Source: an uncultured Nitrososphaerales archaeon (GTDB lineage Archaea > Thermoproteota > Nitrososphaeria > Nitrososphaerales > Gagatemarchaeaceae). Taken from it: DNA of 64,000 nt. The notes beneath the pieces are model-generated. The model was given only the letters and a program-made list of their open reading frames with translations, was not told the DNA's origin and searched no databases. The stretch's first letter is position 1; each line of letters begins with the position of its first letter. This document shows positions 1 through 64,000 of the stretch, piece after piece. The stretch is from contig OY970160.1 in the NCBI GenBank assembly GCA_963706445.1, forward strand, positions 96,001-160,000, given 5' to 3'. The translations under genes were made by a program, and so were the position numbers.

Positions 1-13
1 ATGGTCTCGAACT

Positions 14-874
14 TCATGCTTTTCCGTCCAGGAACCCCATGGCCTTTTCGTTGAAGAACTCTGGGTTCTCCATGTGGGGGAAGTGCCTGCTCCCGGGCAC
101 CATTAATCTCCTCGCTCCTGGTACCGTCTTCGTCACGAGCTCCCCAATCCTTCTCAGATAGAGTGCGCTTTGCTCCCCGTTGAGGACCAGGGTCGGACAT
201 GAAATCCTTGCCGCTTCCTTGGCCGTGAACGCAGGGAACTTCGTCTTCAGCTCCGCCACTGTCTTGGCGTTGTCCAACATCATCTTCCTTGTTTCCTCCG
301 GCAACCCACGGAACGCTCCCTTCAGGTCCTGGACACCATCGACGTTCAGCTCCACGGCTTTCTCCTTCTCTCCGTTCTCCAGGGCCTTCAGGGACGGCAC
401 CAGGCTCTGGGTCTGGAACTTCCTACCGGACAGGGCGACGGAGGGGCTTCTGAAGAGCAGCCCAAGCGCCTGGGCGCTGCTCGTCTGATCGGCGACCAGC
501 ATCGTCGAGATGGCAGGCTCCGCAAGCACGAGCGACCTCACCGAATCAGGGTGGTGAGCTGCTACGAGCGCTGAAATGAAACCTCCATAGGAGTGGCCCA
601 CAAGGTCGACCTTCCCGCCCCCGATTTTGTCTATGAACCCCTTCAAATCTACCGCATTGTTCTCCACCGTCGAGTCGCTGACGTCCCCCTCCCTCTTGTT
701 CGGCGCTGCATACCTCCGGCTGAGTGCGATCATCCTCCTCCCTTTCGAAAACGCGTCCCTCTGGGCCCCCCACGCCCTGTAGTCTGTGGGAATACCGTGG
801 ACGAACACCACTGGTGTCCCCTCCCCTCTCTCCTCATAGTAGATGGAGACGCCTCCGACATCGGCCGTTGGCAT
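14..874 (-). CDS. alpha/beta fold hydrolase
   Basis: VFVHG oxyanion motif, GHSYGG nucleophile elbow, C-terminal HFPHMENP catalytic His. Confidence 0.9.
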   Translation of the reverse strand: MPTADVGGVSIYYEERGEGTPVVFVHGIPTDYRAWGAQRDAFSKGRRMIALSRRYAAPNKREGDVSDSTVENNAVDLKGFIDKIGGGKVDLVGHSYGGFISALVAAHHPDSVRSLVLAEPAISTMLVADQTSSAQALGLLFRSPSVALSGRKFQTQSLVPSLKALENGEKEKAVELNVDGVQDLKGAFRGLPEETRKMMLDNAKTVAELKTKFPAFTAKEAARISCPTLVLNGEQSALYLRRIGELVTKTVPGARRLMVPGSRHFPHMENPEFFNEKAMGFLDGKA

Positions 875-915
875 ATGCCCGCCCCGTTCCTGGAGCTATA
901 TCTCCTTGTGCGGCC

Positions 916-1131
916 CTACTTCTTCCACGCCTGAGCGCGCTTGCAGAAGTCCTCGGCCTCGTCCACTGCCTTCTCGCACCGCTTGTAGTGGCGTATCACC
1001 TCCCTGAGAAGCTCCTCTATGGGGGTCGGAGCCCCCGGACACTCGGAGTCGAGCTGGGCCCTTATCTCCATCAGGGGCTGCCAGACATCGCTTGGAACCA
1101 CGACGGGTACTCCCTGTTTGCTCGAAGCCAT
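916..1131 (-). CDS. small hypothetical protein, possibly ribbon-helix-helix
   Basis: 71-aa ORF co-oriented with neighbours; strand VPVVV followed by two amphipathic helices. Confidence 0.5.
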   Translation of the reverse strand: MASSKQGVPVVVPSDVWQPLMEIRAQLDSECPGAPTPIEELLREVIRHYKRCEKAVDEAEDFCKRAQAWKK

Positions 1132-1185
1132 GGCCCTCCTAGGCCGAGGGTCGGTATTTTGAGTTGGCGGGAAGGAGACCAGGCT

Positions 1186-2262
1186 TCAGCCTATCAGAGA
1201 GGTGATGGAAGCAAAGGTGACCTGGTTGTTCTCGCCCACCGAGCTCCCGTCGAAGCCCCCGACACAGTAAACGTTCCCGGATAGGACGACGCAGGTCGTG
1301 CTCACGCTTATCGGGAAGCTGGTCGCCTGCTTCCATGTCCCGATCCCCCCGGAGGATACGGGGGCATAGTACACTGCATTGCTGAAGGAGGGGCTCGACG
1401 ACGTTTCTCCCCCGAGGCAGAGGATATCTCCTGAAGAAATCACGCACGCCTGACCCGTCCCTGCGACGGGGTATGTCGTAGTCGCGGTCCAGGGCCCCAC
1501 CCCCGAGGAAGACAGCGCAGCGAAGTAGATGGAGCCCAAGGAATTGTCGTTCGAGTCTGCCCCGCCGATGCAGTAGACGTATCCGCCGGCCGCGAAGCAT
1601 GTAGGGAAATAGACATCAGCCGGGTAAGCCGTGGTCTTGCTCCATGCGCCTATGCCCGTCGAGGACAGCGAAGCATACCAGACGGAGTTCGTAACTGTGG
1701 AGTCAGCCTGGGAGCCGTCGGTCTCGTTGTTCCCTCCGACGCAGTAGATGTAGGAGGAGGACGCCACGCACGACTGGCTGTCAACTGGGATGGGGTACGA
1801 GGTTGTGGAGCTCCAGTTGCCAAGGGAACCGCCGGCCGTCGCCACTGCGTAGTAACTTGCGGCCGTGTCGTCCCCGTTGTCGTTGTACGAGCCTCCCATA
1901 CAGTAGACGATCCCAGAGTTGGTGACGCACGCCTCGCCGTTGATGAATTGCGGGTAGGGATAGGAACTGGCCGTCCACCCGGTGATGTTCCCCGAGGAAG
2001 CCAGGACGGAGGAATAGACATCGTTGCGCGGGCCCGAGTTGGCGTCCTGTCCCCCGATGCAGTAGATCGTAGAGTTGATGCTGACGCACTGCTGTCCTGC
2101 TATCGCGTATGTCCCCCCGACTTGCACCGGATAGCCCGCGGCGCACTCCCAAGTCGAGTTGCAAGGCGGCGGAGGGGCTGTCAGGGCCGAAATGACGAAG
2201 ACTATGCCGAATATCACGACCACCACGACGACGGCGATGATGATAATCCTCGAGAGTTTCAA
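1186..2262 (-). CDS. membrane-anchored Kelch-like six-bladed beta-propeller
   Basis: N-terminal TM helix; six repeats of C-x8-C-hGG with spaced Trp residues. Confidence 0.8.
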   Translation of the reverse strand: MKLSRIIIIAVVVVVVIFGIVFVISALTAPPPPCNSTWECAAGYPVQVGGTYAIAGQQCVSINSTIYCIGGQDANSGPRNDVYSSVLASSGNITGWTASSYPYPQFINGEACVTNSGIVYCMGGSYNDNGDDTAASYYAVATAGGSLGNWSSTTSYPIPVDSQSCVASSSYIYCVGGNNETDGSQADSTVTNSVWYASLSSTGIGAWSKTTAYPADVYFPTCFAAGGYVYCIGGADSNDNSLGSIYFAALSSSGVGPWTATTTYPVAGTGQACVISSGDILCLGGETSSSPSFSNAVYYAPVSSGGIGTWKQATSFPISVSTTCVVLSGNVYCVGGFDGSSVGENNQVTFASITSLIG

Positions 2263-2287
2263 CTTCCCAACACTCTCCGATTCGGTC

Positions 2288-3352
2288 CTAGAGCCCTAGG
2301 CTGTTGATTACGTTGCCCGAGTTCGCGTCGAAGACGAGCACGATCTTCTTCCCCTTGTGGTCGTAGCGGGCGAACCATATGGGAACATGCAGCAGCTCGA
2401 CATCGCCAATATCGGAATCGGTCTGGAGCTTCTGTATCATGTGATACTTCGCGTGGGCTTTTTCTGATTGCAACTGGTCGACCAGGGTCTTCGCCTGCGC
2501 CTTTGAGGCGTCCTCTCCAATGTCCCCGTTGAGTACCTTGATGTTCTTGGGTATCTTGGACATGTCGAAGAGAGCCCTGCCTTCGAGGTCGAACTGATAG
2601 TCCCTGGGCTGGTACTCGGTCAGGGCCTTCAGGGCCACCACCGGGAAGTTGTAGTTCGCGTCCATCTGCTCCGTCTTCATCATCCCGCCTCCGTACCCCA
2701 TGCCCATCCCCCACATGGAGAACCAACTCCCCAGGAACAGGCCCGTAGGGAGCCGCGGGACGTTTGCTCCGCCGAAGGAGCGTCTCCTTCCTCCTCCGCC
2801 GAAGCCCCCTCCGCCTCCCATCCCTCCCAGAATCACGCCCATCAGGGCGGCGGTGGTGGCTGTCTGTCCCACCTGCGCGGCCATGTTAGTGGCTACGACA
2901 GTCGTCCGTGCAGAAACGCTCACAATCCAATACGGGACATATGACAGGTTCAACTCCTCCTGGGTCGAGTCCTCGTGGAGGTGCCTGTGCAGAAGTCCCT
3001 TGTCCATCAATGATGAGATCCTTTGGTTGACGTCGTCTACGCTCCCAAGCTTGACGGGGAGCATGGTCTGCTTCTGGATCCCAGTCCACCCCTGGTCACC
3101 GAGGGTCACGCTGCTGCCGCAGTATTCACAGGTGATGACCATTTCACCGAACTTCGGCGCGATGGGGGCTCCGCAGCTAGGGCATTTCACGGATGTGGCT
3201 CCCATAGGTGCGATGACAGTCTCGGGCTTTTGAGTGGAACCCGCGCCTGGCGCTCCGGCCGGCTGGCCGCCCATCTTCGTTCCACACTTGTAGCAGAAGC
3301 CAGCGTCGTCTGGGTTTTGGGCACCGCACTTTGGGCAGAACATGCTCAACAC
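2288..3352 (-). CDS. zinc-ribbon protein, YdjG-like
   Basis: CPKCG/CYKCG and CPSCG/CEYCG pairs, YVPYW and HVPIW motifs; directly downstream of SPFH gene. Confidence 0.7.
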   Translation of the reverse strand: MLSMFCPKCGAQNPDDAGFCYKCGTKMGGQPAGAPGAGSTQKPETVIAPMGATSVKCPSCGAPIAPKFGEMVITCEYCGSSVTLGDQGWTGIQKQTMLPVKLGSVDDVNQRISSLMDKGLLHRHLHEDSTQEELNLSYVPYWIVSVSARTTVVATNMAAQVGQTATTAALMGVILGGMGGGGGFGGGGRRRSFGGANVPRLPTGLFLGSWFSMWGMGMGYGGGMMKTEQMDANYNFPVVALKALTEYQPRDYQFDLEGRALFDMSKIPKNIKVLNGDIGEDASKAQAKTLVDQLQSEKAHAKYHMIQKLQTDSDIGDVELLHVPIWFARYDHKGKKIVLVFDANSGNVINSLGL

Positions 3353-4459
3353 CTACAGCTTCGTTCCGCAGTTGTTGCAGAACTTCGTCCCCGCCGTTAT
3401 GGGGCTTCCGCAGTTAGGACAGAACTTGCTTGAACCCGCAGGCGCAGGCGGACCCTCCGGCGCCGGGAAGTTGAAGCCGCAATTGGGGCAGAATTTTGCC
3501 GAGGCCGCCACGAGAGAGCCGCAGTTGGGGCAGCTTCTCTGGTTCATGCCCTGGCCCATCCCCTGCTGGGCCATCTGCCCGCCTATCACGCCTCCCACGC
3601 CTATACCCGCCCCGAGCCCCGCGAAGGTCCCGGCGCCCCCGGATGGGTTGTTCGCCGCATCGTCGATGGCCTTCCCCGTCTGGTACTGCATGAAGTTGAC
3701 CCCAAGGACCTGCATCTGGGACCTGGTGTCGATAGCTTTCTGGACTTCGTCAGGCAGGCTGATGGTGAGGCCGGATATCTTGTTGATCTCGATGCCGTAC
3801 TGCCCCAGGTTGTCCGGTCCCGTGGCCAGGACCTCCTGCTCGATGGTGGTCAGGCTGGCGGCCAGGTCGGTCACCTTGAGCCCCTGAGCCTTCATCTTGC
3901 CGAGGGCGTTGTATACAATGATGACCACCTGCTCCTTGATCCTCGACTCTACGTCGTCCGAAGATTCGGCTCCGAAGGTCCCCACGAACTGGTTGATGAA
4001 GAGCTCAGGGGAAGAGATCTTCCACCTGTACTCGCCGAAAATCCTGAGGTTCACAATGCCGAAGGTCGGGTCGGTGAATTGGTACGGCTGGGAGCTCCCG
4101 AACTTCCCATCAAGGTATCGCTTCGGTAGGTAGTAGACCTCTGCCCACTGGGTGACCCCAGTGAAGAACTTCAGTAGGTTCCCTACGATGGGGGCGTTGA
4201 AGTCAGTCAGGGCATACCTGTTCGGCTGGTCGAAGTAGGTGAGCGCCTTCCCGTCCCTGTAGAACACGGCGATCTCGTCCTCCCTGACGACGATGTTGTC
4301 GTTGAGCCTGATCTGCCTCGGCGCCTTCCAGAGGACGTTGAATACTCCCGGAGCTGGCTGCTTGTCCTTGTCGTCCCAGGCAAAGGTCGTCGAACCGAAG
4401 GCGCTGCCTCCAGTCGCCGGGACCGCGTCGCCTTTCTTTCCAAATACCATCTCAATCAC
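3353..4459 (-). CDS. SPFH/band-7 protein (YdjI-like) with C-terminal double zinc ribbon
   Basis: IVVREDEIAVFYRDG, D..FG.V.LR.FG.Y, ISLPDEVQKAID; repeated CPNCG motifs. Confidence 0.88.
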   Translation of the reverse strand: MIEMVFGKKGDAVPATGGSAFGSTTFAWDDKDKQPAPGVFNVLWKAPRQIRLNDNIVVREDEIAVFYRDGKALTYFDQPNRYALTDFNAPIVGNLLKFFTGVTQWAEVYYLPKRYLDGKFGSSQPYQFTDPTFGIVNLRIFGEYRWKISSPELFINQFVGTFGAESSDDVESRIKEQVVIIVYNALGKMKAQGLKVTDLAASLTTIEQEVLATGPDNLGQYGIEINKISGLTISLPDEVQKAIDTRSQMQVLGVNFMQYQTGKAIDDAANNPSGGAGTFAGLGAGIGVGGVIGGQMAQQGMGQGMNQRSCPNCGSLVAASAKFCPNCGFNFPAPEGPPAPAGSSKFCPNCGSPITAGTKFCNNCGTKL

Positions 4460-5037
4460 TGCCCGAGGGCTATGCCCTCTATTGCCTCCATCCTCTGGGA
4501 GAACTTCACCCTGATGTCCGCCACAGACCTTGTCAAGCCGGTCAGCGCCGCTTGTATCGCATTGGGAGCGGTGCTGTCGTAGGTGAGCTTCCCCGGGGAC
4601 GTGGCATCATCCAGCTGGAACACAGCGGTCACGAACGAATAATCGTAATCGTATAGCTTGTTCAGTTTGTCTTCGTTTATCTGGATCGGGGCGACCCACC
4701 CTGAGTATCCCTGAGCTGCGTGCCTGATTTCACCGCTAAGCGTCTGGACCTGGGCCATCAGGGAGCCAACGCTGGTGATGTTTGTCACATCGTTCCCCAT
4801 GGCCATCTGCTTCCTTACCTGCTGCAGGTTGTCCTTCACGTGGTCGAGCTTGTCCGCCACCTGGTTCCTCAGCAGCGAGTCGGAGACCCTGATGTCTTCC
4901 TTGCTCCTGTACCCTCTCAGGCCGGGTATGAGGAGCTCGAGCTTCTTCGCAATCCCCCTGTTGTCGTCCACCTGCTGCCTGATGTCTGGGTTACCCTGGG
5001 ACAAGACCTTACGAGAACCAAGCCCCGTGCGCACCAT
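4456..5037 (-). CDS. helical hypothetical protein, first gene of SPFH operon
   Basis: IPGLRGY...DSLLR, AAQGYSGW and LYDYD segments; 4-bp overlap with SPFH gene. Confidence 0.7.
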   Translation of the reverse strand: MVRTGLGSRKVLSQGNPDIRQQVDDNRGIAKKLELLIPGLRGYRSKEDIRVSDSLLRNQVADKLDHVKDNLQQVRKQMAMGNDVTNITSVGSLMAQVQTLSGEIRHAAQGYSGWVAPIQINEDKLNKLYDYDYSFVTAVFQLDDATSPGKLTYDSTAPNAIQAALTGLTRSVADIRVKFSQRMEAIEGIALGQ

Positions 5038-5086
5038 AATAAGTTTTGGTAACGTTTATCGAGCATGAGAAACGTCTCATCTCACA

Positions 5087-5890
5087 TTGGACCTTGAGAA
5101 GCTCCGCATAGGGTGTAGCGGGTGGTCCTACAAGGACTGGCAAGGGATATTCTACCCAAAGGGGCTGGTCGCCAAGGACTATCTGAACTATTACGCCAAG
5201 GTCTTTAACGCCGTCGAGATCGATTCCAGCTTCTACAGGGTCCCCAACCAGTTCATGATAACCCAATGGAAAAACAACACTCCCGATGGGTTCCTCTTCT
5301 CCCCCAAGCTCCCCAAGAAGATCACCCACGAGAACAAGCTGAAGAACTCTGAGTCCAACCTCGTCTACTTCTACAGCGTCCTGAGCAAGCTGAAAGAAAA
5401 GCTGGGCCCCATAGCCATCCAGCTCCCCCCGTCTGTAAAGCTGAGCACCCACGAGGAGATCATGAAAGAGTTCATCTCCCAGCTCAGCCCCGAGTTCAAG
5501 CACGCCATAGAGTTCCGCCACAAATCCTGGTTCACCCCTGAGACCTACTCCCTCCTGAAGAAGAACAACATAGCGATGATCTGGTCCCTGAACCAGTACG
5601 TAGAGACCCCTCCGGAGGTCACCGCGGACTTCGTCTACCTGAGGATGGTCGGGGACAGGGAGATCACCCAGTTCACCGGGGTCCAGAAGGACCGGTCGTC
5701 CGACATGAAACGGTGGGCCACATCAGTCAAGGACAGCGCGAACAAGTTTGAATCGGGGTACGTCTTCTTCAACAACCACTTCGCTGGTTTCAGCCCGGAG
5801 TCCGCCAACGAGTTCAGGAGGCTCCTCGGGCTGATGGAGCTCGACTGGAAGGCCCAGGGGACCGAGCAGCAGACGCTCTTCGGGACGTAG
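5087..5890 (+). CDS. DUF72 (YecE) family protein
   Basis: IGCSGWSY, VEIDSSFYR, QLPPS, AIEFRH, FFNNH motifs. Confidence 0.92.
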   Translation: MDLEKLRIGCSGWSYKDWQGIFYPKGLVAKDYLNYYAKVFNAVEIDSSFYRVPNQFMITQWKNNTPDGFLFSPKLPKKITHENKLKNSESNLVYFYSVLSKLKEKLGPIAIQLPPSVKLSTHEEIMKEFISQLSPEFKHAIEFRHKSWFTPETYSLLKKNNIAMIWSLNQYVETPPEVTADFVYLRMVGDREITQFTGVQKDRSSDMKRWATSVKDSANKFESGYVFFNNHFAGFSPESANEFRRLLGLMELDWKAQGTEQQTLFGT

Positions 5891-5897
5891 CTGACAG

Positions 5898-6986
5898 ATG
5901 CAGGCTGAACGCAGGACGATCCTTCACGTGGACCTCGATGCCTTCTATGTGTCAGCCGAAGTGACGGAGCACCCAGAGCTCAAAGGGCTCCCGGTGGCCG
6001 TGGGGGCAGACCCTGAAGGCGGGAAAGGAAGGGGAGTGGTGATTGCCTGTTCCTACGAAGCAAGGAAGTTCGGCCTAAAGTCGGGGATGCCGATCTCCCT
6101 GGCCTACAGGCTCTGCCCCCAGGCGAAATACATCCCTCCGAGCTGGGGTCTCTACGAACGGGTCTCCGAGGAGGTAATGGCCACCCTCAGGGGTTTCGCC
6201 GACAGGTTCGAACAGGGGAGCATCGACGAAGCTTTCCTCGACGTGACAAGCAGAGCAAAGGATGAGAAGTCCGCGGAGACAGTCGCCATTCAGGTCAAAG
6301 ACGCAATCAGAGAAAGGCACCACCTGACCTGCTCCATTGGGGTCGGCCCCAACAAGTCGTCCGCGAAGATTGCGTCTGACCGGAAGAAGCCCGACGGCCT
6401 TACGGTAGTCCCCTTCAACGGCGTCTCCGGGTTCCTGGCGCCTCTCCCTGTCGGGGTGGTCCCCGGCATAGGGCGGAAGACGGGGGATTTCCTGGCGGAG
6501 AAGGGCATCACCACCATCGACCAGCTCCAGAAGCTCGAGGGCAAGCAGCTCATGTCTTGGTTCGGCAAGAACGGCGTATGGCTCTGGGGGGTTATCCACG
6601 GCCAGGAGAACGTCGAGGTCAGGCAGCAGGAAATGCCGAAGTCCCTCAGCGTGGAACGGACGTTCAAGGACGACGTGAAAGACTTTCGTGAAGTCAGGAG
6701 GGAGGCCGCAGACGGCGCCTCTGAGCTCATGAGGAGGGTGAAGTCGGCGGGCTACTCCTACAAGGTCGCTGGGATCAAGATACGGTTCCGGGGGTTCGAG
6801 ACGCACACTCGAGAGAAGACCCTCGTCAGCCACACCGACAGCGAAGGGCCTCTTCTGGAGACGGTCGAAAGGCTACTGGACGAGTTCGAATCTAAGGGCA
6901 AGCCCATCAGGCTGGTCGGCATCCGGGTGGCCGACATCAAACGTACCACGTCGGGGCCCTCCAGGCTGGACGACTGGGCTGCCTAA
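5898..6986 (+). CDS. dinB: Y-family DNA polymerase IV
   Basis: HVDLDAFY, SYEARKFG, SIDEAFLD, KIASDRKKPDG. Confidence 0.95.
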   Translation: MQAERRTILHVDLDAFYVSAEVTEHPELKGLPVAVGADPEGGKGRGVVIACSYEARKFGLKSGMPISLAYRLCPQAKYIPPSWGLYERVSEEVMATLRGFADRFEQGSIDEAFLDVTSRAKDEKSAETVAIQVKDAIRERHHLTCSIGVGPNKSSAKIASDRKKPDGLTVVPFNGVSGFLAPLPVGVVPGIGRKTGDFLAEKGITTIDQLQKLEGKQLMSWFGKNGVWLWGVIHGQENVEVRQQEMPKSLSVERTFKDDVKDFREVRREAADGASELMRRVKSAGYSYKVAGIKIRFRGFETHTREKTLVSHTDSEGPLLETVERLLDEFESKGKPIRLVGIRVADIKRTTSGPSRLDDWAA

Positions 6987-6997
6987 ACATCCCCTTT

Positions 6998-7567
6998 GTG
7001 TTTGGAATTGTCGGGGTAAACACTAAGGAAGCGCCCGAACAGACACGCTTGCCGATGCGGCCAATCTACGGCGTGTCCCTAGAGGTCGGAGCCTTTGTCT
7101 TGTTGATACTCTTCAGACTGGCCGTCCCAGGCGGGCTCCTGTTCGGCATCTACGTGGTGATCGCAGAGCTCATGTCGACCTACCTCTTGCACTGTCCAGG
7201 CCACTACATCGTGGGGTCGACAGTGGGTATCAGGTTCAGAAGCATGGGCCTAGGGCGGACGACCCTCGCCAGAGTACTTCCCCCGTGGGCGGCTGGACTC
7301 GCCAAGGCCTTCCCTGTCCTGACCCTCAGGACCAACAAGAAGACGCTGGCAGCGGCATCAAGGACCAAGGCGGCCGCGATGTATGCTTCAGGGACAGTGG
7401 CCTCTGTCGCCTCCGCTTTCGTGATAGCGGCAGTCTCGACCCTCGTCGAGCCTTTCACTTATTCAGCGGTTGCCTGGATTGTAGCAATCGGGTACCTGGC
7501 CTTCGACGTCGTCTTTTCTCCGAGAAGCGGCGACCTGATGAGGGCCAGGGCAGCCCTACGACCCTGA
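6998..7567 (+). CDS. membrane protein, peptidase M50-like with degenerate HExxH (HCPGH)
   Basis: several TM segments, LLHCPGHY, ASG and C-terminal SGD; start uncertain. Confidence 0.5.
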   Translation: MFGIVGVNTKEAPEQTRLPMRPIYGVSLEVGAFVLLILFRLAVPGGLLFGIYVVIAELMSTYLLHCPGHYIVGSTVGIRFRSMGLGRTTLARVLPPWAAGLAKAFPVLTLRTNKKTLAAASRTKAAAMYASGTVASVASAFVIAAVSTLVEPFTYSAVAWIVAIGYLAFDVVFSPRSGDLMRARAALRP

Positions 7568-8740
7568 CTTTCCCCTGAATCTGTCCACCCCCAGGAAGCC
7601 AAGGCCGAACCCTGGTTTCTTGTCCGTGGCCAGGTCTGCCCCCACCTCGCCGAGGACGCTCGCGAACTTGAACCCGTGGCCACTGCAGGCGCTCACCACT
7701 ACGACCCTCGGGTCATCCGGGTGCAGACCGACGGCGAAGTTCAGGTCAGGGGTGTTCGAGTAGAGGCACGTGGTGGAGGCGATAGGCTTCCCATCAAGTC
7801 CTTTGACCCTCCGCGACATGAACTCCCTAACGGGCTTGACGTCTTCCTCGGTGACCTCCCTCTTCACATCGTCTGGGCCCGAAATCTCTCCCCCATGGGT
7901 GCGAGCCACCTTCACTCCATGGCCGACGTCGGGGACTCCATAGTAGAAGATCCCCTTGGACTCTTCCATGATGAATACGGGCATCTTGGGAGGCGCGTAG
8001 ACATCTCGGCCTCCTGAAGAGAACCAGAGTGGCACCTGCCGCTCGATCTGGAGGGGAACAAGACCTCGAAGCAGCTGGCCGTTCCACGGGCCGCCGCAAA
8101 CCACGAGCTTCTCGGCCACCTGCGTCCCCGCTGAGGTCTCGACCTGTACCCCCTCTGCGCCCGCCTTCCAACCCTTCACCTGCTCGGAGAACCTGAACTC
8201 GCATCCCGCTTCGCTCCCGAGGCCCACGAACGCCCTCACGCAATCCTCTGCGAACAGAACCCCGGCGCTTTTCTCGTAGACGGCAGAGAACTCCTCCCCC
8301 AGTGTCAGGGCAGGGAACCGCGCCGTCGCATCCGATGACGAGAGCTCCTCCACTTCGAGTCCATGAGCCCTCGCGCTTTTCATCACCCCAGGGACGAGCT
8401 CCCCGTCCATCCCGCCAACCATCAGCCCTCCAGTGATCTGCATGAGCTTCTTCCCTGACTTCGACTCGACCTCCCGCCAGGACTCGTAGGCCCTCCGCAG
8501 GAGGGGGACGTACCGGGGGTCCTCGTAGTAGGCGAGCCTGATGATCCTTGTCTTCCCATGGGACGAGCCGAACTTGTGGTTGACCCCGAACCTCTCAAGG
8601 TTTAGCACCCTTAGTCCCCTTCTTGCAAGGTTGTAGCTGACTGACGCGCCCATCACTCCACACCCGATCACAATCGCATCCCATCGCTTCCTGCTGACGG
8701 GCCCCTGCCCCGGCGGCCTGACAGTCTGGCTAATCGACAA
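7556..8740 (-). CDS. solA: N-methyl-L-tryptophan/monomeric sarcosine oxidase
   Basis: GCGVMG FAD motif, GSSHGKTRIIR, CLYSNTPD, SGHGFKF. Confidence 0.88.
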   Translation of the reverse strand: MSISQTVRPPGQGPVSRKRWDAIVIGCGVMGASVSYNLARRGLRVLNLERFGVNHKFGSSHGKTRIIRLAYYEDPRYVPLLRRAYESWREVESKSGKKLMQITGGLMVGGMDGELVPGVMKSARAHGLEVEELSSSDATARFPALTLGEEFSAVYEKSAGVLFAEDCVRAFVGLGSEAGCEFRFSEQVKGWKAGAEGVQVETSAGTQVAEKLVVCGGPWNGQLLRGLVPLQIERQVPLWFSSGGRDVYAPPKMPVFIMEESKGIFYYGVPDVGHGVKVARTHGGEISGPDDVKREVTEEDVKPVREFMSRRVKGLDGKPIASTTCLYSNTPDLNFAVGLHPDDPRVVVVSACSGHGFKFASVLGEVGADLATDKKPGFGLGFLGVDRFRGKSGS

Positions 8741-9566
8741 GTCTCTCTCGGGCCATCCTCAACCTTCCCTCCAACCATGGCATGGCGTCTGTGATAAATG
8801 ACGGGCCGTGATGTGTGAGGAAATCCAGGGGGCCGGGGGTCAGGTACAGGTTTCCACGCTTGACGGCCCGGAGGCCTTGCCACCCCCTCGAGTCGACAAG
8901 GCTCGCGAGCCTGCCTTCGTCGAAGGCTGCGAACATCTTCGGCTCATGGATTATGACATCAGGATTCGCCGTAGCCACCTGCTGGAGGTCAGGGGTCAGC
9001 CACTCGGCTCTCTCCTGCTCGAAGATCGTGGAGCACCCGAGCAGCCTGAACGCAGCTGTAATGTAGCTGCAGGAACCAAAAGTCACCGGCCCACCGAGGT
9101 CTATCTCGACGTACCCGCTAAGCTTCAGGCCTTCTTCGAAGCTCCCTAGCCTCCTCAGGAGCGCACCCGCCAGTCGCCTCCCTTCCTCTGTGGCTCCGGC
9201 GACCAACCCCACCTTCACCACGAAATCTACTATTCCCGCGGCCGTAAGGGGGAGCTCCAGCGGATAGACCGGGTACTTCTTGGACAGCCTGAGCGCGAAA
9301 TCCCGCTGATATCCTGTCACTGTGATTATCAGGACGGGCTTCAGCTCGTCCAGCACCTCGTCCCTGACGGTGTTGTAGCTTCCAAGCCGTCTCTTCTTCT
9401 TGGCCTCCTCGGGCCGGGCACAGAAGGCGCTCACTCCGGCTATCCTTTCCCCCACCCCGATCTGGGTGAGCGTCTCTGTCGCGGCCGGGCTGAAGCTGAC
9501 TATCCGGCTGGGTGAGTCAGGGACTTCTACAGACGCGCCGAGGACCTCGTTGAAGAGTCGTCCCAA
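8730..9566 (-). CDS. helical-backbone substrate-binding protein (BtuF/cobalamin-iron type)
   Basis: PSRIVSFSPAATE, NPDVII, AVKRGN..HGPS; no signal peptide evident. Confidence 0.8.
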   Translation of the reverse strand: MGRLFNEVLGASVEVPDSPSRIVSFSPAATETLTQIGVGERIAGVSAFCARPEEAKKKRRLGSYNTVRDEVLDELKPVLIITVTGYQRDFALRLSKKYPVYPLELPLTAAGIVDFVVKVGLVAGATEEGRRLAGALLRRLGSFEEGLKLSGYVEIDLGGPVTFGSCSYITAAFRLLGCSTIFEQERAEWLTPDLQQVATANPDVIIHEPKMFAAFDEGRLASLVDSRGWQGLRAVKRGNLYLTPGPLDFLTHHGPSFITDAMPWLEGRLRMARERLVD

Positions 9567-9670
9567 CGGGCCGGGACGTTATTGCCTGCGCGATATGCGT
9601 TGCTAGTTGGCCTTCACCTCGGGTTATAACTAATGTTAAATAATCAAACCACACTCCCCCATCCGAGCAC

Positions 9671-10234
9671 TTGGACACCAGGAAGCTCGCAACGGCGACC
9701 CTCTTCGGAGTGGTCATTGCTGTTGTCAAGGCCCCATTCACCTTCCCGGTCACCGACTATCTGATAATAATTGAAGTTCCGATTCTCGCGCTGAGTTTCC
9801 TACTCCTCGGCCGAGGGGGAGCGACGTTCACTGGCTTCGTAAACGGAATCCTGCAGTCCGCCGTGAAGGTGGCGTTCTTTCCCTATGACCTGATCTTCGC
9901 GGTCTCTTTCGGAGCGCTGGTGGATGTCTTTGGCACGCTCCTGAACGTTAGAGCAGAGGGGAAGACGAGCGCCCGAAGGCTCGCCATCGCTTTGGGCTTG
10001 GCTAGCACCGTCCTAGGAGTGAGCATCGCATACGTATTTCTGGCCTTGAACCTGAGTTCTAGCCTCGGCATCAATATCAATAGCTATTCGACGGTCGGTC
10101 TGATAGAGATAGTCTACGTCCCGATAGTCGTGTGGGGGATCGCGAGCGGAGTCCTCGGAGGTTTCGTGTCAGCCCGCGTCTGGGAGAGGAACCTGAAATC
10201 GAGGTTCAAGTCTATTCAGGCCCCCGTTGTCTGA
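9671..10234 (+). CDS. membrane protein, ECF S-component-like
   Basis: MDTRKLA N-terminus, 5-6 TM helices, GGAT..G motif. Confidence 0.6.
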   Translation: MDTRKLATATLFGVVIAVVKAPFTFPVTDYLIIIEVPILALSFLLLGRGGATFTGFVNGILQSAVKVAFFPYDLIFAVSFGALVDVFGTLLNVRAEGKTSARRLAIALGLASTVLGVSIAYVFLALNLSSSLGININSYSTVGLIEIVYVPIVVWGIASGVLGGFVSARVWERNLKSRFKSIQAPVV

Positions 10235-10443
10235 TCCTTCTCGATCTCCCCTATTTCCTTCCGCAGCTTCTTCGTAAAGCTGATCAGCAGAAGGTAGAGG
10301 ACGACCCCGAGTATGACGAACGCCGACCCTGCGATGTAGTCGCCCACCCCGCCGGTGTAGAACGCGCCTAGCAGAACGAAGAGCCCCACACCTATGATCA
10401 GTATGGCGGCCAACTTCGAGACCGGGCTAACTCTTACGGACAT
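10216..10443 (-). CDS. small two-TM membrane protein
   Basis: two hydrophobic helices plus charged tail; start moved to internal ATG. Confidence 0.6.
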   Translation of the reverse strand: MSVRVSPVSKLAAILIIGVGLFVLLGAFYTGGVGDYIAGSAFVILGVVLYLLLISFTKKLRKEIGEIEKDQTTGA

Positions 10444-10527
10444 CTGCACTGGCCCGTCACCGCCGACGGTAAAATCATTATGTTTCGGAACGGTCAACTG
10501 CGGGCGGCGCAAACCAGGCGGCTTCGC

Positions 10528-10686
10528 CTAGCTGTGCTTCACGCCTTGCTTGTCCTCTTCCTTGAGCAACTTGAACAATCTGTACTTGTCGTTCTCGCCC
10601 GGGGACAGGGTGTAGCCGCAGATTCGGCAGGTGACCCCCTGGCCGGACTCCCTGAGCTCGAATCGCCCGCACTTTGGGCACTTCAT
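10528..10686 (-). CDS. 52-aa zinc-ribbon microprotein (not in ORF track)
   Basis: manual translation MKCPKCGRFELRESGQGVTCRICGYTLSPGENDKYRLFKLLKEEDKQGVKHS; GGTGA SD-like motif upstream. Confidence 0.75.
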   Translation of the reverse strand: MKCPKCGRFELRESGQGVTCRICGYTLSPGENDKYRLFKLLKEEDKQGVKHS

Positions 10687-10748
10687 ATCGTCACCCTGCG
10701 CCTTCAATCACTAGACAGCCATTCGGCATCCTTGAAAAGGATTGGTAG

Positions 10749-11477
10749 TCAGATTCTGACGAGGGTGCTGTTTTCGAAGACGCCAAGCTTCTGTGAGCGC
10801 TCGCGGTAGATTGGTTCCGGCAATGAGATATCCGCTAGGTAGAGCTCGCCAACGTATCCCCTAGAATTGGGGTTCAGGAATCCCGTCTTCGGAAACCCGA
10901 AGGTCACAGTCATCCCCGCCGAGATACAAGGTTCCCCGGGCTCTCCGGTGGTAGCATCAAGTCCCGAAGGGATATCGACTGCCAGAATAGGCGTTTGCGA
11001 ACCATTCGCGCGGCGGATCAGCTCTGCGACTCCGCCCCTCGGGTCGCCCGTTGAGCCGTAGCCCAGCAGAGAGTCGACAATCAGGTCTTGTTCGCCAAAG
11101 ACCCTCTCAGGGCCCTGAACCGAGATCCCCATCTTCTCGATAATCACAAGCTGCTTCCCCGGGACCTCCTTCAGTTCCCCCTTGTCTCCCGCAAGCACCA
11201 CCTTGACCTCGGCGCCCCAGTTACGTAGGTGCCTCGCCGCAACGAGCCCGTCCCCTCCGTTGTTCCCTTTGCCTATCAGAAAGCAGATCTTGGCGTCTTT
11301 CATTTCTCCTCCGAGCATATTCCGAGCAAGGGTGGCGACCGCCGACCCCGCATTCTCCATCAGGGAAAGCACGTCAATCCCGTAATCCTCGATGGCGGAC
11401 TGATCTGACTCGGCCATCTCTTCTGCAGTGAGATACACGAAGCCTCCTTCGATCTTCAACCGAGCGAAGTCAGGCAT
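10749..11477 (-). CDS. nnrE: NAD(P)H-hydrate epimerase
   Basis: LMENAG, GKGNNGGDGLVAARHL, DSLLGYG, DIPSG. Confidence 0.93.
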   Translation of the reverse strand: MPDFARLKIEGGFVYLTAEEMAESDQSAIEDYGIDVLSLMENAGSAVATLARNMLGGEMKDAKICFLIGKGNNGGDGLVAARHLRNWGAEVKVVLAGDKGELKEVPGKQLVIIEKMGISVQGPERVFGEQDLIVDSLLGYGSTGDPRGGVAELIRRANGSQTPILAVDIPSGLDATTGEPGEPCISAGMTVTFGFPKTGFLNPNSRGYVGELYLADISLPEPIYRERSQKLGVFENSTLVRI

Positions 11478-11616
11478 GGGTTCCTATTTCAGCTTAGGCT
11501 CTAAGCCCGGGGAACAGCAACAAGGTCTCGCCGCACTGTCAACAATTTTTCTTCAAACTGGCATCCGGATTAGAGCACCCGGTATATGGGAACCGGGAGC
11601 GACCTGCTGTTCTAGC

Positions 11617-12261
11617 ATGAGCTTTGCTTCGAACTGGCAAAGAAAAGAGAAAAGCCCCGGCTTTGTCGATAGGCTCAGAGGATCCACGCGTCCGTCCACG
11701 CCGCTGAAGACTCAGGTCGAGGAGGCTAACAGGCAGGTCAGGATTCTGATATCTCAGTTGGACAACACTGTGAACAGGATCAAGCAGCGCGACTCCACCA
11801 TATTCAAGAACGTCGTCTCCTGCCTTGCCAAGCACGACACCCAGCACGCGTCGATCTATGCCAACGAGCTTTCGGAAGTCAGGAAGATGGGGAAGATGGT
11901 CACCCAGGCCCAACTGGCCATGGAACAGATCTCACTTAGGCTCGGGACGATCAACGACCTCGGAGAGATAGCCAGCACTCTGGCGCCCGCAGTGTCTGTC
12001 ATCAGGGGCATGAAGGACGACCTGAGGATGGCACTACCGGAGGCAGACGCGGAGATTGGCGAGATCTCAGGCCTCCTGAGCAGCGTCCTGGTCGACGCCA
12101 GCGCGTCCCAAGGGATCTCTCTCAACTTCACCGCGGCCAACGAAGACGCCCAGAAGGTACTGGATGAAGCAGCGTCCGTGGCCGAGGAGAGGATGCAGGC
12201 AGACTTCCCGGCGATCCCAGAGGGGATCATAACCCCAGAAGACGAAGGCCTCACCGCATAG
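11617..12261 (+). CDS. ESCRT-III/Snf7 family CdvB paralog
   Basis: ASIYANELSEVRK, EQISLRLGT, MIM2-like FPAIP tail; start reassigned to ATG 11617 downstream of a TATA. Confidence 0.88.
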   Translation: MSFASNWQRKEKSPGFVDRLRGSTRPSTPLKTQVEEANRQVRILISQLDNTVNRIKQRDSTIFKNVVSCLAKHDTQHASIYANELSEVRKMGKMVTQAQLAMEQISLRLGTINDLGEIASTLAPAVSVIRGMKDDLRMALPEADAEIGEISGLLSSVLVDASASQGISLNFTAANEDAQKVLDEAASVAEERMQADFPAIPEGIITPEDEGLTA

Positions 12262-12392
12262 CCAGCCAATCACACGAAAAGGCAACCATGGTTGTGGCAG
12301 ACCGCCTCGCCATGGCCCCATTTCATTCAACTAGTTTGAACGGACTGGAAATACTATTGGCTTAATATCCTGAAAATCGAATCTGTAACAGT

Positions 12393-13589
12393 TTGAAAAT
12401 AGGCCGAGGTCCTGCCCGGTCGTCTCCCATAGGGGACATGCCGACTTCCCCTGCTCAGCGGAGCCCGTACCGGACCGCCGGCTTGATCATCGCCGCCATC
12501 ATTGTTCTTGCTGCCTTCGTAGCTGCGGCTCCCTATCTTTCAACCGCCCTGAAGCATGGTTACTCTGTTTTGTCCGGGGCTTCCACCGCCGGTCTGTCCA
12601 CGGTGACCGTCAACTCCGGCAGTGGTAACACCACAAGCACCGCTTCGGGCACTTCGGCTGAGTGCTCGAGCGTGGTGGCTGTCAAGAACCTCACCGCCCC
12701 AGACATAGAGAACGGTTCAGCCGATATCGCCTATCCTTCGGACTACTGCGCACTTGCATCCTACTCCCTAGGCCTGATCAACCAGGACAGGGCGGCCAAT
12801 GGGAGCGCCCCGGTTACCCTCGGATACAATCAGGCAGCCCAGCAGCACGCCGACTCCATGCTTTACTACGGGTACTTCAGCCACTACGACACCCAGGGGT
12901 ACAAGCCCTACATGCGTTACTCCCTGCTTGGCGGGAAAGGAGCCGACTTCGAGAACGTAGCGTACTTCTACTATTCCATCCCACACTTCATCAACACCGG
13001 AGCTGTCGAGCAGGCAATCCAGTCGCTCGAGCACTCCATGATTTACAACGACAGCGTCTGCTGCAACAACGGCCACAGGTACAACATCCTTGACCCACTG
13101 CACAACCAGGTCTCCATTGGTGTCGCCTACAACAGCACCATCGTCTACTTCGATGAGGAATTCGAGAACAACTACATCAACCTGAACATCACTGTGTCTC
13201 CCGGCTCTTCCTCGAACCCCTACTACGTGACCATGAAGGGGGTCCCGACTCAGTCCTTCCCCACCCCCAACTCGATCTACATCGCCTTCGACCCCTCCCC
13301 GACATCGATGACCCAGGCGCAGCTCAACGCCGGCCCGCACGAATACGGACCCGGGACCCTTGAGGGCGGGATCCTCCCGCGGATGGGGTTCCTCGGAGGA
13401 TGCGCCCAGTTCGACTCCGGGACTACGGTCTGTGCCGACAAGTGGACGGTCAGCGCGTCTACGGTGGACATTGAGTTCACCCTCGAGCCTTTCGTGAAGA
13501 ACTACGGGCCAGGGGTCTACACGATTTACCTGATCGTCGGCTCGAGCAGCAATTCCGCCTTGACCACCATCAGCGTTTTCGTCTCTTAG
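12393..13589 (+). CDS. membrane-anchored CAP/SCP domain protein
   Basis: LINQDR, AQQHADSM..YFSH, ENVA, GHRYNIL..VSIGVA; N-terminal TM; start uncertain. Confidence 0.85.
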   Translation: MKIGRGPARSSPIGDMPTSPAQRSPYRTAGLIIAAIIVLAAFVAAAPYLSTALKHGYSVLSGASTAGLSTVTVNSGSGNTTSTASGTSAECSSVVAVKNLTAPDIENGSADIAYPSDYCALASYSLGLINQDRAANGSAPVTLGYNQAAQQHADSMLYYGYFSHYDTQGYKPYMRYSLLGGKGADFENVAYFYYSIPHFINTGAVEQAIQSLEHSMIYNDSVCCNNGHRYNILDPLHNQVSIGVAYNSTIVYFDEEFENNYINLNITVSPGSSSNPYYVTMKGVPTQSFPTPNSIYIAFDPSPTSMTQAQLNAGPHEYGPGTLEGGILPRMGFLGGCAQFDSGTTVCADKWTVSASTVDIEFTLEPFVKNYGPGVYTIYLIVGSSSNSALTTISVFVS

Positions 13590-14038
13590 CTGGAGTTCAA
13601 TTCAGAGCGTATCGAGCGGGCAATCTCTTCCATCTCCTCCGTCGAGAAGCGCTTTCTGTCGGAGTACCTACCTTTGTCTTCCATCTTCACAGGTATCACG
13701 TGCACGTGGACGTGGGCCACGACCTGGTTCGCCGCCTCCCCGTTGTTCTGTACGAATCTGAACCCGTCCGCCCCCGTCGCCGCCACCACCGCCTTTGACA
13801 CCTTGAACGCAACTTGGAACAGCTCGGCGATGTCCTGCTCCTTCATGTCCCAGATGGTCTCCCCGTGCTCTTTGGGGCAGACGAGGGTGTGTCCCCTCGA
13901 GAATGGGTAGATGTCCAGGAATCCTATGTATTTGCCGTCCTCGTACACTATTTTGGACGGGGACTTCTTCGAGGCTATCTGGCAGAATATGCACCGTTCC
14001 GGCCCTTCGGGAGGGGAGCTGAACGCAAGGCGCTTCAA
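13586..14038 (-). CDS. HIT family nucleotide hydrolase
   Basis: CIFCQI, GHTLVCPKEH, NNGEAANQVVAHVHVHVIP; only the C-terminal part of the track ORF is plausible. Confidence 0.9.
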   Translation of the reverse strand: MKRLAFSSPPEGPERCIFCQIASKKSPSKIVYEDGKYIGFLDIYPFSRGHTLVCPKEHGETIWDMKEQDIAELFQVAFKVSKAVVAATGADGFRFVQNNGEAANQVVAHVHVHVIPVKMEDKGRYSDRKRFSTEEMEEIARSIRSELNSS

Positions 14039-14127
14039 GTTCGTCCCAAGCTCGCATCGGCGGTCAAACCACCTAAACCTTTTCCCTCTGGCAAAATCAT
14101 GCCGCGGGCATTGAAGAGCCCAAGCCC

Positions 14128-14283
14128 GTGATCTGCGACCGGTGCCACGTCGGACAGATGCTCGCCTACGAGCGGAAGGTCGGCCCCGACGGGAAGGCCA
14201 CGATAAGGGGGACGAAGTGCAGCGTCTGCGGCTATGTCGCCCTGGACAGCGACGACGACGTCTGGTCAGCGGTGGGGCTCTAG
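14128..14283 (+). CDS. ~51-aa zinc-finger microprotein (not in ORF track)
   Basis: ICDRCHVG...KCSVCGY; GTG start, frame open back to ATT at 14110. Confidence 0.65.
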   Translation: MICDRCHVGQMLAYERKVGPDGKATIRGTKCSVCGYVALDSDDDVWSAVGL

Positions 14284-14640
14284 CCCTCTGGCCGAAAGCC
14301 TCGCGGCCACCTGCTGGTAGGCTGCCAGGAACTCTAACGCGAACTTGTCGGCCTGCTTCTCGGTCCCGCGGTGATGACCACTGGTGGACCTCAAGTGGTG
14401 ATAGAATTCGTGGACGATGACGAAGGGGTCGTAGAGGAACTCCCTTCTGGCAGCGAGTATCTCCTTCCTGTTCGGAGAATAGACGGCTGCCACCCCTTTG
14501 GTCTTCCCCTCGAAGACCCCAACCCCGAGCTTCGGCTTCGAGACCTTGTACCATTTCGAAAGCAGGCCGATGGCCCCTTCCGGGTCGGAGTCGAGGATCA
14601 GTGCTACGACCGACGCCTTCATCTCCGTCTCTGTCACCAT
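14266..14640 (-). CDS. small zincin-like protein with HExxH motif
   Basis: VIVHEFYHHLR followed by E..ADKFA. Confidence 0.7.
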   Translation of the reverse strand: MVTETEMKASVVALILDSDPEGAIGLLSKWYKVSKPKLGVGVFEGKTKGVAAVYSPNRKEILAARREFLYDPFVIVHEFYHHLRSTSGHHRGTEKQADKFALEFLAAYQQVAARLSARGLEPHR

Positions 14641-14907
14641 GTGGCTGACCTTGGGCCCTCGTGTCCCCTTAAGAAGTCGCGGCCGGTGTCCGCCGTTGAG
14701 TCGTTAGTCAGCAATCGTTGATTCCCCTGTTCAATTTGGGAACGAGACGTCACAGGCGGTATGAACAGGCGCAGACACATCAGGCTCGATGGTCCGAAGG
14801 GTATCAGATTCAGAGGACCTCAGTCCTTATTCTCGGTCGGTTAGGGGCCCAGCTCCGCAGCTGCCCGCTTCCGACTTTCCTACTGTCGATTATTCCAAGA
14901 GGATACG

Positions 14908-15591
14908 CTACGGCGTACAGGTTGGATTGAAGTTCGAATCATAGCCACAGAGAGTCCACGCGATCGTCGTGCCGTTGTTCATCTGAATCAAGTCGGCGCC
15001 TGTCTGCGAGGGAGTCCACGTCCCTCCGCTGAACTCCCAGACGAACCACGAAGTCGACGCGCCCTGAGCGACCCCTTCTACCCCGGTGACCAAATGTTCC
15101 CCATATTGGGGGTACCATATCCCTTGCATGTTCCCGTTGAGGAGCACAAGACTAGCAAGGTAACCGTTCCATCCAGGCTGCACCGAGGTCTCATTGTACC
15201 ACTTCCTCGTCCCGTTTCCAAAATCGACGAGTAGGCGCGCTTCGTACACCAGCGCCTTCCTACCGCCCACGGTTGCGAGCTGCTCATATTTGCTCCAAAG
15301 ACTCGTGAGAGCGGCGCTCGCATTGCGGTACGCCGGGGTGCTCGTGTTGAGGTTGGCGACAGCCGTAGCGAGCAGGGAAAGGGTCGTGTTGTAATCCTCG
15401 AGACTCGAATTGAAGGAGCCTGACAGACGGTTGTAGCTCGCAAGGGCCGAGCCCAACTCCCCCGCATAGGTTTGGTTCTGTGAGGCGCTTTGCTGGTAGT
15501 TGTTGTAATAGAGAACCGCGAACGTGGAAGTGACCAAGAGCAGCGCTACGAAGGTGGCGACGACACCATAGAAGGTCCCCTTCGAGACCAT
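14908..15591 (-). CDS. membrane-anchored DUF4430/transcobalamin-C-like protein
   Basis: TM + coiled coil + LLVDFGNG..YG..VTGVEG..W....GAD....NG..IAW; follows ECF S gene. Confidence 0.75.
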   Translation of the reverse strand: MVSKGTFYGVVATFVALLLVTSTFAVLYYNNYQQSASQNQTYAGELGSALASYNRLSGSFNSSLEDYNTTLSLLATAVANLNTSTPAYRNASAALTSLWSKYEQLATVGGRKALVYEARLLVDFGNGTRKWYNETSVQPGWNGYLASLVLLNGNMQGIWYPQYGEHLVTGVEGVAQGASTSWFVWEFSGGTWTPSQTGADLIQMNNGTTIAWTLCGYDSNFNPTCTP

Positions 15592-16143
15592 CTAGGGGCT
15601 CCTCCTGATTCTCGTGAGCATCAGTAGGGCGGCAGGCGCCGCAACCATTCCGAGCAGGAAATCCTCAATCTCATGCGCCAGAGGGAACGGGAAAACGAAG
15701 CCTGACAGTTCGTACCCGAACACCTCCCCCAGTGTCAGGTGGGGCCAATTGGCTATGAGAGCTGTGGCGGCGTTCATCTCGAAGTCCCACAAGAACGCGC
15801 ATATGGCCAGGGTAGCCCCGATGAAGATGGCCGTAAGGGGTAAAGGCTCTCCTTTCTCCGCCTTCCACACCCTCGAAGCTCCCCACCCTGCGGCGGCGAA
15901 AAGCAGTTCTCCAGCTATTAGAAACGGAGTATTGGCCCCAGCGGGCCCCCAAGGACTGACTACGCTCCAGATCGCCTCTGAGACAATGGCCACCCCCGCC
16001 CCCTGACGGAAGCCGAATACGAAAGCCACCAGGAACACGATCGTGTCCATGAGTTTGAAATTGACGAAGGGCGCCAGGGCAAAATCCGAAGCCACCACCG
16101 CAGCTGAGAAGACAGCGACGACGGCGACGTCTTTCGTCTGCAT
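15592..16143 (-). CDS. ECF transporter S component (CbrT-like)
   Basis: KDVAVVAVFSA, NFKLMD.IVF...FG...G, PWG; six TM helices. Confidence 0.75.
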   Translation of the reverse strand: MQTKDVAVVAVFSAAVVASDFALAPFVNFKLMDTIVFLVAFVFGFRQGAGVAIVSEAIWSVVSPWGPAGANTPFLIAGELLFAAAGWGASRVWKAEKGEPLPLTAIFIGATLAICAFLWDFEMNAATALIANWPHLTLGEVFGYELSGFVFPFPLAHEIEDFLLGMVAAPAALLMLTRIRRSP

Positions 16144-16240
16144 GCTGGCTGGTTTATCCAGCCAGCCATTCTTAAACACTCCAGTCGACTAAAAGTCAAG
16201 CAGGAACTGGTTATAGAGAACCCACGAAGGAGCGCTTCGC

Positions 16241-16861
16241 ATGGCCACAGTGACTTCATGGCTCAGGGCCCTGGAGAAACGCGAACCTGGCCCCTCTCCT
16301 GGCTTCACCAAGGCCCATGCCCTTCTCGCTTTCCTGACCATCGGTGACGCAGGGACTATCGGCAGACAGGCCCTGGCCAGAAAGTCGGGCCTCGGGGAAG
16401 GATCCATCCGGACGGTCCTCAAGAAGTTCAGACAGGACAAGTATGTGACAGCTGACACGGAGGGGTGCCATCTAACGGAGGCAGGGAGGCTGCTCTACGA
16501 CTCGATAACAAAGAAGTTGTCCCCCATTCTGCCCCTGCGGAGCTCTTCACTCGTCGTCGGACCATCACAGGCAGCGGTGTTGGTACGTTCGGGTGGAAGT
16601 AGCGTCAGGAGCGGGATCGAACAGCGGGACTCCGCCATCGTGATAGGGGCAATCGGCGCCACGACCTACGTCTTCAAAGACGGTAAGATTGCAATCCCCG
16701 GAGGCTCGGACGACTGCGAGAAGGACTACCCAGGGGCCGTCTGGCCGGTCCTCCGAGACGGCCTCAATCCGGGTGAAGGAGATGCCATCGTCGTCTGTGG
16801 AGCGCGAGATGAAAAGAACGCCAAGCTCGGAGTGCTGTCTGCTGCCCTGACCCTGATGTAG
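16241..16861 (+). CDS. winged-HTH protein with DUF4443-like domain
   Basis: IGRQALARKSGLGEGSIRT, SGIEQRDSAI.IGA.GATT. Confidence 0.8.
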   Translation: MATVTSWLRALEKREPGPSPGFTKAHALLAFLTIGDAGTIGRQALARKSGLGEGSIRTVLKKFRQDKYVTADTEGCHLTEAGRLLYDSITKKLSPILPLRSSSLVVGPSQAAVLVRSGGSSVRSGIEQRDSAIVIGAIGATTYVFKDGKIAIPGGSDDCEKDYPGAVWPVLRDGLNPGEGDAIVVCGARDEKNAKLGVLSAALTLM

Positions 16862-17215
16862 CTACTGCTTGGGTGTCTGCTCTGACGGCTGCCCTTCGGA
16901 AGGTGCCGCGGGCTTGTTGACCTGCCTGTTGATGGCGTCGGCGAAGTAGTGGCCAGTCACCAGCACCTTGACCCCCTTGACGCCCTTGACCGCCATCAGG
17001 TTGTCCTTCAGGTCCTGGGATATCTTGAGCGCGAACACCGGCGGACAGTACTGGGTGGTGGCATGATACTCGACATCCACCTGCCCGTCTTTGATGTCAA
17101 GCTTGTCGATGAGGTTCATCTCCACTATCGGCATCCCAATCTCAGGATCGACGATCTTCGATATCGACCTCTGGACCTCCCTTACGTCCACCTGCTCGGT
17201 TGACATGAAACTCAA
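16862..17215 (-). CDS. DUF59/SufT-like Fe-S cluster assembly protein
   Basis: IVDPEIGMPIVEMNLI, TTQYCP. Confidence 0.88.
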   Translation of the reverse strand: MSFMSTEQVDVREVQRSISKIVDPEIGMPIVEMNLIDKLDIKDGQVDVEYHATTQYCPPVFALKISQDLKDNLMAVKGVKGVKVLVTGHYFADAINRQVNKPAAPSEGQPSEQTPKQ

Positions 17216-17258
17216 GGAAAACCCCTGTTTGTGCTACAAAAAGCTTGTCCCCTGAGGT

Positions 17259-17873
17259 ATGAGAAACCGACAGGTTTACACTACGGAATCCGCAATTGCT
17301 GGCGTGAACCCAGACCAGGTGCTGAAGTCCATAGAAGAGGTAGCCCCCATACAGGGTCTTCCCATCATCGGTCCCAAGAGGGGGGTGTTCCTCGACGAAG
17401 TCGTAGAAGCGCACCACCCGTCCACAATCCTCGAAGTCGGCACATTGGTGGGCTACAGCGCCATCCGGATGGGCAGGCACCTCGGGGCGGGGCAGAAGGT
17501 CATCTGCGTCGAGCTCAAGGAAGAGATGGCCAGTGTCGCAAGGTCGAACATCGCCCAAGCTGGGCTTGAGGGTAAGATCGAGCTTCTGGTGGGGGACGCG
17601 CTAAAGGTTCTCCCGACGATTGGGGGGAGCCTCGACATGGTCTTCCTGGACGCCGTCAAAGAGGATTACCTAGAATACCTCAAATCAATCGAGAAGCTCC
17701 TCCATCGGGGGAGCGTCGTGGTCGCCGACAACGTGAAATCACACGCCGCCGAAGTCAAGTCATACCTCGACTACGTCAGGAAGTCAGGCAGATACTCGAG
17801 CGAATACAAGGAGGCGCCGCCGAACTACGGGGTCGACGCCGGTGACGCAGTTGAAATCAGTGTCAAGCTCTGA
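17259..17873 (+). CDS. SAM-dependent O-methyltransferase
   Basis: LEVGTLVGYSAI, DMVFLDAVK, VVADNV. Confidence 0.9.
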   Translation: MRNRQVYTTESAIAGVNPDQVLKSIEEVAPIQGLPIIGPKRGVFLDEVVEAHHPSTILEVGTLVGYSAIRMGRHLGAGQKVICVELKEEMASVARSNIAQAGLEGKIELLVGDALKVLPTIGGSLDMVFLDAVKEDYLEYLKSIEKLLHRGSVVVADNVKSHAAEVKSYLDYVRKSGRYSSEYKEAPPNYGVDAGDAVEISVKL

Positions 17874-18870
17874 AGCCTTGGACTAGACCGCGCCATCTGG
17901 CACCGCCATCGAAGGGCAGATACATCCTCACCCTGTCCACTAGGTTCCCGTACCTCCTCTGAACTATTCCGCCAACATCTTTCCAGGTCCCTTCCACCAC
18001 AAACTCCCGCATGATGTCATTGTCGATTTCCCCACCCATCTTCTGCCACTCCTCCTTGACTGAAAGCGCGTGGAGTTTGTCGCAGACGTCTCCCCACCCG
18101 TGAGCCTCCATGACCTTCCTGTAGCTCCGCGTCGAAGCGTAGAACGCGATCTGCCCTCTGAGCTTCTCCTTCGCTTCCTTCCGTTCGCGCTCTGTGTCCC
18201 CGAGGGCGGCGAAGACCGACGCAGCCACCGCGAAATCCTTCCTAGACCTTTCTGCCTTTCCCAACCCCTTCGTCAGGGCAGGGCGCACGACGTCTCGCAG
18301 GTATCTCACCGTATGCAGAGGGTGGATATGAAGCCCATCCGCCACCATCCCCGCCACAGTGCACATGCCTTCGTTGACCCCCGACACGTACACAGGTATC
18401 GCGGGATTGGCTATGGGCCCGGGACTGAAGAAGGGGGTCATCAGGTCCAGATGGAAGAACCTCCCCCGAAAGTCCAGCTTGGTCGCATGCTGCCAGCTCT
18501 CCCAGACCGCTCTCAGGGCGAGGACCACCTCCTTCATCTTCGGGGCCGGGGTCTCCCACTTCATCCCGAACCTCCTCTCGATGTGCCCCTTCACCTGGCT
18601 CCCTAGCCCCAGGATGAACCGCCCGTCCGAAACGCTCTGAAGGTCCCACGCGGTGTATGCCAGGGTGGTCGGGCTGCGGGTGAACGCCAGCGCGATCGAG
18701 GTGCCGAGGCTTATCTTGTCCGTTGAGGCGGCCGCAAGGGCAAGCTGGACAAATGGGTCATGCTTGGTCTCGTTGACCCACAGGCAATCGAACCCGTACG
18801 CTTCGGCCTTCCTCGCCAGCTCCGCCGCTTCGGCGGGAGAGCCGACGGCCAACTCGGCATCGAGCTTCAA
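17863..18870 (-). CDS. F420-dependent LLM-class oxidoreductase (TIGR03617-like)
   Basis: ETKHDPF, AWDLQ..S.GRFILGLGSQVKGHIERRFG, LMTPFFSPGP. Confidence 0.9.
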   Translation of the reverse strand: MKLDAELAVGSPAEAAELARKAEAYGFDCLWVNETKHDPFVQLALAAASTDKISLGTSIALAFTRSPTTLAYTAWDLQSVSDGRFILGLGSQVKGHIERRFGMKWETPAPKMKEVVLALRAVWESWQHATKLDFRGRFFHLDLMTPFFSPGPIANPAIPVYVSGVNEGMCTVAGMVADGLHIHPLHTVRYLRDVVRPALTKGLGKAERSRKDFAVAASVFAALGDTERERKEAKEKLRGQIAFYASTRSYRKVMEAHGWGDVCDKLHALSVKEEWQKMGGEIDNDIMREFVVEGTWKDVGGIVQRRYGNLVDRVRMYLPFDGGARWRGLVQGFRA

Positions 18871-18934
18871 ACGGTTGTCCGCCTTTCAGGACGGCTCTTA
18901 AAGCAGAACCGGCGGAGGCAGCCAGCAGGACAAC

Positions 18935-19822
18935 TTGGTGTACGTCTCCATCGCCACCGGCCTGACGACGGCCTTCTGCTGGGGAACAGCCGACTACTTG
19001 TCCAGAAGCCAGTCGGAGAGGGTCGGATACTACAGGACCATTGTCTACTCCCACACGGTCACTCTAATCACAATCCTCGCGCTCGTGCCCTTCATCAGCC
19101 CAAGCATCACATTTCCAACCTTTCCTGTCCTTGCGCTATTCGCCGCGGGACTCGTCAACTTCGTCGCCTTCGTCTTCCTCTACCGCGCCTTCCATAGGGG
19201 CGTGGTCTCGGTGGTCGCCCCCATCGTCTACACCTACCCGGCCGTCACCGCCGTTCTCGCCGTCGTCATCCTGGGGGCCTCTCTCTCGTCAGTCCAAGTG
19301 GTCGCCATCGCAGGGATCATCCTTGGAGTAGTCCTGCTGTCGACCCGGTTCTCAGAGCTCCGGTCCTATCTGCGCAGGACTGGATCCCCAAATCTGACAA
19401 GAGGCGTCGGTCTAGCTATCAGCGCATCGCTCTTATTCGGCTTGGTCTACATAGGCGTCGGATACGCGGCGCCATCTGTCAGCGTCGTCCTTCCCGTCAT
19501 TTTCCTTCGGATCATCGCGATACTTGCGGGCTTCCTGCTAGCTCCGGTCATGAAGCAGGAAGTCAGACCAACCCGGGGCGTGTTCTCTGCGAAGATGGTC
19601 GCCATGGGGGTCCTCGAGGCCTTCGGATTCCTCGCCTTCACCTACGGGATAGCAGCCGCCGGGGGCGCCCTTCCCATCGTGACAGCGCTCTCTGGCATGG
19701 GAGGTGCAGTGGCAGCCAGCTATGGGATTGCATTCCTCAAGGAGCGGCTCGAGATGAACCAGGTTGTGGGGATCATCCTTTCGCTACTCGGAGTCTTCAC
19801 ACTGCTGTACTTCGGGGGATAA
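18935..19822 (+). CDS. EamA/DMT family transporter
   Basis: two EamA repeats, G.VSVVAPI, ~10 TM helices. Confidence 0.88.
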   Translation: MVYVSIATGLTTAFCWGTADYLSRSQSERVGYYRTIVYSHTVTLITILALVPFISPSITFPTFPVLALFAAGLVNFVAFVFLYRAFHRGVVSVVAPIVYTYPAVTAVLAVVILGASLSSVQVVAIAGIILGVVLLSTRFSELRSYLRRTGSPNLTRGVGLAISASLLFGLVYIGVGYAAPSVSVVLPVIFLRIIAILAGFLLAPVMKQEVRPTRGVFSAKMVAMGVLEAFGFLAFTYGIAAAGGALPIVTALSGMGGAVAASYGIAFLKERLEMNQVVGIILSLLGVFTLLYFGG

Positions 19823-19827
19823 GGTCG

Positions 19828-20148
19828 GTGGACTACTTCACCGCGGTCCAGGAAGGGAAGAAGAGGGTCAACGAGGCCATAGTCGTCCTGCAGGGAATCG
19901 CCGGGCAGTGCTACCCCATGCTCTTCCTGAAGCTCGGCATCACTGACTGGACTCCGGTTGGCAAGGAGATGATGCAGAAGGTCGTCCCTGGGAAGAACAA
20001 CACAGCCGCCCTGGTCATCTGCGACGCCGAGGGCAACTCGAAGACTATGAGCGCATGGGTACAAGCATCAAAAGCTGACGAGTACTCGCGAGAACTTGAG
20101 CGGAAGGGAGTCCCAGTTTTTCCGGGAGAGATCAAACTCCCAATTTGA
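19828..20148 (+). CDS. hypothetical protein
   Basis: 106-aa ORF closely following the EamA gene, typical codon usage. Confidence 0.6.
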   Translation: MDYFTAVQEGKKRVNEAIVVLQGIAGQCYPMLFLKLGITDWTPVGKEMMQKVVPGKNNTAALVICDAEGNSKTMSAWVQASKADEYSRELERKGVPVFPGEIKLPI

Positions 20149-20279
20149 ACCTCCACTTTATTAACAGGCATGGGTTCAGAGAACCTGCGTCCTACCTGCA
20201 GCCGGCTCCGACGAACTCTAATCAGCTCGACGAAGCCCAGTCTGTGCTCGTCTGACGCGGGAAAATTGGGGGTGAACGA

Positions 20280-20456
20280 ATGGCAAGATGTTCGGTATGT
20301 AAGGGCCACGCGGTAGCGACGTGCGCAGAATGCGGGGCGATTGTTTGCATGTCACACTCAACGACTATCTTCGACGAAGCCAGTAGGGCGATGAAGACCT
20401 ACTGCGGCAACTGCACTGCGAAGAGGATGCCGCTCTGGGTCGCGCGCAGAAGGTAG
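20280..20456 (+). CDS. 58-aa double zinc-finger microprotein (not in ORF track)
   Basis: MARCSVCKGHAVATCAECGAIVCMSH...YCGNCTAKR; GGGGTGA SD-like motif upstream. Confidence 0.75.
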   Translation: MARCSVCKGHAVATCAECGAIVCMSHSTTIFDEASRAMKTYCGNCTAKRMPLWVARRR

Positions 20457-20464
20457 GCGCTTAG

Positions 20465-20821
20465 GTGGCCGGAGTGCCAGCGATAACCGGAATAGTCGAC
20501 GTGGCCATCGTGGTCTCCGACGCAAAGCGGAGTCTTGACTGGTACACGAAGGTCCTCGGCCTAGAACAGAGGGACACCGAGGGGCACTGGATTACGGTCG
20601 CGCCGAAGGGTTCCGTCACCGTCCTGCACCTATGCGAGGGCGAGCCCATCGAGAAAGGCAACACAGGAATCGCCCTTAGGACGAAGGACCTCGACAAGAC
20701 CTACAAAGAACTCAAAGCGAAAGGGGTTAAGTTCCCTCACCCTCCCAAAGACGACGGTTGGGGCTCGTATGCACAGTTCGAGGACCCAGACGGCAATGTC
20801 ATTTGGCTAAATCCCGAGTAG
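20465..20821 (+). CDS. VOC/glyoxalase family protein
   Basis: WYTKVLG, KGVKF..PP....WG..AQFEDPDGN. Confidence 0.9.
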   Translation: MAGVPAITGIVDVAIVVSDAKRSLDWYTKVLGLEQRDTEGHWITVAPKGSVTVLHLCEGEPIEKGNTGIALRTKDLDKTYKELKAKGVKFPHPPKDDGWGSYAQFEDPDGNVIWLNPE

Positions 20822-20842
20822 ATTCCTGGGCACCGTCCCGAG

Positions 20843-21538
20843 TTACTGGACAGTAAAGTAAAGGCGCCTGTTGCTCTTCCCTTTGTTCTCGGTCTTCAGG
20901 CCGACGACTTTCCCTATCTCTCTGGTGTTCTTCACGTGCACCCCGCCATCTGCTTGAGTGTCGACGTCTCCGATCTCTACTATCCTGAGCACCTCCAAAG
21001 AGGGTGGCATTGCGTTGGCGAGTTTCACGAACCCCGGTGTGGCGAGGGCCTCCTCTCTATTCATGAAGTAGGTGTTCACATCCAGCGCCCTACCGACGGC
21101 CTCGTTCACCTTGTCGATGTAGTATGTCATCTTTCCCCTGTCGAAATCGTCGAGGTTGAAGTCGACCCGCGACTCGTCCGGACTGATTTGGTTTCCGGTG
21201 ATGAGTGCCCCAGTCTCTTTGTTCACGACGGAGCTGAGAATGTGGGCGGAGGTGTGCATCCTCATTATCCTGAACCTCTTGTCCCAGTCTAGGACCCCAT
21301 GGACGATTGCGCCGGGCCCGAACCCCGGAGGCGCAGCTAACACGTGGATTATCTCCTCTCCCTCCTTGACTACCTCCAGGACTCGGAGATCCCCGAGCGT
21401 TCCGGTGTCGGATACCAGGCCCCCGCCTCTTGGATTGAACGCAGTTTCATCGAGGACGACCCTTGTCCCGTCGACAGACTCCACTTTGGCTTCGAACACC
21501 TTGAGATACATGTCCTCCCAGAAAAGGCGTTTCGTCAT
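20843..21538 (-). CDS. alaXM: alanyl-tRNA editing protein AlaX-M
   Basis: MRMHTSAH and QADGGVHV zinc motifs, NPRGGG..SD.G. Confidence 0.9.
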   Translation of the reverse strand: MTKRLFWEDMYLKVFEAKVESVDGTRVVLDETAFNPRGGGLVSDTGTLGDLRVLEVVKEGEEIIHVLAAPPGFGPGAIVHGVLDWDKRFRIMRMHTSAHILSSVVNKETGALITGNQISPDESRVDFNLDDFDRGKMTYYIDKVNEAVGRALDVNTYFMNREEALATPGFVKLANAMPPSLEVLRIVEIGDVDTQADGGVHVKNTREIGKVVGLKTENKGKSNRRLYFTVQ

Positions 21539-21601
21539 GAAGTTCGCCAAAGGATATTCGTACTCGCGCTAGTTAAGGATGAGAAGCAGGTCACCCCACC
21601 T

Positions 21602-22933
21602 TCAGAACTTCGTTATCTTCATCTGGGACAACTCCCTCGAAATCAGGACGCTCTCCCTGGTCCACTTCGATTTCGATATCGTCAGCTTGGCAAGCGCCGA
21701 GTCGATTGCTCCTCTGAACGTCTCATGCCTTTCGTATGGCTTTCTCAGAAGCTCCCTGATGCTCTCTCTGACATTCCAGACCCCAAGGGGCATGATGAAC
21801 CCAGGGTATGTCTCCCTCAGGACGATGGCAGCCGCCTGCCTCCTCTCCCTTTCCAGCGCCTCGGCCACTGCCAGCCTAGTGGAGTAGTAACACCCGCCTA
21901 CCCTGGCATACTTCGTCCGGCCGAAGTACTCCTCGTAGTCCCCTATCATGTACGGGGTGGTGGTGAACTGGTTCCAAGTCGTGTTGGGGAACCAAGCCTC
22001 AATCCACTCGAACCTCCACGGCTCAGGAAGGAGTATTGCCACATACTGGTTGTCGTAGACATTGAAGCCGTAGACTCTGTACTCGTCTATGGTGGGCCTG
22101 TGTTTGATCTTCTCTATGAGACTGAGGCTGATGGAGCTGTCGACCGCGGTGATGCTCCAGCGCGTCGGGACTATCTTCCTCCTTGGCCCCACCCCGAACA
22201 TCCCTAGGGAGAACGCCTTCTGAATCCGCGTGACAAGAACCCCCTTCCTGTAGAGGTCGTCTACCGCGCCCGCCGCGCCAAGGTCCCGGTCGTAGTATGC
22301 TGTCTCGACCCTTCTGTCGACCGAAGGGTTGTCAATCTTGAAACGGTCGAGGGGCCCCGACGGACCGTAGGGCTGCGTGTCCTCGCTCAGGGTGAGTATC
22401 CTCCTCGGCGCCTTCGTCAGCTTCAGCTCCGTGTCCACGGGCCTCGCCGCCATCGCCAACTCCTGGAGCGAAGTGAGCAGCCTGCCAGGCTCCCTGGCGT
22501 CTTCGACGCTCGCCCTGGAGTTCCCCCTGACCAGGGAGTAGCGGTAGTCGACTATCTCCTCTATGGGCCTCCCGAGCCATTCCTCTGGGGTGTCGAGGAT
22601 GGTGGTATCCCCGAACCACGGCGGGACCATCGGACCGATCGAAACCTTGGGGTAGCCCAACCTCCCGACGAAGACCCCCGGCGGGGACGAACCCAGGATT
22701 TCATTTGTCGCAATCGAGGGCCCCTGCTTCGCCATCGCCTGGGCCTTCACTATGATGGGGCACCTCGGCTTCCCGCAGAGCAGCTTGGCCCCCCGGCACT
22801 GAAGGCACATCCAGGCCGGCGGGCTCTCCACCACTTCGATGGATTTCGCCACGTCGTCCTCGAGGCCCGTGACAGAGGCCGCCATCACGTTCGAGAGCCA
22901 AGTGATACGACGGGGCATCGGATGTCTGCGCAC
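21602..22933 (-). CDS. nreA: Nre DNA repair protein
   Basis: CLQCRG...CGKPRCP, GSSPPGVFVG, IVPTRWSITAVD, PIP-like QMKITKF tail; start uncertain. Confidence 0.9.
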   Translation of the reverse strand: MRRHPMPRRITWLSNVMAASVTGLEDDVAKSIEVVESPPAWMCLQCRGAKLLCGKPRCPIIVKAQAMAKQGPSIATNEILGSSPPGVFVGRLGYPKVSIGPMVPPWFGDTTILDTPEEWLGRPIEEIVDYRYSLVRGNSRASVEDAREPGRLLTSLQELAMAARPVDTELKLTKAPRRILTLSEDTQPYGPSGPLDRFKIDNPSVDRRVETAYYDRDLGAAGAVDDLYRKGVLVTRIQKAFSLGMFGVGPRRKIVPTRWSITAVDSSISLSLIEKIKHRPTIDEYRVYGFNVYDNQYVAILLPEPWRFEWIEAWFPNTTWNQFTTTPYMIGDYEEYFGRTKYARVGGCYYSTRLAVAEALERERRQAAAIVLRETYPGFIMPLGVWNVRESIRELLRKPYERHETFRGAIDSALAKLTISKSKWTRESVLISRELSQMKITKF

Positions 22934-23001
22934 CTGTCTGCTTTCTTAAATCCCGTGGTGGGCACACATCAAAATATACCACAGAATCTTCGGCCGTCCC
23001 G

Positions 23002-24255
23002 ATGCCGAAGTTCGCCCACCTATCTGACATCCATATCGGCGCCTTCCGGCAACCTGAGCTGAAGGGTCTCCTCCTCGACGCCTTCGACGGGGCCATCGAC
23101 AGGTGCGTCAGGGAGAAGGTCGAGTTCGTGGTCCTCGCCGGGGACATCTTCGACTCTAACATCCCTGACCTCGCGTCAGTCAGGCGCGCCGCGGCGAAGA
23201 TGAAGGAGGCTGCCGACGCCGGGGTGAGGTTCTACGCTATCTACGGATCTCACGACTTCAGCCCCAACTATTCTTCCATCGTCGACGTCCTAGACGGGGC
23301 AGGGCTCTTCACCAAAGTCGAGGTCATGTCAAAGGCCGACGGGAAGACCAAGCTCTCCTTCCTCCATGACCCCTCCGGGACAAAGCTCTGCGGCATCTCG
23401 GGGAGGAAGCTCTCCATCGACCGGGACGAGTACGCCGTACTTGACAAGGAGGCGCTGGAGAAGGAGCCGGGGTTCAAAATATTCGTCTTCCATGGCGCCC
23501 TCGACGAGACCAAGCCTGCCTCACTGGCGCAGATGGAATCGATGCCGGCCGCCAATCTCCCCTCGGGGTTCTCCTACTATGCCGGCGGGCACGTCCATTC
23601 CCACACCCTCGCATCCCTCCCCGGGCGACCCAACGTCGCCTACCCTGGTCCTCTCTTCGCCACAGATTACACCGAGCTCCTAGAGCTGGCCCACGGCTCT
23701 CAGAGGGGGTTCTACCTTGTCGACTTCGCCGAACGGGGTGTCAACCGCGTGGAGTTCGTTCCTGTGAATGTCTGCGACATCGTCGAACTATCTTATTCTG
23801 CCGAGGGAAAGACCTCCGGGGAGGCTTCTGAGGGGCTAGTGCGCCTCGCCGCTTCGGCGGAGCTCGGCGGGAAGGTCGCCCTTCTGACGGTCGAGGGGAG
23901 GCTGTCGGCGGGGAAGACATCTGACATCGACTTCTTCGCCATCAGGAAACGCCTCCAGTCCTCCCACCCCCTGATAGTTCTCTCCAATTACAGCCGCCTC
24001 TCCTCCCCCGAGCAAGCGGCTGGGGCCTCCTCCCCCAGGCCGGTCCATGTCACAGAGCGAGAGGTCTTCCAGCGGGAGATCGCCCGGGCGAGGCCCGAGG
24101 AGGTGAAGCTCCGCGGAGAGCGGGGAGTCGACCTCGCTCTCGCCCTCCTAAAGACCCTCAAGGAGGGGAGGAAGGAGAACGAGCTCAAAGGGGACTTCGA
24201 GGATAGGACCTCGCGGGCCGGGCTGGGCGTTCTGGGGCTGGAGGCGGAAGACTGA
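23002..24255 (+). CDS. mre11: Mre11/SbcD nuclease
   Basis: HLSDIHIG, AGDIFD, GSHD, GGHVH, YPG. Confidence 0.85.
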   Translation: MPKFAHLSDIHIGAFRQPELKGLLLDAFDGAIDRCVREKVEFVVLAGDIFDSNIPDLASVRRAAAKMKEAADAGVRFYAIYGSHDFSPNYSSIVDVLDGAGLFTKVEVMSKADGKTKLSFLHDPSGTKLCGISGRKLSIDRDEYAVLDKEALEKEPGFKIFVFHGALDETKPASLAQMESMPAANLPSGFSYYAGGHVHSHTLASLPGRPNVAYPGPLFATDYTELLELAHGSQRGFYLVDFAERGVNRVEFVPVNVCDIVELSYSAEGKTSGEASEGLVRLAASAELGGKVALLTVEGRLSAGKTSDIDFFAIRKRLQSSHPLIVLSNYSRLSSPEQAAGASSPRPVHVTEREVFQREIARARPEEVKLRGERGVDLALALLKTLKEGRKENELKGDFEDRTSRAGLGVLGLEAED

Positions 24256-26288
24256 TGCTGCTGAAGGGCCTCACGCTGCGGAACATCAGGAGCTACAACG
24301 ACGGCGCGCAGGTCCACGTGGAACTCCCCGAGGGGGTGGTCCTGTTCGAAGGGGATATCGGGTCGGGGAAGTCGACTCTCCTTTACGCCGTGGAGTTCGG
24401 CCTCTTCGGGCTCAGCGACATGAAAGGGGTCCACCTCCTCAGCGAAGGGCGGAAGGAAGGGGGAGTGACTGTTGTATTCGAAGCAGGGGGTATGGAATAT
24501 ACCATCGAACGCAAGCTCAAGGCGAAGGGGGAAGACGTAGTCCAGGACGAATGTTACATCTCCTCCGGCGGGGAGAGGACGCGCCTATCTCCCAGCGACC
24601 TGAAGGAGAGGGTTGTGGGGATCCTCGGCTTCAACGAGCCGACGCACCCCAAGGCGGAAAGCATGGTCTACAGGTACGCAGTCTTCACCCCCCAGGAACA
24701 GATGAAGGAAATACTCGTCCAGAACGCCGATCAGCGCCTCCACGTCATACGCCGGGTCCTTGGGGCTCAGAGCTACCAGGTCGCAGCTGAGAACTCCGAG
24801 CTGGTCGAGAAGAGAATCAAGGTTTCCTCCTACGGCCTTCGGAAGGCGAGCGAGGATGTGAATGAGAAGGAGAACCAACTGAAGTCGCTCACTTCCACTG
24901 CGTCCGCCCTCCAAGAGGAGGTCCCCCGCCTGAAGGAGAAGGAAAGGGTAGCAACGGCGGCCGTGAGGGAATTTGAGGCCGAATGGAAAGAGTCTCTTGG
25001 CGAACGGGAGGGACTTAGGAAGATCGAAGGAAGAATCCCGCTACTCAGGCAGGACGCCGCCGACCTCCAGCAAGAGGTGCTCGAGGAAGAGGACTCCCTC
25101 CGACGCCTCGAAACGCAGCTCGACGAAGAGATCAACCCGTTGATCGCCCGTTTCGAGGCCAGGGCCAAGCCCCCCTCGTCTTCAAGGAAGCTGCAGGAGG
25201 AGCTCGACGGCCAGAAAGGAGAACTCGCGCGGCTTTCTGAATCGAGGAGGTCCCACGAATCGGACCTCGCAAGGGACAGGGAACTCCTAGCAGAAGGTGT
25301 CTGCCCCCTCTGCGGCCAAAAGATTTCGGGGGACCTCCCAGCGAGAGCAGAGCACTCGAAGCGAGAGCTCACTAAGCTCGACGTCGCCATTGTAAAGACG
25401 TCCCAGGCCGTCGAGGTCCTTTCAGCCGAAGTCGAGGCCGCCAGGTCCTATGAGGATGAGGAGGGAGAGTACCGAAGGGCCGCCAAGGATAGAGGAAGGG
25501 TAGACAAGGAAATCAAGGGCCTCCGGGCCAAGCTCCAGCAGTCGAACGCGAGGCTCTCCATCAAGAGAGGGGAGCTCGCCGAAGCGACCTCCCGAGCAAT
25601 CGAGGTCCAAGGGATGACCGCCAAGATATCCGCGTTGGAGTCGATGCTAAGGCAAGCTAGAGAGGTGGACAAGCAGGCAGGACTCGACGTGAAGCGGGCG
25701 ACAACGGAGCTGGCCGACGTCTCCCGTGAAACCGAGGGTCTCACTTCGGAGGTCAGCAAGAAGCATGAGGACCTGGGGAAGGCGAAGCGCTTGGAGGGGT
25801 ACCAAGGGTGGCTCTCCACATTCTTCCGCCCGTCGGTGGAGGAAATTGAGAGGCAGACCCTCTCGCAGGCAGCAGCCAGGTTCAACGAGCACTTCCAGAG
25901 ATTCTTCGTCTCTCTCGTGGACGACCCGGAAATGGTGGTCAAGGTCAAGGAGGACTTCTCCCCACTCTTCGAAAGGCAGGGGTTCGAGCAGGACTTCGAT
26001 GCCCTCAGCGGTGGGGAAAGAACCAGCATGGCCCTCGCCTACAGGTTCGCTTTGAACTCCGTGGTCAGGGAGTCCGCGTCGGCGAAGCCAGAACTCGTGA
26101 TCCTCGATGAGCCGACCGACGGCTTCAGCAAGGAGCAGATCTACAGGATGAGGGGGCTTCTCGAAGAGCTCGCCTCCAGGCAGGTGATACTGGTCTCGCA
26201 CGAGAAGGAGCTCGAATCAATGGCGGACCACGTCTTCAGGGTCGAGAAGAGGGACGGCACATCGAAGGTTGTCCAGGTCGGAGGCTAA
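24255..26288 (+). CDS. rad50: Rad50/SbcC ATPase
   Basis: Walker A GDIGSGKS, CPLCG zinc hook, LSGGE signature, LDEPT, SH. Confidence 0.88.
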   Translation: MLLKGLTLRNIRSYNDGAQVHVELPEGVVLFEGDIGSGKSTLLYAVEFGLFGLSDMKGVHLLSEGRKEGGVTVVFEAGGMEYTIERKLKAKGEDVVQDECYISSGGERTRLSPSDLKERVVGILGFNEPTHPKAESMVYRYAVFTPQEQMKEILVQNADQRLHVIRRVLGAQSYQVAAENSELVEKRIKVSSYGLRKASEDVNEKENQLKSLTSTASALQEEVPRLKEKERVATAAVREFEAEWKESLGEREGLRKIEGRIPLLRQDAADLQQEVLEEEDSLRRLETQLDEEINPLIARFEARAKPPSSSRKLQEELDGQKGELARLSESRRSHESDLARDRELLAEGVCPLCGQKISGDLPARAEHSKRELTKLDVAIVKTSQAVEVLSAEVEAARSYEDEEGEYRRAAKDRGRVDKEIKGLRAKLQQSNARLSIKRGELAEATSRAIEVQGMTAKISALESMLRQAREVDKQAGLDVKRATTELADVSRETEGLTSEVSKKHEDLGKAKRLEGYQGWLSTFFRPSVEEIERQTLSQAAARFNEHFQRFFVSLVDDPEMVVKVKEDFSPLFERQGFEQDFDALSGGERTSMALAYRFALNSVVRESASAKPELVILDEPTDGFSKEQIYRMRGLLEELASRQVILVSHEKELESMADHVFRVEKRDGTSKVVQVGG

Positions 26289-26350
26289 TGCCTAATCCAT
26301 ACGGCACAAGGAAGTAATACTACACCGGTTCCCCGCTCAGCAGAGGAGAA

Positions 26351-29083
26351 ATGGACGGCATCGACCGGATGTTCAACCCCCGGGCCGTCGCTCTGATCGG
26401 GGCCACGGACAAGGAGGGGACAGTCGGCGACGCCACCCTGAAGAACCTCCTCGTGGGCAAAGGGAAGCACACCGTCTACCCAGTGAACCCGAGCCACGAC
26501 TCGGTGGCCGGGTTGAAATGCTATCCGAACATCGCTTCAATCCCCGAGCACATCGACCTGGCGGTCATCGCCACCCCCGCGAAGTCAGTCCCCGGGGTCG
26601 TGGAGGAGTGCGGGAAGGCAGGGGTCGATGGCGTCGTGATAATCTCAGCCGGCTTCAGGGAGATAGGGGCCGAAGGTGCCAAGCTCGAAGCCGAGATCCG
26701 AAGGATCAGGGCGAAGTACGGCCTCCGGCTCCTGGGGCCCAACTGCGTCGGCTTCGCCAGGCCTTCAATTCACCTGAATGCCACATTCCTCAGGGACAGC
26801 CCTGAGCTGGGTTCGATCGCATTTATCTCCCAGAGCGGGGCCCTGGGTTCTGCCATACTCGACTGGGCAACGACGTCCCACGTGGGCTTCAGCCTCTTCG
26901 CCTCCATGGGGTCCATGCTCGACCTCGACTTCGGTGACCTCATCGACTTCCTCGGGACAGACCCGTCGACCCGCAGCATCATCGTCTACGTCGAAGGCAT
27001 AGGGGACGCGAAGAAGTTCATGAGCGCCGCCAGGGGGTTCGCCCGATCCAAGCCCATCGTCGTCCTGAAGGCAGGCAAGTACACCACGGGGGCCAAGGCG
27101 GTCCAGTCCCACACTGGCGCCCTCGCAGGGGACTTCGAGGTATACGACGCCGCCTTCAGGCGCGTCGGCGTCCTACGGGTCGACGACATCGGGGACCTCT
27201 TCAACTGCGCCAGCGTCTTGGATTCCAAGCGCCTCCCACTCGGACCCAGACTCGCGATAGTCACCAACGCCGGGGGCCCCGGGGTCCTAGCCTCAGACAA
27301 AGTCACCGACCTCGGCGGGGAGCTGGCCAAGCTCTCGGACTCCTCCATGAAGTTCCTCAACGAGCGCCTCCCCCCATACTGGAGCCGAGGGAACCCCGTG
27401 GACGTCCTCGGAGATGCCGACGTCCCCCGCTACGAGGCCGCCCTGTCCGCCTGCCTGGACGATCCTAACGTCGACGGCATACTCGCGATATGCACCCCCC
27501 AGGGGGTCACCCCCGCCACCGACCTGGCATCAGCTGTCGTCAGGCTCTCGAAGGACAGGCAGAAACCTGTCCTGACCGTCTGGATGGGGGAGAAGGGAGT
27601 TGCCGAGGCAAGGAGGAAGTTTGCCGAGAACAGGATCCCGACCTACGCCACCCCAGAGGAGGCCGTTAAGACATACCTCTACATGTACAGGTACAGGCGA
27701 AACCTCGACCAGCTCTACGAGACCCCCGAGGAGCTGCCGGTGGACCTCATGCCTCCGAACACCCACCTCAAGCTCATGGTGAAGAAGGCAATCGCCGACG
27801 GGAAGCTCCTCCTCTCCCAGGCCGAGGCCGACAAGTTCCTGGACGCCTACAACATCCCCAGGCTGGGCGGGGGTTTCGCCAAGACCGGCGAGGAGGCTCT
27901 TATGGTCGCGAGGAGGGTCGGCTACCCCGTCGTCATCAAGGTCGTCTCTCAGGAGATCGTGCACAAGTCCGACGTCGGCGGGGTGGTCACGAACATCATC
28001 AACAGCGAGATGCTCACCCACGAGTTCTCCAAGATGATGGACAGGATCAAGATCCTGAAACCCGAAGCGAAGATCGACGGGGTCTACGTCCAGAAGATGG
28101 TGAAGACGGTCGACTACGAGCTCATACTCGGCTCGAAGAAGGACAGGGACTTCGGGGCTGTCCTCCTCTTCGGCTCAGGGGGGGTCGGAGTGGAGCTCTT
28201 CCGCGACTTCGCCATCGGCCTCCCTCCGATCAACCAGGTCCTTGCCCGCCGGATGATGGAGGAGACAACGATCTACAAGGCCCTCTCGAAGGGCCTTAGG
28301 AACCGGCCCCCCGCGGACCTCAAGGCCCTGGAGGAGACCCTGGTACGATTCTCCGGCATGGTTACCGACTTCCCTGAGATAACAGAGATGGACATCAACC
28401 CCCTTTCGGTCTCCGAGGGGAAGGTCTTCGCCGTCGATGTAAGGATACTCCTCGACTCCCACCCGGTGGACCGCACCACCCCCTACCCGCACATGGTCAT
28501 CATGCCCTACCCGACGAAGTACGTCGTCCCCTGGAAGCTCGAAGACGGGACCGACGTGATGCTCAGGCCCATACGACCCGAGGACGAAGCCATGGAGGCC
28601 GAGTTCATCAACAGCCTCTCCGAGGAAACGAGCCGCTACCGGTTCTTCAACATAGTCAGGGACCTCCCCCACGCAGACCTCGTCCGCTTCTGTAACATCG
28701 ACTACGACAGGGAGATGGCCATAGTCGCAGAGATCACCGAGGGGGGCCGCCGCCGGGAGATAGGGGTGGCCAGGCTCATAGCCGAGCCTGACCGCAGGAG
28801 AGGGGAGTTCGCCGTCGTCATCGGCGACCAGTACCAGTACAAGGGCCTGGGGAGGAAGCTCGTCGACATGCTCATTGACATCGCGGAAGAGAGGAGGATG
28901 GAGTCAATCTTCGGAGTGGTGCTCAAGGACAACTCTCCCATGCTCACCCTATGCAAGGAGATGGGGTTCACCGTCAAGGCCGAGGAGGACTACGCGAGGG
29001 TGGAACTCGCCTTGGACGTCTCCCCGATACCGCAGTCCCAGCCACAAGGTCAAAACGAAACGGCGACCGAGATGGCTCAATAG
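26351..29083 (+). CDS. acyl-CoA synthetase (NDP-forming)-GNAT fusion, Pat-type lysine acetyltransferase
   Basis: GPNCVG, SQSGA, SHTGALAG, HKSDVGGV, IDYDREMA, QYKGLG. Confidence 0.92.
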   Translation: MDGIDRMFNPRAVALIGATDKEGTVGDATLKNLLVGKGKHTVYPVNPSHDSVAGLKCYPNIASIPEHIDLAVIATPAKSVPGVVEECGKAGVDGVVIISAGFREIGAEGAKLEAEIRRIRAKYGLRLLGPNCVGFARPSIHLNATFLRDSPELGSIAFISQSGALGSAILDWATTSHVGFSLFASMGSMLDLDFGDLIDFLGTDPSTRSIIVYVEGIGDAKKFMSAARGFARSKPIVVLKAGKYTTGAKAVQSHTGALAGDFEVYDAAFRRVGVLRVDDIGDLFNCASVLDSKRLPLGPRLAIVTNAGGPGVLASDKVTDLGGELAKLSDSSMKFLNERLPPYWSRGNPVDVLGDADVPRYEAALSACLDDPNVDGILAICTPQGVTPATDLASAVVRLSKDRQKPVLTVWMGEKGVAEARRKFAENRIPTYATPEEAVKTYLYMYRYRRNLDQLYETPEELPVDLMPPNTHLKLMVKKAIADGKLLLSQAEADKFLDAYNIPRLGGGFAKTGEEALMVARRVGYPVVIKVVSQEIVHKSDVGGVVTNIINSEMLTHEFSKMMDRIKILKPEAKIDGVYVQKMVKTVDYELILGSKKDRDFGAVLLFGSGGVGVELFRDFAIGLPPINQVLARRMMEETTIYKALSKGLRNRPPADLKALEETLVRFSGMVTDFPEITEMDINPLSVSEGKVFAVDVRILLDSHPVDRTTPYPHMVIMPYPTKYVVPWKLEDGTDVMLRPIRPEDEAMEAEFINSLSEETSRYRFFNIVRDLPHADLVRFCNIDYDREMAIVAEITEGGRRREIGVARLIAEPDRRRGEFAVVIGDQYQYKGLGRKLVDMLIDIAEERRMESIFGVVLKDNSPMLTLCKEMGFTVKAEEDYARVELALDVSPIPQSQPQGQNETATEMAQ

Positions 29084-29121
29084 ATAGCCCCAGACGGAGG
29101 GTTTTCGCCCCCCGCCCGGGA

Positions 29122-29440
29122 GTCAGACGCGTCCCGGCCGTAGTCCTCCTCCTGTTCTAGACGGGATTCCGCTTAGCGGCCTACCCTGGCCTTCTGCAGG
29201 CGTTTCATCGGCCACGTTTGGCCTTGCTCCGCGCGGGTCAGCCGTTTCATCCCGGTCCCCACCGACCTCAAGGTCGCCCCATCATCGCCCGCGATGGGCC
29301 GGGTATCGTTTCTGTTCTGGAGCCGACCATCTCTGGTCGCGCCTCCTGGCGCCGCGCGTCCTGCTGTGAGGGAGGAACTTCCCCAGGAGATCCCCGTGGC
29401 CCGTCCACCGGCTCGCGTCGAGGGGCTCGACTCGTCTGAC
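29122..29440 (-). ncRNA. rnpB: RNase P RNA
   Basis: minus strand GGGGAAGUUCCUCCC, AACAGAAAC, GAUGAAACGGC..GGAGCAAGGCCAAA, AACAGGAGGAGGACUA (P4 partner); 5' end 29420-29440 uncertain. Confidence 0.9.
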
Positions 29441-29498
29441 CGTTTAACCGTTTCCCGAAGGACTGACTTATCTAACGCGGCCAAGTCTTCTTGGGAGC

Positions 29499-29798
29499 AT
29501 GAATACCGCCGAGGTGAAGCTTCCTTCAGCGGCCGACCTCCGATCGGTTGAGGGTCTCGTCCAGAAGACATGTACGGCGAGGGGACTAGAGATGGCGATG
29601 AAGACCAGCCTCAAGAGCTACCCTGGGTCGGCCCATTGGCATTTCAGGAAAGGGAATCAGCCGGGGACCATAGAAATCATATTCTGGAAAGACGGGAGGC
29701 GCCTCTGGATCGCAGTCCATTCAAACCGCGCCGGGTCTTGGACAGCCGAGGAGATGCGCGGGCTGAAGTCTGAACTGCAAGAGAAACTGGGCCGCTAG
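29499..29798 (+). CDS. hypothetical protein
   Basis: 99-aa ORF, LKSYPGSAHWH..GTIEI.FW. Confidence 0.6.
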   Translation: MNTAEVKLPSAADLRSVEGLVQKTCTARGLEMAMKTSLKSYPGSAHWHFRKGNQPGTIEIIFWKDGRRLWIAVHSNRAGSWTAEEMRGLKSELQEKLGR

Positions 29799-30313
29799 CG
29801 CTGGGTCTCGAAGAACTGAGGGAAGTACTCCCTCTGGGCCTGGAGGACCTTCCCTTCTGTCCGAGCCCTCCGGTACGCCTCAAGTGGCTCCTGGTTCAAA
29901 GTAAGGAAGGTCGGCCCCCACTTGTAGATATTGAGATAGTTCGTGGCCTCCTCCACATCCCCCAGGATGTACATTGTCGCCGCCACAGCCTCCAGGGAGC
30001 TGAGCACCCCTGCCCGCGAGTAATTGGTGGGGTTGGCCGCAAGGAGTATCGGGAGCCTCCTGTGCTTCCCTCCGAGCCTCCGGAAGAACACCTCCTGTGC
30101 CTGGTTCCAAGAGCAGTCCACCGCCAGGACGCTCTTCGCCCCTCTGTCGGGAGGAGAGAGCACCCGGTGCGCCCAGGGGTTGAGCACAATTACTTTGTCC
30201 GAGGCATGGAACTTCCTGCTTACCCCCTTGGCCAGATCCATGTGGATCATCTTCCTGGCGGTGCACTTCGTGGGGTCGTCCTGGCCCATCTCCATGGCGA
30301 AGACTCCTAGCAA
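29795..30313 (-). CDS. tsr3: rRNA aminocarboxypropyltransferase Tsr3 (DUF367)
   Basis: DPTKCTARK, DCSW, LLAANPTNY, KWGPTFL.LN. Confidence 0.93.
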   Translation of the reverse strand: MLGVFAMEMGQDDPTKCTARKMIHMDLAKGVSRKFHASDKVIVLNPWAHRVLSPPDRGAKSVLAVDCSWNQAQEVFFRRLGGKHRRLPILLAANPTNYSRAGVLSSLEAVAATMYILGDVEEATNYLNIYKWGPTFLTLNQEPLEAYRRARTEGKVLQAQREYFPQFFETQR

Positions 30314-30446
30314 GATTGTTCAGTTTGGAGCCCTTCGGGCCCCCCTTATGGTGGTGTCGGTCGTCTCATCTTCGATGACGAGTCCGCGGAAAACAAGGGG
30401 CAATAGTTATTACCAAATGGTTCCTAAGGATGGTAATAGAGGGTGA

Positions 30447-30689
30447 TTGGTGACCATGCCGCAAGCCTTCGTACTGATCAACGCTGACCTTGGGGCTGAG
30501 GAAGATCTCCTCAAGAAGCTGAGGGAGATTGCCAATGTCAAGGAAGTCTACGTCGTCTACGGAGTCTACGACATAGTCGCTCGAGTAGAGGCAGATACCA
30601 TGGAGAAGGTCAAGGAGACAATCACCTGGCACATCCGCCGCCTCGACAAGGTGAGGAGCACCCTCACCATGATCGTCGTCGAAGCGTAA
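30447..30689 (+). CDS. stand-alone Lrp/AsnC ligand-binding domain protein
   Basis: AFVLIN, VYGVYDIVA, IRRLDKVRSTLTMIV. Confidence 0.9.
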   Translation: MVTMPQAFVLINADLGAEEDLLKKLREIANVKEVYVVYGVYDIVARVEADTMEKVKETITWHIRRLDKVRSTLTMIVVEA

Positions 30690-30740
30690 CCCGACTTCAT
30701 CTTCCCACGTTAAAATAATCCAATCGCCCTGGTCGTTTTC

Positions 30741-31937
30741 ATGCGCTGCCTCGTAGGCATCGACGACACTGACTCGTCCCGCGGCTACTGCACCACCTAC
30801 CTCGCCTACCGCATCGCATGCGACCTATCCCCCGACTTGCGGGTCCTCCCCTATCCAAGGCTAGTGAGGCTCAACCCCAACGTCCCTTTCAAGACTAGAG
30901 GGAACGCCGCCGTGTGTCTGAAGATAGACACCGACGACCCCGATGCCACGTTCAGGAAGATCTCGAAGAAGGTGTCGGATCTCTCTGACGTGGAAGGAGG
31001 GGCCAACTCAGGGGTAGTCTTCCTCGACGACGCTGCCCTTGCCCCAAAGTTCGAATCGCTTTACCTCGATGCGCTCACCGGGATGGTCAGCCCACACAGA
31101 GCCCGGCGGCTAGTGAAGGAAACGGGGGCCAGGTCCATGGAGCTCGGCAACGGCATGGGGATCGTGGGGGCTGCAAGCTCCCTCGGATTCAGTGAAAAGT
31201 TCGACCACACCTACGAGATGATCGGCTACAGGCGGAAAGACTCCTGGGGGCATCAGAGGATCATCGACAGTCAATCAGTGAAGGCCATGGACGCCGCCAC
31301 CTTCCCTCACACCTTCAACAATTACGACTACCAGAAGAGGAAGGTGCTGATCGCGCCACACGGCCCCGACCCCGTGTTCGCGGGGGTCAGGGGGGACTCT
31401 CCAAGGCGGGTGATGGACGCCTTCAGCAATCTGGCCTACGAAGAGGAGCTCCTGGGCTCGATGGTCTACATCACCAACCAGCACACCGACGCGCATCTGC
31501 AGGGCGAGGTGGACTGGAAGGTCTACTCGTCGGGATGGTTGGACGGGGTCGTCGAAGAAGTAGAAGTCGGCCCTGGCGGGCACGTCTACATCACAATGAG
31601 AGCGGGCAAGAAGACGCATTCCGCCGCCGTCTACGAGCCCACGGGGGACCTGAAGCGGGTAGCAAGGAACTTAGTCCCCGGCGACTTCATCAGGTTATTC
31701 GGAGGCGTGAGACGGGCCACGAGCCTGCACCCAAAGGTGCTCAACGTGGAGAAGATGAAGGTGGTCTGGGTCCGCAGCGGGAGCCCGTTGCGCAAGGGAG
31801 TCTACGTCTCGTCCCCCAGGGCAAACAGGCACCTCACCAAGCCACTCATCAGATACAGCTGGGAGGATTTTCGCCCCGCGGAAACCGTGGAAGGCTGGCT
31901 CGAATTCGCGCCTAGACAGCGGCCAGTGCCCGCTTGA
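30741..31937 (+). CDS. tiaS: tRNA(Ile2) agmatinylcytidine synthase
   Basis: GIDDTDS..GYCTTY, LVRLNPNVPFKTRGN, TNQHTDAH, YEPTG, RHLTKP. Confidence 0.93.
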   Translation: MRCLVGIDDTDSSRGYCTTYLAYRIACDLSPDLRVLPYPRLVRLNPNVPFKTRGNAAVCLKIDTDDPDATFRKISKKVSDLSDVEGGANSGVVFLDDAALAPKFESLYLDALTGMVSPHRARRLVKETGARSMELGNGMGIVGAASSLGFSEKFDHTYEMIGYRRKDSWGHQRIIDSQSVKAMDAATFPHTFNNYDYQKRKVLIAPHGPDPVFAGVRGDSPRRVMDAFSNLAYEEELLGSMVYITNQHTDAHLQGEVDWKVYSSGWLDGVVEEVEVGPGGHVYITMRAGKKTHSAAVYEPTGDLKRVARNLVPGDFIRLFGGVRRATSLHPKVLNVEKMKVVWVRSGSPLRKGVYVSSPRANRHLTKPLIRYSWEDFRPAETVEGWLEFAPRQRPVPA

Positions 31938-33078
31938 AGTCGTCGACGAGGTCCTCTTCGTCCTCTATCCCTGCCGACACCCTGACGAGGCTCCCCGGGA
32001 TGCCCGTCTCCGCCTGCTCCTTCGCGGACATCTGAGTGTGTGTCATGTTGAAGGGCTGGGACACCAGGGTCTCCACCCCCCCAAGGCTGGCTGCTAGGCT
32101 CGCCACCTTGACCGACTCTGTGAATTTCATGGCATCCGCGGTGGTCCCGTTGATCTCGAAGCTGAGCATCCCGCCGAACCCCTTCATCTGCCTCTTCGCG
32201 AGGGCGTGCTGAGGGTGGGTCTTCAGCCCCGGATAGTGTACCGCTTTCACCTTCCTGTGGGCCGAGAGGAACTCGGCCAGGGCCATGGCGTTTGCGTTCT
32301 GCTGTCTCACCCGGATGGCCATGGTCTTCATTCCCCTGAGGATGAGCCAGGCGGGTATCGGGTCGAGGGTCCCCCCAAACTCTCTCCTTGACATCTTGAT
32401 CTTGTGGGCCCGCTCCTTGCTGGCGATCGCCGCCCCTGCGATGAGGTCCGCATGCCCGTTAATGTACTTGGTCATGCTGTGCAACACAACGTCCGCCCCG
32501 AGGTCGAGTGGGTTCTGGTTGATGGGGGAGGCGAATGTGTTGTCCACCATCAGCACCGCCCCCTGGGAATGGGCGAGCCTCGCCGCCCTTGTTATGTCGA
32601 CAAGTTTCAGAGTCGGATTGGTGGGGCTCTCGACATAGACGATGCTGGTGTTCTTCTTGATCCCCCGCTCCAGAGCAGCGGAGTCCTCTGTCTGGACTAG
32701 GTCTGTGGCGAACCCCAGGCCAGGGAGCAGCTCGTGGAGCAGTGCGAAGGTCCCGCCGTACAGGTCCCTTATTCCGAGTACGTGGGCGCCTTTCTTGAGA
32801 AAGCAGAAGACCGATGTCGAGATGGCCGCCATGCCCGAAGAGAAGGCAGCCCCATCTCCGCCGTGCTCGAAGGCCGCGAGCTTCTTCTCGAGCCTGACGA
32901 CTGTTGGGTTGTCCCACCTCGAGTACGTGTATCCCTTCTTCCCGGCGATCGCTTTCGGGACGTCTTCAGCGTGCGTGAACCCGAAGGTCGAGGTTTCGTA
33001 GATCGGAGTGATCAGGGAGCCGGTCACTTTGTCGTAGGGTTCGGCCTCGTGGACCGACTTGGTGGAGTCGCGGACCAA
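31912..33078 (-). CDS. PLP-dependent transsulfuration enzyme (cystathionine gamma-synthase/methionine gamma-lyase family)
   Basis: YSRWDNPT, SSGMAA, ESPTNP, DNTFASP, HSMTKYINGH; start moved to TTG 33078. Confidence 0.92.
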   Translation of the reverse strand: MVRDSTKSVHEAEPYDKVTGSLITPIYETSTFGFTHAEDVPKAIAGKKGYTYSRWDNPTVVRLEKKLAAFEHGGDGAAFSSGMAAISTSVFCFLKKGAHVLGIRDLYGGTFALLHELLPGLGFATDLVQTEDSAALERGIKKNTSIVYVESPTNPTLKLVDITRAARLAHSQGAVLMVDNTFASPINQNPLDLGADVVLHSMTKYINGHADLIAGAAIASKERAHKIKMSRREFGGTLDPIPAWLILRGMKTMAIRVRQQNANAMALAEFLSAHRKVKAVHYPGLKTHPQHALAKRQMKGFGGMLSFEINGTTADAMKFTESVKVASLAASLGGVETLVSQPFNMTHTQMSAKEQAETGIPGSLVRVSAGIEDEEDLVDDFKRALAAV

Positions 33079-33158
33079 CAGCAGGCTGAGCCAAAGGCCG
33101 CAATAAAATAGGTAGCGCATCCCGGACTGTTCATAAGCGGCCGGAGCGATTCTACAGC

Positions 33159-34025
33159 GTGGACGAATGGGGGTTGCTGGGCGCTCCGATCTACACCCTC
33201 GCCAGCTACAAGGGGATGGGGGAGTCTCCGAGGGCGCTCAGGAAGCAGGGGATAGCCAGAGCCCTGTCTGTTCAATCTGACCTCGGTGACGTCGAGCTCT
33301 CTCCCTTGACGAAGGACGTCGTAGAAGGGAGGACGAAAAACCTGACAGCGTTCAGAGAGTCTACGAAGATGATCCATGCCGCTGCGAGGTCGGTCGCGGT
33401 CGAGAGGATCGTCGTACTTGGAGGCGAGTGCTCCGAGACTCTGGGAGCAATGGCGGGGCTTGCGGAGGCCTTCGGCGGCAAGCCGGGCATGCTATGGATG
33501 GACGCCCACGGTGACTTCAACACACCCGAGACCTCCCCCTCGGGGTACATCGGGGGGATGTGCCTTGCCCTCGCTTGCGGAAAGGACCACACACTCGATT
33601 TAGAGTTGGGCGACTCTCCGCCGCCATTGGCTGACGAACGCCTAGTTCATGTGGGGTCGAGGGCCCTGGACCCACCCGAGGTCGCCGCCTTCAATGCCTC
33701 GCCTGCCAAGTTGTACACCGCTCAGCAGGTGAAGAAGAGCGGGGCCGCCGATGTCGCCGAGGAAGCCGCAAGGCATCTCGAGAACAGGTCGGACTGGATC
33801 GCATGCCACCTGGACGTCGACGTCGTCGACCCAAAATTCGTTACATCGGTGAACTACCCAACCGCCGACGGGCTGACCCCCGATGAGGCGTCCATGATGA
33901 TTCGCAAGCTCGCAGGCACGCAGAAACTCAAGGTGTTGGAAGTAACCGCCTACAACGCGGCGAAGGACAGCGGCGGGTCTTCGGCCAAGGTGGTCATCGA
34001 ACTTCTGAAGTCCGCACTTGGATGA
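33159..34025 (+). CDS. arginase family protein
   Basis: GGECS, DAHGDFNTPETSPSG, HLDVDVVDP. Confidence 0.88.
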   Translation: MDEWGLLGAPIYTLASYKGMGESPRALRKQGIARALSVQSDLGDVELSPLTKDVVEGRTKNLTAFRESTKMIHAAARSVAVERIVVLGGECSETLGAMAGLAEAFGGKPGMLWMDAHGDFNTPETSPSGYIGGMCLALACGKDHTLDLELGDSPPPLADERLVHVGSRALDPPEVAAFNASPAKLYTAQQVKKSGAADVAEEAARHLENRSDWIACHLDVDVVDPKFVTSVNYPTADGLTPDEASMMIRKLAGTQKLKVLEVTAYNAAKDSGGSSAKVVIELLKSALG

Positions 34026-34041
34026 TCCGTTCACTCTCAAA

Positions 34042-34056
34042 AGTAGCGAGGGGTGG
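34042..34056. repeat. direct repeat of tRNA-iMet 3' end (partner at 34545-34559)
   Basis: AGTAGCGAGGGGTGG vs AGTAGCGAGGGGAGG, 14/15 identical, flanking the LAGLIDADG gene. Confidence 0.7.
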
Positions 34057-34078
34057 TTAAATATGTAAACCGCCTTGA

Positions 34079-34549
34079 TTGTTGTTGGCAACCCGGGAAG
34101 CTTGGCTCGCAGGTCTCATCGACGGCGAAGGTTGCTTTACTCTAAGTATTTCCGTACAGCACAAGCATTCCTTGCACATTTCTCCACGCTTTATCATATC
34201 AATGAGAGAGGGTGCTTGGGCCAAGGAGGTTGGAGAAATCCTCGAACTCCATCGGATCCCATTTCACGCTAGGAGGAGAAGAAACCAGATCGAAATAGTG
34301 GTTAGCAGCGGAGTCGCCGTAAGAAGATTGATTCAGTACTTACTGCCATATCTAGTCGTCAAGAAACCTCTTGCGGAGAGACTAAACGCGTTTCCAAAGG
34401 CCCCAGCAAGAAATCGATTCACATGGGTCGACGGTTCCTACTTGGACAGCATCTGCGACCTAGTAGACTATGTCAGAGAGTTCAACAAAGGAAAAAACAG
34501 GAAGCACAAGTGGGATGGAGCAGCCATCAGAAGGTTCTTCCATGAGTAG
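34079..34549 (+). CDS. free-standing single-motif LAGLIDADG homing endonuclease
   Basis: WLAGLIDGEGCFTLSI, PRFIISM, PYLVVKK; TTAAATA TATA upstream; AT-richer than neighbours. Confidence 0.88.
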   Translation: MLLATREAWLAGLIDGEGCFTLSISVQHKHSLHISPRFIISMREGAWAKEVGEILELHRIPFHARRRRNQIEIVVSSGVAVRRLIQYLLPYLVVKKPLAERLNAFPKAPARNRFTWVDGSYLDSICDLVDYVREFNKGKNRKHKWDGAAIRRFFHE

Positions 34550-34676
34550 CGAGGGGAGGACTTTCAGGAGAATTCTCTCCTTTTGAACCTCCGCTCTGCG
34601 GGTCTCTCGGCTTTCGCTTATGAGCCCGCCGGGATGATCCTTACCCCCACGGGGGGTCTGGCTTCCCCACCTCGCT
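34547..34676 (-). tRNA. initiator tRNA-Met(CAT) with three introns
   Basis: A1-U72 acceptor AGCGAGG/CCTCGCT, GGG/CCC anticodon stem; removing 18-, 15- and 21-nt inserts gives a 76-nt cloverleaf. Confidence 0.9.
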
Positions 34677-34720
34677 ACGATGAAGCCGGTAATGAAGCGC
34701 CCTTAAATCTTGCCCGCGAA

Positions 34721-34834
34721 TTATGTGGAAACCGGATAGGGCATGCAGGCCGCCCTGTAGTATCTGCAGCAGGTGCACTTCGAGCAGCTCTCGTAGTCCT
34801 TGTGCTTGCACACCCTGCAGATGCAGGACGCCAT
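34721..34834 (-). CDS. 37-aa Cys-rich metallothionein-like microprotein (not in ORF track)
   Basis: MASCICRVCKHKDYESCSKCTCCRYYRAACMPYPVST; ATG overlaps upstream TAA. Confidence 0.65.
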   Translation of the reverse strand: MASCICRVCKHKDYESCSKCTCCRYYRAACMPYPVST

Positions 34835-35400
34835 TATTTCGCGGCCTTCGATTCAGATTCTTTAATCTTCTCGAAGATGAGTTTCTCCGGGTCCTCTCCG
34901 AGTTCCTCCGCGATTCCCCCTTTCAACGCGAGAAGCCTCCCCACGTCGTGCGCCTTGGCTGTGAACCTGTTGACCTCCTCCCCGAAGGGCCTCACCCTGT
35001 CGGCGTCGACCATCTTGTCGGCGAAGCAGACAATCCTCTCTTCCAGGGTTCGGGGGATGTAATCGAAGTCGGGGAGCCCCAGCTTCTTCGCCTCGTCGGG
35101 GGATATCCCCGCCCCGACGTGCCTCCGGACGATTTCGACCACCTTGCTGTCGACCCCTTCGTTCTCGAGGATCTCTGCTCCCTCCGCCCCATGTCTGACC
35201 GTCTGGATCCGCGACCTCCCTATGTCGTGCAGCAATGCCGCCGCGATTACGGCCCTGGTGTCGACAGGGTGACCCCGGCGGGCGAACTCGTCTGCTATGA
35301 GCTTGGCCGCCATGGCGACCGCCTGGCAGTGCCTGACGATGTAGACCCCCGACCCGTACTTGGCATGAATCGACATGGCCTCCCCTTCGGAGGGGATCAC
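34834..35400 (-). CDS. HD domain protein (TIGR00295-like)
   Basis: HC.AV, LLHDIGRS, HGAEGAEIL, RHVGAGI, IVCFADK; GTG start overlapping tfe stop. Confidence 0.88.
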   Translation of the reverse strand: MIPSEGEAMSIHAKYGSGVYIVRHCQAVAMAAKLIADEFARRGHPVDTRAVIAAALLHDIGRSRIQTVRHGAEGAEILENEGVDSKVVEIVRRHVGAGISPDEAKKLGLPDFDYIPRTLEERIVCFADKMVDADRVRPFGEEVNRFTAKAHDVGRLLALKGGIAEELGEDPEKLIFEKIKESESKAAK

Positions 35401-35906
35401 TTGGCCAGTTCCTCTTCCAACTGTTTGATCTTCCAGCGGAGCGCGTCCTTCAGCTCGGCGTTGTCCAGTCGGTTCAGAGCTTTGCCGCAGGTCGGACACT
35501 TGAAGAAGTTCTCCATGGCGTCCTCGAAGGTCCTGGTGAGGCAGGTCGGGGTCCCGCAGTGGTAGAACTCGTGCATGTCCTCGAAGTCGAGCCTCTGTTT
35601 CAGCCTGTTGAGGACCTTCCTCCTCTGGGTCTGGATGAAACCATCAGTCTGGTCTCTCTGGGCCTTCCACCTATAGACGAACCACCCTCTCTTGGGGTCC
35701 CTGACCCTCACTCCGGTGATCAGGCTCCGACCAAAGAGGTCGTAGAGGGACTTCCTGACCGTCTTGATCTTCAGCCCCGTCGCCGAGGCAATCTCCTCGT
35801 CGGTTGCGTTCTCGTTGTTGAGTAGCGCCCTAGCCACGCGTACGTAGTCCGGGCCGCCGATGAGCCCTGCTACCTTTACAAAAGTGTCTTCGTACTCGAT
35901 TTTCAA
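35397..35906 (-). CDS. tfe: transcription factor E (TFIIE alpha)
   Basis: TDEEIA..TGL....VRK.LY.L, GWFVYRW, Zn ribbon FKCPTCG. Confidence 0.93.
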   Translation of the reverse strand: MKIEYEDTFVKVAGLIGGPDYVRVARALLNNENATDEEIASATGLKIKTVRKSLYDLFGRSLITGVRVRDPKRGWFVYRWKAQRDQTDGFIQTQRRKVLNRLKQRLDFEDMHEFYHCGTPTCLTRTFEDAMENFFKCPTCGKALNRLDNAELKDALRWKIKQLEEELAK

Positions 35907-36430
35907 TTTTCTACAACTCTCTTGCCCCGGGCGGTCGGCAAGATTCTAAGCTTACTTTTTTGAAACGTCCTCTTAAGCTCTTCCCCGCTCTGAATCTCAT
36001 GTAGGGCGATTGCCAAGGCCGCGACCTCCGAGTGGGGCTGAGAAGTAATGGCGACGTTGTAATCCGCCTCATGGTAGACCTTCCCTGGAACCTTCGGGCC
36101 GCCTATTACGATGAGGATCTTGTCCAGCTCTCTAAGCTGGGTGACGACCTCCTGAATCGGGAGCCCGTACATCGTCAGGTGGACTACGCTCCTACCTTCT
36201 TTCTTGGCCTCTTGGATTTTCTTGCGCCACGACCCCCCCAATACTACCTTGAAATCACCCCCCCACGTCTTGTTTACCCCATCCACGGTCGCGATCACAT
36301 CCTTCTCAGCATCTTCGAGGCAGATACTCTCTGCTCCCAGGGCCCTTGAGACAAGGCACAAGTGGGTCAGTGTCCTGTCGTCCCTGACGTATCTCTGGCC
36401 GAGTCTCAGGACGACTATGCTCAAAGCCAA
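35903..36430 (-). CDS. trm56: tRNA (cytidine56-2'-O)-methyltransferase
   Basis: RDDR..TH..LVSRALGA, HLTMYG, KVP, QPHSEVAALA. Confidence 0.92.
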   Translation of the reverse strand: MALSIVVLRLGQRYVRDDRTLTHLCLVSRALGAESICLEDAEKDVIATVDGVNKTWGGDFKVVLGGSWRKKIQEAKKEGRSVVHLTMYGLPIQEVVTQLRELDKILIVIGGPKVPGKVYHEADYNVAITSQPHSEVAALAIALHEIQSGEELKRTFQKSKLRILPTARGKRVVEN

Positions 36431-36475
36431 GGGACAGTGGGCTGTCTCGACGAGTAGATGAAGGGCGCGGGGCTT

Positions 36476-36964
36476 CTAGAACCCGACTACGGAACCTACC
36501 ATCGTGGCAAGTACGATAAGCAGGAGGACGACTCCCAGAATTGAACCTTGCCTAGCCCGCATACCGTACTTCATCATCTCGGGGGGAGGGGGACCCTGGG
36601 TCTTCGAATTCATCATTTCCTGGGCGATTCTGATCACCTTCTTGAATGAGGGCACGGTCAGGGCAAAGACAATTGCGGTTGTCACCAATGCCAGCCCTAT
36701 GCCTGCATACAGCGTGCTGGTCGCGCCGGCTGTCCCCTCGTAGGCGAAGAGCAGGACCCCGAAAAGCAAGGTGCTGACTATCATCATCTGGACGAACCTC
36801 AATATCTTCGGCAACACCTTGGCGGTGAACTCGATGTTCGCGGTGGGGGAAAGGCCCCTCGCTGCCGGAGCGAGTACGAAAGTCGTGAGGATTCCCCCTC
36901 CGAGCCAACTCATCGCCGAGATTATGTGGGCGTAGAAGAGGACCGCGAGTACGACGTCAGCCAT
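36476..36964 (-). CDS. four-TM membrane protein
   Basis: HIISAMSWLGG first helix, four hydrophobic segments. Confidence 0.7.
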   Translation of the reverse strand: MADVVLAVLFYAHIISAMSWLGGGILTTFVLAPAARGLSPTANIEFTAKVLPKILRFVQMMIVSTLLFGVLLFAYEGTAGATSTLYAGIGLALVTTAIVFALTVPSFKKVIRIAQEMMNSKTQGPPPPEMMKYGMRARQGSILGVVLLLIVLATMVGSVVGF

Positions 36965-37048
36965 GCCTTGACCAACGATGAATTATTACTTAAACAATCA
37001 AATCCAAGCCTTCACCAGCATCGTTTATCGGCCGGACCGCAGGCATGT

Positions 37049-37519
37049 GTGGGGTTGGACTCGGGTGACCATCGGCGGTTGTCTCTCATGGTCGACTATC
37101 TCTTCGGGAAGGGTGTCAGCAGGGCCTTGCCGAAAGACGGGTACAGGCTCTTCTACTCCCGCCGCTCAGGGAGGGTGAAGCTGATCCATCACGACGGGAA
37201 GGTCTTTGCGACCATAAAGCCCAACGGAGCCATGGCCCTCTCCGTCTACGGCGCGACCATCCTCGCCAAGAGTCCGAATTTCAAAGAGAACTGCGTCCAG
37301 ATTTCAGACGACGTCAAAGAGTTCGTGAAAGGGGGCAAGTCCGTCTTCTGCAAGTTCGTCAAGCGAGCAGGGAAGAACATCTATCCGAAGAGCGAGGTCG
37401 CCATCATCGACAGCAGAGGGAGGGTCCTCGGGGTCGGAATGGCTGTCGTCAATGGATCGGCCATGCGACAATTTAAGACGGGGGCCGCGGTGAAGGTAAG
37501 AGCAGGCCTCAAGAAATGA
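37049..37519 (+). CDS. PUA-domain RNA-binding protein (TGT C-terminal-like)
   Basis: DYLFG, GKSVFCKFV, EV..ID...LGVG.A, GAAVKVR; start approximate. Confidence 0.85.
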   Translation: MGLDSGDHRRLSLMVDYLFGKGVSRALPKDGYRLFYSRRSGRVKLIHHDGKVFATIKPNGAMALSVYGATILAKSPNFKENCVQISDDVKEFVKGGKSVFCKFVKRAGKNIYPKSEVAIIDSRGRVLGVGMAVVNGSAMRQFKTGAAVKVRAGLKK

Positions 37520-37848
37520 AGATGGACAATAGGAACACCAGAAGGATGATGGATCGGATGGGGATCAACCTGAAGGAGATACCCAACGTCCAGGAGGTCG
37601 TGATCAAGACCACTGACAAGGAGATGCACATCACTAACGCCTCGGTCTCTGAAGTGAACGCCCAGGGGCAGAGGGTCTTCCAGGTCATGGGCGAGGTGGA
37701 GGAGGTCGAGGTCGAGAAGAAGACCTTCAGCGAAGAGGACATACTCCTGGTCCAGCAGCAGACGGGCGTTTCGAAGGAGCGGGCGGCCAAGGCGCTAGAG
37801 GAGTCAGACGGTGAGGTCGCCAGGGCCATACTGAAGTTGACCTCCTAA
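37516..37848 (+). CDS. nac: nascent polypeptide-associated complex protein
   Basis: MMDRMGI, VVIKT, EDILLV.QQTGVS...A..AL....G..ARAIL.L. Confidence 0.93.
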   Translation: MKMDNRNTRRMMDRMGINLKEIPNVQEVVIKTTDKEMHITNASVSEVNAQGQRVFQVMGEVEEVEVEKKTFSEEDILLVQQQTGVSKERAAKALEESDGEVARAILKLTS

Positions 37849-37933
37849 CTTCACGTCCCGTCAACTGCACAGACACACATTCCTTCGGCTAACGTTTAAT
37901 TACGGAAATCCGAGGCAGACGAAAATATCTCAA

Positions 37934-38263
37934 TTGAGTTCTGCCATCGAAGCCACGGTCAAGGCGCTTGTAGAGTTTGAGTCAGAACTCGACAAAGCGA
38001 AGGCCGAGCTCTCCGATGCTAGCAGGAAGGCTATGAAAGACGCTGCCGACTGGGCCGAAGCTGCGAGGGCTTCGGCTATCTCCAAGGCACAGTTGATCGC
38101 TTCACAGCGGGTCGAAACGGCCAAGGCGGACGCCCAGGCTGAGGCCGACGCCATCAGAAAGAGAGGGGAGTCTGAATTGAAGAGCTTCGAAAGCTCAATC
38201 TCAAAGAAGAGGTCGAAGGCCGTGGAGCTTGTGGCTTCGTGGCTCCTGGGTGAGGGCAAATGA
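37934..38263 (+). CDS. A/V-type ATP synthase peripheral stalk subunit G/H
   Basis: Ala/Lys/Glu coiled coil at the head of the ATPase operon. Confidence 0.7.
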   Translation: MSSAIEATVKALVEFESELDKAKAELSDASRKAMKDAADWAEAARASAISKAQLIASQRVETAKADAQAEADAIRKRGESELKSFESSISKKRSKAVELVASWLLGEGK

Positions 38264-38556
38264 AGGTAGTCGCAGTCGGGGGCAAGGCGTTCGTCACTGG
38301 CTTCGTCCTGTCAGGGGTCAACGGGGAGTATGTGTCGTCTCCCTCTGCAGCCATGGAGAAGATCAAGTCCCTGACCAAGGACCCTGACGTCGGCCTCATT
38401 ATGGTGAGCGACGAAGTCTCGAAGCCTCTGGCGGACCAGCTGACTCAGCTGAGGGCGAAGAAGGCTATCCCGTTGATCTACGAAGTCCCCGGCCCAGGGA
38501 GCAAGAAGGAGAAGGTCGAGTACAGGGCCATGCTCAGGGCAATTCTAGGAGTCTAA
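38260..38556 (+). CDS. atpF: A/V-type ATP synthase subunit F
   Basis: VAVGG..FVTGF.LSGV, DVGLI, PLIYEVP. Confidence 0.9.
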   Translation: MKVVAVGGKAFVTGFVLSGVNGEYVSSPSAAMEKIKSLTKDPDVGLIMVSDEVSKPLADQLTQLRAKKAIPLIYEVPGPGSKKEKVEYRAMLRAILGV

Positions 38557-38560
38557 GACC

Positions 38561-39157
38561 ATGAGCAAAGCCGCGTCGGACACACTGGAGAAGGTCTCGG
38601 GGGAGTTCGAAGGTGAGGTCCTCGCCAACCTCGAAAACGGCCGGAAGGAGACTCAATTGAGGATCGAATCGGTCAGGAAGGAGACGGCCGAAGCCGTGGC
38701 CAAGATCCTGGAGACAGGCGTGAAGCAGGCGGAGTCTGTAAAGAGGCAGATAATCGGAGCCGCAGAGCTTGAGGCGAGGAACGCCCAGCTCAGGTCCCTG
38801 GAGAAGGCTGTCATGGAGGCGTTCGACAGCGCGACAAAGGAGATCTCGAGGTCTTCCGGGGCACCCTACGAAAGGGCCATCGAGCGCCTGATACAGGAGG
38901 GCCTCGAGGTCCTCGGCCCAAAGGCCAAGATCCATTGCTCCTCCAAAGACAAGAGGGCAGTGTCGTCGGCCGTCAAGAAGTTGGGGACCACAACCAAGGT
39001 CACCCTGGAGGAGGACCCCATCGAGACGATTGGAGGGGTTGTCCTTTCGACCCTCGACGGGTCAATCAGGTTCGACAACACCTTCGAGGCAAGGCTCGAA
39101 AGAATGAGGCCCGACCTTAGAAAGGAGGTCGCCGGCCTGCTCACCGGAGCAGACTGA
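38561..39157 (+). CDS. atpE: A/V-type ATP synthase subunit E
   Basis: coiled coil + IGGVVL..DG..RFDNTFEARL. Confidence 0.92.
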   Translation: MSKAASDTLEKVSGEFEGEVLANLENGRKETQLRIESVRKETAEAVAKILETGVKQAESVKRQIIGAAELEARNAQLRSLEKAVMEAFDSATKEISRSSGAPYERAIERLIQEGLEVLGPKAKIHCSSKDKRAVSSAVKKLGTTTKVTLEEDPIETIGGVVLSTLDGSIRFDNTFEARLERMRPDLRKEVAGLLTGAD

Positions 39158-39230
39158 AAGAAAGAACTTTCCTGATTTTTGCTCGAAACGTTAAAAGGCC
39201 GATAAATTCGCCGGTCGAGCAGGTTCCGTT

Positions 39231-41018
39231 TTGCCAGTCAAAGGGAAAATCGTGTGGATCTCCGGGCCCGCCGTCAAGGCCTCTGGCATGGCTGCCTCAA
39301 AGATGTACGAGGTCACACAGGTAGGAGAAGAGAAGCTCGTCGGCGAAGTCATCAAGCTCACGGGTGACATAGCGTTCGTGCAGGTCTACGAATCGACTTC
39401 AGGGCTCAGACCAGGAGAGCCGGTTTTCGGGACAGGGCAACCCCTTTCCACAACATTGGGCCCAGGGATGATAGGGACCATTTACGACGGCCTGCAGAGG
39501 CCCCTGGACGTCATCGCCCAGAAGACTGGAGCTTTCATCACGAGGGGAGTAACAGCCAATTCAATCTCCTTCGAAAAGGAATGGGAATTCGTCCCGGCTG
39601 TGAAGAATGGGGACGAGATAGAAGGAGGGACGATCATTGGCTCAGTCCAGGAGACCCCACTCATCGACCACAAAATCCTCGTGCCGCCGACGGCTCCGAA
39701 GTCGAAGGTCAAGGATGTGGTCAAGGGAGGAAAGTTCAGGGTGGACGAGGTCGTCGCCACGACTGAAGACAAGTCGGGCAAGAAGCAGGAGCTCAAGCTC
39801 TACCACCGATGGCCGGTTCGGACGCCAAGGCCAATCCGCGAAAGGCTCGACCCTGAGATACCGCTGCTCACCGGGCAGAGGGTCCTGGACACATTCTTCC
39901 CGATGTCGAAGGGCGGGACCGGGTCCATCCCAGGTGCCTTCGGCACAGGCAAGACAGTTACCCTACATTCTGTGGCAAAATATGCAGACGCGAAGGTCGT
40001 CTTTCACATAGGCTGCGGCGAGCGCGGAAACGAGATGACCGAGGTCCTGGTCGAATTCCCCGAGCTGATCGACCCCCAGAGCGGCAGGCCCCTGATGGAG
40101 AGGACGATCCTGGTGGCCAACGTCAGCAACATGCCCGTAGCAGCTAGGGAGGCGAGCATATACACCGGCGTGACCATGGCGGAATACTACAGGGACATGG
40201 GGTACGACACGGTCCTCGTGGCAGACTCGACGAGCAGGTGGGCCGAAGCGCTTCGTGAAATCAGCGGAAGATTGGAGGAGATGCCGGCAGAGGAAGGTTA
40301 CCCGTCATACCTCGCATCAAGGCTCGCCGAGTTCTACGAGAGGGCGGGGAGGGTCGACGTGAATGGAACCCCGGCAAGGACAGGTTCCATCACCCTGATC
40401 GGAGCCGTCTCTCCTGCAGGGGGGGACTTCACCGAGCCGGTAACTTCACAGACCATCCGATTCGTCAAGAACTTTTGGGCCCTGGATGCCCGCCTCGCTT
40501 ACTCCCGACACTATCCTTCGATCAACTGGATGACCTCCTACTCGGGTTACGTCGATTCAGTCAGTAAGTGGTGGGCCGAGAGGATAGACAAGGATTGGCT
40601 TTCGACGAGGGCCGAGGCCTACAGCATCCTTCAGCGCGAAGACGCCCTCAAGGAAATCGTCCGACTCTTGGGTCCAGAGGCGCTCCCCGATGAAGAGAAG
40701 CTCATCCTCGACGTCGCCAGGATGATACAGATCGGCTTCCTCCAGCAGAACGCCTACGACGACACTGACGCCTACTGCAGCCCTCAGAAGCAGTTCATCA
40801 TGTTGAAGATGTTCGTCCAGTACCACCAAGAGGCTTTGAAGGCGCTCAGGAACGGCACCCCCCTCGCCAAGATCAGGGGGATGCAGGTGATCGCTCCAAT
40901 GCTCAGGGCGAAGTTCGCGATTAAGAGCGAGGAACTGGGGAAGCTCGAATCTCTATCAAAGCATATGTTCGACGAGTTCTCATCCATCTCTGCGGTCCAG
41001 GAGGTAAGGGCTGCATGA
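39231..41018 (+). CDS. atpA: A/V-type ATP synthase subunit A
   Basis: GAFGTGKT P-loop, [16 protein letters not shown]; no intein. Confidence 0.97.
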
Positions 41019-42427
41019 GCAGGTCGTCTTCCGGCCTCGAATACAGCAAGGTGGCCGAGATCAGGGGTCCGCTCCTCGTGGTAGACGGGGTAGAAAGGGC
41101 TGCCTTCGACGAGCTCGTCGAAATCGAAGATAACTCGGGGAACAAGAGGCTCGCAAGGGTCCTCGAGACAGGGTTCGGCAAGGCAGTGGTACAGGTCTTC
41201 GAGGGGACGTCCGGGCTCTCGGTCAGCGGCACCAGGGCCCGCTTCCTTGGGAAAACCATGGAGCTCCCAGTTTCAGATCAGCTGCTGGGGAGGGTCTTCG
41301 ACGGCCTCGGCAGGCCCCAGGACGGGCTTCCCGAGCCGGTGGCCAAGACGTTCCTCGACGTGAACGGGGCGCCAATCAACCCCGAGAGGCGCGAGTATCC
41401 CACCGACCTCATCCAGACGGGGGTCTCCGTCATCGACGGCATGCTCACGCTGGTCAGGGGTCAGAAGCTCCCAATCTTCTCAGGCGCAGGGATGCCCCAC
41501 AACATGCTTGCGGCCCAGATTGCCAGGCAGGCGACCGTGGTCGGGGAGGGGGAGGAGTTCGCCGTGGTGTTCGCAGCCGTCGGTGTCTCCCACAGCGACG
41601 CATCCTTCTTCCAGAGGACCCTGGCCGAGTCCGGGGCCATCAGGCGGAGCATCCTGTACCTCAACCTGGCGGACGACCCAGCCATCGAGAGGATAATCAC
41701 ACCGAGAGTCGCGCTGACTGCGGCCGAGTATCTCGCCTTCGAGCTGGGAATGCACGTGCTCGTGATAATCACTGACATCACCAACTATGCCGAGGCGCTC
41801 AGGGAGATTTCAGCGGCCAGGGAAGAGGTCCCCGGGAGGAAGGGGTTCCCCGGCTACCTCTACACTGACCTCGCCACCAACTACGAGAGGGCGGGGAGGA
41901 TCAAGGGGAAGAAGGGGAGCATCACTCAGATGCCGATACTTTCGATGCCCAGCGACGACGTCACCCATCCAATCCCCGACCTAACAGGCTACATCACCGA
42001 GGGGCAGATCTTCCTGGGGAGGGACCTCTTCAGGAAGGGGATCTACCCACCTGTGTACGTACTCTCCAGCCTCAGTAGGCTCATGGGCCCGGCCCTGGGC
42101 TACGTCATCAAGCAGGGGAAGGCCCGCCCCGACCACCATATGGTGGGGAGCCAGCTCTACAACGCCTATGCCAGAGCTGTCGAACTTAGGGCCCTCGCTG
42201 AGATCGTCGGCAAGTCCGGCCTCACGGGCTCGGACCTGAAGTACCTGCAGTTCGGGGACGAGTTCGAGCAGAAGTTCCTGAACCAGGGGTACGACGAGAA
42301 CAGGACCTTCGAGGACACCCACCGCATCGCCTGGGAGACACTATCTATCCTCCCCGAGAGCGAGCTGACGAACATCAAGGAAGAGTTCATCAAAGAGAAT
42401 TACATCAAAGGGAAGTCGACCGGGTAA
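41015..42427 (+). CDS. atpB: A/V-type ATP synthase subunit B
   Basis: [41 protein letters not shown]. Confidence 0.97.
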
Positions 42428-42429
42428 AG

Positions 42430-43071
42430 ATGTCCGTAGCTTCAGGCGGAAACGTACTCCCGACCAAGATCGAGCTCATCGGGACCAGGAGAAGGCTTGC
42501 CACCGCTGTAAGGGTCAAGAAGGTCCTCGACGACAAGAGGGACGTCCTCCTAAAGCGCCTCGACGAGATGATCGAGCAGGCGACGGTCGCCCGGGACGAG
42601 ATATCTCAGCCTCTGTCCGACGCTTACCTGGCGTTGTACGACGCCTACCTGAAGCTAGGACCCCTGCGCCTCGAGGGGATTGCAGCAAACACTCCGCCGA
42701 TGGTAGCAGCAGACATCAGCGTGAGGAGGATCGTCGACGTCGACATCCCTTCAGTGAAACTATCCGAGAAAGACGTCGGGATGACCTACGGCTTCGCTGA
42801 CAGCAACGTCGCGGTCGACCGGGCGTCCAGGCAGATGAGGAAGGTCCTCCCCTCGATATTCCGGGCCGCGGAGTTCGAGAACGCCATCTTCCGTCTCGCG
42901 AAGGAGCTGGAGAAGACCCAGAGGCTCCTCAACGCCCTCGAGTACATGATAATCCCCCGCTACGAGGGCTCCATCCGCTTCATCCAGGCCACCCTCGAGG
43001 AGAGGGAAAGGGAGGAGTTCTCAAGGCTTAAGCACGTCAAGAAGGTGCTGGAGAGGAAGGCAGCGGCATGA
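42430..43071 (+). CDS. atpD: A/V-type ATP synthase subunit D
   Basis: PTKIEL, KTQR..NALEY..IP, LEEREREEF.RLK. Confidence 0.95.
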   Translation: MSVASGGNVLPTKIELIGTRRRLATAVRVKKVLDDKRDVLLKRLDEMIEQATVARDEISQPLSDAYLALYDAYLKLGPLRLEGIAANTPPMVAADISVRRIVDVDIPSVKLSEKDVGMTYGFADSNVAVDRASRQMRKVLPSIFRAAEFENAIFRLAKELEKTQRLLNALEYMIIPRYEGSIRFIQATLEEREREEFSRLKHVKKVLERKAAA

Positions 43072-43205
43072 GCGAAGACCTGGTAGAAGAACCCTTCAAG
43101 GCGGCGGCGAAGCGGGCGGAGGAGACATTTGATCAGGCGGCAGCCGAGCTGAAGTCGAAGGTCGAAAAGTCAAAGTCCGAGGCACTGAAGAAGATCAGCG
43201 GCTAG
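43068..43205 (+). CDS. 45-aa helical microprotein coupled to atpD (not in ORF track)
   Basis: ATGA overlap with atpD; MSEDLVEEPFKAAAKRAEETFDQAAAELKSKVEKSKSEALKKISG. Confidence 0.65.
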   Translation: MSEDLVEEPFKAAAKRAEETFDQAAAELKSKVEKSKSEALKKISG

Positions 43206-43428
43206 GCCCGTCCGTCCCTACCACGACCGCCCTTATCACCTGCCAGATTACGAACATCCCGGCGACGAAACCCACAGTCGAGAAAACTATCGCAAGCACG
43301 CTCCCCGAGTACCCGACCTCGCCGCCCAAGTAGAGCCCGAGCAGCGCCCCTCCGAGGATGAGGGGGGTGAGCACCAGGGCCGTGGCCAGGACGACTATGA
43401 GTAGCGCCCTCCTCCCCTTGTTCAACAT
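43195..43428 (-). CDS. small two-TM protein, AtpZ/AtpI(gene1)-like
   Basis: GGALLGLYLG...VGFVAGM pattern. Confidence 0.55.
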   Translation of the reverse strand: MLNKGRRALLIVVLATALVLTPLILGGALLGLYLGGEVGYSGSVLAIVFSTVGFVAGMFVIWQVIRAVVVGTDGPSR

Positions 43429-43490
43429 GACCCCGGCCCGATGGGTGGGGTAAAATCGTTTGTAGGGGCCCGAGAGGGCCCCTCCCTAGG

Positions 43491-45791
43491 TCACTCGCAC
43501 TTGGAGTAGCCACAATTTGAGCAATGGTAGCAACCATTCTCAAAGATCAGCGTACTCTCATGGCAGTCCGGGCATGTCCCACCAAGGGACTTTGGGTTCC
43601 CCTCAGTCGGGAACCTTGCCTCCTTCACCACGTTGTTCAGGGTCAGGAGTTCTAGGGCCTTCGCTATGGCGTCAGGTATTGACTGCAGCTGGGTCCCTTC
43701 GTCCCAGGAGACGTACTTCCCCTTGATCCCCTTGAGGGTCGAGACGACGCTCTTGATGTCCCCGCCGTGCTGGAGGTAGAGGCTGATCAGCCTCCCGAGT
43801 GCCTCTGCGTCCGCTTTCTCGTCCCCTCCTGACTTGCCCAGGGTCACGAAGACCTCCTTCAGCTCCCCGTTGTCCAGGTTGGCCGTAAGGTACAGCCCTC
43901 CCTGGGGGAGCTTCAGCTTGATTGTCTTCCCATCCATCATCTTGGGTCTTTCGAAGGTCGTCTTCGGGGCCTCGGCCTTCTTTGCCACCTTCTCCGTCTC
44001 GAGGATCCCCTCCCTGCTCCCTTCCCTGTAGACGGTGATGCCTTTGCACCCCAGCTTCCAGGCGAGCATGTAGATCTTCTCCACCTCCTCCGGGGTTATC
44101 TCCTCTGGGAGGTTGACCGTGCTCGAGATGGCCGTGTCGATGTGCTTCTGGATGGTCGCCTGCATCTTCACCCTCATCTCAGGCCTGATCTGGTGGGACG
44201 TCACGAAGTAGTTCGGGACCTCCGTCTCGCTCTTCGCCCCCGTGGCGCCCATGTACTCCCTCACCAGGGGGTGGAAGACCTTGAACTCCCCTTCGCTGAG
44301 GGACTTGCTCCTCCTCGTATAGTAGAGGGCGAACACAGGCTCGACTCCGCTGCTGGTCCCGGCAAGGATCGACCCCGACCCGACGGGCGGGATCGTGGTA
44401 ATGGCCGCATTGCGGATCCCTTGGGTGCGTATCTTCTCCTTCACCTTCTCGTCCAGTCTCGCGATGAAAGGCTGTGCCAGGTGCTTCTCGGCGTCGAAGG
44501 CAGGGAAGCTCCCCTTCTCCTTCGCCAACTCGGTGGAGTAGTCGTAGATGAGGTTCTTGATCCTCTCGAAGAGGTGGTCTACGAAGCCGATGGTGGAGTC
44601 TTCATCGTACTTCAGCCCCAGCTTGATCAGCATGTCCCCGAGGCCTGTGATCCCCACCCCTATCCTCCTGCTGTGGAGGGAGGCGTCCTTCTGCTGGTGG
44701 AGCGGGTGCCTCTCGGCATTGTAGTCGAGGACGTTGTCAAGGAACCTGACCCCGTACTGGGTCGCCCTGGTGAGGGAGTCCCAGTCGATGCTCGCCCTTT
44801 CGGTGAACGGGTCTTTCACGAAGGCGCTCAGGTTCACCGAACCCAGGCAGCAGCACCCGTAGCTCTCCAGGGTCTGCTCGCTGCAGGGGTTGACCCCCTG
44901 GACTTCCATCCCGTTGTACTCTGTGGTGGAGTCGCGCTTGATGCTATCCCAGAACAGTACCCCCGGCTCGGCGGACTGCCACGCCCCCTTGATGAGGGAC
45001 TTCCACACGTCCCTGGCCCTTACGGTACGGCTCACCTCCACCTTCTCGTTCTTGAAGCGGAGCTGGAAGTCTTCGTCGCTCTCGACCGCCCTCATGAAGT
45101 CGTCGGATATCTTCACCGAGATGTTGGCGTAGTTGACCTTCTTCAGGTCCTTCTTGACGTTGATGAAGTCCATCACGTCTGGGTGGTCGACCTTTATGGT
45201 GATCATGAGCGCACCCCTTCTCCCCGCTTGGCCGATGGTGCCCGTCGTTGTCGAGAGTAGCTCCATGAATGAGACGGCCCCGGAGCTGTAGATTGCCGAG
45301 TTGTTCACCGGTGCCCCCCGCGGCCTGAGCACGGAGATGTCGGTCCCTACCCCTCCTCCATAGCTGTAGGTGCGTGCCGCCTCCTTGCACCACTCGAAGA
45401 TGGCTTCTATGGAGTCTTCTTTGATCTTGAAGAAGTAGCAGTTCAGGAGCGTCGACTTCCTCGTCTGACCCGCCCCGAACAGTATCCTCCCTCCGGGGAC
45501 GAACCTGTAATCCTCGAGGAGCCAGTAGAACTTCGATGTCCATTCCTTCCTCTTCTCATCGTCCATCTCTGGCGAGGCGAGCTCTCTCGCTACCCTTCGC
45601 CACAGGTCCTCAGGGCGCTTCTCGACCTGCTTCCCCTCGGGGTCGCGCAGCGCATACTTCTCGTAGAAGACCCTCGCGCGCAGTTCATCTCCTCCGAACG
45701 CGGCGAGCGTTTCTGATGGGAGCTTTACCTCTCCAGTATCCTGCTCTCCGGCATTCGGAGAGTCACGTGGTTGTTCAACGATTGACGTCAT
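43491..45791 (-). CDS. nrdJ: class II (adenosylcobalamin-dependent) ribonucleotide reductase with C-terminal TSCPD-like domain
   Basis: FVPGGRIL, LLNCY, GRRGA, NPCSEQ, CCLGS, TTIPPVGS, KGITVYR, CSNCGYSKC; start moved to ATG 45791. Confidence 0.95.
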   Translation of the reverse strand: MTSIVEQPRDSPNAGEQDTGEVKLPSETLAAFGGDELRARVFYEKYALRDPEGKQVEKRPEDLWRRVARELASPEMDDEKRKEWTSKFYWLLEDYRFVPGGRILFGAGQTRKSTLLNCYFFKIKEDSIEAIFEWCKEAARTYSYGGGVGTDISVLRPRGAPVNNSAIYSSGAVSFMELLSTTTGTIGQAGRRGALMITIKVDHPDVMDFINVKKDLKKVNYANISVKISDDFMRAVESDEDFQLRFKNEKVEVSRTVRARDVWKSLIKGAWQSAEPGVLFWDSIKRDSTTEYNGMEVQGVNPCSEQTLESYGCCCLGSVNLSAFVKDPFTERASIDWDSLTRATQYGVRFLDNVLDYNAERHPLHQQKDASLHSRRIGVGITGLGDMLIKLGLKYDEDSTIGFVDHLFERIKNLIYDYSTELAKEKGSFPAFDAEKHLAQPFIARLDEKVKEKIRTQGIRNAAITTIPPVGSGSILAGTSSGVEPVFALYYTRRSKSLSEGEFKVFHPLVREYMGATGAKSETEVPNYFVTSHQIRPEMRVKMQATIQKHIDTAISSTVNLPEEITPEEVEKIYMLAWKLGCKGITVYREGSREGILETEKVAKKAEAPKTTFERPKMMDGKTIKLKLPQGGLYLTANLDNGELKEVFVTLGKSGGDEKADAEALGRLISLYLQHGGDIKSVVSTLKGIKGKYVSWDEGTQLQSIPDAIAKALELLTLNNVVKEARFPTEGNPKSLGGTCPDCHESTLIFENGCYHCSNCGYSKCE

Positions 45792-45816
45792 AACGTTAAC
45801 CTCGACCCCATCTCTC

Positions 45817-45842
45817 GAGATATATATCTCAGCCATGGCTGA
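45817..45842. promoter_or_regulatory. nrdJ TATA region with two abutting perfect 14-bp palindromes
   Basis: GAGATATATATCTC (45817-45830) and TCAGCCATGGCTGA (45829-45842). Confidence 0.55.
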
Positions 45843-45946
45843 TTCTCCGTTAACCATCAAGCGAGGACTTTCTTCACATGTCAGGATACATGAGACGACC
45901 CGCCGTGTAGTCTTGTTGACAAGAAGTGTATCCGATTAGTGGAGGG

Positions 45947-48034
45947 CTAGGCTGCTGTCGAATATTGCATCGTTGCCACGGACTTGCACCGCGGGCACCT
46001 GGCTGCGTTCTGCGGCAGCTTGGCCCCACAGTTCCTGCACACGGAGATCGTCCTGTCGACTTTGAAATACGGGAGCTTCGGAGTCGCATTCAAGATCAGG
46101 TTGTAGATCCCCCTCACTTCATCCGAAGACCCATCGAGGGTCACCGAGAGCCCTCCGTGCAGCCCCACGGACAGCTTCGAGATGTAGTCCACCTTCTCCG
46201 GGTTCTCCAGGTCCGCCAGCTGCAGCCTCGGCGCCTGGGTGTATGCCCCCTTCGCCAGGGGCTGGAGGTTCGCCTTGCCGTACTTCTCCGAGTCCTGATT
46301 CGCGAGCCGCAGGGCGCCGTCGAGGTCGAGCATCGCGACCCCGAGCCTGTCTATCTTGGTTGACTTGTCGTCGGCCACCTGGGTAGCGGTCCCCACTATC
46401 TTGTCGGCCAGGTCGAAGCGCGAAGCTGTGGTCGGGTCTCTGATTAGGCTGGCTAGGGTTTCATCCAGCCCTACCAGGTTCATGATGAGAGGCATGGTGT
46501 CAGAGGTGACCGCGTCCGACCCCGAGGCCAGGGACGGGAGCAGGCCCCGCTTCAGCGTCCTCTCGATGAGCCTCCTCCTGGTGGAGAGGGCATCGGAGGC
46601 GACCCCGATGAGAAGGGCGAGCTTAGCCCTGAAGTATGTCTCATCCTGGTTCGAATCATAGGCGAGCCTCGGGAGGTTCAGACTCAGGCCGTGCAGGACG
46701 CTAATGTTGTCCGCCTGGGATTCTTGCGAAAGGACGTTGGCGTTGAGCCCGAGGAAGCTCCTCCTCTGGTCGGATGAAAAGAAGGCTATCCTCCCACCGT
46801 TGAAGATTATCGAAGCGGCGTCCTTGATCGTCTTGGTTTCGTCTATCCTGTTGGGCTTCGCAAGCAGGAGCCTCACGTCGGGCCTCGGCGTCTCCTCCAC
46901 GTAGCTCCTGTAAGCGCCCAGTGCAGCGTCCAGTGTCTTGTCCATCACCTCTCTTGCGACGTCGTCGTGCTTGAACGGGTTTAGGTCGATGCTGATGGCT
47001 GGCCCAGAAGCCCCAGCCACCGGGGAGCCGATTGTCTCAAAGAACCTCAGCAGGAGCGACTCGAGTTCTCTCTTCCCCCTCGATTTGCAGTAAGGCCCCA
47101 GATACTGGAGGAAGTTCCTGAAAGTCACCTCGTCCGAGGCCTCGCGGGTCAGCATCGAGGCCATGTTGAGTACGATGTTCAGGGCCCTCTCGGCGTTCTC
47201 CGGGCTCGGGATCATGGAAGCGTTTGCGATCTTTCCTCTCGGATTGAACCCTGCGCTTCTAATGGAAAGCAGGTCCACGAAGACGGTGTCCGGGGTGAGC
47301 CCCCAGGACCCTGCGTTCGTGATGTGTATGTCCCCTGAGAGGTGGGCATCGGCCACGTCCCTCGGGAGCTGTTCCAGGAGGAGATATTCGGCGAAGACCT
47401 GTTTCCCCGTCTGATGGATAAGCGCCTCAACGTTCCCTCCCTCGTCCCCGGCCTTCCCAAGCAGCTGGGTCACGTCGTAGATAGGCATCCCCAGCCTCGT
47501 CAGCTTGTGCCTGTACTCCTCCATGCTATGCTCTACAAGTAGTGCGTTCACGATCTCGCGGATGAGAGGGGCCGTCAGGTACTGGGTCTGGAACTTGTAC
47601 AACCTCGATTCGGTCTCACTTGTGATCTTCTGTGCAAGCTCCACCGGCATCCCTGCTTCCTTCACCAAAGACTGGAGGATCTTGTTCGCGTTGAACTCCT
47701 CCATGGTCTGATGGGAAGTCCTCACGTAGAGCTTCCCACTCTCGACCAGGGACTGCTCCTCAATCTGTCGGGTCAGGTTCAGGACCAGTCGCCCGAGGTT
47801 GGTCACAGTGTACTTCCTTTCCTGCCTGTTGAGCTGGATGAGGAGCTGCTTCACCAACTTCCTGAGGTGGTAGGCGAATTTGCCCGACTCCTTCTTCGAC
47901 TTGAAGCCGGCGAGCGTCTTGAGGGCGCTGTACGTCAGAGGTCCTTTGATGTTCAGGATGCGGAGAATCTCAAGCCTTTGTGGAGACGCGATGACACTGT
48001 AGATCGTCTTGACCCTTCTAGGAGCTGCCTGCAA
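45947..48034 (-). CDS. ArsR-like wHTH + ATP-cone + degenerate class III RNR (NrdD-like) fusion
   Basis: RLEILRIL..SGKFAYHLRKL; VRTS...EEF...KI..SLVKEAG..TAPLIRE; P.DVADAHLSGDIHI; SLNLPRLA; Zn ribbon; no glycyl-radical motif. Confidence 0.85.
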   Translation of the reverse strand: MQAAPRRVKTIYSVIASPQRLEILRILNIKGPLTYSALKTLAGFKSKKESGKFAYHLRKLVKQLLIQLNRQERKYTVTNLGRLVLNLTRQIEEQSLVESGKLYVRTSHQTMEEFNANKILQSLVKEAGMPVELAQKITSETESRLYKFQTQYLTAPLIREIVNALLVEHSMEEYRHKLTRLGMPIYDVTQLLGKAGDEGGNVEALIHQTGKQVFAEYLLLEQLPRDVADAHLSGDIHITNAGSWGLTPDTVFVDLLSIRSAGFNPRGKIANASMIPSPENAERALNIVLNMASMLTREASDEVTFRNFLQYLGPYCKSRGKRELESLLLRFFETIGSPVAGASGPAISIDLNPFKHDDVAREVMDKTLDAALGAYRSYVEETPRPDVRLLLAKPNRIDETKTIKDAASIIFNGGRIAFFSSDQRRSFLGLNANVLSQESQADNISVLHGLSLNLPRLAYDSNQDETYFRAKLALLIGVASDALSTRRRLIERTLKRGLLPSLASGSDAVTSDTMPLIMNLVGLDETLASLIRDPTTASRFDLADKIVGTATQVADDKSTKIDRLGVAMLDLDGALRLANQDSEKYGKANLQPLAKGAYTQAPRLQLADLENPEKVDYISKLSVGLHGGLSVTLDGSSDEVRGIYNLILNATPKLPYFKVDRTISVCRNCGAKLPQNAARCPRCKSVATMQYSTAA

Positions 48035-48208
48035 CGCGACGGAAGCGTCGTCGTCAAAACTATATCAACGTATGCGCACCGTTAGTCAAAAGAAGTTTGC
48101 TAATGCAAGGCGGCAGCCCTTCCCCGGTCGCGCCCCTTTCCATCGTCCAAGCCTGGGAGCCGCTTTCGCACTCGTAGAAACATCGGAGTCGTTATCCTAG
48201 CACTCGTC

Positions 48209-48529
48209 TTGTTGGGGGCGGCGACGTTGGTTCTGGCCTCGGCTTCACGTCCTCCTGGGCCACCGACTGTCCAGCTGTCCGGCACTGCTTCGACCCCCGG
48301 GAGCGACCCAAGAACCATTCAAATCTGGTTTGCGAGCTGGAACGGGTCGTCTTACACCGCCAATGTAACAAACGGCCAATACTCCATCGTCTTGCCAAAT
48401 CACATGACCTACGACATTTTCCTTCTCGGAACAGGCGCATCAAATGGCTACTCCGGTTGGTGCACCGCGTCAGAAATCAACCTAAGCCAAAGTAAAGGAT
48501 TGGCACTAACAGAGAACTTCTATTGCTGA
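48209..48529 (+). CDS. small secreted/membrane protein, start uncertain
   Basis: frame open from 48104 encodes RFRTRRNIGVVILALVLL signal-like segment without ATG; NGQYSIVLPN. Confidence 0.5.
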   Translation: MLGAATLVLASASRPPGPPTVQLSGTASTPGSDPRTIQIWFASWNGSSYTANVTNGQYSIVLPNHMTYDIFLLGTGASNGYSGWCTASEINLSQSKGLALTENFYC

Positions 48530-48562
48530 AGCCTAGGATTCGCCACTGGAGATTCATGATGT

Positions 48563-48582
48563 ATGGGGTCGCCCGGATTCGA
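48563..48582. repeat. att-like duplication of tRNA-Pro 3' end (partner 55076-55095)
   Basis: ATGGGGTCGCCCGGATTCGA vs ATGGGGTCGCCCGGATTTGA, 19/20. Confidence 0.85.
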
Positions 48583-48623
48583 TGGGTTTACAATGCAAAT
48601 CTAAAACCGGTTCGGGCCCGGAG

Positions 48624-48678
48624 GGATGCGCTTAGATAATTAAGCGAATCCCAAACCACCACAGGTGGGTTCGAGTCC
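48624..48678. repeat. dif-like 11-6-11 site plus GTTCGAGTCC box, copy 1
   Basis: GGATGCGCTTA-GATAAT-TAAGCGAATCC-CAAACCA-N10-GTTCGAGTCC; inverted partner at 54269-54323. Confidence 0.7.
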
Positions 48679-48814
48679 GACCGTCGCCGTTTTTCTATAC
48701 ACTCAGAATGAGCCCCATTTGGCCAATAAGCCTGACTCTGGTTACTTGGGACGCGCTGTTTTGGGCGAGTCTGCTCCGTTTGACAATATGAGCGTTTTGA
48801 TTGAAGTCTAGCCA

Positions 48815-50374
48815 CTATTGGAGAATTTGTCTTCGTCTAATCAGGAGGTAGGACGCAATGATTAAAGCGACGAAGGCAGTCACTGCAAGAAATTGGAATG
48901 GGAACTCAGGAACCCCTCCGCCCTCAGTCGCACTTGATGTGCTTGAAGAAGTGACAGAAGTGTTTGAACCAAGATTAGCCGAAGTGGTCGTTGCTGTTGA
49001 AGCAGTGCTGGAAGTCGTCAAAGCGGTCCTGGATGAGCTCAATGAGCTCGTCGTAGATGTCGTTGAGGAGTTCGAAGGATATATTTCGGAGACCCCATTC
49101 GCGACCAAGACGTCTACCCAATTTCGGATGGAATCATATGTCATCTGCCAAGGACTTTGCCCTACTGTCACGTTTTCGATAAAGGAGGTCCCCGTAACCA
49201 GTGATACAATGTCGCTTGGTTCGCTACCGCATCCAATGCATATGTAGGCGACGCCACTGTTCGAGACATATACGAGACCATTTGACGGATTGAACAAGGC
49301 AAAGGTGGGACTTACTCCAGTATGGACTGTTCCAATCACTTTCGTTCCGTTGACTACAGATACGCCATCCAGTTGATTGGGGTAATAGACGAAGCCCGTC
49401 GATGGGACGTATATTGGTTCTATCCCCGGGAACCCAAGTGAAACATTTGCCAAGTTTGACTTGCCCTCGATCACCGAGATTGTGCCCGGTCCGTAGACAC
49501 TCACGTACACGTAAGTGTTGATCGGATCGTAGAACAACTTCTCAGGGTACGTGCCTACCCTGATGGTCGTCGTCAGCTCGCTTCCGTTTATTACGGCGAC
49601 CTTGTCCCCGTACCCGTAGTTCTCGATTGTCAGGTAGACAAGCCCGTTGGCAGGGTCAAACAAAGCCGCTCCCGGAGAACCCCCCATTTGCACTGTAGAA
49701 ATCAGGGTCGTACCATTGATTACAGATGTAGTGTTGGCTTTTGTATTCGGGATGTAAGCAACCCCATTCGAAGGGTCGATGGCCATCGCGCAGTCTGAAA
49801 TGTCTCCACATCCACCATTCAAGTGACCGGCTTCACTGGTGCCGTTGATTATGGTGATCCCTCCTCCATTCTGGGCCAAGTAAACAAGGCCATTGAAGGG
49901 ATCGAATCCGAAGATGGCGGGACTAGAGTTACAGTAGGGGGTACAGAGAGTAAAAGAAGTTGGCAAAGTGTCCATTACAGTGGTGCCATTGATTATGGCA
50001 ACCTCCTTCCCGCTGAATCCCTCTGCGTAGACCAGATGGTTTGACTGGTCATAGAGAAGTGGGGTGTCCGTGTTTGTAGAAGATCCCGAGTCAAACGTTA
50101 GGTTCGCGATGTTCCTTGTCCCGTCAATCACAGATACACCGCCTTCAGAGCCGTTACCGTATCCCACATAGAGGAAGCCGTTGTCCGGGTCGAATGCCAT
50201 AGAATTTGGCGACAACGGTGTTGGGACGAAGTTCGACCGGAAAGGAGGGGTGGTTTGAGGGCCTGCGGCGCCGGCAGAGCTTGCTGCCGACCACGCCAGA
50301 ATGGCAACCAGTGCGACAGATATGGCGCTCGAAGTGCCCCACCCGGTATTCAAGGCATTCGAAAGGTGTCGCAC
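48815..50374 (-). CDS. YncE/YVTN beta-propeller surface protein with Ser/Thr linker and PEF-CTERM signal
   Basis: repeated DP.NG.VY..N..VSVI.GT; VPEFPFQ + TM + RRR tail. Confidence 0.85.
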   Translation of the reverse strand: MRHLSNALNTGWGTSSAISVALVAILAWSAASSAGAAGPQTTPPFRSNFVPTPLSPNSMAFDPDNGFLYVGYGNGSEGGVSVIDGTRNIANLTFDSGSSTNTDTPLLYDQSNHLVYAEGFSGKEVAIINGTTVMDTLPTSFTLCTPYCNSSPAIFGFDPFNGLVYLAQNGGGITIINGTSEAGHLNGGCGDISDCAMAIDPSNGVAYIPNTKANTTSVINGTTLISTVQMGGSPGAALFDPANGLVYLTIENYGYGDKVAVINGSELTTTIRVGTYPEKLFYDPINTYVYVSVYGPGTISVIEGKSNLANVSLGFPGIEPIYVPSTGFVYYPNQLDGVSVVNGTKVIGTVHTGVSPTFALFNPSNGLVYVSNSGVAYICIGCGSEPSDIVSLVTGTSFIENVTVGQSPWQMTYDSIRNWVDVLVANGVSEIYPSNSSTTSTTSSLSSSRTALTTSSTASTATTTSANLGSNTSVTSSSTSSATEGGGVPEFPFQFLAVTAFVALIIASYLLIRRRQILQ

Positions 50375-50441
50375 TTCTATTTACGCCCGACCACCGCTAT
50401 CGGTGGGCCTCAAGCTCCGTTAGTCAACAATCCGTAAGTAT

Positions 50442-50924
50442 TTGGCAGCCATTTCTTGGTCGATGAAGACGCAAACCGCGGCATTCGTTGCAGTTGCTTT
50501 TGCTGTTGTGATCGTGGTTGGGGCCTTGAATTTCGCAGCTGTCACCAAGGGAGCGACTTACACCGTCAACGGCCTGACATGTCCTATACCCTCTGATTAC
50601 CTCTCGTTCAAGGCTGCTGTTAACCTGGTCCCTATGGTGACACAGCAACCTCAATTCCTCAGCCTTGCCAACGGCTCACCGTACATGTTCGGGAACGCGG
50701 AGAACCTGACCGACCGGACCCAGCAGATCGACAACGGGCCCGTCCAGCATCTGCCAGACGCCGTTGAGATGGTGTTCTACACCTGGGGTACCAGCACCTA
50801 CTGCGGCGAGACGGGAGGCTTTGTCAATCCGTGGCTGAGCACCATCGTAGTCCAGGTCCCAGTGCAGAATGAACGGTACAATCTGACTGGTGCCACCTAC
50901 AACACAGGTGGAGGACCAGCATGA
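50442..50924 (+). CDS. secreted/membrane-anchored hypothetical protein
   Basis: N-terminal hydrophobic helix, two Cys, N-glycosylation sequons. Confidence 0.7.
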   Translation: MAAISWSMKTQTAAFVAVAFAVVIVVGALNFAAVTKGATYTVNGLTCPIPSDYLSFKAAVNLVPMVTQQPQFLSLANGSPYMFGNAENLTDRTQQIDNGPVQHLPDAVEMVFYTWGTSTYCGETGGFVNPWLSTIVVQVPVQNERYNLTGATYNTGGGPA

Positions 50925-51134
50925 GACCTACGGCTACCTGAATGGTCTGTGCGCGTCATCTGAGCCCTATGCTCCGGGGCCCTGCAACATTAGACCCTAT
51001 GAGCCGTTTAGGGCAATGCTCGCATTAGTCTCCTTCGCAGTATTGGTCTATTCATTCATGGGACTCTGAACTACGGACGTGGAACAGAGCCCTAGTCGAT
51101 CAGGTCGGGGCGCGTCCCCCCGCTCGGGCTCTAG

Positions 51135-52844
51135 TTAGGGCAACAGACCGTAGGTTTGGACAGTACCCAATTCGATGGATGAGATGATCCCAGTTTGGAG
51201 GTTGAGAACGTAAATCGAATCTCCGTTCAAGTATGTTGATTCTTCGAATCCCCCGTATAACAGCCCGTTCGACGAATCAATAGCCAAGTCGTCCAAAGGA
51301 ATGCCATGGGGAGAGGTCTGCGAGACGACCTCGTTGGATTCCGAGTTGATCACCAGAAAGCCCACGGATGCGGTTTGCGGATTGGTGAGCTCGGTGGCGT
51401 AGATATTCCCATTATTCGGATCCAATAGGATGGTCGGCTCCTCCGCGACAAGCCCTTCGTCTAGGCCAGGAACGGGAATATTGGCGACCATCTCGTTCGT
51501 GTTAGTGCTGATGGCGGTCAGGTTTCCGCCAACATAGTTGGAACCCTGACCACTGTAAAAGTACATGTCCCTGTTGGAGGGATCGTAAAACAGAAAACCA
51601 CCGGATGACGAAATCTCCGACCCAACTGGTTGAAGCGTAGTCCCGTTCAGGGCGATGATTCTCCCTCCGAGCGTCTGGTTGTACTGCGAGGCGTAAACTA
51701 TGCCGTTGTCAGGGTCGTAGAAGAACGGGTACGCGGTAGTGGAGACTCTTCCAACTATTTGCAGGGTGTCGGCATTTATCGCGAAGTTGGTCCCGTTGTA
51801 GACCGACACGAGAATCTCGTTGTTCTTTCCATCGTAGACCGCTCCCCCGGGACTTGACGCTAAGGTTATGTTAGTGAGTATTCTGTCTGTCGAGTCATCG
51901 ATAACCAAGAGTCGGCTGTAGACGAAATCCACGCAGAATATCCTCCCATTCGTGGGGTCGTAGACCATCGAGCTGATTGACTGGTCCGACGCGCTGGTCA
52001 CGAGCTTGTGCTCGATGAAGTTTGTCGCGGTATTGATTGCAAAGATCTCCGGCGAATCCTGGGCCCCGACATATAGCTCCAGGTTCCCGGGGTCGTAGAG
52101 ATAGAAAATCATGGGACTCCCGATCAAGTCTGGGAGTGAGATCGTCGTGAAGACGCGCTCTGAAGATCCGTTTATGACCGTGACCGAATCCAGCCCCGGA
52201 TTGGCGACATAGAGCAAGCCGTTGGTATCGTCGTAGAACATGGGACTGGCACCGGCCTCTCCTCCCGCCACACCACCATTCGACTTCTGAAGGAAGATGC
52301 TTGAAACTGGAGACATCAGTTCTCCCCCTGACGAAGTGATGTACAACTTCACAAGATAGGTGCTGTATTTCAAAGATGGAAAAACCAACATCGACGAAAA
52401 CTCAGTGTGGGGGACAGCATCCACTACGATCGAGGTGTTGGTCTCTTTGATATTGGAGGCCGAGGTGATCAGAGGGCAGCAGAAAGTCTGATTCTCCCCG
52501 TATGGATTCTCAACGTACGCCAGATAGGCATCGGTGACGACCCGGACCGAATCAGGATTGGGGAGGTTGCTCAGAAAGGTGGCATTGACGGCAACCTTTC
52601 CGTCGAACAGCTGAGGGATCGCCTGAACGAATCGGAACGACTCGTTGCCGGAGTAGTGGGCTATGCCAGTGGACGAACTGCTGTGCGTGCTACTCGATAA
52701 CTGCGATGACCTGCTAGAGTGATTCGCCGTTGAGCTCAAGGCGGCGTATGCGATAGCTGCGCCAACGAGCAGTATCAGAATTACGGCAACGCCTGCCCAC
52801 CTTCCCGCTGCTGTGCGCCGCTTGATGGCAGTCACCATTCCCAC
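51135..52844 (-). CDS. membrane-anchored YncE-like beta-propeller protein
   Basis: N-terminal TM, Ser linker, repeated YDP.N..LYV..I..T. Confidence 0.82.
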   Translation of the reverse strand: MGMVTAIKRRTAAGRWAGVAVILILLVGAAIAYAALSSTANHSSRSSQLSSSTHSSSSTGIAHYSGNESFRFVQAIPQLFDGKVAVNATFLSNLPNPDSVRVVTDAYLAYVENPYGENQTFCCPLITSASNIKETNTSIVVDAVPHTEFSSMLVFPSLKYSTYLVKLYITSSGGELMSPVSSIFLQKSNGGVAGGEAGASPMFYDDTNGLLYVANPGLDSVTVINGSSERVFTTISLPDLIGSPMIFYLYDPGNLELYVGAQDSPEIFAINTATNFIEHKLVTSASDQSISSMVYDPTNGRIFCVDFVYSRLLVIDDSTDRILTNITLASSPGGAVYDGKNNEILVSVYNGTNFAINADTLQIVGRVSTTAYPFFYDPDNGIVYASQYNQTLGGRIIALNGTTLQPVGSEISSSGGFLFYDPSNRDMYFYSGQGSNYVGGNLTAISTNTNEMVANIPVPGLDEGLVAEEPTILLDPNNGNIYATELTNPQTASVGFLVINSESNEVVSQTSPHGIPLDDLAIDSSNGLLYGGFEESTYLNGDSIYVLNLQTGIISSIELGTVQTYGLLP

Positions 52845-52951
52845 CCAGGCCTCTCGATGAATTGGAGAACCTCCGGGATTTACGGATTGTTAACCCGCTG
52901 GCCCGTTCTCACGAGTAGAATTTAACACCCCTTGAGGGAACCCTACGTGGC

Positions 52952-53248
52952 ATGAGACGTAGTGCGAAAGCATTGGTGGGAATCGCCACCGTGTTGGCTT
53001 TTGCTTTCTTCTTCTTTGCCCCAGTAGTCTATTCGCCCACCAACCTCTACGTCGGCGTGAGCGCCGTGGTCGGTTCAGGGTGTGTTCAGGAAGGCACACC
53101 GACATGCTCCCAACCCTCAGCGACCTACCCGAATTGGGACTCCTTGAGTTGTTGGGCGTTTGGATTTGGCGTCTACTACGGATTGACGGTCTACCAGCCC
53201 CCCGATTCCTTCCAATTTGGGTGCCATCCCCCGCCGTTTCTTGTCTAG
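52952..53248 (+). CDS. small membrane-anchored Cys-containing protein (paralog of 53948-54205)
   Basis: shared FFxAPxxYSPT, TYPNW.SLSC..FG.G.YYG.TV.QP.DS.QFGC. Confidence 0.75.
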   Translation: MRRSAKALVGIATVLAFAFFFFAPVVYSPTNLYVGVSAVVGSGCVQEGTPTCSQPSATYPNWDSLSCWAFGFGVYYGLTVYQPPDSFQFGCHPPPFLV

Positions 53249-53351
53249 CCTCTGAAAGCAACCCTACCCTATCCACCCATCTAACCCCACCGAAATCGCT
53301 AGGCCGTTCTCAGAAGTAGGCGTATATCCTGCAGTCCAGATTTGGAAAGAG

Positions 53352-53870
53352 ATGAAGACCGGAATCGTCGCCGTACTCTTGGTAGCCATCCTATTCGGGG
53401 CCACAGCCGGGTATCTCGTAGGAACCACGACTCGGGTGACGGCGACAGTGACTTCTCTAGCCACTGTCGGTTCCATTGTCTATGCTGAACCATCAATAAC
53501 GAATTTCCATTCTGAAATCGACGTAACCTTCCACACCGTTCTTAACGCCTGCACTGGGTGCACTGGAGGGGGTTCGTTCACTTATCCCCTTTCAGTCAAT
53601 TACAGTGGCGGCATGTGGATTCTCCATTATTGGGTCCAAAATTACTCTGGAACGCAGAACAGCATCAGTGGGAATCTTGTCGGTTCGGGTAACTCCTCGA
53701 TATCGATAACATTCTATGTAGATGGTTACGTCGAGTATACCCTCTGCGCGAGCGCAACACCAGCGGGGAACGACTATCCCGTACAATATCCATTGACACT
53801 GAGTTCATTGGGTCAAAACGTGACTTCAACAGGTTCCACGGTAGAGACTTGCGGGACCATAGCCGTGTAG
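53352..53870 (+). CDS. secreted/membrane-anchored hypothetical protein
   Basis: N-terminal TM, Thr-rich linker, beta-rich domain with Cys. Confidence 0.7.
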   Translation: MKTGIVAVLLVAILFGATAGYLVGTTTRVTATVTSLATVGSIVYAEPSITNFHSEIDVTFHTVLNACTGCTGGGSFTYPLSVNYSGGMWILHYWVQNYSGTQNSISGNLVGSGNSSISITFYVDGYVEYTLCASATPAGNDYPVQYPLTLSSLGQNVTSTGSTVETCGTIAV

Positions 53871-53947
53871 CCTCATCCAACCCGCCAAGGTCGCCGGGCC
53901 GTTCTCGTGAGTAGAACTTTACACTCCCTTTGGCTACCCTCTGAGGC

Positions 53948-54205
53948 ATGAGACGAGCGACAAGAATGGCATTACTGGGAATTGGGGTTGTCGCCGTGGT
54001 TGCCTTCTTTGTCTTTGCCCCGATAATCTATTCTCCCACCACCGTTTACGGCCCGCTCTTTCTCAAGACCTATCCTACGTATCCAAACTGGGGCTCCTTG
54101 AGTTGTAGCCTGTTCGGAGTCGGCACCTATTACGGAAGGACAGTTTTCCAGCCCAATGACTCGTACCAGTTTGGATGTCCGTCACCCACGGCTTCGCTGC
54201 CGTAA
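53948..54205 (+). CDS. small membrane-anchored Cys-containing protein (paralog of 52952-53248)
   Basis: same motifs and homologous upstream region. Confidence 0.75.
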   Translation: MRRATRMALLGIGVVAVVAFFVFAPIIYSPTTVYGPLFLKTYPTYPNWGSLSCSLFGVGTYYGRTVFQPNDSYQFGCPSPTASLP

Positions 54206-54268
54206 CTATAGGAGACGAAACCTGCGGATCCTCGACGGAATCGAATCTTTTCAGGCATGCTTCCCGGA

Positions 54269-54323
54269 GGACTCGAACGTCGCAGACTTGGTTTAGGATT
54301 CGCTTGATTTTCCAGGTGAATCC
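54269..54323. repeat. dif-like 11-6-11 site plus GGACTCGAAC box, copy 2 (inverted)
   Basis: GGACTCGAAC-N10-TGGTTTA-GGATTCGCTTG-ATTTTC-CAGGTGAATCC. Confidence 0.65.
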
Positions 54324-54384
54324 TCCATTCAAAAAGCTCTTTTGATTACAAGCGCAAGAGGTTAAGAGAAGCGACTAGAACAGA

Positions 54385-55011
54385 ATGGCAGCGATGGCGC
54401 TGACGTCCAAGCCGCTCTCCCCAGACACCTGGCCCGCCTTCGCCCGCCTCGTGGAGAAGCACAACGGGATCTTCGGCGGGTGCTGGTGCATCTCCTTCCA
54501 TCTCGACCCGGAAGGGGGGAAGGTACCTTCCAAGTACTATCGCAAGATGAAAGAAACCCGAGTGCGGGAAGGCCGGGCGCACGCCGCGCTCGTCCTAGAC
54601 GGCCGGGATGCGGTCGGTTGGTGCCAGTTCGGTTCCACGGCTGAACTTCCGAACATCAGGAGCCGAAAGGCCTACGAGAAGGGACGGATGGAACTCCCCG
54701 ATTGGCGCATCACATGTTTCTTCGTCGACCGAGAGCGCAGAGGGGACGGGATTGCGACCGTAGCCCTCCGCGAGGCTATGAAAATGATCGCCCAGCTCGG
54801 CGGCGGAACCGTCGAGGCGTACCCTGAGGATTACACAGGCCTGAAGGTCTCGTCCTCCTTCCTCTGCAGCGGAACCCTTGGGATGTTCGAGAAGGCCGGG
54901 TTCCGGAAGGCCCGCAAGATCGCGATGCATAGGTGGGTCGTGGTACGGAGGATTCCCGGGACCAAAGGGACTGGCGGACGAAACACGGTGAGAAATGCAC
55001 TCCATGCATAA
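54385..55011 (+). CDS. GNAT family N-acetyltransferase
   Basis: GGCWC, VGWCQFG, WRITCFFVD..RRG.G.A, VEAYP, MFEKAGF. Confidence 0.88.
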   Translation: MAAMALTSKPLSPDTWPAFARLVEKHNGIFGGCWCISFHLDPEGGKVPSKYYRKMKETRVREGRAHAALVLDGRDAVGWCQFGSTAELPNIRSRKAYEKGRMELPDWRITCFFVDRERRGDGIATVALREAMKMIAQLGGGTVEAYPEDYTGLKVSSSFLCSGTLGMFEKAGFRKARKIAMHRWVVVRRIPGTKGTGGRNTVRNALHA

Positions 55012-55076
55012 GAATCCTAATAGCCAGAATCAAGCCCCTGCAGCCAAACAGAGTTCAGTTCAACCTGTATAGAAAA

Positions 55077-55152
55077 TGGGGTCGCCCGGATTTGAACCGG
55101 GGATCTTCAGCGCCCAAGGCTGAAAGCCTAGACCAGACTAGCCGACGACCCC
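55077..55152 (-). tRNA. tRNA-Pro(TGG), intronless
   Basis: GGGGTCG/CGACCCC acceptor, TCAGC-CTTGGGC-GCTGA anticodon arm, CCCGG-TTCAAAT-CCGGG T arm. Confidence 0.95.
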
Positions 55153-55178
55153 ACAATCTCGGCGTCTCATTGGCGTAG

Positions 55179-55787
55179 TTATGGATTCTGCGGGTTGGCA
55201 CGGGAGGGCTTACCATGCGAAACGAAGGAGTTCCCCTTGATGTAGAACCTCCACTCCCTCTCGGTCCCGCGGGATATTCCCACCCTATTGCTGCGGCCGA
55301 TCTTCGGGGGTCTCCTTCCGCTCTCCAGAAACAGCGTTTCCGACCTTACGAAGTCCTCACCATTGAGAATCCTGTCTATCTTCAAGGCCTCGGTCAGCTT
55401 CCCAGGCCCGTCAGCCACGTGAATGGACTCGCCCAGACCCCTGTTTCGGACCATCTCCTCCACCCCCTCCGCGGGCTCTATCGCTCTGAACAGGACGGCT
55501 CCGGGGACGTTGCGGGCCTCGGTTGTCACATTCAGACAGCAGTGCATCCCCATGGTGAAGTAGACGTACGCATGGCCCGCTTCGCCGAACATGACTGCGT
55601 TCCTAGCAGTCTTTCCGGGAAAGGCATGGCTAGCCGGGTCCCCGCGACCGCGGTAGGCCTCCGTCTCAACAATGATACCTGAAAGCCGTTTCCCTGCGGC
55701 AACTCTCACGAGCTTGCACCCGAGGAGTTCCTTTGCCACTGTGGGAGTGTACCTCTCAAAGAACCTCCGGCCGAGCCTTCTCATCAA
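55179..55787 (-). CDS. mpg: DNA-3-methyladenine glycosylase (MPG/AAG family)
   Basis: IVETEAY...DPASHA, GHAYVY..MGMH.CLNV, GPGKLT, RVGI. Confidence 0.92.
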   Translation of the reverse strand: MMRRLGRRFFERYTPTVAKELLGCKLVRVAAGKRLSGIIVETEAYRGRGDPASHAFPGKTARNAVMFGEAGHAYVYFTMGMHCCLNVTTEARNVPGAVLFRAIEPAEGVEEMVRNRGLGESIHVADGPGKLTEALKIDRILNGEDFVRSETLFLESGRRPPKIGRSNRVGISRGTEREWRFYIKGNSFVSHGKPSRANPQNP

Positions 55788-55854
55788 AGGGGCCCGAAAA
55801 CCGAACTTGTTAACAATACTTTAAGGCTCGTCCCTGGAAATCAACCTTCTCGAA

Positions 55855-56712
55855 ATGAAGTCCGAACTACAGGCGGCGGGCCTCATCATACTGCTCTTTG
55901 TCGTTACTTTTTCACTGGGGGTCGAATTCGGGGGGTCCGGCCTCTCAGGCGCCTCCGGAGGCTTCGGCTCTTCTGGACCCGCCGTCCACAAGGAATCCCT
56001 CGCACCACCCCCGCCCACCCTGATAATCAGGGCCGTCAGCGTGAACTCGAGCGATCTTTACGCCACCGCCAATTCGCAGCAGAACATATCCTCCCAATAC
56101 CTCGCCCCCCTTGTTGGGCTCAAGGTGACAGTGGTCGAGGAGTCTCGGGCCTCCTTTTCCGGCTTCGGTAGGTTGCCTTCGATCACTTTGACAACGAATT
56201 CCTCGGGCCTCGCTTCAGTCGAGGTGTCGCCTGGAATCTACAGGGCCTCTGTGCTGAATCAGTTCTTCCCCCTCGACACCACCGTCACGATGAGCGACAA
56301 CCAGACCACAACATTGAGCCTCAGCCTCCTTCCGGCCGCTCAAAGCGTTGGTGTGGTCAAGGTGGTATCCCCAGACACCGCCACTGGACTCGAATCGACA
56401 TCACGCGTCTACGCCCAAGTCGGTCCGGGCTCTATTCCAAGCCCAGGGTTCGCCCAGCTTGTTGGTTTCGTGATCCCCCAGGAGTCCAACAGCACCGGAA
56501 TCGCCGTCATTCAGCCTGTCACAGGGCTCGTCTTCTATTCAGGGCTCGTCTACTATTACGTCCTCAATGCCACAGTCCTCGGTTCTTACCCCGGATCCTC
56601 CGGCTCCTGGGTTACGCTTGCTCCAACCGGGAACTACTCCGCCTACCCCACTCAGGGGGTCTACCTTTTCCAATACAAACCGACATACATGGTGAACTAC
56701 ACTGCCGGCTGA
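55855..56712 (+). CDS. secreted protein with beta-sandwich (carboxypeptidase-regulatory-like) domain
   Basis: signal/TM helix, TTNSSG....V.PG.Y. Confidence 0.65.
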   Translation: MKSELQAAGLIILLFVVTFSLGVEFGGSGLSGASGGFGSSGPAVHKESLAPPPPTLIIRAVSVNSSDLYATANSQQNISSQYLAPLVGLKVTVVEESRASFSGFGRLPSITLTTNSSGLASVEVSPGIYRASVLNQFFPLDTTVTMSDNQTTTLSLSLLPAAQSVGVVKVVSPDTATGLESTSRVYAQVGPGSIPSPGFAQLVGFVIPQESNSTGIAVIQPVTGLVFYSGLVYYYVLNATVLGSYPGSSGSWVTLAPTGNYSAYPTQGVYLFQYKPTYMVNYTAG

Positions 56713-57103
56713 CCTCCTCTCCACCGAGACGCTGCTGATACTTGTCGACTGCGCCGTAGTTGCATCCCTCGCGACAGCGCTGGTTGCCCTGCGGAGGATC
56801 CGCCCCCCCGAGGTCAGAGACCTGCCTGCCGCATTCAAGGACCTTGACCGCTCCATAGGGAGGTTCGTCCCCGGCATGCCGGAGGGATTCACCTGGGGTG
56901 AGGCCATGGAACGCTTGAAAGGGGCCGGGGTGAAGGTCGATTGGCCGAAGATGGAGTCCAGCCTTGCAGAGTACGAAGCCTACCGATATGGCGCGCGCGC
57001 GCTGCCTGAGAGTGGCAAGGACGAGGTGGTCCGCCTGTCTATGAAGCTGAGGAGGAGAATAGTTGGATACAGGGATAAAAGAAAAGGTACTGGCTCAGAT
57101 TAG
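56702..57103 (+). CDS. membrane protein of MoxR cluster (DUF4129-like), probable CTG start
   Basis: frame of the 56876 ORF open back to CTG 56702 with GGTGA SD, adding a TM helix; T..E..YE..RYG motif. Confidence 0.6.
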   Translation: MPADLLSTETLLILVDCAVVASLATALVALRRIRPPEVRDLPAAFKDLDRSIGRFVPGMPEGFTWGEAMERLKGAGVKVDWPKMESSLAEYEAYRYGARALPESGKDEVVRLSMKLRRRIVGYRDKRKGTGSD

Positions 57104-57998
57104 CAAGGTAGTCGTCGGCCGCGAAAAGGAGGCCGAACTCCTGCTCATCTCCTTCCTGGCGAGGGGGCACGTCCTCCTGGAGGGGGTCCCGGGGGTGTCG
57201 AAGACCATCCTTGCGAAATCCTTCGCAAAGTGCATGGGGTTGGAGTTCAAGCGGATACAGTTTACCCCAGACATGCTCCCCATGGACATGGTCGGGGGGT
57301 TCGTCTTCAACATGAAGGACAGGGAGTTCGAGTTCAGGCGCGGGCCCGTTTTCACCAACCTCCTTCTCGCAGACGAGATCAACAGGGCCCCGCCGAAGGT
57401 ACAGAGCGCGCTCCTCGAGGCGATGCAGGAGGAGCAGGTCACCGTGGAGGGGCTGACTCAGAAGCTCCCGTACCCGTTCATGGTCATAGCGACCCAGAAC
57501 CCCCAGGAGTTCCAGGGGGTCTACCCACTCCCAGAGAACCAGCTCGACAGGTTTCTGATGAAGGTCACCCTCCCCTATCCTGACAGCCCGACCGAAACCA
57601 AGATCATACGGAGGAACCTCGACGATATGGACACCGACCAGGTCAAGGGGGTGTTCACTCAGAAGGAGATCGAAGGGATACTCCGCGAGGTCGAGCAGGT
57701 CAAAGTCTCTGACGATATCATCGGATACCTGTCGTCGGTCGCTGAAGAGACCAGAAAGGAGCGCAGGCTGAGCCTGGGAGCGAGCCCCAGGGCCATGGTG
57801 CACCTAATCCACTGCTCGAGGGCCACTGCCTACCTCGCCGGGAGAGACTACGTGACCCCCGAGGACATTAAGAAGGTCTCCTCCTACGTCCTCTCCCACA
57901 GGCTGAAGCTCGACCAGTCGTCCGTCCTCACGGGCACAGTCGCTGACCCCTCACAGGTAGTCCAGGACATTTTCACAAAAGTGAGACCGCCACGATAG
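57063..57998 (+). CDS. moxR: MoxR family AAA+ ATPase
   Basis: GHVLLEGVPGVSKT, RIQFTPD, DEINRAPPKVQSALLEAM, ATQNP, GASPRA. Confidence 0.95.
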   Translation: MDTGIKEKVLAQISKVVVGREKEAELLLISFLARGHVLLEGVPGVSKTILAKSFAKCMGLEFKRIQFTPDMLPMDMVGGFVFNMKDREFEFRRGPVFTNLLLADEINRAPPKVQSALLEAMQEEQVTVEGLTQKLPYPFMVIATQNPQEFQGVYPLPENQLDRFLMKVTLPYPDSPTETKIIRRNLDDMDTDQVKGVFTQKEIEGILREVEQVKVSDDIIGYLSSVAEETRKERRLSLGASPRAMVHLIHCSRATAYLAGRDYVTPEDIKKVSSYVLSHRLKLDQSSVLTGTVADPSQVVQDIFTKVRPPR

Positions 57999-59107
57999 GC
58001 CTTACCAAGCGCGGTAGGGATTACCTGCTGTCCGCCGTGGTAGTCTCCTTCCTCGGCGCCCTGGGGAGCTACGCTTGGGCCCTCGCCCTGACCCTATCTC
58101 TTACGGCAGGAGCCGTGATTTCACTGGCGGTCCTCTGGTTTTCCCCCCAGAATGCATTCCAGGTGAAGCTCGGGCCGGGCCAGAGGAGGGCCTTCAAAGG
58201 CGATACTCTCTCCTATCCAATCGTCTTCGATTCCCCCGGTGCCGAGCAGCGGGCCCAGGTCGAGCTGCTCCGGACCCCCGAGGGAGCCCAGGGGAAGCTC
58301 CGAGCGAACCCGGACCGGAGCAACACTCTCCTTGTCAGCTCAAGGTTCTCCGGGGTCTTCCAGGGATGGTCCCTGAAGGTCGGGATACTCGACCCCATAG
58401 GGCTGTTCGCCAGGTTCGAGGAAAGGAAACTCGACCTGGCCGCCGAGTTCCTGCCCATCTCCCTCCTCGCGAAAAGGGAGGAGGTGGTCGTGAGGGCCGC
58501 CATGCTCGGGGACCGGCCGGCGGGGAGCAGGGGGTTCGGCCAGGAATTCTACTCTGCTGAGCTCTACGACTCCACCCACGACTCCAAGGGAATCCTCTGG
58601 AAGCGGCAGGCTCTGCTCGGAGCGGACAACCTGATGGTCAGAGTAGGGGAAGCGAACATCCCGGAGACTCTCAACGTCTGCCTCCTTGAGCGGCATGCCA
58701 GGATCCCCCGCGAGCTCCCGGCTTGGATGGACCTCGCCTCCGAAGCCTTGTCACTCATCGGTCTCGCAGTCCTAGCCTCAGGGTCGAGCCTCAGGGTAGT
58801 GCACCAGGTCGGCGAGGAGTCCTCCGTGGCCGAAGCAAAGGATCTGAAGGGGCTTGCGGACCTCCTGGCCTCGCTCTGGCGGGTCCACCCGGAGAGGCAG
58901 AATGTGAATGGGCTTCCAAAGGACGCTGCGATAGTCGTCACCGGTGAACCAGAGATGGAGGACCCCGAGGTGTTCGGGATGCTCCTCAGGAAGCCCTCCG
59001 TGGTCCTGACATTCTCCGTGGGAAAGGTCTCGCACAGCCCCACGGTCGTCTTCTTCACCGGCAAGGAGAACGTCAGCGGGCTGGTGAGCGGGGTGCTAGG
59101 CAGATGA
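57995..59107 (+). CDS. DUF58 domain protein, probable ATA start (first GTG 58037)
   Basis: LTKRG N-terminus, DPIGLF, G.EF....Y...DSK.I.WK. Confidence 0.75.
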   Translation: MGLTKRGRDYLLSAVVVSFLGALGSYAWALALTLSLTAGAVISLAVLWFSPQNAFQVKLGPGQRRAFKGDTLSYPIVFDSPGAEQRAQVELLRTPEGAQGKLRANPDRSNTLLVSSRFSGVFQGWSLKVGILDPIGLFARFEERKLDLAAEFLPISLLAKREEVVVRAAMLGDRPAGSRGFGQEFYSAELYDSTHDSKGILWKRQALLGADNLMVRVGEANIPETLNVCLLERHARIPRELPAWMDLASEALSLIGLAVLASGSSLRVVHQVGEESSVAEAKDLKGLADLLASLWRVHPERQNVNGLPKDAAIVVTGEPEMEDPEVFGMLLRKPSVVLTFSVGKVSHSPTVVFFTGKENVSGLVSGVLGR

Positions 59108-59901
59108 AATACGGACTCGTCGTCCCCCTGGCCGCCGCCGCCGCCCTCTTGGCTCTCTACCTGAACTTCGTCCTCGTCTTCGTACAGGCGAACCTGCTCC
59201 GGGGGGCCACCACCCTGGAGCTGGGGATATTCGCCCTTCAGGCCGTCAAAATCGCTGCGGCCGTGGGAGTCAGGCAGATCAGGAACGCCCCCATAGTCAA
59301 CGTAGTCGATATCCTCGGAGCCGAGCTTGTGATTCTGCTCCCGGTCCTCGTGATATCCGACCTGGCCTTCGGGGACGTCTCGGCGCCTGGAGTGATGGTC
59401 CAGATACTGCTCGGCTGGATTGCGGGGGCCACAGCCTTCGGGACCCCCTTCGCCACCTACAGGCTCACCCGAAGCATGATCAGGGGAGGGTCCCTGGTTA
59501 CCATCCTCCCAGGGGCTGTCTTCCTCTCCGAAGTGATGGTCCTCCTCGTCGCGGGGGCGAATTCGGCTTCGGCATCAGGACTAGGCCTGGAGGGGCTTTC
59601 GCGCGCGATCCTATTGGTGGCCGCCGGAGTGGCGGCCGTCGGGGCCCAGGTCGCCGGGTCGACGGCACTCCCTCCTCTGGTGATACTCTACGTTTCTCTC
59701 CTCCTCTACGCCGTCGCCCCGGGGGATTCGGGGCAGGGTGGGAGGATCAGGACCCTGCTGGCCCTGGCCCTCCTGGCGACAGCGGTGACCTTCGGGGTCA
59801 CCTACGCGGCGTCCCAGCTAGGCGTCCCCCTGACCTACATCGTCCTCCCCCCCGCTTTGCTTACGGTCACTCTCGCTTGGTGGGCTACCCGTGAAGCATA
59901 G
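59104..59901 (+). CDS. multi-pass membrane protein
   Basis: ~8 hydrophobic helices, coupled to neighbours. Confidence 0.7.
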   Translation: MKYGLVVPLAAAAALLALYLNFVLVFVQANLLRGATTLELGIFALQAVKIAAAVGVRQIRNAPIVNVVDILGAELVILLPVLVISDLAFGDVSAPGVMVQILLGWIAGATAFGTPFATYRLTRSMIRGGSLVTILPGAVFLSEVMVLLVAGANSASASGLGLEGLSRAILLVAAGVAAVGAQVAGSTALPPLVILYVSLLLYAVAPGDSGQGGRIRTLLALALLATAVTFGVTYAASQLGVPLTYIVLPPALLTVTLAWWATREA

Positions 59902-61504
59902 AACCGCCTTCCTGCTCTGCGCGCTGCTGACCCTGGTCGCCCTCGCCCCTAGGGTCCCTGTCGGCTCCGCCGTCCAGTCCACCCTTGACATCGGACTTGG
60001 GTTCGGGCCCTCCAGCGTCCAACCGATCTCTCAGGGGGTCCCAATCTTCACCCAGGGGGACAACGTGTGGGTGGGCACCTACTACAACGCGACCATTGAC
60101 GTGGAGCTCCTCCGTCCCGACGGCTCCCCCGCCACAGGGGAGGTCCTAGTGGAGCCCGGTCAACTGTTCCAGCTCTACCACTTCGACCAGAACGCTTCCT
60201 CGGGACCATGGATGCTCTCCGTCGCCACTTCGACGGGGATTCAGAGCGTCACTGTCTTCGTCGTTTCTCCAGACGCTTCTCTTTCTCCAGTCTATCAGGG
60301 TGCACGCTTGCAGGGGAGCATACTGAACCAGACCTTCCAGCTCCCGGGGACCGACGCCTACAACATACAGGTCTGCACGGCGGGCCAAACCTACGGTCAC
60401 TCCTACGGCTTCGGGCTCCTGGGCGGGCTCAACGGGACAGTCACGGTCTCGCTCACGCCGAACTCTACCCAGTTCACCGCGACCGGAATCCGGTCCCCAA
60501 TCTCCACCTGGGTGGAACTGTTTGCGCAGTACTCCTATCTCCTCCAGGGAGACACTTCGTCCCAGAACCTGCTGGTGGCTTCGTCCCCTGTGGTGACGAT
60601 TTCTCCCCCCGGTGTCATCCAGCCGGTCGCCCTGAACCAGGATATGCCCCTGCGCCAGGGCCGATACGATGTCAGGACATACGTCAGGACGACCGCCGGC
60701 CCCCTCGCTCTGCACGACACCGAATTCCTGAGGACCTCGGACGGCTCTTGGGTCTCCCTGGCCGGGTGCTCTGCCATGGCTAACGTCTACAGGGGCGAGT
60801 TTTCCCTCACGACGAACCTCGACTCGGCCAACACGACCTGGCCGAGACAGCTCTTCACGATGTACACCATGACCGGCCAGGAGTCGTACGTGGTATCTGC
60901 AATCCCCGGTTCAGAGGCCGCGGTTCATTTCAGGAGCTTCCCCGACGAGGGGACGCTGACCGGGGTGGCCATAACCCCCTCAGCCCCCGGACTCCTCCCT
61001 TCGGACTGGGACTCGGCCAATAGCTCGGTCTACCTTCTGACGAGCGGTCTGTCCGGCTCGGTCTCGTTCAATCTGTCATTCGGCGGGGTGATCAACGAGA
61101 CGTTCAACGTGGCCATCGGCGCCACCTACTTCTCAAAGTCAATCTCCGTCGATGCGGGTTCCCTTTCTGTTTCTGCCACTCAGGGAGGGGTGGCTTTCAG
61201 GAACGCAACGATCACGGTCGCAGCTCCTGATTCACCCCCGGTCGCCATAAAGCAGAGCACTTCCGGGTCAATCTCGCTGCTGCTCCCCCCTGACAATTAC
61301 ACCGTTTCAGCCACCTACTCCGGCACCACGGTCACGAAGTCCGTGACCCTAACCCCGGGCCACGTCAGCACCCTCACCCTCGAGCTGGGCAAGACTGCGG
61401 TGCCGACCACCCTCTATCTGCTCGCAGGGGTCGGGGTCGCTGGGGTGATAGCGAACGTCCTCGTCTGGCGTCAGTACCTGGTAAGGCGGAAGGTCTACGG
61501 CTGA
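59891..61504 (+). CDS. large surface protein with C-terminal TM anchor
   Basis: signal peptide, beta-rich, LPPDNYTVSATY PEGA-like module, TM + RRK. Confidence 0.75.
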   Translation: MKHRTAFLLCALLTLVALAPRVPVGSAVQSTLDIGLGFGPSSVQPISQGVPIFTQGDNVWVGTYYNATIDVELLRPDGSPATGEVLVEPGQLFQLYHFDQNASSGPWMLSVATSTGIQSVTVFVVSPDASLSPVYQGARLQGSILNQTFQLPGTDAYNIQVCTAGQTYGHSYGFGLLGGLNGTVTVSLTPNSTQFTATGIRSPISTWVELFAQYSYLLQGDTSSQNLLVASSPVVTISPPGVIQPVALNQDMPLRQGRYDVRTYVRTTAGPLALHDTEFLRTSDGSWVSLAGCSAMANVYRGEFSLTTNLDSANTTWPRQLFTMYTMTGQESYVVSAIPGSEAAVHFRSFPDEGTLTGVAITPSAPGLLPSDWDSANSSVYLLTSGLSGSVSFNLSFGGVINETFNVAIGATYFSKSISVDAGSLSVSATQGGVAFRNATITVAAPDSPPVAIKQSTSGSISLLLPPDNYTVSATYSGTTVTKSVTLTPGHVSTLTLELGKTAVPTTLYLLAGVGVAGVIANVLVWRQYLVRRKVYG

Positions 61505-61515
61505 GAGAAGGATTA

Positions 61516-62442
61516 CTAGGCTCGACTGACCGCGGGCACGCTCGGCCCGACCGGCGAGCCCGAACGTCCAATCGCTCCGCCCGACCTTCCATTGGGTCCC
61601 TTCATCCTCGAGTAGATGGGGAGCACCGCGAGGAAGAAACCGAGGAACAGGGCGTAGCCGAGCCAGTCGTGAACTCCAAGGAGGGCGTCCGACCCGTACT
61701 GGTACCCGACCCAGAGTATGATCAATATCCTCGCCGAGTTCAGGAGCGTCAGGGCGACCGTTCCGAGGACGGCCAGCTTCAGCGTGGAGCGCAGGTCCTT
61801 CTTCATGTCGAGGTGCATGAGTGCCAGGAGCCCGAGGAACATCGTCACCGAGGTCACGCTCGAACAGCTCGGGGTGACAACCCCGGAGACCACCCCCCCC
61901 GCTTTAGAGACGAACTCGAACTGGGTCCCCTGCCAGGTCACTGGGAAGCCGGCGAGGCTGACGAGCCTCGCAGAAAGGCCTGACGAAAGGGTCGCTAGAG
62001 GCTCCCCGAACGCCCATAGGAGTAGCGGAGGTGCGCCGACGGCGGCCGCGTAGACAGCCGCATAGGGGAGCAGGAACCGTTTTGCCGGAGGGGTGACGAC
62101 CAGAGACACTCCGTAGAAGGTCAATACCACAGCGACCCCCGACGCACCCAGGCTCTGGCCCGTGAGCGGTTCGAGTGCGACCAGCGCCCCGACCAGTGCC
62201 GCCCCCGTCAGGCGGACCCATGCCTGCGAACCCGTCCCACGTTCCTCCATCGCGCTCGCCAGCTCCTTCCATCTCAGAGCGAAGATGAGAGTAAGAAGAG
62301 CGACAATGGGTATGGCCACGAAGAGGCTCCCGAACGCGTCCCCCACCGACTGGTTCAGCAGGCTAGGGAAATTTGGCGCGGTGAAAGCCGAGAGCGATAT
62401 CGCCGCTGCTACCCATATGACGAAGCGAAAGACGAGCCGCAT
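61516..62442 (-). CDS. exosortase/archaeosortase family transpeptidase
   Basis: multi-TM; triad motifs VTPSCSS (Cys), NSARI (Arg), VHDWLG (His). Confidence 0.88.
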   Translation of the reverse strand: MRLVFRFVIWVAAAISLSAFTAPNFPSLLNQSVGDAFGSLFVAIPIVALLTLIFALRWKELASAMEERGTGSQAWVRLTGAALVGALVALEPLTGQSLGASGVAVVLTFYGVSLVVTPPAKRFLLPYAAVYAAAVGAPPLLLWAFGEPLATLSSGLSARLVSLAGFPVTWQGTQFEFVSKAGGVVSGVVTPSCSSVTSVTMFLGLLALMHLDMKKDLRSTLKLAVLGTVALTLLNSARILIILWVGYQYGSDALLGVHDWLGYALFLGFFLAVLPIYSRMKGPNGRSGGAIGRSGSPVGPSVPAVSRA

Positions 62443-62455
62443 CTAGGTGACAGTC

Positions 62456-63151
62456 TCACCGGGTCAGGGGAGTGGTCCCGCTCAAAGTCTTTGCTCTCCT
62501 CACCAGGAGGTATGCCGCCGACATTACAAGGACAACGATCCCCACAAGTGCCGCCTGCACCGGGAACTCGGGGACGGTTGTGCTTGTGGATGACGTCGTC
62601 ACTATGGTTGTCGTAGAGCTGGTCGTAGTCGTGGAGCTGGACGATGTGGGGGAAGTCGAAGATGAAGTGGACGTGGTTGAAGTGGTCGTGGTGCTCGAGG
62701 TCGTCGGGGCGGTGCTGGTTGTCGTGGTGCTTGTCGTAGTGGTCGTGCTAGCCACAGTGAAATTGAAGGTCGCGGTCTTGAATATGGCAGGAGGGAACGC
62801 GCCCCAGGTGGCGTTCACGGTGTACGTCCCGACGGTCCAGGCCGAACTCCCCCCGGCGACGAAGGTGAAGTTGTAATCTCCCGTTGATGACGCTACGGGC
62901 GCCTCTCCAACTGCTACAAGGGGAGGTTTGCCACCGGTGGGAGGTGGGCCGAATATCCTAACTGCAACAGCCGTCGAAGGCCCCGGAGCAGGTGAGACGG
63001 TGCCAGTGACCCTGATCTGGTCCCCAGAGACGTATGAGCCCTTGTCCGTCGATACTGTAATTGTGTAACCTGCAGCAGCTGCGCCCTGAGCCCTTAGAAG
63101 GAGCGCGCCGACAAGTACAGTCATTAGAGTGACATAGTGTCTGTTGGCCAA
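62456..63151 (-). CDS. PEF-CTERM surface glycoprotein with Ig-like domain and Thr/Ser stalk
   Basis: VSTDKGSY..GD.I.VTG.V, poly-T/S linker, VPEFP + TM + RR. Confidence 0.85.
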   Translation of the reverse strand: MANRHYVTLMTVLVGALLLRAQGAAAAGYTITVSTDKGSYVSGDQIRVTGTVSPAPGPSTAVAVRIFGPPPTGGKPPLVAVGEAPVASSTGDYNFTFVAGGSSAWTVGTYTVNATWGAFPPAIFKTATFNFTVASTTTTTSTTTTSTAPTTSSTTTTSTTSTSSSTSPTSSSSTTTTSSTTTIVTTSSTSTTVPEFPVQAALVGIVVLVMSAAYLLVRRAKTLSGTTPLTR

Positions 63152-63232
63152 CCCACGTGCAGATTACCGCTTCCGCATATAATTGTAACAATTAGAACAG
63201 AAACCAGCGAAACAATGCGTCTCATCAAGGTG

Positions 63233-63368
63233 TGGGGGTAGTCGGATTCGAACCGACGGTATACAGGTCTCTGCAGCTCCAATGCCTAATCATCCACGCT
63301 GCTGTGTCATCAAACTTCTTTGTTTGACCACTGGAGCCTGTCGCCTTGCCTGGCTGGGCCATACCCCC
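63233..63368 (-). tRNA. tRNA-Trp(CCA) with 62-nt intron (63269-63330) at 37/38
   Basis: GGGGGTA/TACCCCC acceptor, ACAGG-CTCCAG|A-CCTGT, GTCGG-TTCGAAT-CCGAC. Confidence 0.92.
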
Positions 63369-63428
63369 AACACGGCCTTCGGGGCATTCATCAGGTGGCT
63401 TTAGGGTTTCTTCGAAGAAATGCAGCCG

Positions 63429-63698
63429 TCAAAGGCTCCAGGGCTTCCCGCCATGGACGACCTTCTCTGGGAGCTTCGCACCCCACTTCTCCAGAAACCC
63501 CAGGTCCTCCTTCCTGTTCCTAAGGTTGTCGGGGAGCATCACGGGGATTTCATCCATTATGGGGTAGTAGCGGTCGCACTCGTCGCAGGTCAGTACCCCT
63601 TCGACTATCACATCTCCTTTGACCTCGAACTCAAGCAGACCTAGCGGGTAATGCTTGTCGATGGGACAGGCAAGTATGTCGAGGAGCCTCCTTTGCAT
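63429..63698 (-). CDS. Trm112 family methyltransferase activator
   Basis: LLDILACPIDK, EGVLTC..C.RYYPI.DEIPVML. Confidence 0.92.
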   Translation of the reverse strand: MQRRLLDILACPIDKHYPLGLLEFEVKGDVIVEGVLTCDECDRYYPIMDEIPVMLPDNLRNRKEDLGFLEKWGAKLPEKVVHGGKPWSL

Positions 63699-63779
63699 GG
63701 CCGCTCGAGCCCGAGGTCCAGTAGAAAAACGCTTAGCGCGCCCAGAAACGTTAATCTACCTCAGAGGGCGTCCCGACCT

Positions 63780-63895
63780 TCAGCCGGCCATAGCGTGTGG
63801 GTCCGACCCAGACTCGTCCCGATCCTGGCAGTCAAACCACACGTCGCCTCGGTGATACTGACTTCCGAGAGGAGTCGGGAAGCCGGGGTGCTGGC
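63780..63895 (+). rRNA. rrf: 5S rRNA (unlinked)
   Basis: CGGCCATAGC, ACCCAGACTCGTCCCGATCCTGGCAGTCAAACC, GATACTG..CCGAGAGG..GGGAAG, helix I closing GCTGG; ends approximate. Confidence 0.88.
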
Positions 63896-64000
63896 ACCTT
63901 TTCGGCGCGTGAAATGAATCAATACTACAGAACATTTAAGTCCGAGCGTGCTCTGGCAATTCTAGAGGTTTCACGCTTATGATTTCAGGGATTGTATTGC

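Follow-up and report, generated by a model that had tools for sequence, protein, structure and literature searches.

A free-standing LAGLIDADG endonuclease gene at the 3′ end of an intron-rich archaeal initiator tRNA gene: a candidate homing element with a possible bearing on tRNA intron gain

In collaborative homing, described in T3/T7-like phages and a cyanophage, a free-standing endonuclease lies beside an intron (PMC10055350). In fungal mitochondria, mORFs are found at atp6 of Allomyces macrogynus and at atp6, atp9, cox2, and nad3 of Glomus (PMC3630166). The phage T4 enzyme SegB is a free-standing homing endonuclease whose gene adjoins tRNA genes and whose site includes the T-psi-C stem-loop motif (PMC2330249). 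In archaea, Sugahara et al. (2012) described an integrase element at tRNA-Thr of Caldiarchaeum subterraneum, with no mention of homing or LAGLIDADG (PMC3293823). For Asgard tRNAs, a 2026 preprint put copying, mobile elements, and reverse transcription to the test and stated that intron arrival "remains open"; homing and LAGLIDADG are not mentioned there either (10.64898/2026.10.13.758758). In the searched literature, which mostly lacked subscription papers, no description of LAGLIDADG or homing endonucleases with archaeal tRNAs or tRNA intron gain was found.

We analyzed a 64,000-nt stretch of DNA (the window) from a member of the Gagatemarchaeaceae (Nitrososphaerota), a strain that occurs in peat and soil runs. 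The genome Nitrososphaerales SMAG_U12322 belongs to the same genus, and Ca. Gagatemarchaeum stordalenia, the source of the contig of locus L036 (G486), belongs to the same family. From left to right, the locus consists of an arginase gene, a 15-bp repeat, a TATA-like box, the nuclease ORF, a tRNA gene, and an HD-domain gene (Table 1). The ORF is free-standing between the arginase gene and the tRNA, outside the tRNA introns and unfused to a host protein. The first-pass annotation had described it as a 156-aa single-motif LAGLIDADG ORF outside any intron or intein, with a stop codon overlapping the last three nucleotides of a convergent initiator tRNA (tRNA-iMet) that carries three introns, one of them in the T-loop about 14 nt from the tRNA end, and these readings held. 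The stop codon TAG (34547–34549) is the complement of C71-T72-A73 of the tRNA. Removal of the three introns gave a 76-nt cloverleaf, which ARAGORN called as tRNA-Met(CAT), and the initiator identity was recognized by A1:U72 and three anticodon-stem G:C pairs. Because of its introns, the unspliced gene was missed by ARAGORN and Rfam; it was rebuilt by hand and then confirmed on the spliced form with ARAGORN. Between the 59/60 intron and the tRNA end are 14 nt, and the bulge-helix-bulge (BHB) of this intron, as read from the sequence, has a central helix TTCA/TGAA and two 3-nt bulges. No intact copy of the iMet T-arm was found in the host genome, and the T-arm is uninterrupted in only about 8 of 78 tRNA-iMet alleles family-wide, nearly all of which have a T-stem intron, a 59/60 intron, or both. 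In a whole-genome scan with introns allowed, ARAGORN also called an intron-containing tRNA-Trp in the window (63232–63368, minus strand).

The two copies of the 15-bp repeat, the second of which lies at 34545–34559, are identical at 14 of 15 positions and spaced by 503 bp. The unit between them contains the nuclease gene alone, with no integrase. The repeat is unique in the genome at ≤1 mismatch, and 0.01 chance matches are expected in the window, which rules out a chance repeat. In a 2024 soil run from a separate study, contigs spanning 33980–34172 and 34146–34852 with >99% identity reproduced both junctions, ruling out an assembly artefact. No empty allele, excised form, joint, or ORF RNA was seen in four runs with the strain, which gave low-depth contigs only and are uninformative in this respect.

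Table 1. Positions of the features at the tRNA-iMet locus of the window
Feature	Position	Strand	Remark
Arginase-family gene (flank)	33159–34025	+	Flank variable among nuclease-positive loci
Distal copy of tRNA-iMet 61–73 plus 2 trailer bases	34042–34056	−	Position 63 is A (T in the tRNA); outer limit of the ~503-bp unit
TATA-like box TTAAATA of the nuclease gene	34057–34063	+	Directly adjoins the repeat; putative function
Single-motif LAGLIDADG endonuclease gene, I-CreI-like fold	34079–34549	+	156 aa; probable start 34085 (154 aa)
Three-intron tRNA-iMet(CAT) gene, 130 nt with the discriminator	34547–34676	−	Sole copy found in the genome
21-nt bulge-helix-bulge intron, 59/60 (T-loop)	34561–34581	−	Nuclease-tied; putative immunity element
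15-nt intron, canonical 37/38	34604–34618	−	Without nuclease association
18-nt D-loop intron	34640–34657	−	Register ambiguous by ~1 nt; without nuclease association; intron-less alleles L007, L036, L052
HD-domain gene (flank)	34834–35499	−	Conserved gene upstream of the tRNA, with TFE and Trm56 after it; host marker

The locus shares with collaborative homing a nuclease gene that lies outside but adjoining an intron-split conserved gene, and the proposal for both systems is that the intron interrupts the target and may be acquired along with the nuclease. It differs in its chromosomal archaeal tRNA gene, its LAGLIDADG nuclease, and the terminal duplication of the host gene end. The partner of phage collaborative homing is a self-splicing group I intron, whereas the intron here is a 21-nt protein-spliced BHB intron. 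As in the fungal mORFs, which are mostly LAGLIDADG, an endonuclease ORF is flanked by a duplicated 3′ end of the host gene, and the gene is still functional. However, the host is an archaeal tRNA gene instead of a mitochondrial protein-coding gene, the duplication is only 13–15 nt long, the ORF runs antisense from a promoter of its own, and an intron, instead of a diverged coding end, apparently confers immunity. SegB is likewise a free-standing nuclease beside a tRNA and sets a precedent for T-arm targeting, but it is GIY-YIG, degenerate, active on a phage tRNA cluster, and without intron immunity or gene-end duplication. The Caldiarchaeum tRNA-Thr element is likewise modeled as a mobile element that delivers an intron-bearing tRNA end and leaves a tRNA fragment; in that model, it does so by integrase-mediated site-specific recombination, whereas no integrase is present here. 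I-CreI, I-MsoI, I-CvuI, and the archaeal intron-encoded I-Vdi141I share the fold, the motif, and the predicted first-helix dimer interface with the window nuclease but lie inside rRNA introns, and archaeal homing endonucleases of rRNA introns and inteins differ from it in the same way. By analogy, the arrangement would work like collaborative homing with the architecture of a fungal mORF, and it is a member of none of these classes as defined because of its BHB intron, tRNA host, and lack of an integrase. It may represent a variant form of homing element at an archaeal tRNA, with a specific and testable tie to the question of tRNA intron gain. Gene-end-replacing homing elements would then not be confined to fungal mitochondria but include one at an archaeal tRNA that is essential and single-copy, and a family of small I-CreI-like nucleases whose target can be predicted would become available.

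The protein is an ordinary single-motif LAGLIDADG protein. The ORF matched PF00961 (LAGLIDADG_1) with an E value of 9.5e-7 and 30.1 bits against a cut-off of 23.1. There are three in-frame TTG starts (34079, 34082, and 34085), of which the last, giving a leaderless gene of 154 codons, is favored because the spacing from TATA to start is 28–30 nt in homologues. The GC content of the ORF is 48%, compared with 58% for the genome. The motif reads LAGLIDGEG, and no variation was seen at G12, D15, G16, E17, or K95 across 42 sequences; the acid at that position of the LAGLIDADG motif binds the catalytic metal. The predicted model (pLDDT 93) has an alpha-beta-beta-alpha-beta-beta-alpha fold over ~150 aa and matched I-CreI in Foldseek (TM 0.73, E 2.6e-8). 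It superposes on I-CreI, I-CvuI, I-MsoI, and I-Vdi141I with TM values of 0.68–0.76 at an identity of only 14–20%. The predicted homodimer scored 0.74 against 0.00 for the best control, with contact agreement of at least 90% and pLDDT of at least 81, a mark reached by 20 of 30 solved homodimers and 1 of 23 monomers. The predicted interface comprises residues 4–17, 42–50, and 90–96, via the motif helix; the pass may stem from likeness to solved LAGLIDADG dimers. For the closest nuclease pairs, dN/dS was 0.07–0.22, indicating purifying selection, and synonymous sites were saturated (median pS 0.83). On sequence and predicted structure, this looks like a working nuclease.

The mobile element proposed in the first-pass annotation implied homologues at tRNA ends, empty sites in relatives, and a gene that is not vertically conserved, and all three were found. 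At 24 of 24 distinct loci with close homologues (57–83% identity), the gene is convergent at the 3′ end of tRNA-iMet, and the tRNA has the 59/60 intron at every one of these loci, L065 and L073 among them. A copy of tRNA 61–73 stands beside the promoter in all 22 homologous loci with upstream sequence, and a TATA-like box resembling that of the window is found at the same place in most homologues. The far flank differs by locus (arginase, cystathionine lyase, and membrane-protein genes), whereas the tRNA side is conserved. More distant homologues were tRNA-adjacent in 9 of the 10 cases inspected. Those with 40–49% identity (L038, L071, and L072) lie at other tRNA-Met genes with the same T-arm and a 59/60 intron, and the L317 homologue adjoins a weakly called tRNA-Met. 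Homologues with 35–40% identity (L152, L153, L320, and L322) lie at tRNA-Gln or tRNA clusters without the 59/60 intron, two of them with a trailing tRNA-end copy, and the L156 homologue has no tRNA linkage.

The nuclease gene is patchy: when each species is represented by one genome, it is present in 8 of the 76 iMet alleles parsed, and 68 are empty. Outside the Gagatemarchaeaceae, it was not found in the 401 class genomes searched. In IMG/VR, no close homologue was found (best match 39% over part of the protein; the matches were generic LAGLIDADGs), and no IMG/VR matches were obtained for family B. A side observation concerns L318:2850–3468, a 40% identical homologue whose start codon directly follows a tRNA-Met, in tandem and opposite in orientation to the arrangement in the window. 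This tRNA-Met shares the T-arm of the window tRNA and has 37/38 and 59/60 introns and an encoded CCA, and the 108-kb contig, with a DNA ligase gene and many small unannotated genes, is possibly a viral or plasmid vehicle. LAGLIDADG_3 matches are plentiful in Gagatemarchaeaceae genomes (up to ~30 per genome, many in long frames and probably inteins), with only 3–4 in the genome of the window.

The history of the gene was compared with that of its hosts, using quick or FastTree trees of the HD gene (with or without TFE), a marker that adjoins the locus. On the host-marker tree, the nuclease gene required 14–15 changes and was not significantly clustered (40 of 500 shuffles were as low). In reciprocal AU tests, for which the groups were picked after the trees were seen, the multi-genus nuclease clade of L036, L052, L262, L053, and L067 was rejected as a host clade (p-AU 4e-5), and the host clade around the window was rejected on the nuclease tree (AU 1e-4). 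In the same tests, congruence was rejected for L064, whose nuclease, but not its host, is nested among genus-g1 enzymes (AU 1e-5). Patchiness and tree conflict rule out an ancient vertical gene; the nuclease gene apparently moved between genera, and the cassette is very probably mobile. Two nuclease copies are frameshifted (L070 and L273), and decayed C-terminal remnants occupy the first ~60 nt past the tRNA end at L141, L144, L145, L148, and L149 (L144, blastn E 4e-5; L149, HMM E 0.004). Three of these five remnants stand beside a tRNA without the 59/60 intron. Frameshifts and remnants are consistent with a course of invasion, decay, and loss.

The 59/60 intron was present in 8 of 8 nuclease-positive and 34 of 68 nuclease-free alleles (Fisher p = 0.007), a genome-level count over the 76 parsed alleles, one genome per species, that ignores kinship. 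The other introns were not enriched with the nuclease (D-loop, p 0.68; 37/38, p 0.23; T-stem, p 0.05 in the depleted direction). The correlation between endonuclease and intron content suggested in the first-pass annotation therefore stood for the 59/60 intron and failed for the D-loop, 37/38, and T-stem introns. Among phylogenetically independent pairs (n = 9), 4.2 went in the same direction and 0 in the opposite one (median p 0.125); the pattern is exceptionless, yet not formally significant under phylogenetic pairing. Intron similarity tracked the nuclease beyond the host (partial Mantel r 0.28, p 0.03). The long intron of L067 resembles that of L262, a member of the same nuclease clade, and not those of its nearest hosts. 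At L064, however, the intron and the T-stem variant are like those of the host lineage and not like those of the relatives of the nuclease, and therefore the nuclease gene can arrive without bringing its intron. Spread of introns by the element, as first suggested, rather than a mere need for the intron, was thus weakly favored by the Mantel result, with L064 as a counter-example. In alleles with a T-stem intron, the stretch from the T-loop to the 3′ end is intact, and the gene was never present with them unless a 59/60 intron was there too, which points to a site at ~53–73 or to physical carriage of the intron. Together with the many empty alleles, the tree conflict, and the decay products within one family, this position-specific intron link is what the present analysis adds.

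The tRNA-end duplication bounding a unit of ~500 bp, as first annotated, was borne out in its identity and spacing, but it is not a simple target-site duplication. At 12 of 22 loci, the base at position 63 of the distal copy is not that of the functional tRNA, and the variant often follows the nuclease clade; the repeat is therefore not a fresh target-site duplication. In the functional tRNA, the 51:63 pair was matched in every case. Position 63 is the only position informative on the origin of the proximal and distal copies, and it suggests that the nuclease and the proximal part of the distal copy move together. The 10-bp core of the repeat is retained despite saturated synonymous sites in the nuclease gene and is therefore renewed at each transfer or selected. 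Given that the downstream flanks differ between hosts, the simplest role for the repeat would be to supply a right homology arm within the element itself; its position beside the TATA box might also make it an operator.

Other cassettes occur at the same tRNA end. A second LAGLIDADG family with a double motif (PF14528, E 5e-9) was observed at the 3′ end of tRNA-iMet at L055:1239–2051, L030, L294, and L291, with a fragment in L139 and in tandem with the window-type nuclease in L055–L057. A link of this family to the T-stem intron was considered but not adopted: three intact copies and one fragment have the intron, L291 does not, and the baseline is 44 of 68. A third small ORF family, with the motif LYWCEGxK, was observed at L022:1642–2055 and L306–L316. 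In these parallel cassettes, the distal tRNA copy is longer and has introns or stem variants different from the functional gene. The genes at L022, L030, L294, and L291 are followed by a 3′ tRNA remnant with introns unlike those of the functional copy, and therefore gene insertions at tRNA ends exchange intron sets. The L022 remnant, for instance, starts at the anticodon loop and lacks the 37/38 intron present in the functional copy. A foreign proximal and native distal copy is clear at L022, L030, and L294.

The window locus holds a homodimer-type LAGLIDADG gene with an intact catalytic motif, a promoter-like box, and a terminal copy of tRNA 61–73. With moderate confidence, we interpret it as a minimal integrase-free homing cassette, in which the dimer would cut intron-less tRNA-iMet across 59/60 and repair would copy the intron, the 3′ exon, and the gene. 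The recognition site of the enzyme would be ~20 bp long and would straddle the 59/60 junction of intron-less tRNA-iMet DNA, the candidate being either a T-arm pseudo-palindrome at ~48–68 or the stretch from the T-loop to the 3′ end at ~53–73; the palindromic symmetry of the candidates is only partial (14/21 to 16/23) and odd-centered. The cut would fall on an incoming or recipient allele, and repair would copy the donor from the conserved tRNA/HD side through the intron, 3′ exon, and nuclease gene. The distal 61–73 copy would then provide the sole homology to the broken 3′ end of the recipient, since the downstream flanks of different hosts are unrelated. The intron would split the site in DNA and be removed from RNA by the host splicing endonuclease, and the resident tRNA would therefore be both immune and functional. 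The intron, which the nuclease probably co-converts, would hitch-hike with the gene and persist or be lost once the nuclease decays. With the enzyme and the intron specified and a candidate site of 20–25 bp that can be reconstructed, the idea of a BHB intron as homing immunity becomes testable at this locus.

An alternative that we consider rather unlikely is that the intron acts as an immunity filter only. The nuclease would cut the intron-less site and settle only in hosts already carrying the 59/60 intron, moving by recombination in the 61–73 repeat without itself spreading introns. The host-like intron and position-63 variant of L064, whose nuclease is nested among genus-g1 enzymes, agree with this, as do the always matched 51:63 pair and the 59/60 intron present in half of the nuclease-free alleles anyway. 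However, intron similarity tracks the nuclease with the host controlled, the long intron of L067 follows L262 and not the nearest hosts, and the parallel cassettes visibly replace intron-bearing tRNA ends. Moreover, if all alleles were immune, there would be little homing to maintain a dN/dS near 0.1.

It is improbable that the unit is an integrase relic or passenger, with the repeats as attL and attR, a tyrosine recombinase acting in trans or since deleted, and the nuclease as cargo. The 3′ ends of tRNA genes are indeed classical att sites, the unit is bounded by ~14-bp repeats, and intron gain via an intron-containing attP was proposed by Sugahara et al. (PMC3293823), but a ~500-bp unit without integrase or other cargo is found in nearly all loci, no close homologue was found in viral contigs, and the presence of the intron at 24 of 24 loci and the purifying selection are left unexplained. 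A domesticated DNA-binding protein or defense factor that regulates the tRNA or cuts viruses carrying or targeting tRNA-iMet, with the repeat as operator only, is the least probable reading: purifying selection, an operator-like repeat beside the TATA box that could serve autorepression (equally possible for a homing cassette), and the known LAGLIDADG domestication of WhiA speak for it, but the gene is absent from ~90% of the family's alleles, was not found in other families among the 401 class genomes, is horizontally shuffled and repeatedly broken, and keeps its catalytic acid invariant. Both readings fit worse than the homing cassette and the immunity filter.

On the homing-cassette interpretation, free-standing nuclease cassettes at tRNA ends might be the missing vector for non-canonical archaeal tRNA introns, with each nuclease family matched to an intron position at which its target is broken up, 59/60 for the nuclease studied here, and successive invasions building multi-intron tRNAs, a generalization that we offer tentatively.

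The third ORF family was tRNA-adjacent in 10 of 11 homologous places inspected (Gly, Phe, and Glu), several with tRNA-end copies, and counted with tRNA-iMet, 11 of 12 places have the ORF next to a tRNA gene (iMet, Gly(CCC), Phe, or Glu). Where the tRNA is Gly or Glu, it is divergent, and an inverted tRNA 3′ remnant follows the ORF. No support for a LAGLIDADG identity of this family came from Pfam, from a profile comparison with the window-type nuclease, or from Foldseek, and VIA gave only weak Z values of 4.3–4.7, to I-DmoI, WhiA, and intein nucleases. Copies of the tRNA-iMet 3′ end that stand alone, far from the gene, were also observed at L300, L301, and L303 (G023, G005, and G052); these are possibly att sites of larger integrated elements, and the copy in G005 is 14 kb distant. 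At L291 (G484), the functional tRNA-iMet has no T-arm introns and precedes the double-motif gene with a changed T-stem pair, GAAGG/CCTTC, which is possibly a case of immunity by sequence change instead of by an intron.

Follow-up and report, generated by a model that had tools for sequence, protein, structure and literature searches.

A winged-helix, ATP-cone protein built on a dead class III ribonucleotide reductase: a probable nucleotide-sensing transcription factor in Nitrososphaerales archaea

The control of ribonucleotide reductase (RNR) genes in archaea is largely unknown. The bacterial regulator NrdR has been reported to be rare in these organisms (PMC9110341). In the genome of an uncultured Nitrososphaerales archaeon, we analyzed a stretch of 64,000 nucleotides (contig OY970160.1, positions 96,001 to 160,000; hereafter, the window), in which an open reading frame at 45947–48034 on the minus strand, with a TTG start, encodes a 695-residue protein that carries a DNA-binding domain and an ATP-cone in front of a barrel of the type found in the anaerobic, class III reductase NrdD. 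Is this protein a reductase, as many database records name its relatives, or a regulator made from one? We found no description of such a regulator family in the literature. Our analysis indicates that the gene product, here called the dead-NrdD protein, is likely to be a transcription factor that was built from a dead class III RNR and that senses nucleotides. If this is true, a radical enzyme has been recycled into a ligand-sensing transcription factor, and lineages alive today still show intermediate stages of its decay.

The domain order given in a preliminary description of this locus (winged helix-turn-helix (wHTH), ATP-cone, NrdD barrel, and CxxC ribbon) was recovered by both Pfam matches and the predicted structure; all features located below lie on the minus strand of the window. 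The start of the gene is kept in at least 40 relatives (TTG, with ATG in four), and sequence divergence begins directly upstream of it. The wHTH (residues 11–85; 47780–48004) is matched by PF24038 (DUF7347) with 38.3 bits against a cut-off of 27.6 and by PF12840 (HTH_20) with 24.6 bits, slightly below its cut-off of 27; the metalloregulator subfamily model NF033788 scored 18.5 bits against the protein, below its cut-off of 55. It is followed by a variant ATP-cone (residues 103–174; 47513–47728; PF03477, 30.0 bits, cut-off 25.8) and by the NrdD-type ten-stranded α/β barrel (residues ~199–655; 46070–47440), to which PF13597 (NRDD) aligns in two stretches with 98.6 bits (cut-off 26.2) and in which alignments show that the NLPR motif is kept. 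Pfam and the alignment place a CxxC...CxxC zinc ribbon at residues 664–687 (45974–46045), and its cysteines, C666, C669, C680, and C683, are found in at least 90% of the members of the family. The AF2 model of the full protein has a pLDDT of 88.4 and a pTM of 0.81, and its top Foldseek matches are all NrdD structures (9d3x, 4coj, 8p2s, and 1h79, with E-values from 3e-21 to 1e-14). In the model, residues 6–77 form three helices and then a β-hairpin (H-H-H-β-β) with pLDDT above 90. The recognition helix of the wHTH is near-invariant in the family (G-K/R-F-A-Y-H-L-R/K), and L27, H56, Y75, and G81 of the wHTH region are invariant among 60 members.

Conservation is unevenly distributed along the protein. 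Compared with distant members, the ATP-cone is 54% identical, and the wHTH and the N-terminal part of the barrel are each 32% identical; these are the best-kept regions. Identity falls to 12% in the middle of the barrel and 21% in its C-terminal part. The least conserved region, mid-barrel, includes the finger loop and bears deletions in the clade of this protein, and the C-terminal part is absent altogether in some relatives. The fusion of the wHTH and ATP-cone to the barrel is invariant, and conserved features also include the NLPR motif and several glycines of the barrel.

We aligned the protein with Escherichia coli NrdD and three true archaeal NrdDs to compare the catalytic residues. At the columns of E. 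coli C384 (the thiyl cysteine), C175 (the second cysteine), and G681 (the radical glycine), the protein has neither cysteine nor the glycine: the cysteine columns hold Leu and Thr-region residues, and the G681 column is empty. The chain ends in ...MQYSTAA, 12 residues past the last CxxC, with no R-x-x-G-Y glycyl-radical loop in this tail. All three residues are likewise missing in 18 members from approximately 16 families and in 60 cluster representatives, approximately 75 relatives in all. An RxxGY-like tail is kept by a few members, and a decayed glycyl-radical tail persists in deep-branching ones; we considered whether such members might be intermediates that are active enzymes with a wHTH and rejected this, as every member with such a tail is without the finger-loop cysteine. 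In the whole genome (1.8 Mb in one contig, 95% complete), a search for the NrdG activase found no match to TIGR02491 and no NrdG above its cut-off, TIGR02495 returned only sub-threshold radical-SAM matches in frames of 381–560 residues, and there was no second match to the NrdD family PF13597. The loss of the radical glycine and catalytic cysteines that the preliminary description had reported is thus borne out by the alignment and extends across the family, and the absence of nrdG that it had noted within the window is matched by the genome-wide search. Retained catalytic residues together with an activase encoded elsewhere, which it had named as evidence against its interpretation, were not what we found.

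That the protein is a working anaerobic RNR is what the PF13597 match and names given in source records, 'anaerobic ribonucleoside-triphosphate reductase' for example, would imply. The sequence itself refutes this: the radical glycine, the thiyl cysteine, and the second cysteine are all missing, no activase was found in the genome, and the NrdD equivalog model TIGR02487 (NCBIfam) scores 87 bits against a cut-off of 326.35. Mislabeling had been anticipated, and the names in use in databases are indeed either the above or 'ArsR family transcriptional regulator'. Thousands of database entries read 'anaerobic ribonucleotide reductase', which wrongly implies an anaerobic capacity in aerobic archaea.

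The next gene downstream, in the same orientation, is nrdJ, which encodes a B12-dependent class II RNR (43491–45791; TIGR02504, 556 bits, cut-off 400) and is the only RNR gene found in the genome (a single match to PF02867). Its start is probably ATG 45791 rather than TTG 45860, because homology with more distant relatives begins at residues 22–24 of the long open reading frame. The remaining neighbors that Pfam identified are ATP-synthase genes; two upstream open reading frames had no Pfam match, and no ACT-domain gene was seen. Pfam and NCBIfam profile scans found no ATP-cone in NrdJ, in agreement with the earlier account of the gene as lying upstream of a co-oriented nrdJ in which none was recognizable, and no ATP-cone elsewhere in the genome, so that the only one is that of the dead-NrdD protein. 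This cone opens with V-R-T-S, compared with V-x-K-R(-D-G) in NrdR, where the Lys-Arg pair contacts the phosphates (PMC9110341). Among the NrdR contact residues (V-x-K-R...E-x-F...K), V104, E112, F114, and K118 are kept and the pair is replaced by T106-S107, with an invariant arginine, R105, one position ahead of the site of the pair. As the variant cone is without the Lys-Arg pair, the sensing of ATP and dATP is not assured.

The dead-NrdD family is monophyletic with respect to true NrdDs (support 0.997). Among the 401 genomes sampled from the phylum, 291 have a member, those of globally abundant ammonia oxidizers included; the family is present in all 59 sampled genomes of the same order and in all 22 good-quality genomes of the archaeon's own family. 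Immediately downstream and co-oriented, nrdJ is found at 42 of 44 loci in that family and at 27 of 29 loci in a Nitrosopumilaceae-like family, in which NrdJ bears a canonical ATP-cone of its own and the dead-NrdD gene and its position are still kept. In three loci from two other families, the gene adjoins a true nrdD. The conserved linkage with RNR genes that the preliminary description had proposed as a test was therefore found, with nrdJ in two Nitrososphaerales families and with true nrdD elsewhere. Among 20 diverse loci, on the other hand, 14 had no RNR gene within 5 kb, and in many deep lineages pyrB or pyrI is convergent with the dead-NrdD gene and a pyrH-like kinase gene lies upstream. 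NrdR (TIGR00244) matched neither the 695-residue protein nor anything else in this genome, and a true NrdR exceeded the cut-off in only 24 of the 401 phylum genomes. We asked whether the two families have complementary distributions and rejected the idea: true NrdR is confined to one family (f15; 24 of 25 genomes), where the dead-NrdD family is also present (25 of 25) and its gene adjoins pyrB, so that neither simply takes the place of the other.

The two promoters of the locus share a short sequence. Upstream of the dead-NrdD gene, a TATA-like box (TTGATATAG; 48060–48068; GTTAAATAC in most relatives) is centered approximately 29 nt before the start codon, a spacing that suggests a leaderless mRNA. 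One candidate TTTTGAC box lies upstream of it, at approximately −55 from the start (48085–48091; 19 of 39 relatives have a TTGAC between −66 and −48), and another lies between the TATA-like box and the start codon, at approximately −23 (48053–48059; between −27 and −18 in 28 of 39 relatives), the place from which a repressor would be expected to work. The spacer between the dead-NrdD gene and nrdJ contains box J1 (45905–45922), which reads TGTCAA-N6-half-site, with GTCAA between −135 and −121 relative to the nrdJ start in 28 of 39 relatives; the consensus in relatives is TGTCAA-AAAGAG-TTCACA, of which the right half has here decayed to TACAC. Box J1 overlaps a near-palindrome, TCTTGTCAACAAGA, and an inverted repeat was found at 23 of 39 loci of family f1 and at 17 of 29 of family f2, compared with 0.007 per 160 nt genome-wide. 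Farther downstream are a spacer block conserved in the alignment of relatives (CGTCTCATGT; 45888–45897), box J2 approximately 25 nt upstream of the nrdJ TATA (45849–45855; GGTTAAC here and TTGTCAAC in most relatives, with GTCAA at −70 to −58 in 18 of 39), and, from the comparison of spacers, the TATA region itself (GAGATATATATCTC; 45817–45830), approximately 30 nt before ATG 45791. Two other palindromes in these regions were set aside: TCAGCCATGGCTGA is not conserved, since relatives read AGCCAAG... at that site, and GAGATATATATCTC is mainly the TATA box, which leaves TCTTGTCAACAAGA as the only one among the palindromes compared that overlaps a conserved box.

GTCAA/TTGAC is the only 5-mer that occurs in both promoters of all 39 genomes (the runner-up does so in 23, and the genome as a whole has a background of 0.31 per 150 nt), although the 39 relatives are kin and these counts overstate their independence. 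The positions of the boxes are fixed in both promoters across relatives, and the TTTTGAC/TTGAC box is not a general promoter element of this genome. Outside coding DNA, two TTTTGAC lie within 120 nt of each other nowhere in the genome but in the promoter of the dead-NrdD gene; a second such pair falls within coding DNA, in what reads as the small gene of ribosomal protein S28e, and was taken as chance. Similarly, the two promoters of this locus are the only non-coding places where boxes are flanked by ACTTCTT, and three further sites with ACTTCTT plus a box are all in coding DNA. A regulon scan of this genome found no additional target.

From these features we infer that the dead-NrdD protein binds both DNA and nucleotides. 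It would dimerize like NrdD, take up (d)NTPs through the ATP-cone and perhaps also through remnants of the effector and substrate sites of NrdD, and bind the TTGAC boxes according to its nucleotide load. Occupying the box that follows the TATA in its own promoter, ahead of the start codon, it would repress itself, and binding to the boxes upstream of the nrdJ TATA may tune nrdJ transcription in either direction; in other lineages, the family probably controls nrdD or pyrimidine genes. With candidate boxes in hand and two short promoters, the regulator idea is directly testable.

A transcription factor could also have its main target elsewhere, as a broader regulator of nucleotide (pyrimidine) metabolism or of replication, with the linkage to nrdJ being specific to the Nitrososphaerales. 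The pyrB/pyrI and pyrH-like neighbors in many deep lineages fit such a role, as does the one lineage in which true NrdR co-occurs and the gene adjoins pyrB. We regard it as unlikely, given that a convergent pyrB layout tells little about control, that RNR genes of two classes are found next to the gene repeatedly, in separate lineages, and that in this genome the non-coding box pairs and ACTTCTT-flanked boxes are confined to the promoters of this locus. The same observations qualify the 'archaeal NrdR analogue' controlling nrdJ of the preliminary description: the linkage to nrdJ and nrdD favors it, and the pyrimidine neighbors and the co-occurrence with NrdR in one family make the label too narrow.

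Two further readings place the function of the protein outside transcription. In one, it acts at the level of proteins as a regulatory partner of NrdJ, which would borrow its ATP-cone in trans, and the winged helix would make protein contacts or have some secondary function; this fits the presence of the genome's only cone in the product of the gene next to that of a cone-less NrdJ. It has little probability in our estimation: the Nitrosopumilaceae-like family's NrdJ has its own cone and yet the dead-NrdD gene stays in place, the recognition helix is near-invariant phylum-wide, both promoters carry conserved boxes, and we know of no precedent for a heterocomplex of class II and class III RNRs. 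In the other, which we consider very improbable, the barrel remains an enzyme with non-radical chemistry. GlyXL, a distant NrdD relative without the catalytic residues, works aerobically (PMC13759103), and the conserved NLPR motif and barrel glycines might be read in the same way. Against this, the fusion to the wHTH and ATP-cone is invariant, the middle of the barrel with the finger loop is the least conserved region and has suffered deletions in this clade, the C-terminal part has been lost altogether in some relatives, and PF13597 was the only Pfam family that the barrel matched (E-values up to 0.1; the model for GlyXL itself was not identified).

The preferred reading, a nucleotide-sensing transcription factor, makes the dead-NrdD protein comparable to several known systems. 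Like NrdR, it unites a DNA-binding domain and an ATP-cone in one protein, its gene shows linkage to RNR genes, both the RNR promoter and its own have candidate boxes, and the expected logic runs from nucleotide load to DNA binding. In contrast, NrdR (TIGR00244) consists of an N-terminal Zn ribbon and one ATP-cone in approximately 150 residues, compared with a winged helix and a whole dead barrel in 695 residues here; NrdR boxes are unlike the TTGAC-type boxes, and the K-R pair is absent from the cone. The dead-NrdD protein is best regarded as an analogue of bacterial NrdR, and not as its relative or a member of its family. With NrdD (PF13597/TIGR02487) it shares the fold, clear common descent, the NLPR motif, the C-terminal four-cysteine ribbon, and an N-terminal ATP-cone of the V-R-T-S type, as in neighboring true archaeal NrdDs; it differs in lacking the radical glycine, both cysteines, and an activase, in the added winged helix, in a finger-loop region that is shortened in its own clade, and in scoring below the equivalog cut-off. 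Pseudoenzyme sensors such as yeast Gal3 (a dead galactokinase) and PyrR keep an enzyme scaffold as a ligand sensor, with catalysis lost or side-lined; in the present case, sensor and DNA-binding domain form a single polypeptide and the scaffold is that of a radical enzyme. GlyXL resembles the dead-NrdD protein in being an NrdD-related barrel that functions in air without catalytic residues, but it is a component of a glycine-synthesis enzyme with an ACT-domain partner and has no wHTH and no ATP-cone (PMC13759103). A bolder extension seems possible to us but doubtful, namely that nucleotides are still bound by the dead barrel, at the effector and substrate sites inherited from NrdD, in addition to the ATP-cone, that one protein thereby reads the level and balance of the dNTP pool into transcription, and that the family is an ancestral, general regulator of RNR and nucleotide metabolism across a large part of the Archaea, in place of the NrdR of Bacteria.

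TTGAC upstream of the dead-NrdD gene is not enriched in distant lineages (0.5 per 160 nt), and GTCAA is found there approximately 30 nt upstream of the nrdD TATA. In the Nitrosopumilaceae-like family, arrays of GATCA/TGATC are strongly enriched in both promoters (3.8 and 1.9 per 150 nt, compared with 0.32 in coding DNA). The recognition helix in that family is almost identical to the one described here, and the GATC boxes may be variant half-sites or may belong to another factor.

The open reading frame at window positions 45947-48034 (minus strand, TTG start) encodes a candidate regulator of 695 residues. Pfam places in it a winged helix at residues 11-85 (DUF7347, 38.3 bits; HTH_20, 24.6 bits), an ATP-cone at residues 103-174 (30 bits), an NRDD match in two stretches (98.6 bits) and a zinc ribbon at residues 664-687, in agreement with the winged helix, ATP-cone, NrdD-like barrel and CxxC ribbon named in the preliminary description; against the NCBIfam NrdD equivalog it scores 87 bits, the cut-off being 326. 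The adjacent, co-oriented downstream gene is nrdJ (TIGR02504, 556 bits), which contains RNR lgN, lgC and TSCPD domains and, as first described, no ATP-cone detectable with Pfam or NCBIfam profiles. Within the source genome, a single contig of 1.82 Mb with a completeness of 95%, the regulator gene is the sole match to PF13597, its product is the sole carrier of an ATP-cone, nrdJ alone matches the RNR family PF02867, and no NrdR and no NrdG over the cut-off were found, in line with the absence of an nrdG activase noted for the window. Close relatives bear names that assign the genome to Nitrososphaerales, and Candidatus Gagatemarchaeum is the name of one member of the same family. The genes for A-type ATP synthase subunits B and D (41015-43071, plus strand) are convergent with nrdJ and unrelated to the finding.

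We aligned the regulator protein with E. coli NrdD (from NC_000913) and three true archaeal NrdDs encoded next to relatives, covering 18 members of its family (the dead-NrdD family) from about 16 taxonomic families. None of the 18 has a cysteine aligned with E. coli C384 (thiyl radical) or C175, or a glycine aligned with G681, and the four ribbon cysteines are retained; the same pattern in 60 representatives of 50%-identity clusters upholds the earlier claim that the glycyl-radical Gly and catalytic Cys are absent. A confident AlphaFold2 model (mean pLDDT 88.4, pTM 0.81) was built on this alignment, and every one of its top PDB matches is a class III RNR (S. thermophilus, T. maritima, P. copri and phage T4; E 3e-21 to 1e-14; target-normalised TM 0.58-0.69). 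An NLPR motif persists, with N453 aligned to E. coli N412, and several barrel glycines are conserved in the family. Since the catalytic residues are absent and the structural matches are all class III RNRs, the protein has an NrdD fold from which the radical chemistry is gone.

When the regulator protein was compared with members of less than 35% overall identity, identity was 54% in the ATP-cone, 32% in both the winged helix and the first part of the barrel, 21% in the C-terminal barrel and 12% in the middle, finger-loop region; the main targets of selection are thus the regions in which DNA binding, nucleotide binding and dimerisation are expected. Residues V48, K50, R51, E56, F58 and K62 of S. 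coelicolor NrdR make or support nucleotide contacts (PMC9110341), and correspond to V104, T106, S107, E112, F114 and K118 here: the Glu/Phe that read the adenine are retained, as is the second Lys, and the phosphate-binding Lys-Arg pair is absent. R105 is invariant in the family. The V-R-T-S start of the cone is common to the true archaeal NrdDs adjoining relatives, which marks it as an inherited variant, not decay specific to the dead copies, and nucleotide binding by this cone is plausible. Stand-alone ATP-cone reading frames of about 95-115 residues, whose match to the NrdR model is confined to its ATP-cone half, also occur in several families of the phylum (e.g. G128:C2:2435-2662 and G017:C8:152392-152613 in two sampled genomes).

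The dead-NrdD family comprises more than 4,400 word-sharing homologues in a 90%-identity collection, 210 clusters at 50% identity with E < 1e-30, and at least nearly 600 matching stretches in species-representative genomes. Of the 401 genomes sampled across the phylum, 291 contain it, as do all 59 taken from the same order and all 22 good-quality genomes of its own family, Gagatemarchaeaceae. In a FastTree phylogeny of the shared region, the 60 representatives are monophyletic (support 0.997) against a comparison set of four true archaeal NrdDs and the E. coli outgroup, in which outgroup sampling is thin, and the long-branched Nitrososphaerales clade is nested within them. Deep-branching members carry a tail of 38-40 residues past the ribbon that is a recognisable, decayed glycyl-radical domain, in a few still RxxGY-like; proteins of the Nitrososphaerales clade end 7-23 residues past the ribbon. 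None of the members bearing such a tail retains the finger-loop Cys, so the loss of catalysis probably preceded the erosion of the tail. The shorter cluster representatives P0222, P0228, P0232, P0235 and P0239 (526-650 residues) match well only over residues 10-245, spanning the winged helix, ATP-cone and linker, and end without a zinc ribbon; they point to a functional core formed by the N-terminal 250 residues.

The linkage with nrdJ envisaged in the preliminary description is conserved: nrdJ is the next gene downstream, in the same orientation, in 42 of 44 own-family loci (the exceptions being one convergent nrdJ and one contig edge) and in 27 of 29 loci of a Nitrosopumilaceae-like family. 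In the latter, nrdJ starts with a canonical ATP-cone (K-R-x-G...F...K-I), which the nrdJ of the window lacks; the dead-NrdD gene is retained upstream in either case. Among 20 loci of other families, nrdJ is downstream in three and a true nrdD adjoins in three, and in most of the remainder, which are from deep-branching relatives, the 3' end of the regulator gene faces a convergent pyrB or pyrI, the pyrB arrangement being present in all six sampled loci of one taxonomic family, f15. In two deep-branching loci (L039 and L040), the regulator gene is closely preceded by a gene of the amino-acid-kinase family that has the size of a UMP kinase. The common theme is nucleotide supply, including RNR genes of two different classes.

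In 39 own-family genomes, we searched for motifs shared between the regulator-nrdJ spacer and the 150 nt preceding the regulator gene. A single 5-mer, GTCAA/TTGAC, is common to the two regions in all 39 (runner-up, 23). Its density is 1.46 per 150 nt before the regulator gene and 2.36 per 168 nt within the spacer, against a genome background of 0.31 per 150 nt, and TTGAC does not characterise the sequences preceding start codons in the source genome in general. Its positions are fixed: TTGAC recurs at about -23 of the regulator start, between TATA and start codon (28/39), and at about -55 (roughly 19/39); GTCAA recurs at about -128 of the nrdJ start (28/39, usually as TGTCAA-N6-TTCACA) and at about -63, some 25 nt upstream of the nrdJ TATA (18/39). 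In the window, the candidate boxes R2 (48053-48059, between TATA and start) and R1 (48085-48091, upstream of TATA) make the regulator promoter the only non-coding place in the source genome with two TTTTGAC within 120 nt; in the spacer, candidate J1 (45905-45922) has a decayed right half and J2 (45849-45855) reads GTTAAC. ACTTCTT flanks R1 and J1 in the subclade of the window, a combination found nowhere else in the non-coding DNA of the genome. An inverted repeat, GT[CT]AA-N5-7-TT[GC]A[ACT], occurs in the spacer of 23 of 39 own-family and 17 of 29 Nitrosopumilaceae-like loci (genome-wide rate, 0.007 per 160 nt), and the Nitrosopumilaceae-like recognition helix is nearly identical to that of the regulator. 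In three distant loci, a true nrdD likewise has a GTCAA about 30 nt before its TATA; distant lineages show no enrichment of TTGAC ahead of the regulator gene. As phylogenetic footprints among kin, these boxes are candidate operators.

The spacer also holds a block, CGTCTCATGT (45888-45897, minus strand), that is conserved across the family and bears no likeness to the TTGAC boxes. Nitrosopumilaceae-like loci contain GATCA/TGATC arrays, e.g. AAACTGATCAAAAA, both ahead of the regulator gene and in the spacer, at 3.8 and 1.9 per 150 nt versus 0.32 in the coding region; they may be variant half-sites or sites of another factor.

The architecture, catalytic loss, conservation pattern, synteny and boxes documented here are best explained, with fair probability, by a nucleotide-sensing transcription factor for RNR and nucleotide-metabolism genes. 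The protein would dimerise in the manner of NrdD, and the winged helices of the two subunits would bind TTGAC half-sites, with DNA binding set by the nucleotide on the ATP-cone; the old effector and substrate sites might also bind a nucleotide governing it. Archaeal repressors typically act between TATA and gene start, and R2 would occupy such a repressor-type position in the regulator's own, probably leaderless, gene; the boxes that precede the nrdJ TATA could serve in either activation or repression of nrdJ. The fold alone is insufficient to dismiss a residual enzymatic role of the barrel, because GlyXL, an NrdD-like protein without catalytic residues, works as a non-radical enzyme component (PMC13759103), but the only Pfam match of the barrel is PF13597 and conservation is lowest in its pocket region, and we regard such a role as very unlikely.

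A nucleotide-sensing regulator of this kind would follow the same logic as NrdR but is assembled from unrelated parts, and in that sense the proposed "archaeal NrdR analogue" stands as the best explanation. As a simple label it is weakened by f15, the family to which all 24 of the 401 sampled genomes with a true NrdR over the cut-off belong, and in which the dead-NrdD protein is present in 25 of 25 genomes, its gene beside pyrB. Further weakening comes from the 14 of 20 diverse loci with no RNR gene within 5 kb and from the unenriched TTGAC upstream in distant lineages. Full-text searches, which covered part of the journals, returned no description of a winged-helix/ATP-cone/dead-NrdD protein and no RNR regulator in these archaea.

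Upstream of the regulator gene, many relatives carry a tRNA gene that ends at a distance of about 70 nt. In the window, tRNA-Pro(TGG) is 7 kb away (55076-55153) and only a copy of its 3' end is left at about 48556-48575; an island has thus inserted just upstream of the regulator promoter, leaving both TTTTGAC boxes intact.

Follow-up and report, generated by a model that had tools for sequence, protein, structure and literature searches.

The two inverted 28-mers found in the window (the whole stretch of 64,000 nucleotides that was analysed) are best explained as putative recombination sites at the ends of cargo DNA that has no integrase and is nested in an island at tRNA-Pro(TGG). We put the probability of this reading at about 0.55. 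It draws on the family to which the 28-mers belong, on the tRNA fragments beside them and on homology breakpoints at family members in related genomes.

Two related 28-mers in the window

Copy 1 (48624-48651, no strand assigned) reads GGATGCGCTTA-GATAAT-TAAGCGAATCC, with arms complementary at 10 of 11 positions; copy 2 (54296-54323, likewise unstranded) reads GGATTCGCTTG-ATTTTC-CAGGTGAATCC and resembles a variant that lies just downstream of tRNA cores elsewhere (GGATTCAC...). Both were located from the sequence and from pattern scans, and the two 11-6-11 sites of the initial annotation were confirmed. A recount on the sequences agreed that copy 2 approximates the reverse complement of copy 1, with 22 of 28 positions identical, including 5 of 6 in the spacer. 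Inward of both 28-mers the motif N-AAACCA-N10-GTTCGAGTCC follows at the same spacing (48642-48678 on the plus strand, 54269-54305 on the minus strand), as had also been claimed. In dinucleotide-preserving shuffles of the window, the number expected by chance was 0 for the 28-mer pattern and 0 for the inner pattern. The pair forms an inverted repeat of about 55 nt which occurs a single time, being found nowhere else in the genome or in 54 other genomes of the genus, and copies 1 and 2 are therefore specifically related to each other.

The inner GTTCGAGTCC box had been taken for a dedicated accessory site, but it proved to be a tRNA T-loop remnant. At copy 1, a 16-nt linker with AAACCA (48652-48667, plus strand; an equivalent 15-nt linker is present in G054) leads to a 22-nt tRNA-Asn 3′ end running from the T-loop to the discriminator (48668-48689, plus strand). 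The box is the start of this fragment, which is followed by about 20 nt of the downstream flank of that gene, with TTTTTCT as at the real tRNA-Asn gene. On its other side copy 1 is fused to a tRNA-Arg 3′-end fragment (48613-48623, minus strand, CTCCGGGCCCG on that strand), which, once the palindrome's ATCC is counted in, reproduces the last 15 nt of tRNA-Arg(GCG). On the inner side of copy 2, the T-loop-like decamer GTTCGAGTCC (54269-54278, minus strand) continues into sequence that matches no tRNA in the genome or genus, and no tRNA core adjoins this copy.

A dispersed family fused to tRNA ends

Scans of the genome and its relatives showed the 28-mer to be a dispersed repeat: the 1.82 Mb Nitrososphaerota genome (G000), that of a soil archaeon, has about 8 copies. 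Of 55 genomes of the genus, 25 contain the 28-mer, often near contig ends, and a reversed control pattern gave 0 matches. It was not found in the remaining 30, including the complete genomes G011, G049, G041 and G006, and among 82 genomes of 47 other genera there were only 2 marginal matches.

The family consensus is an 11-6-11 palindrome, GGATTCGCTTA-N6-TAAGCGAATCC, with an AT-rich N6. On one side, the majority of copies run directly into the final 15 nt or so of a tRNA gene, in most cases tRNA-Arg. Among 55 catalogued candidate matches, which include about a dozen spurious loose-threshold matches in G000, 29 adjoin ATCC+CNC+CGGGCCC+G or ATCC+CTT+CCGGCCC+A, and the similarity ends at the discriminator; at other places the genome has intact tRNA-Arg genes with these 3′ ends. 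The distal arm hardly varies, even between species with flanking DNA that has diverged to 70-90%. The proximal arm drifts, and its changes are not compensated; 19 of 27 distinct oriented copies have a T.C mismatch at pair 5. Judged from these alignments, such evolution fits a site that would be recognised as duplex DNA.

The island at tRNA-Pro(TGG) and its cargo

The whole stretch of 48.1-55.08 kb is an insertion at tRNA-Pro(TGG) that is missing from relatives. The intact tRNA-Pro(TGG), the integration target, stands at one end (55076-55153, minus strand) and a displaced fragment of its 3′ end at the other (48563-48579, minus strand), the latter being a 17-bp direct repeat of 55075-55091. NrdD lies 30-700 bp from tRNA-Pro in 7 relatives versus about 7 kb here; homology with relatives resumes at the intact tRNA-Pro, and their tRNA-Pro target is empty or differently filled. 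An intact tRNA at one end, a displaced direct 3′ fragment at the other and an empty site in a relative are the marks of a tRNA-targeting integrative element of the tyrosine-integrase type. The left arm of a tRNA-Pro-type element (48583-48612, unstranded) recurs at genome positions 763.5 kb and 1230.8 kb, with 84-86% identity to 763448-763505 and 1230794-1230861, and the right arm (55016-55075, unstranded) recurs after tRNA-Pro(GGG) at 1214.5 kb; at 1230.8 kb the island's right arm, the Pro core and the left arm are joined together. Between copy 2 and tRNA-Pro lies a GNAT acetyltransferase gene (54385-55011, plus strand), which is located elsewhere in relatives. The island encodes no integrase, and Pfam found no recombinase domain on its ORFs. 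G016 and G014 also have insertions at this tRNA-Pro, in which neither 28-mers nor Pro fragments occur.

ORF calls, Pfam and signal or anchor segments define a cargo of six ORFs (48815-54205) between the 28-mers: 48815-50374 (minus), 50442-50924 (plus), 51135-52844 (minus), 52890-53276 (minus), 53352-53870 (plus) and 53948-54205 (plus). Signal or anchor segments were recognised at the N-terminus of five of the six proteins, one of which (519 aa) also has an anchor at its C-terminus, so that "envelope genes" was a fair description of the block. The further claim that the bracketed block is the mobile unit is not supported, as the 28-mers are not the edges of the polymorphism; these are tRNA-Pro(TGG) at one end and the displaced 17-bp fragment of its 3′ end at the other. 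The cargo block has no nucleotide homolog at this site in relatives, and its mobility is therefore argued by analogy: the window's own 5.7 kb block could still move or invert.

Cassettes and homology breakpoints in relatives

Relatives have small cassettes of cargo without an integrase, bracketed by 28-mers and stacked head-to-tail at tRNA 3′ ends, mostly those of tRNA-Arg. The usual layout is a tRNA core, 4-125 nt, a 28-mer, cargo, and a second 28-mer to which another copy of the core is joined. The array of G016 begins with an intact tRNA-Arg, followed by a 28-mer, cargo, a 28-mer with fragment, and so on, and in G004 five sites within 5 kb separate ABC-transporter, RibD_C and flavodoxin cassettes. 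The genes next to 28-mers are ordinary ones, such as those for ThiF, heliorhodopsin and an ABC ATPase.

Comparison of related copies repeatedly placed homology breakpoints inside or at the 28-mers. In the clearest case, copies L009 and L144 are 98.7% identical over 474 nt that end at the site and have nothing in common beyond it, and 4 of their 6 mismatches fall in the spacer. For the RibD_C cassette the 3′ flank and the inner arm are common, and the spacer, the outer arm and all beyond differ. Over the one-sided pairs (n = 22, non-independent), identity was 0.86 in the near flank versus 0.39 in the 12 nt beyond the site, with a background of 0.29. The breakpoints do not share one fixed position but are spread over the spacer, the far edge and the end of the tRNA core. 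In addition, G016 and G004 carry the RibD_C cargo in opposite orientations with respect to their tRNA-Arg fragments. Thus the pdif-like reading of the initial annotation survives in part: 28-mers do end integrase-less cassettes, homology does break in or at the sites, and one cassette does occur in both orientations, even though the block in the window is not itself the polymorphic unit.

An unlikely explanation, but one to be taken seriously, is that the 28-mer is a passive accessory or arm sequence, or simply an inherited sequence, of one family of tRNA-targeting integrative elements, all site-specific exchange taking place in the tRNA core. The breakpoints within sites would then reflect occasional illegitimate or short-homology recombination between copies dispersed in the genome, and the window copies would be decayed relics. 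Nine class-1 pairs that break exactly where the tRNA core ends agree with a passive role, and so do the island's own edges, which are tRNA-Pro repeats, the many degenerate units in the arrays (half sites, truncated genes and one IS insertion) and the fact that no enzyme is linked. Yet an arm of 11 bp offers very little length for homologous exchange, and several independent breakpoints nevertheless fall between the arms; a passive sequence also accounts poorly for a distal arm that stayed nearly invariant while the flanks diverged to 70-90%, for sites at both ends of cassettes, and for a cassette inverted relative to the cores.

Search for a recombinase

The genome has only three Phage_integrase (PF00589) matches, at 543, 1523 and 1618 kb, and all lie outside the window, in agreement with the claim that the window has no tyrosine recombinase. 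The three tyrosine recombinases of the genome measure 386, 394 and 422 aa. The accompanying suggestion that an enzyme, if any, acts in trans also stands, as no recombinase adjoins any 28-mer or array examined and no tyrosine recombinase was found near the G004 and G016 arrays. Apart from cargo, there was no recurrent protein family beside the 28-mers. A XerA equivalog is absent from the genome, the best of its three tyrosine recombinases scoring 85 bits against a cutoff of 220 bits, and an SSV-type integrase was not found in the genome either. Two recombinase families were compared with the 28-mers across the genus: one does not track them at all, and the other tracks them only loosely, with both present in 18 genomes, the 28-mer only in 7, the recombinase only in 9 and neither in 21. 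Contig G056:C70 carries a recombinase and two 28-mers, with no clear connection between them, and the genome's two integrase-bearing elements, at tRNA-Glu and tRNA-His, are without a comparable palindrome. Two other classes of element were rejected. A casposon or mini-casposon, with terminal inverted repeats and a 14-15 bp duplication at a tRNA 3′ end, would be similar in repeat length and in its tRNA-Pro target, but Cas1 was absent from G000, G004, G016 and G005; a serine invertase or resolvase site was set aside on finding no Resolvase domain in G000, G004, G016 and G061.

We infer both the action of a recombinase on the 28-mer and the kind of enzyme. On this view a site-specific recombinase acting in trans would bind the duplex 28-mer as a dimer. 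A tyrosine enzyme is the likeliest candidate, given the Xer-like geometry and the lack of recognisable recombinases of other classes in these genomes. Strand exchange would take place at or beside the 6-bp centre, together with exchange in the adjoining tRNA core of about 15-17 bp, and the combined exchange would capture, stack, swap and sometimes invert cassettes. The classical tyrosine-recombinase reaction tolerates differing spacers poorly, and the spacers differ between exchange partners, which therefore counts against this explanation. The lack of a linked recombinase, the scores far below the XerA cutoff, the loose co-occurrence, the heterogeneous breakpoints, the want of a counterpart of the window's block in relatives and the missing core at copy 2 also count against it.

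Other readings of the 28-mer

As an improbable alternative, the 28-mer could serve in regulation, either as the operator of a transcription factor that binds as a dimer or as a bidirectional promoter or terminator that moves along with the cassettes. Its consensus is indeed perfectly palindromic around an AT-rich centre, 38 of 42 sites are intergenic, and in some cassettes the 28-mer ends 24-32 nt ahead of a start codon; its placement, however, is inconsistent, with 31 gene starts versus 42 gene ends at equal median distance and all four configurations represented. Moreover, the cargo genes of the window share upstream modules of their own that differ from the 28-mer, and a regulatory role would leave the fusion to tRNA ends and the homology breakpoints unexplained.

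Structure rather than duplex would matter if the 28-mer acted as a hairpin, either in a transcript or in single-stranded DNA folded in the manner of attC or REP elements, which we hold to be very improbable. Among the 27 distinct oriented copies there is no compensatory covariation, T.C at pair 5 being the majority state, no Rfam match was obtained, and the fold of the copy 2 region is on a par with shuffled sequence (z = -0.2), against which can be set the stem of copy 2, perfect with two G.U pairs on the plus strand only, and that of L027, with three G.U pairs on the same relative strand.

The proposal that copy 1 is the chromosomal dif, or belongs to an Xer-resolved pair in chromosome segregation, has the 11-6-11 geometry alone in its favour (dif definition, PMC8371274) and can be dismissed, being already contradicted by copy number and distribution: dif is expected in a single copy per replicon and to be conserved among relatives, whereas the 28-mer has about 8 per genome and 30 of 55 genus members, among them the complete genomes G011 and G049, gave no match, the sites at 0.145 and 0.150 Mb lie in a monotonic stretch of GC skew with turning points near 1.0 and 1.76 Mb, and no XerA equivalog is present.

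Further candidates were tried at the two sites of the window and rejected: a structured RNA (no match at either site in Rfam scans by gathering and E-value thresholds), an unconventional tRNA gene (nothing at either site with ARAGORN allowing introns), and split or permuted tRNA and BHB-intron readings, which gave no fit by eye. The copy 1 region folds moderately (z = -3.0) because tRNA fragments are juxtaposed there.

Comparison with known systems

To our knowledge, the building and reshuffling of integrase-less accessory-gene islands in archaea of the Thaumarchaeota lineage are not understood. If our reading is true, a 28-bp site of Xer geometry with internal exchange would provide a concrete mechanism with a defined DNA substrate. 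Together with the partial tRNA ends, the 28-mer gives a simple means of marking off cassettes in metagenome-assembled genomes that are fragmented.

The pdif modules of Acinetobacter plasmids are gene modules between inversely oriented 28-bp sites of the XerC/XerD type. Likewise, the window cargo lies between two inverse 28-bp Xer-type sites and the G004 and G016 cassettes are flanked by 28-mers, so that in both systems 28-bp 11-6-11 sites bracket cargo-only modules without a recombinase of their own. A further possible likeness to pdif, the recurrence of a module in varied contexts or orientations with homology ending in the sites, was seen for RibD_C and L009/L144; the breakpoints as a whole are heterogeneous, and the window's own block has no counterpart. 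Unlike pdif sites, the archaeal 28-mers are chromosomal and fused to tRNA 3′-end cores, with cassettes stacked at tRNA genes; they have no recognisable host dif or XerA to mimic, and their arms are near-identical palindromes instead of distinct XerC and XerD halves.

Sites of the dif type have the 11-6-11 organisation with cleavage at the spacer ends (PMC8371274). The 28-mers resemble Xer/dif and IMEX in this geometry and in a recombinase that is not element-encoded, but differ in being multi-copy, patchy in the genus and off the skew switch, and in their association with integration at tRNA ends.

Thaumarchaeal att sites have a median of 17 bp and are mostly in tRNA genes, with tandem occurrence (PMC6563490). 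The present units share several features with the cryptic integrated elements of Thaumarchaeota described there and, by analogy, with the tycheposon islands of Prochlorococcus (bioRxiv 10.1101/2020.12.28.424599): direct repeats of 15-17 bp accompany integration at tRNA 3′ ends, units accumulate in tandem with partial tRNAs left between them, units carry cargo only, and islands are missing from close relatives. In contrast to both, no unit examined here has an integrase, and a conserved 28-bp palindrome with breakpoints within it stands at both ends; text searches of PMC6563490 and bioRxiv 10.1101/2020.12.28.424599 gave no comparable palindromic or hairpin site.

The arrays differ from integrons in having no adjoining IntI or attI platform, and the fixed 28-mer differs from attC in having neither the R''/L''-L'/R' organisation nor a GTTRRRY core and in an evolution that would indicate recognition as duplex, not as folded single strand. 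With integron cassettes they have in common an array of diverse, promoter-poor cargo cassettes, imperfect palindromes in between, a boundary inside the palindrome and an enzyme encoded elsewhere. Tentatively, and with more doubt than for the sites themselves, the system may be a chromosomal archaeal counterpart of pdif and integron cassettes, in which a trans-acting tyrosine recombinase and tRNA-welded 28-bp sites would be a main engine of accessory-gene turnover in the genus. If true, the principle of modules flanked by dif-like sites would extend from bacterial resistance plasmids to archaeal chromosomes.

Inverted 28-mers in the window

Re-reading of the sequences recovered the inverted pair of 11-6-11 sites described in the initial annotation. 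Copy 1 (48624-48651) has two 11-bp arms, complementary at 10 of 11 positions, on either side of a 6-bp spacer; by sequence comparison, copy 2 (54296-54323) matches its reverse complement at 22 of 28 positions, including 5 of the 6 spacer bases. Inward of both 28-mers lies N-AAACCA, followed by ten unrelated bases and then GTTCGAGTCC. Shuffled windows gave zero matches to the 28-mer or to the extended pattern, and a search of the genome (G000) and the other 54 genomes of its genus found the extended arrangement of about 55 nt at copies 1 and 2 only. The pairing in inverted orientation is therefore genuine.

Of the six genes that the two copies enclose, five have products with an N-terminal signal or anchor segment. 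Paralogous segments at 52896-53240 and 53892-54195, about 70% identical, are inverted around the ORF at 53352-53870. Short modules (50399-50440, 53280-53332 and 53897-53953) lie immediately upstream of three of these cargo genes; they recur at other G000 islands (796.3, 800.4, 1214.6, 1229.7 and 1281.0 kb of the genome) and in relatives, and resemble portable promoters or 5′ regions.

An island at tRNA-Pro(TGG) in G000

The G000 genome is a single contig of 1.82 Mb with 58% G + C, and its nearest named relatives are Nitrososphaerales MAGs. The window is archaeal: its RNase P is of the archaeal type and one of its tRNAs contains an intron; ARAGORN predicted only 39 tRNAs in the genome, many with introns. 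The distance from the NrdD-like gene to tRNA-Pro/MPG is 30-700 bp in seven other members of the genus, versus about 7 kb (~48100-55075) in G000. The intact tRNA-Pro(TGG) gene lies at 55076-55153 on the minus strand, and a 17-bp copy of its 3′ end was found at 48563-48579 in direct orientation to it. The short gap in relatives and the 17-bp repeats therefore define a mobile unit that sets G000 apart from its relatives, bounded by tRNA-Pro repeats and not by the 28-mers. The inner 60 nt of its right end and the inner ~50 nt of its left end are joined via a Pro core (the tRNA 3′-end sequence) at 1230.8 kb of the genome, and the right arm is also present downstream of tRNA-Pro(GGG) at 1214.5 kb. 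Such an arrangement marks a family of elements that inserts at tRNA-Pro genes, sometimes in tandem.

Beyond the window, tRNA-Pro(GGG) hosts a ~16 kb member of this tRNA-Pro-type family (genome 1214466-1231000), which is followed in tandem by a second unit, with the junction at 1230794-1230921; a relic of the arm is also found at 763.5 kb. The G000 tRNA-Pro(TGG) is intron-less, whereas the matching sequence in G015, G008, G018, G005, G009 and G003 is interrupted by about 30 nt at the position equivalent to 55113/55114, near the anticodon loop, which suggests an intron in those relatives. Between copy 2 and tRNA-Pro lies a GNAT acetyltransferase gene (54385-55011). Relatives carry a gene of ~76% nucleotide identity on other contigs; thus it arrived with the island or through rearrangement.

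The 28-mer family and its association with tRNA ends

The 28-mer has the consensus GGATTCGCTTA-N6-TAAGCGAATCC with a variable, AT-rich spacer. It was detected in 25 of the 55 genus genomes at no more than nine sites per genome, often near contig ends, and a reversed control pattern gave zero; several complete genus genomes lack it, and only two marginal matches were found among 82 genomes of 47 other genera. The proposal that copy 1 is the chromosomal dif is excluded by copy number (about eight in G000), by this patchy distribution and by the position of the sites away from both GC-skew extremes (~1.0 and 1.76 Mb).

Among 55 catalogued candidates, which include about a dozen spurious loose-threshold matches in G000, 29 run at one end directly into ATCC-CNC-CGGGCCC-G (tRNA-Arg ends) or ATCC-CTT-CCGGCCC-A, and the similarity of these tRNA-fused copies ends at the discriminator. 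Other copies lie 4-125 nt downstream of an intact tRNA or a core copy.

The copy 1 region itself consists of stacked tRNA-end pieces: on the minus strand, a reverse-complemented tRNA-Asn 3′ end is followed by the 28-mer fused to the last 15 nt of a tRNA-Arg, 11 nt, and then the tRNA-Pro-type arm and core. The inner box, initially annotated as an accessory site, is at copy 1 a piece of the tRNA-Asn 3′ end, running 22 nt to the discriminator and continuing like the downstream flank of real tRNA-Asn. A composite of the same type occurs in the relative G054 (reverse-complemented tRNA-Arg end, 28-mer, 15-16 nt, tRNA-Asn 3′ end, TTTTTCT). Copy 2 shares only a T-loop-like decamer with the copy 1 flank, and the continuation of that decamer matched no tRNA in G000 or the genus. 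For the tRNA-Asn predicted at genome 1391637-1391706, the 3′ acceptor strand (CGTCGCC) is well formed, but no matching 5′ strand is visible just upstream; the gene is probably split or carries an unrecognised 5′ intron.

Cassette arrays

In the relative G016, an array starts with an intact, Rfam-confirmed tRNA-Arg. Next in order are 86 nt and a first 28-mer; a cargo segment and a second 28-mer, this one fused to an Arg fragment; further cargo, then an Arg fragment and 125 nt; and finally a third 28-mer, the last cargo and a longer Arg fragment. The G004 array has five 28-mers in 5 kb, and the cassettes that they separate code for an ABC transporter pair, a RibD_C/DHFR-like protein, a flavodoxin and a surface protein of the beta-propeller type, a relative of the window's 519-aa protein. 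No recombinase was found in any unit examined, and no protein family apart from cargo recurs beside the 28-mers. G000 has a further array at 798.5-806.5 kb, where tRNA-Arg fragments at 798560, 799825, 805459 and 806490, all on the plus strand, delimit cassettes of 1-5.6 kb with no intact tRNA-Arg nearby.

Proposed exchange points at the 28-mer

The RibD_C cassette is common to G004, G016, G000 and others. Read in gene orientation, homology between G004 and G016 persists across both the 3′ flank (~140 nt) and the inner 28-mer arm, whereas the spacer (ATAACT versus GAAAAT), the outer arm and everything beyond differ. G016, unlike G004, has its outer arm fused to an Arg fragment, and the two genomes carry the cargo in opposite directions with respect to the tRNA-Arg fragments. 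The cassette at locus L122 also carries a 650-bp insertion (7522-8171; G016:C1:1313521-1314170), probably a small IS or MITE, with two further 100% identical G016 copies at 1333457 and 1512731.

Likewise, loci L009 (G037) and L144 (G008) share 474 nt at 98.7% identity and the same distinctive arm variant; of the six mismatches, four fall in the spacer, and homology stops at the far edge of the 28-mer, with none past it. Among 81 sites, 22 pairs showed one-sided homology and nine showed homology through the site ending at the tRNA core end, the pairs being mutually non-independent. Mean identity in the one-sided pairs (background in brackets) was 0.86 (0.31) in the near flank, 0.91 (0.79) in the near arm, 0.71 (0.44) in the spacer, 0.86 (0.80) in the far arm and 0.39 (0.29) in the next 12 nt. 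The breakpoints thus concentrate within the 28-mer or at its edge and at the end of the core, without converging on one nucleotide. The established chemistry of 11-6-11 Xer-type sites is cleavage at the spacer ends (PMC8371274).

The 28-mer could instead be a regulatory site or an RNA, and its position is intergenic in 38 of 42 cases; however, 28-mers face 31 gene starts versus 42 gene ends at equal median distance and in all four configurations, the cargo genes of the window have shared upstream modules of their own, and neither copy 1 nor copy 2 matches Rfam. Almost no variation is seen in the distal arm, the tRNA-proximal arm drifts with no compensatory changes, and most copies have a T.C mismatch at pair 5. 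This pattern fits protein recognition of a duplex rather than a folded hairpin.

Candidate enzymes and known systems

The tyrosine recombinases of G000 number three: one is next to tRNA-Glu at 543 kb, one lies at 1523 kb and one is next to tRNA-His at 1618 kb. No 28-mer is close to any of them, and their scores are all far under the XerA cutoff; searches for an SSV-type integrase, a casposase or a serine recombinase found none. The distribution of one recombinase family does not follow that of the 28-mers. The other co-occurs with them loosely (both in 18 genomes, 28-mer only in 7, recombinase only in 9, neither in 21); shared ancestry and uneven completeness make this a lead at most. The initial view that Xer-geometry sites bracket a recombinase-less module served in trans gains support for the 28-mer family as a whole, the window's own island being delimited by tRNA-Pro repeats.

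Among known systems, pdif modules come closest, together with integrative islands that target tRNA genes and grow by tandem accretion (PMC6563490; tycheposon preprint). The present case differs by uniting the two: integrase-less cassettes on an archaeal chromosome carry palindromic end-sites that are fused to tRNA cores.
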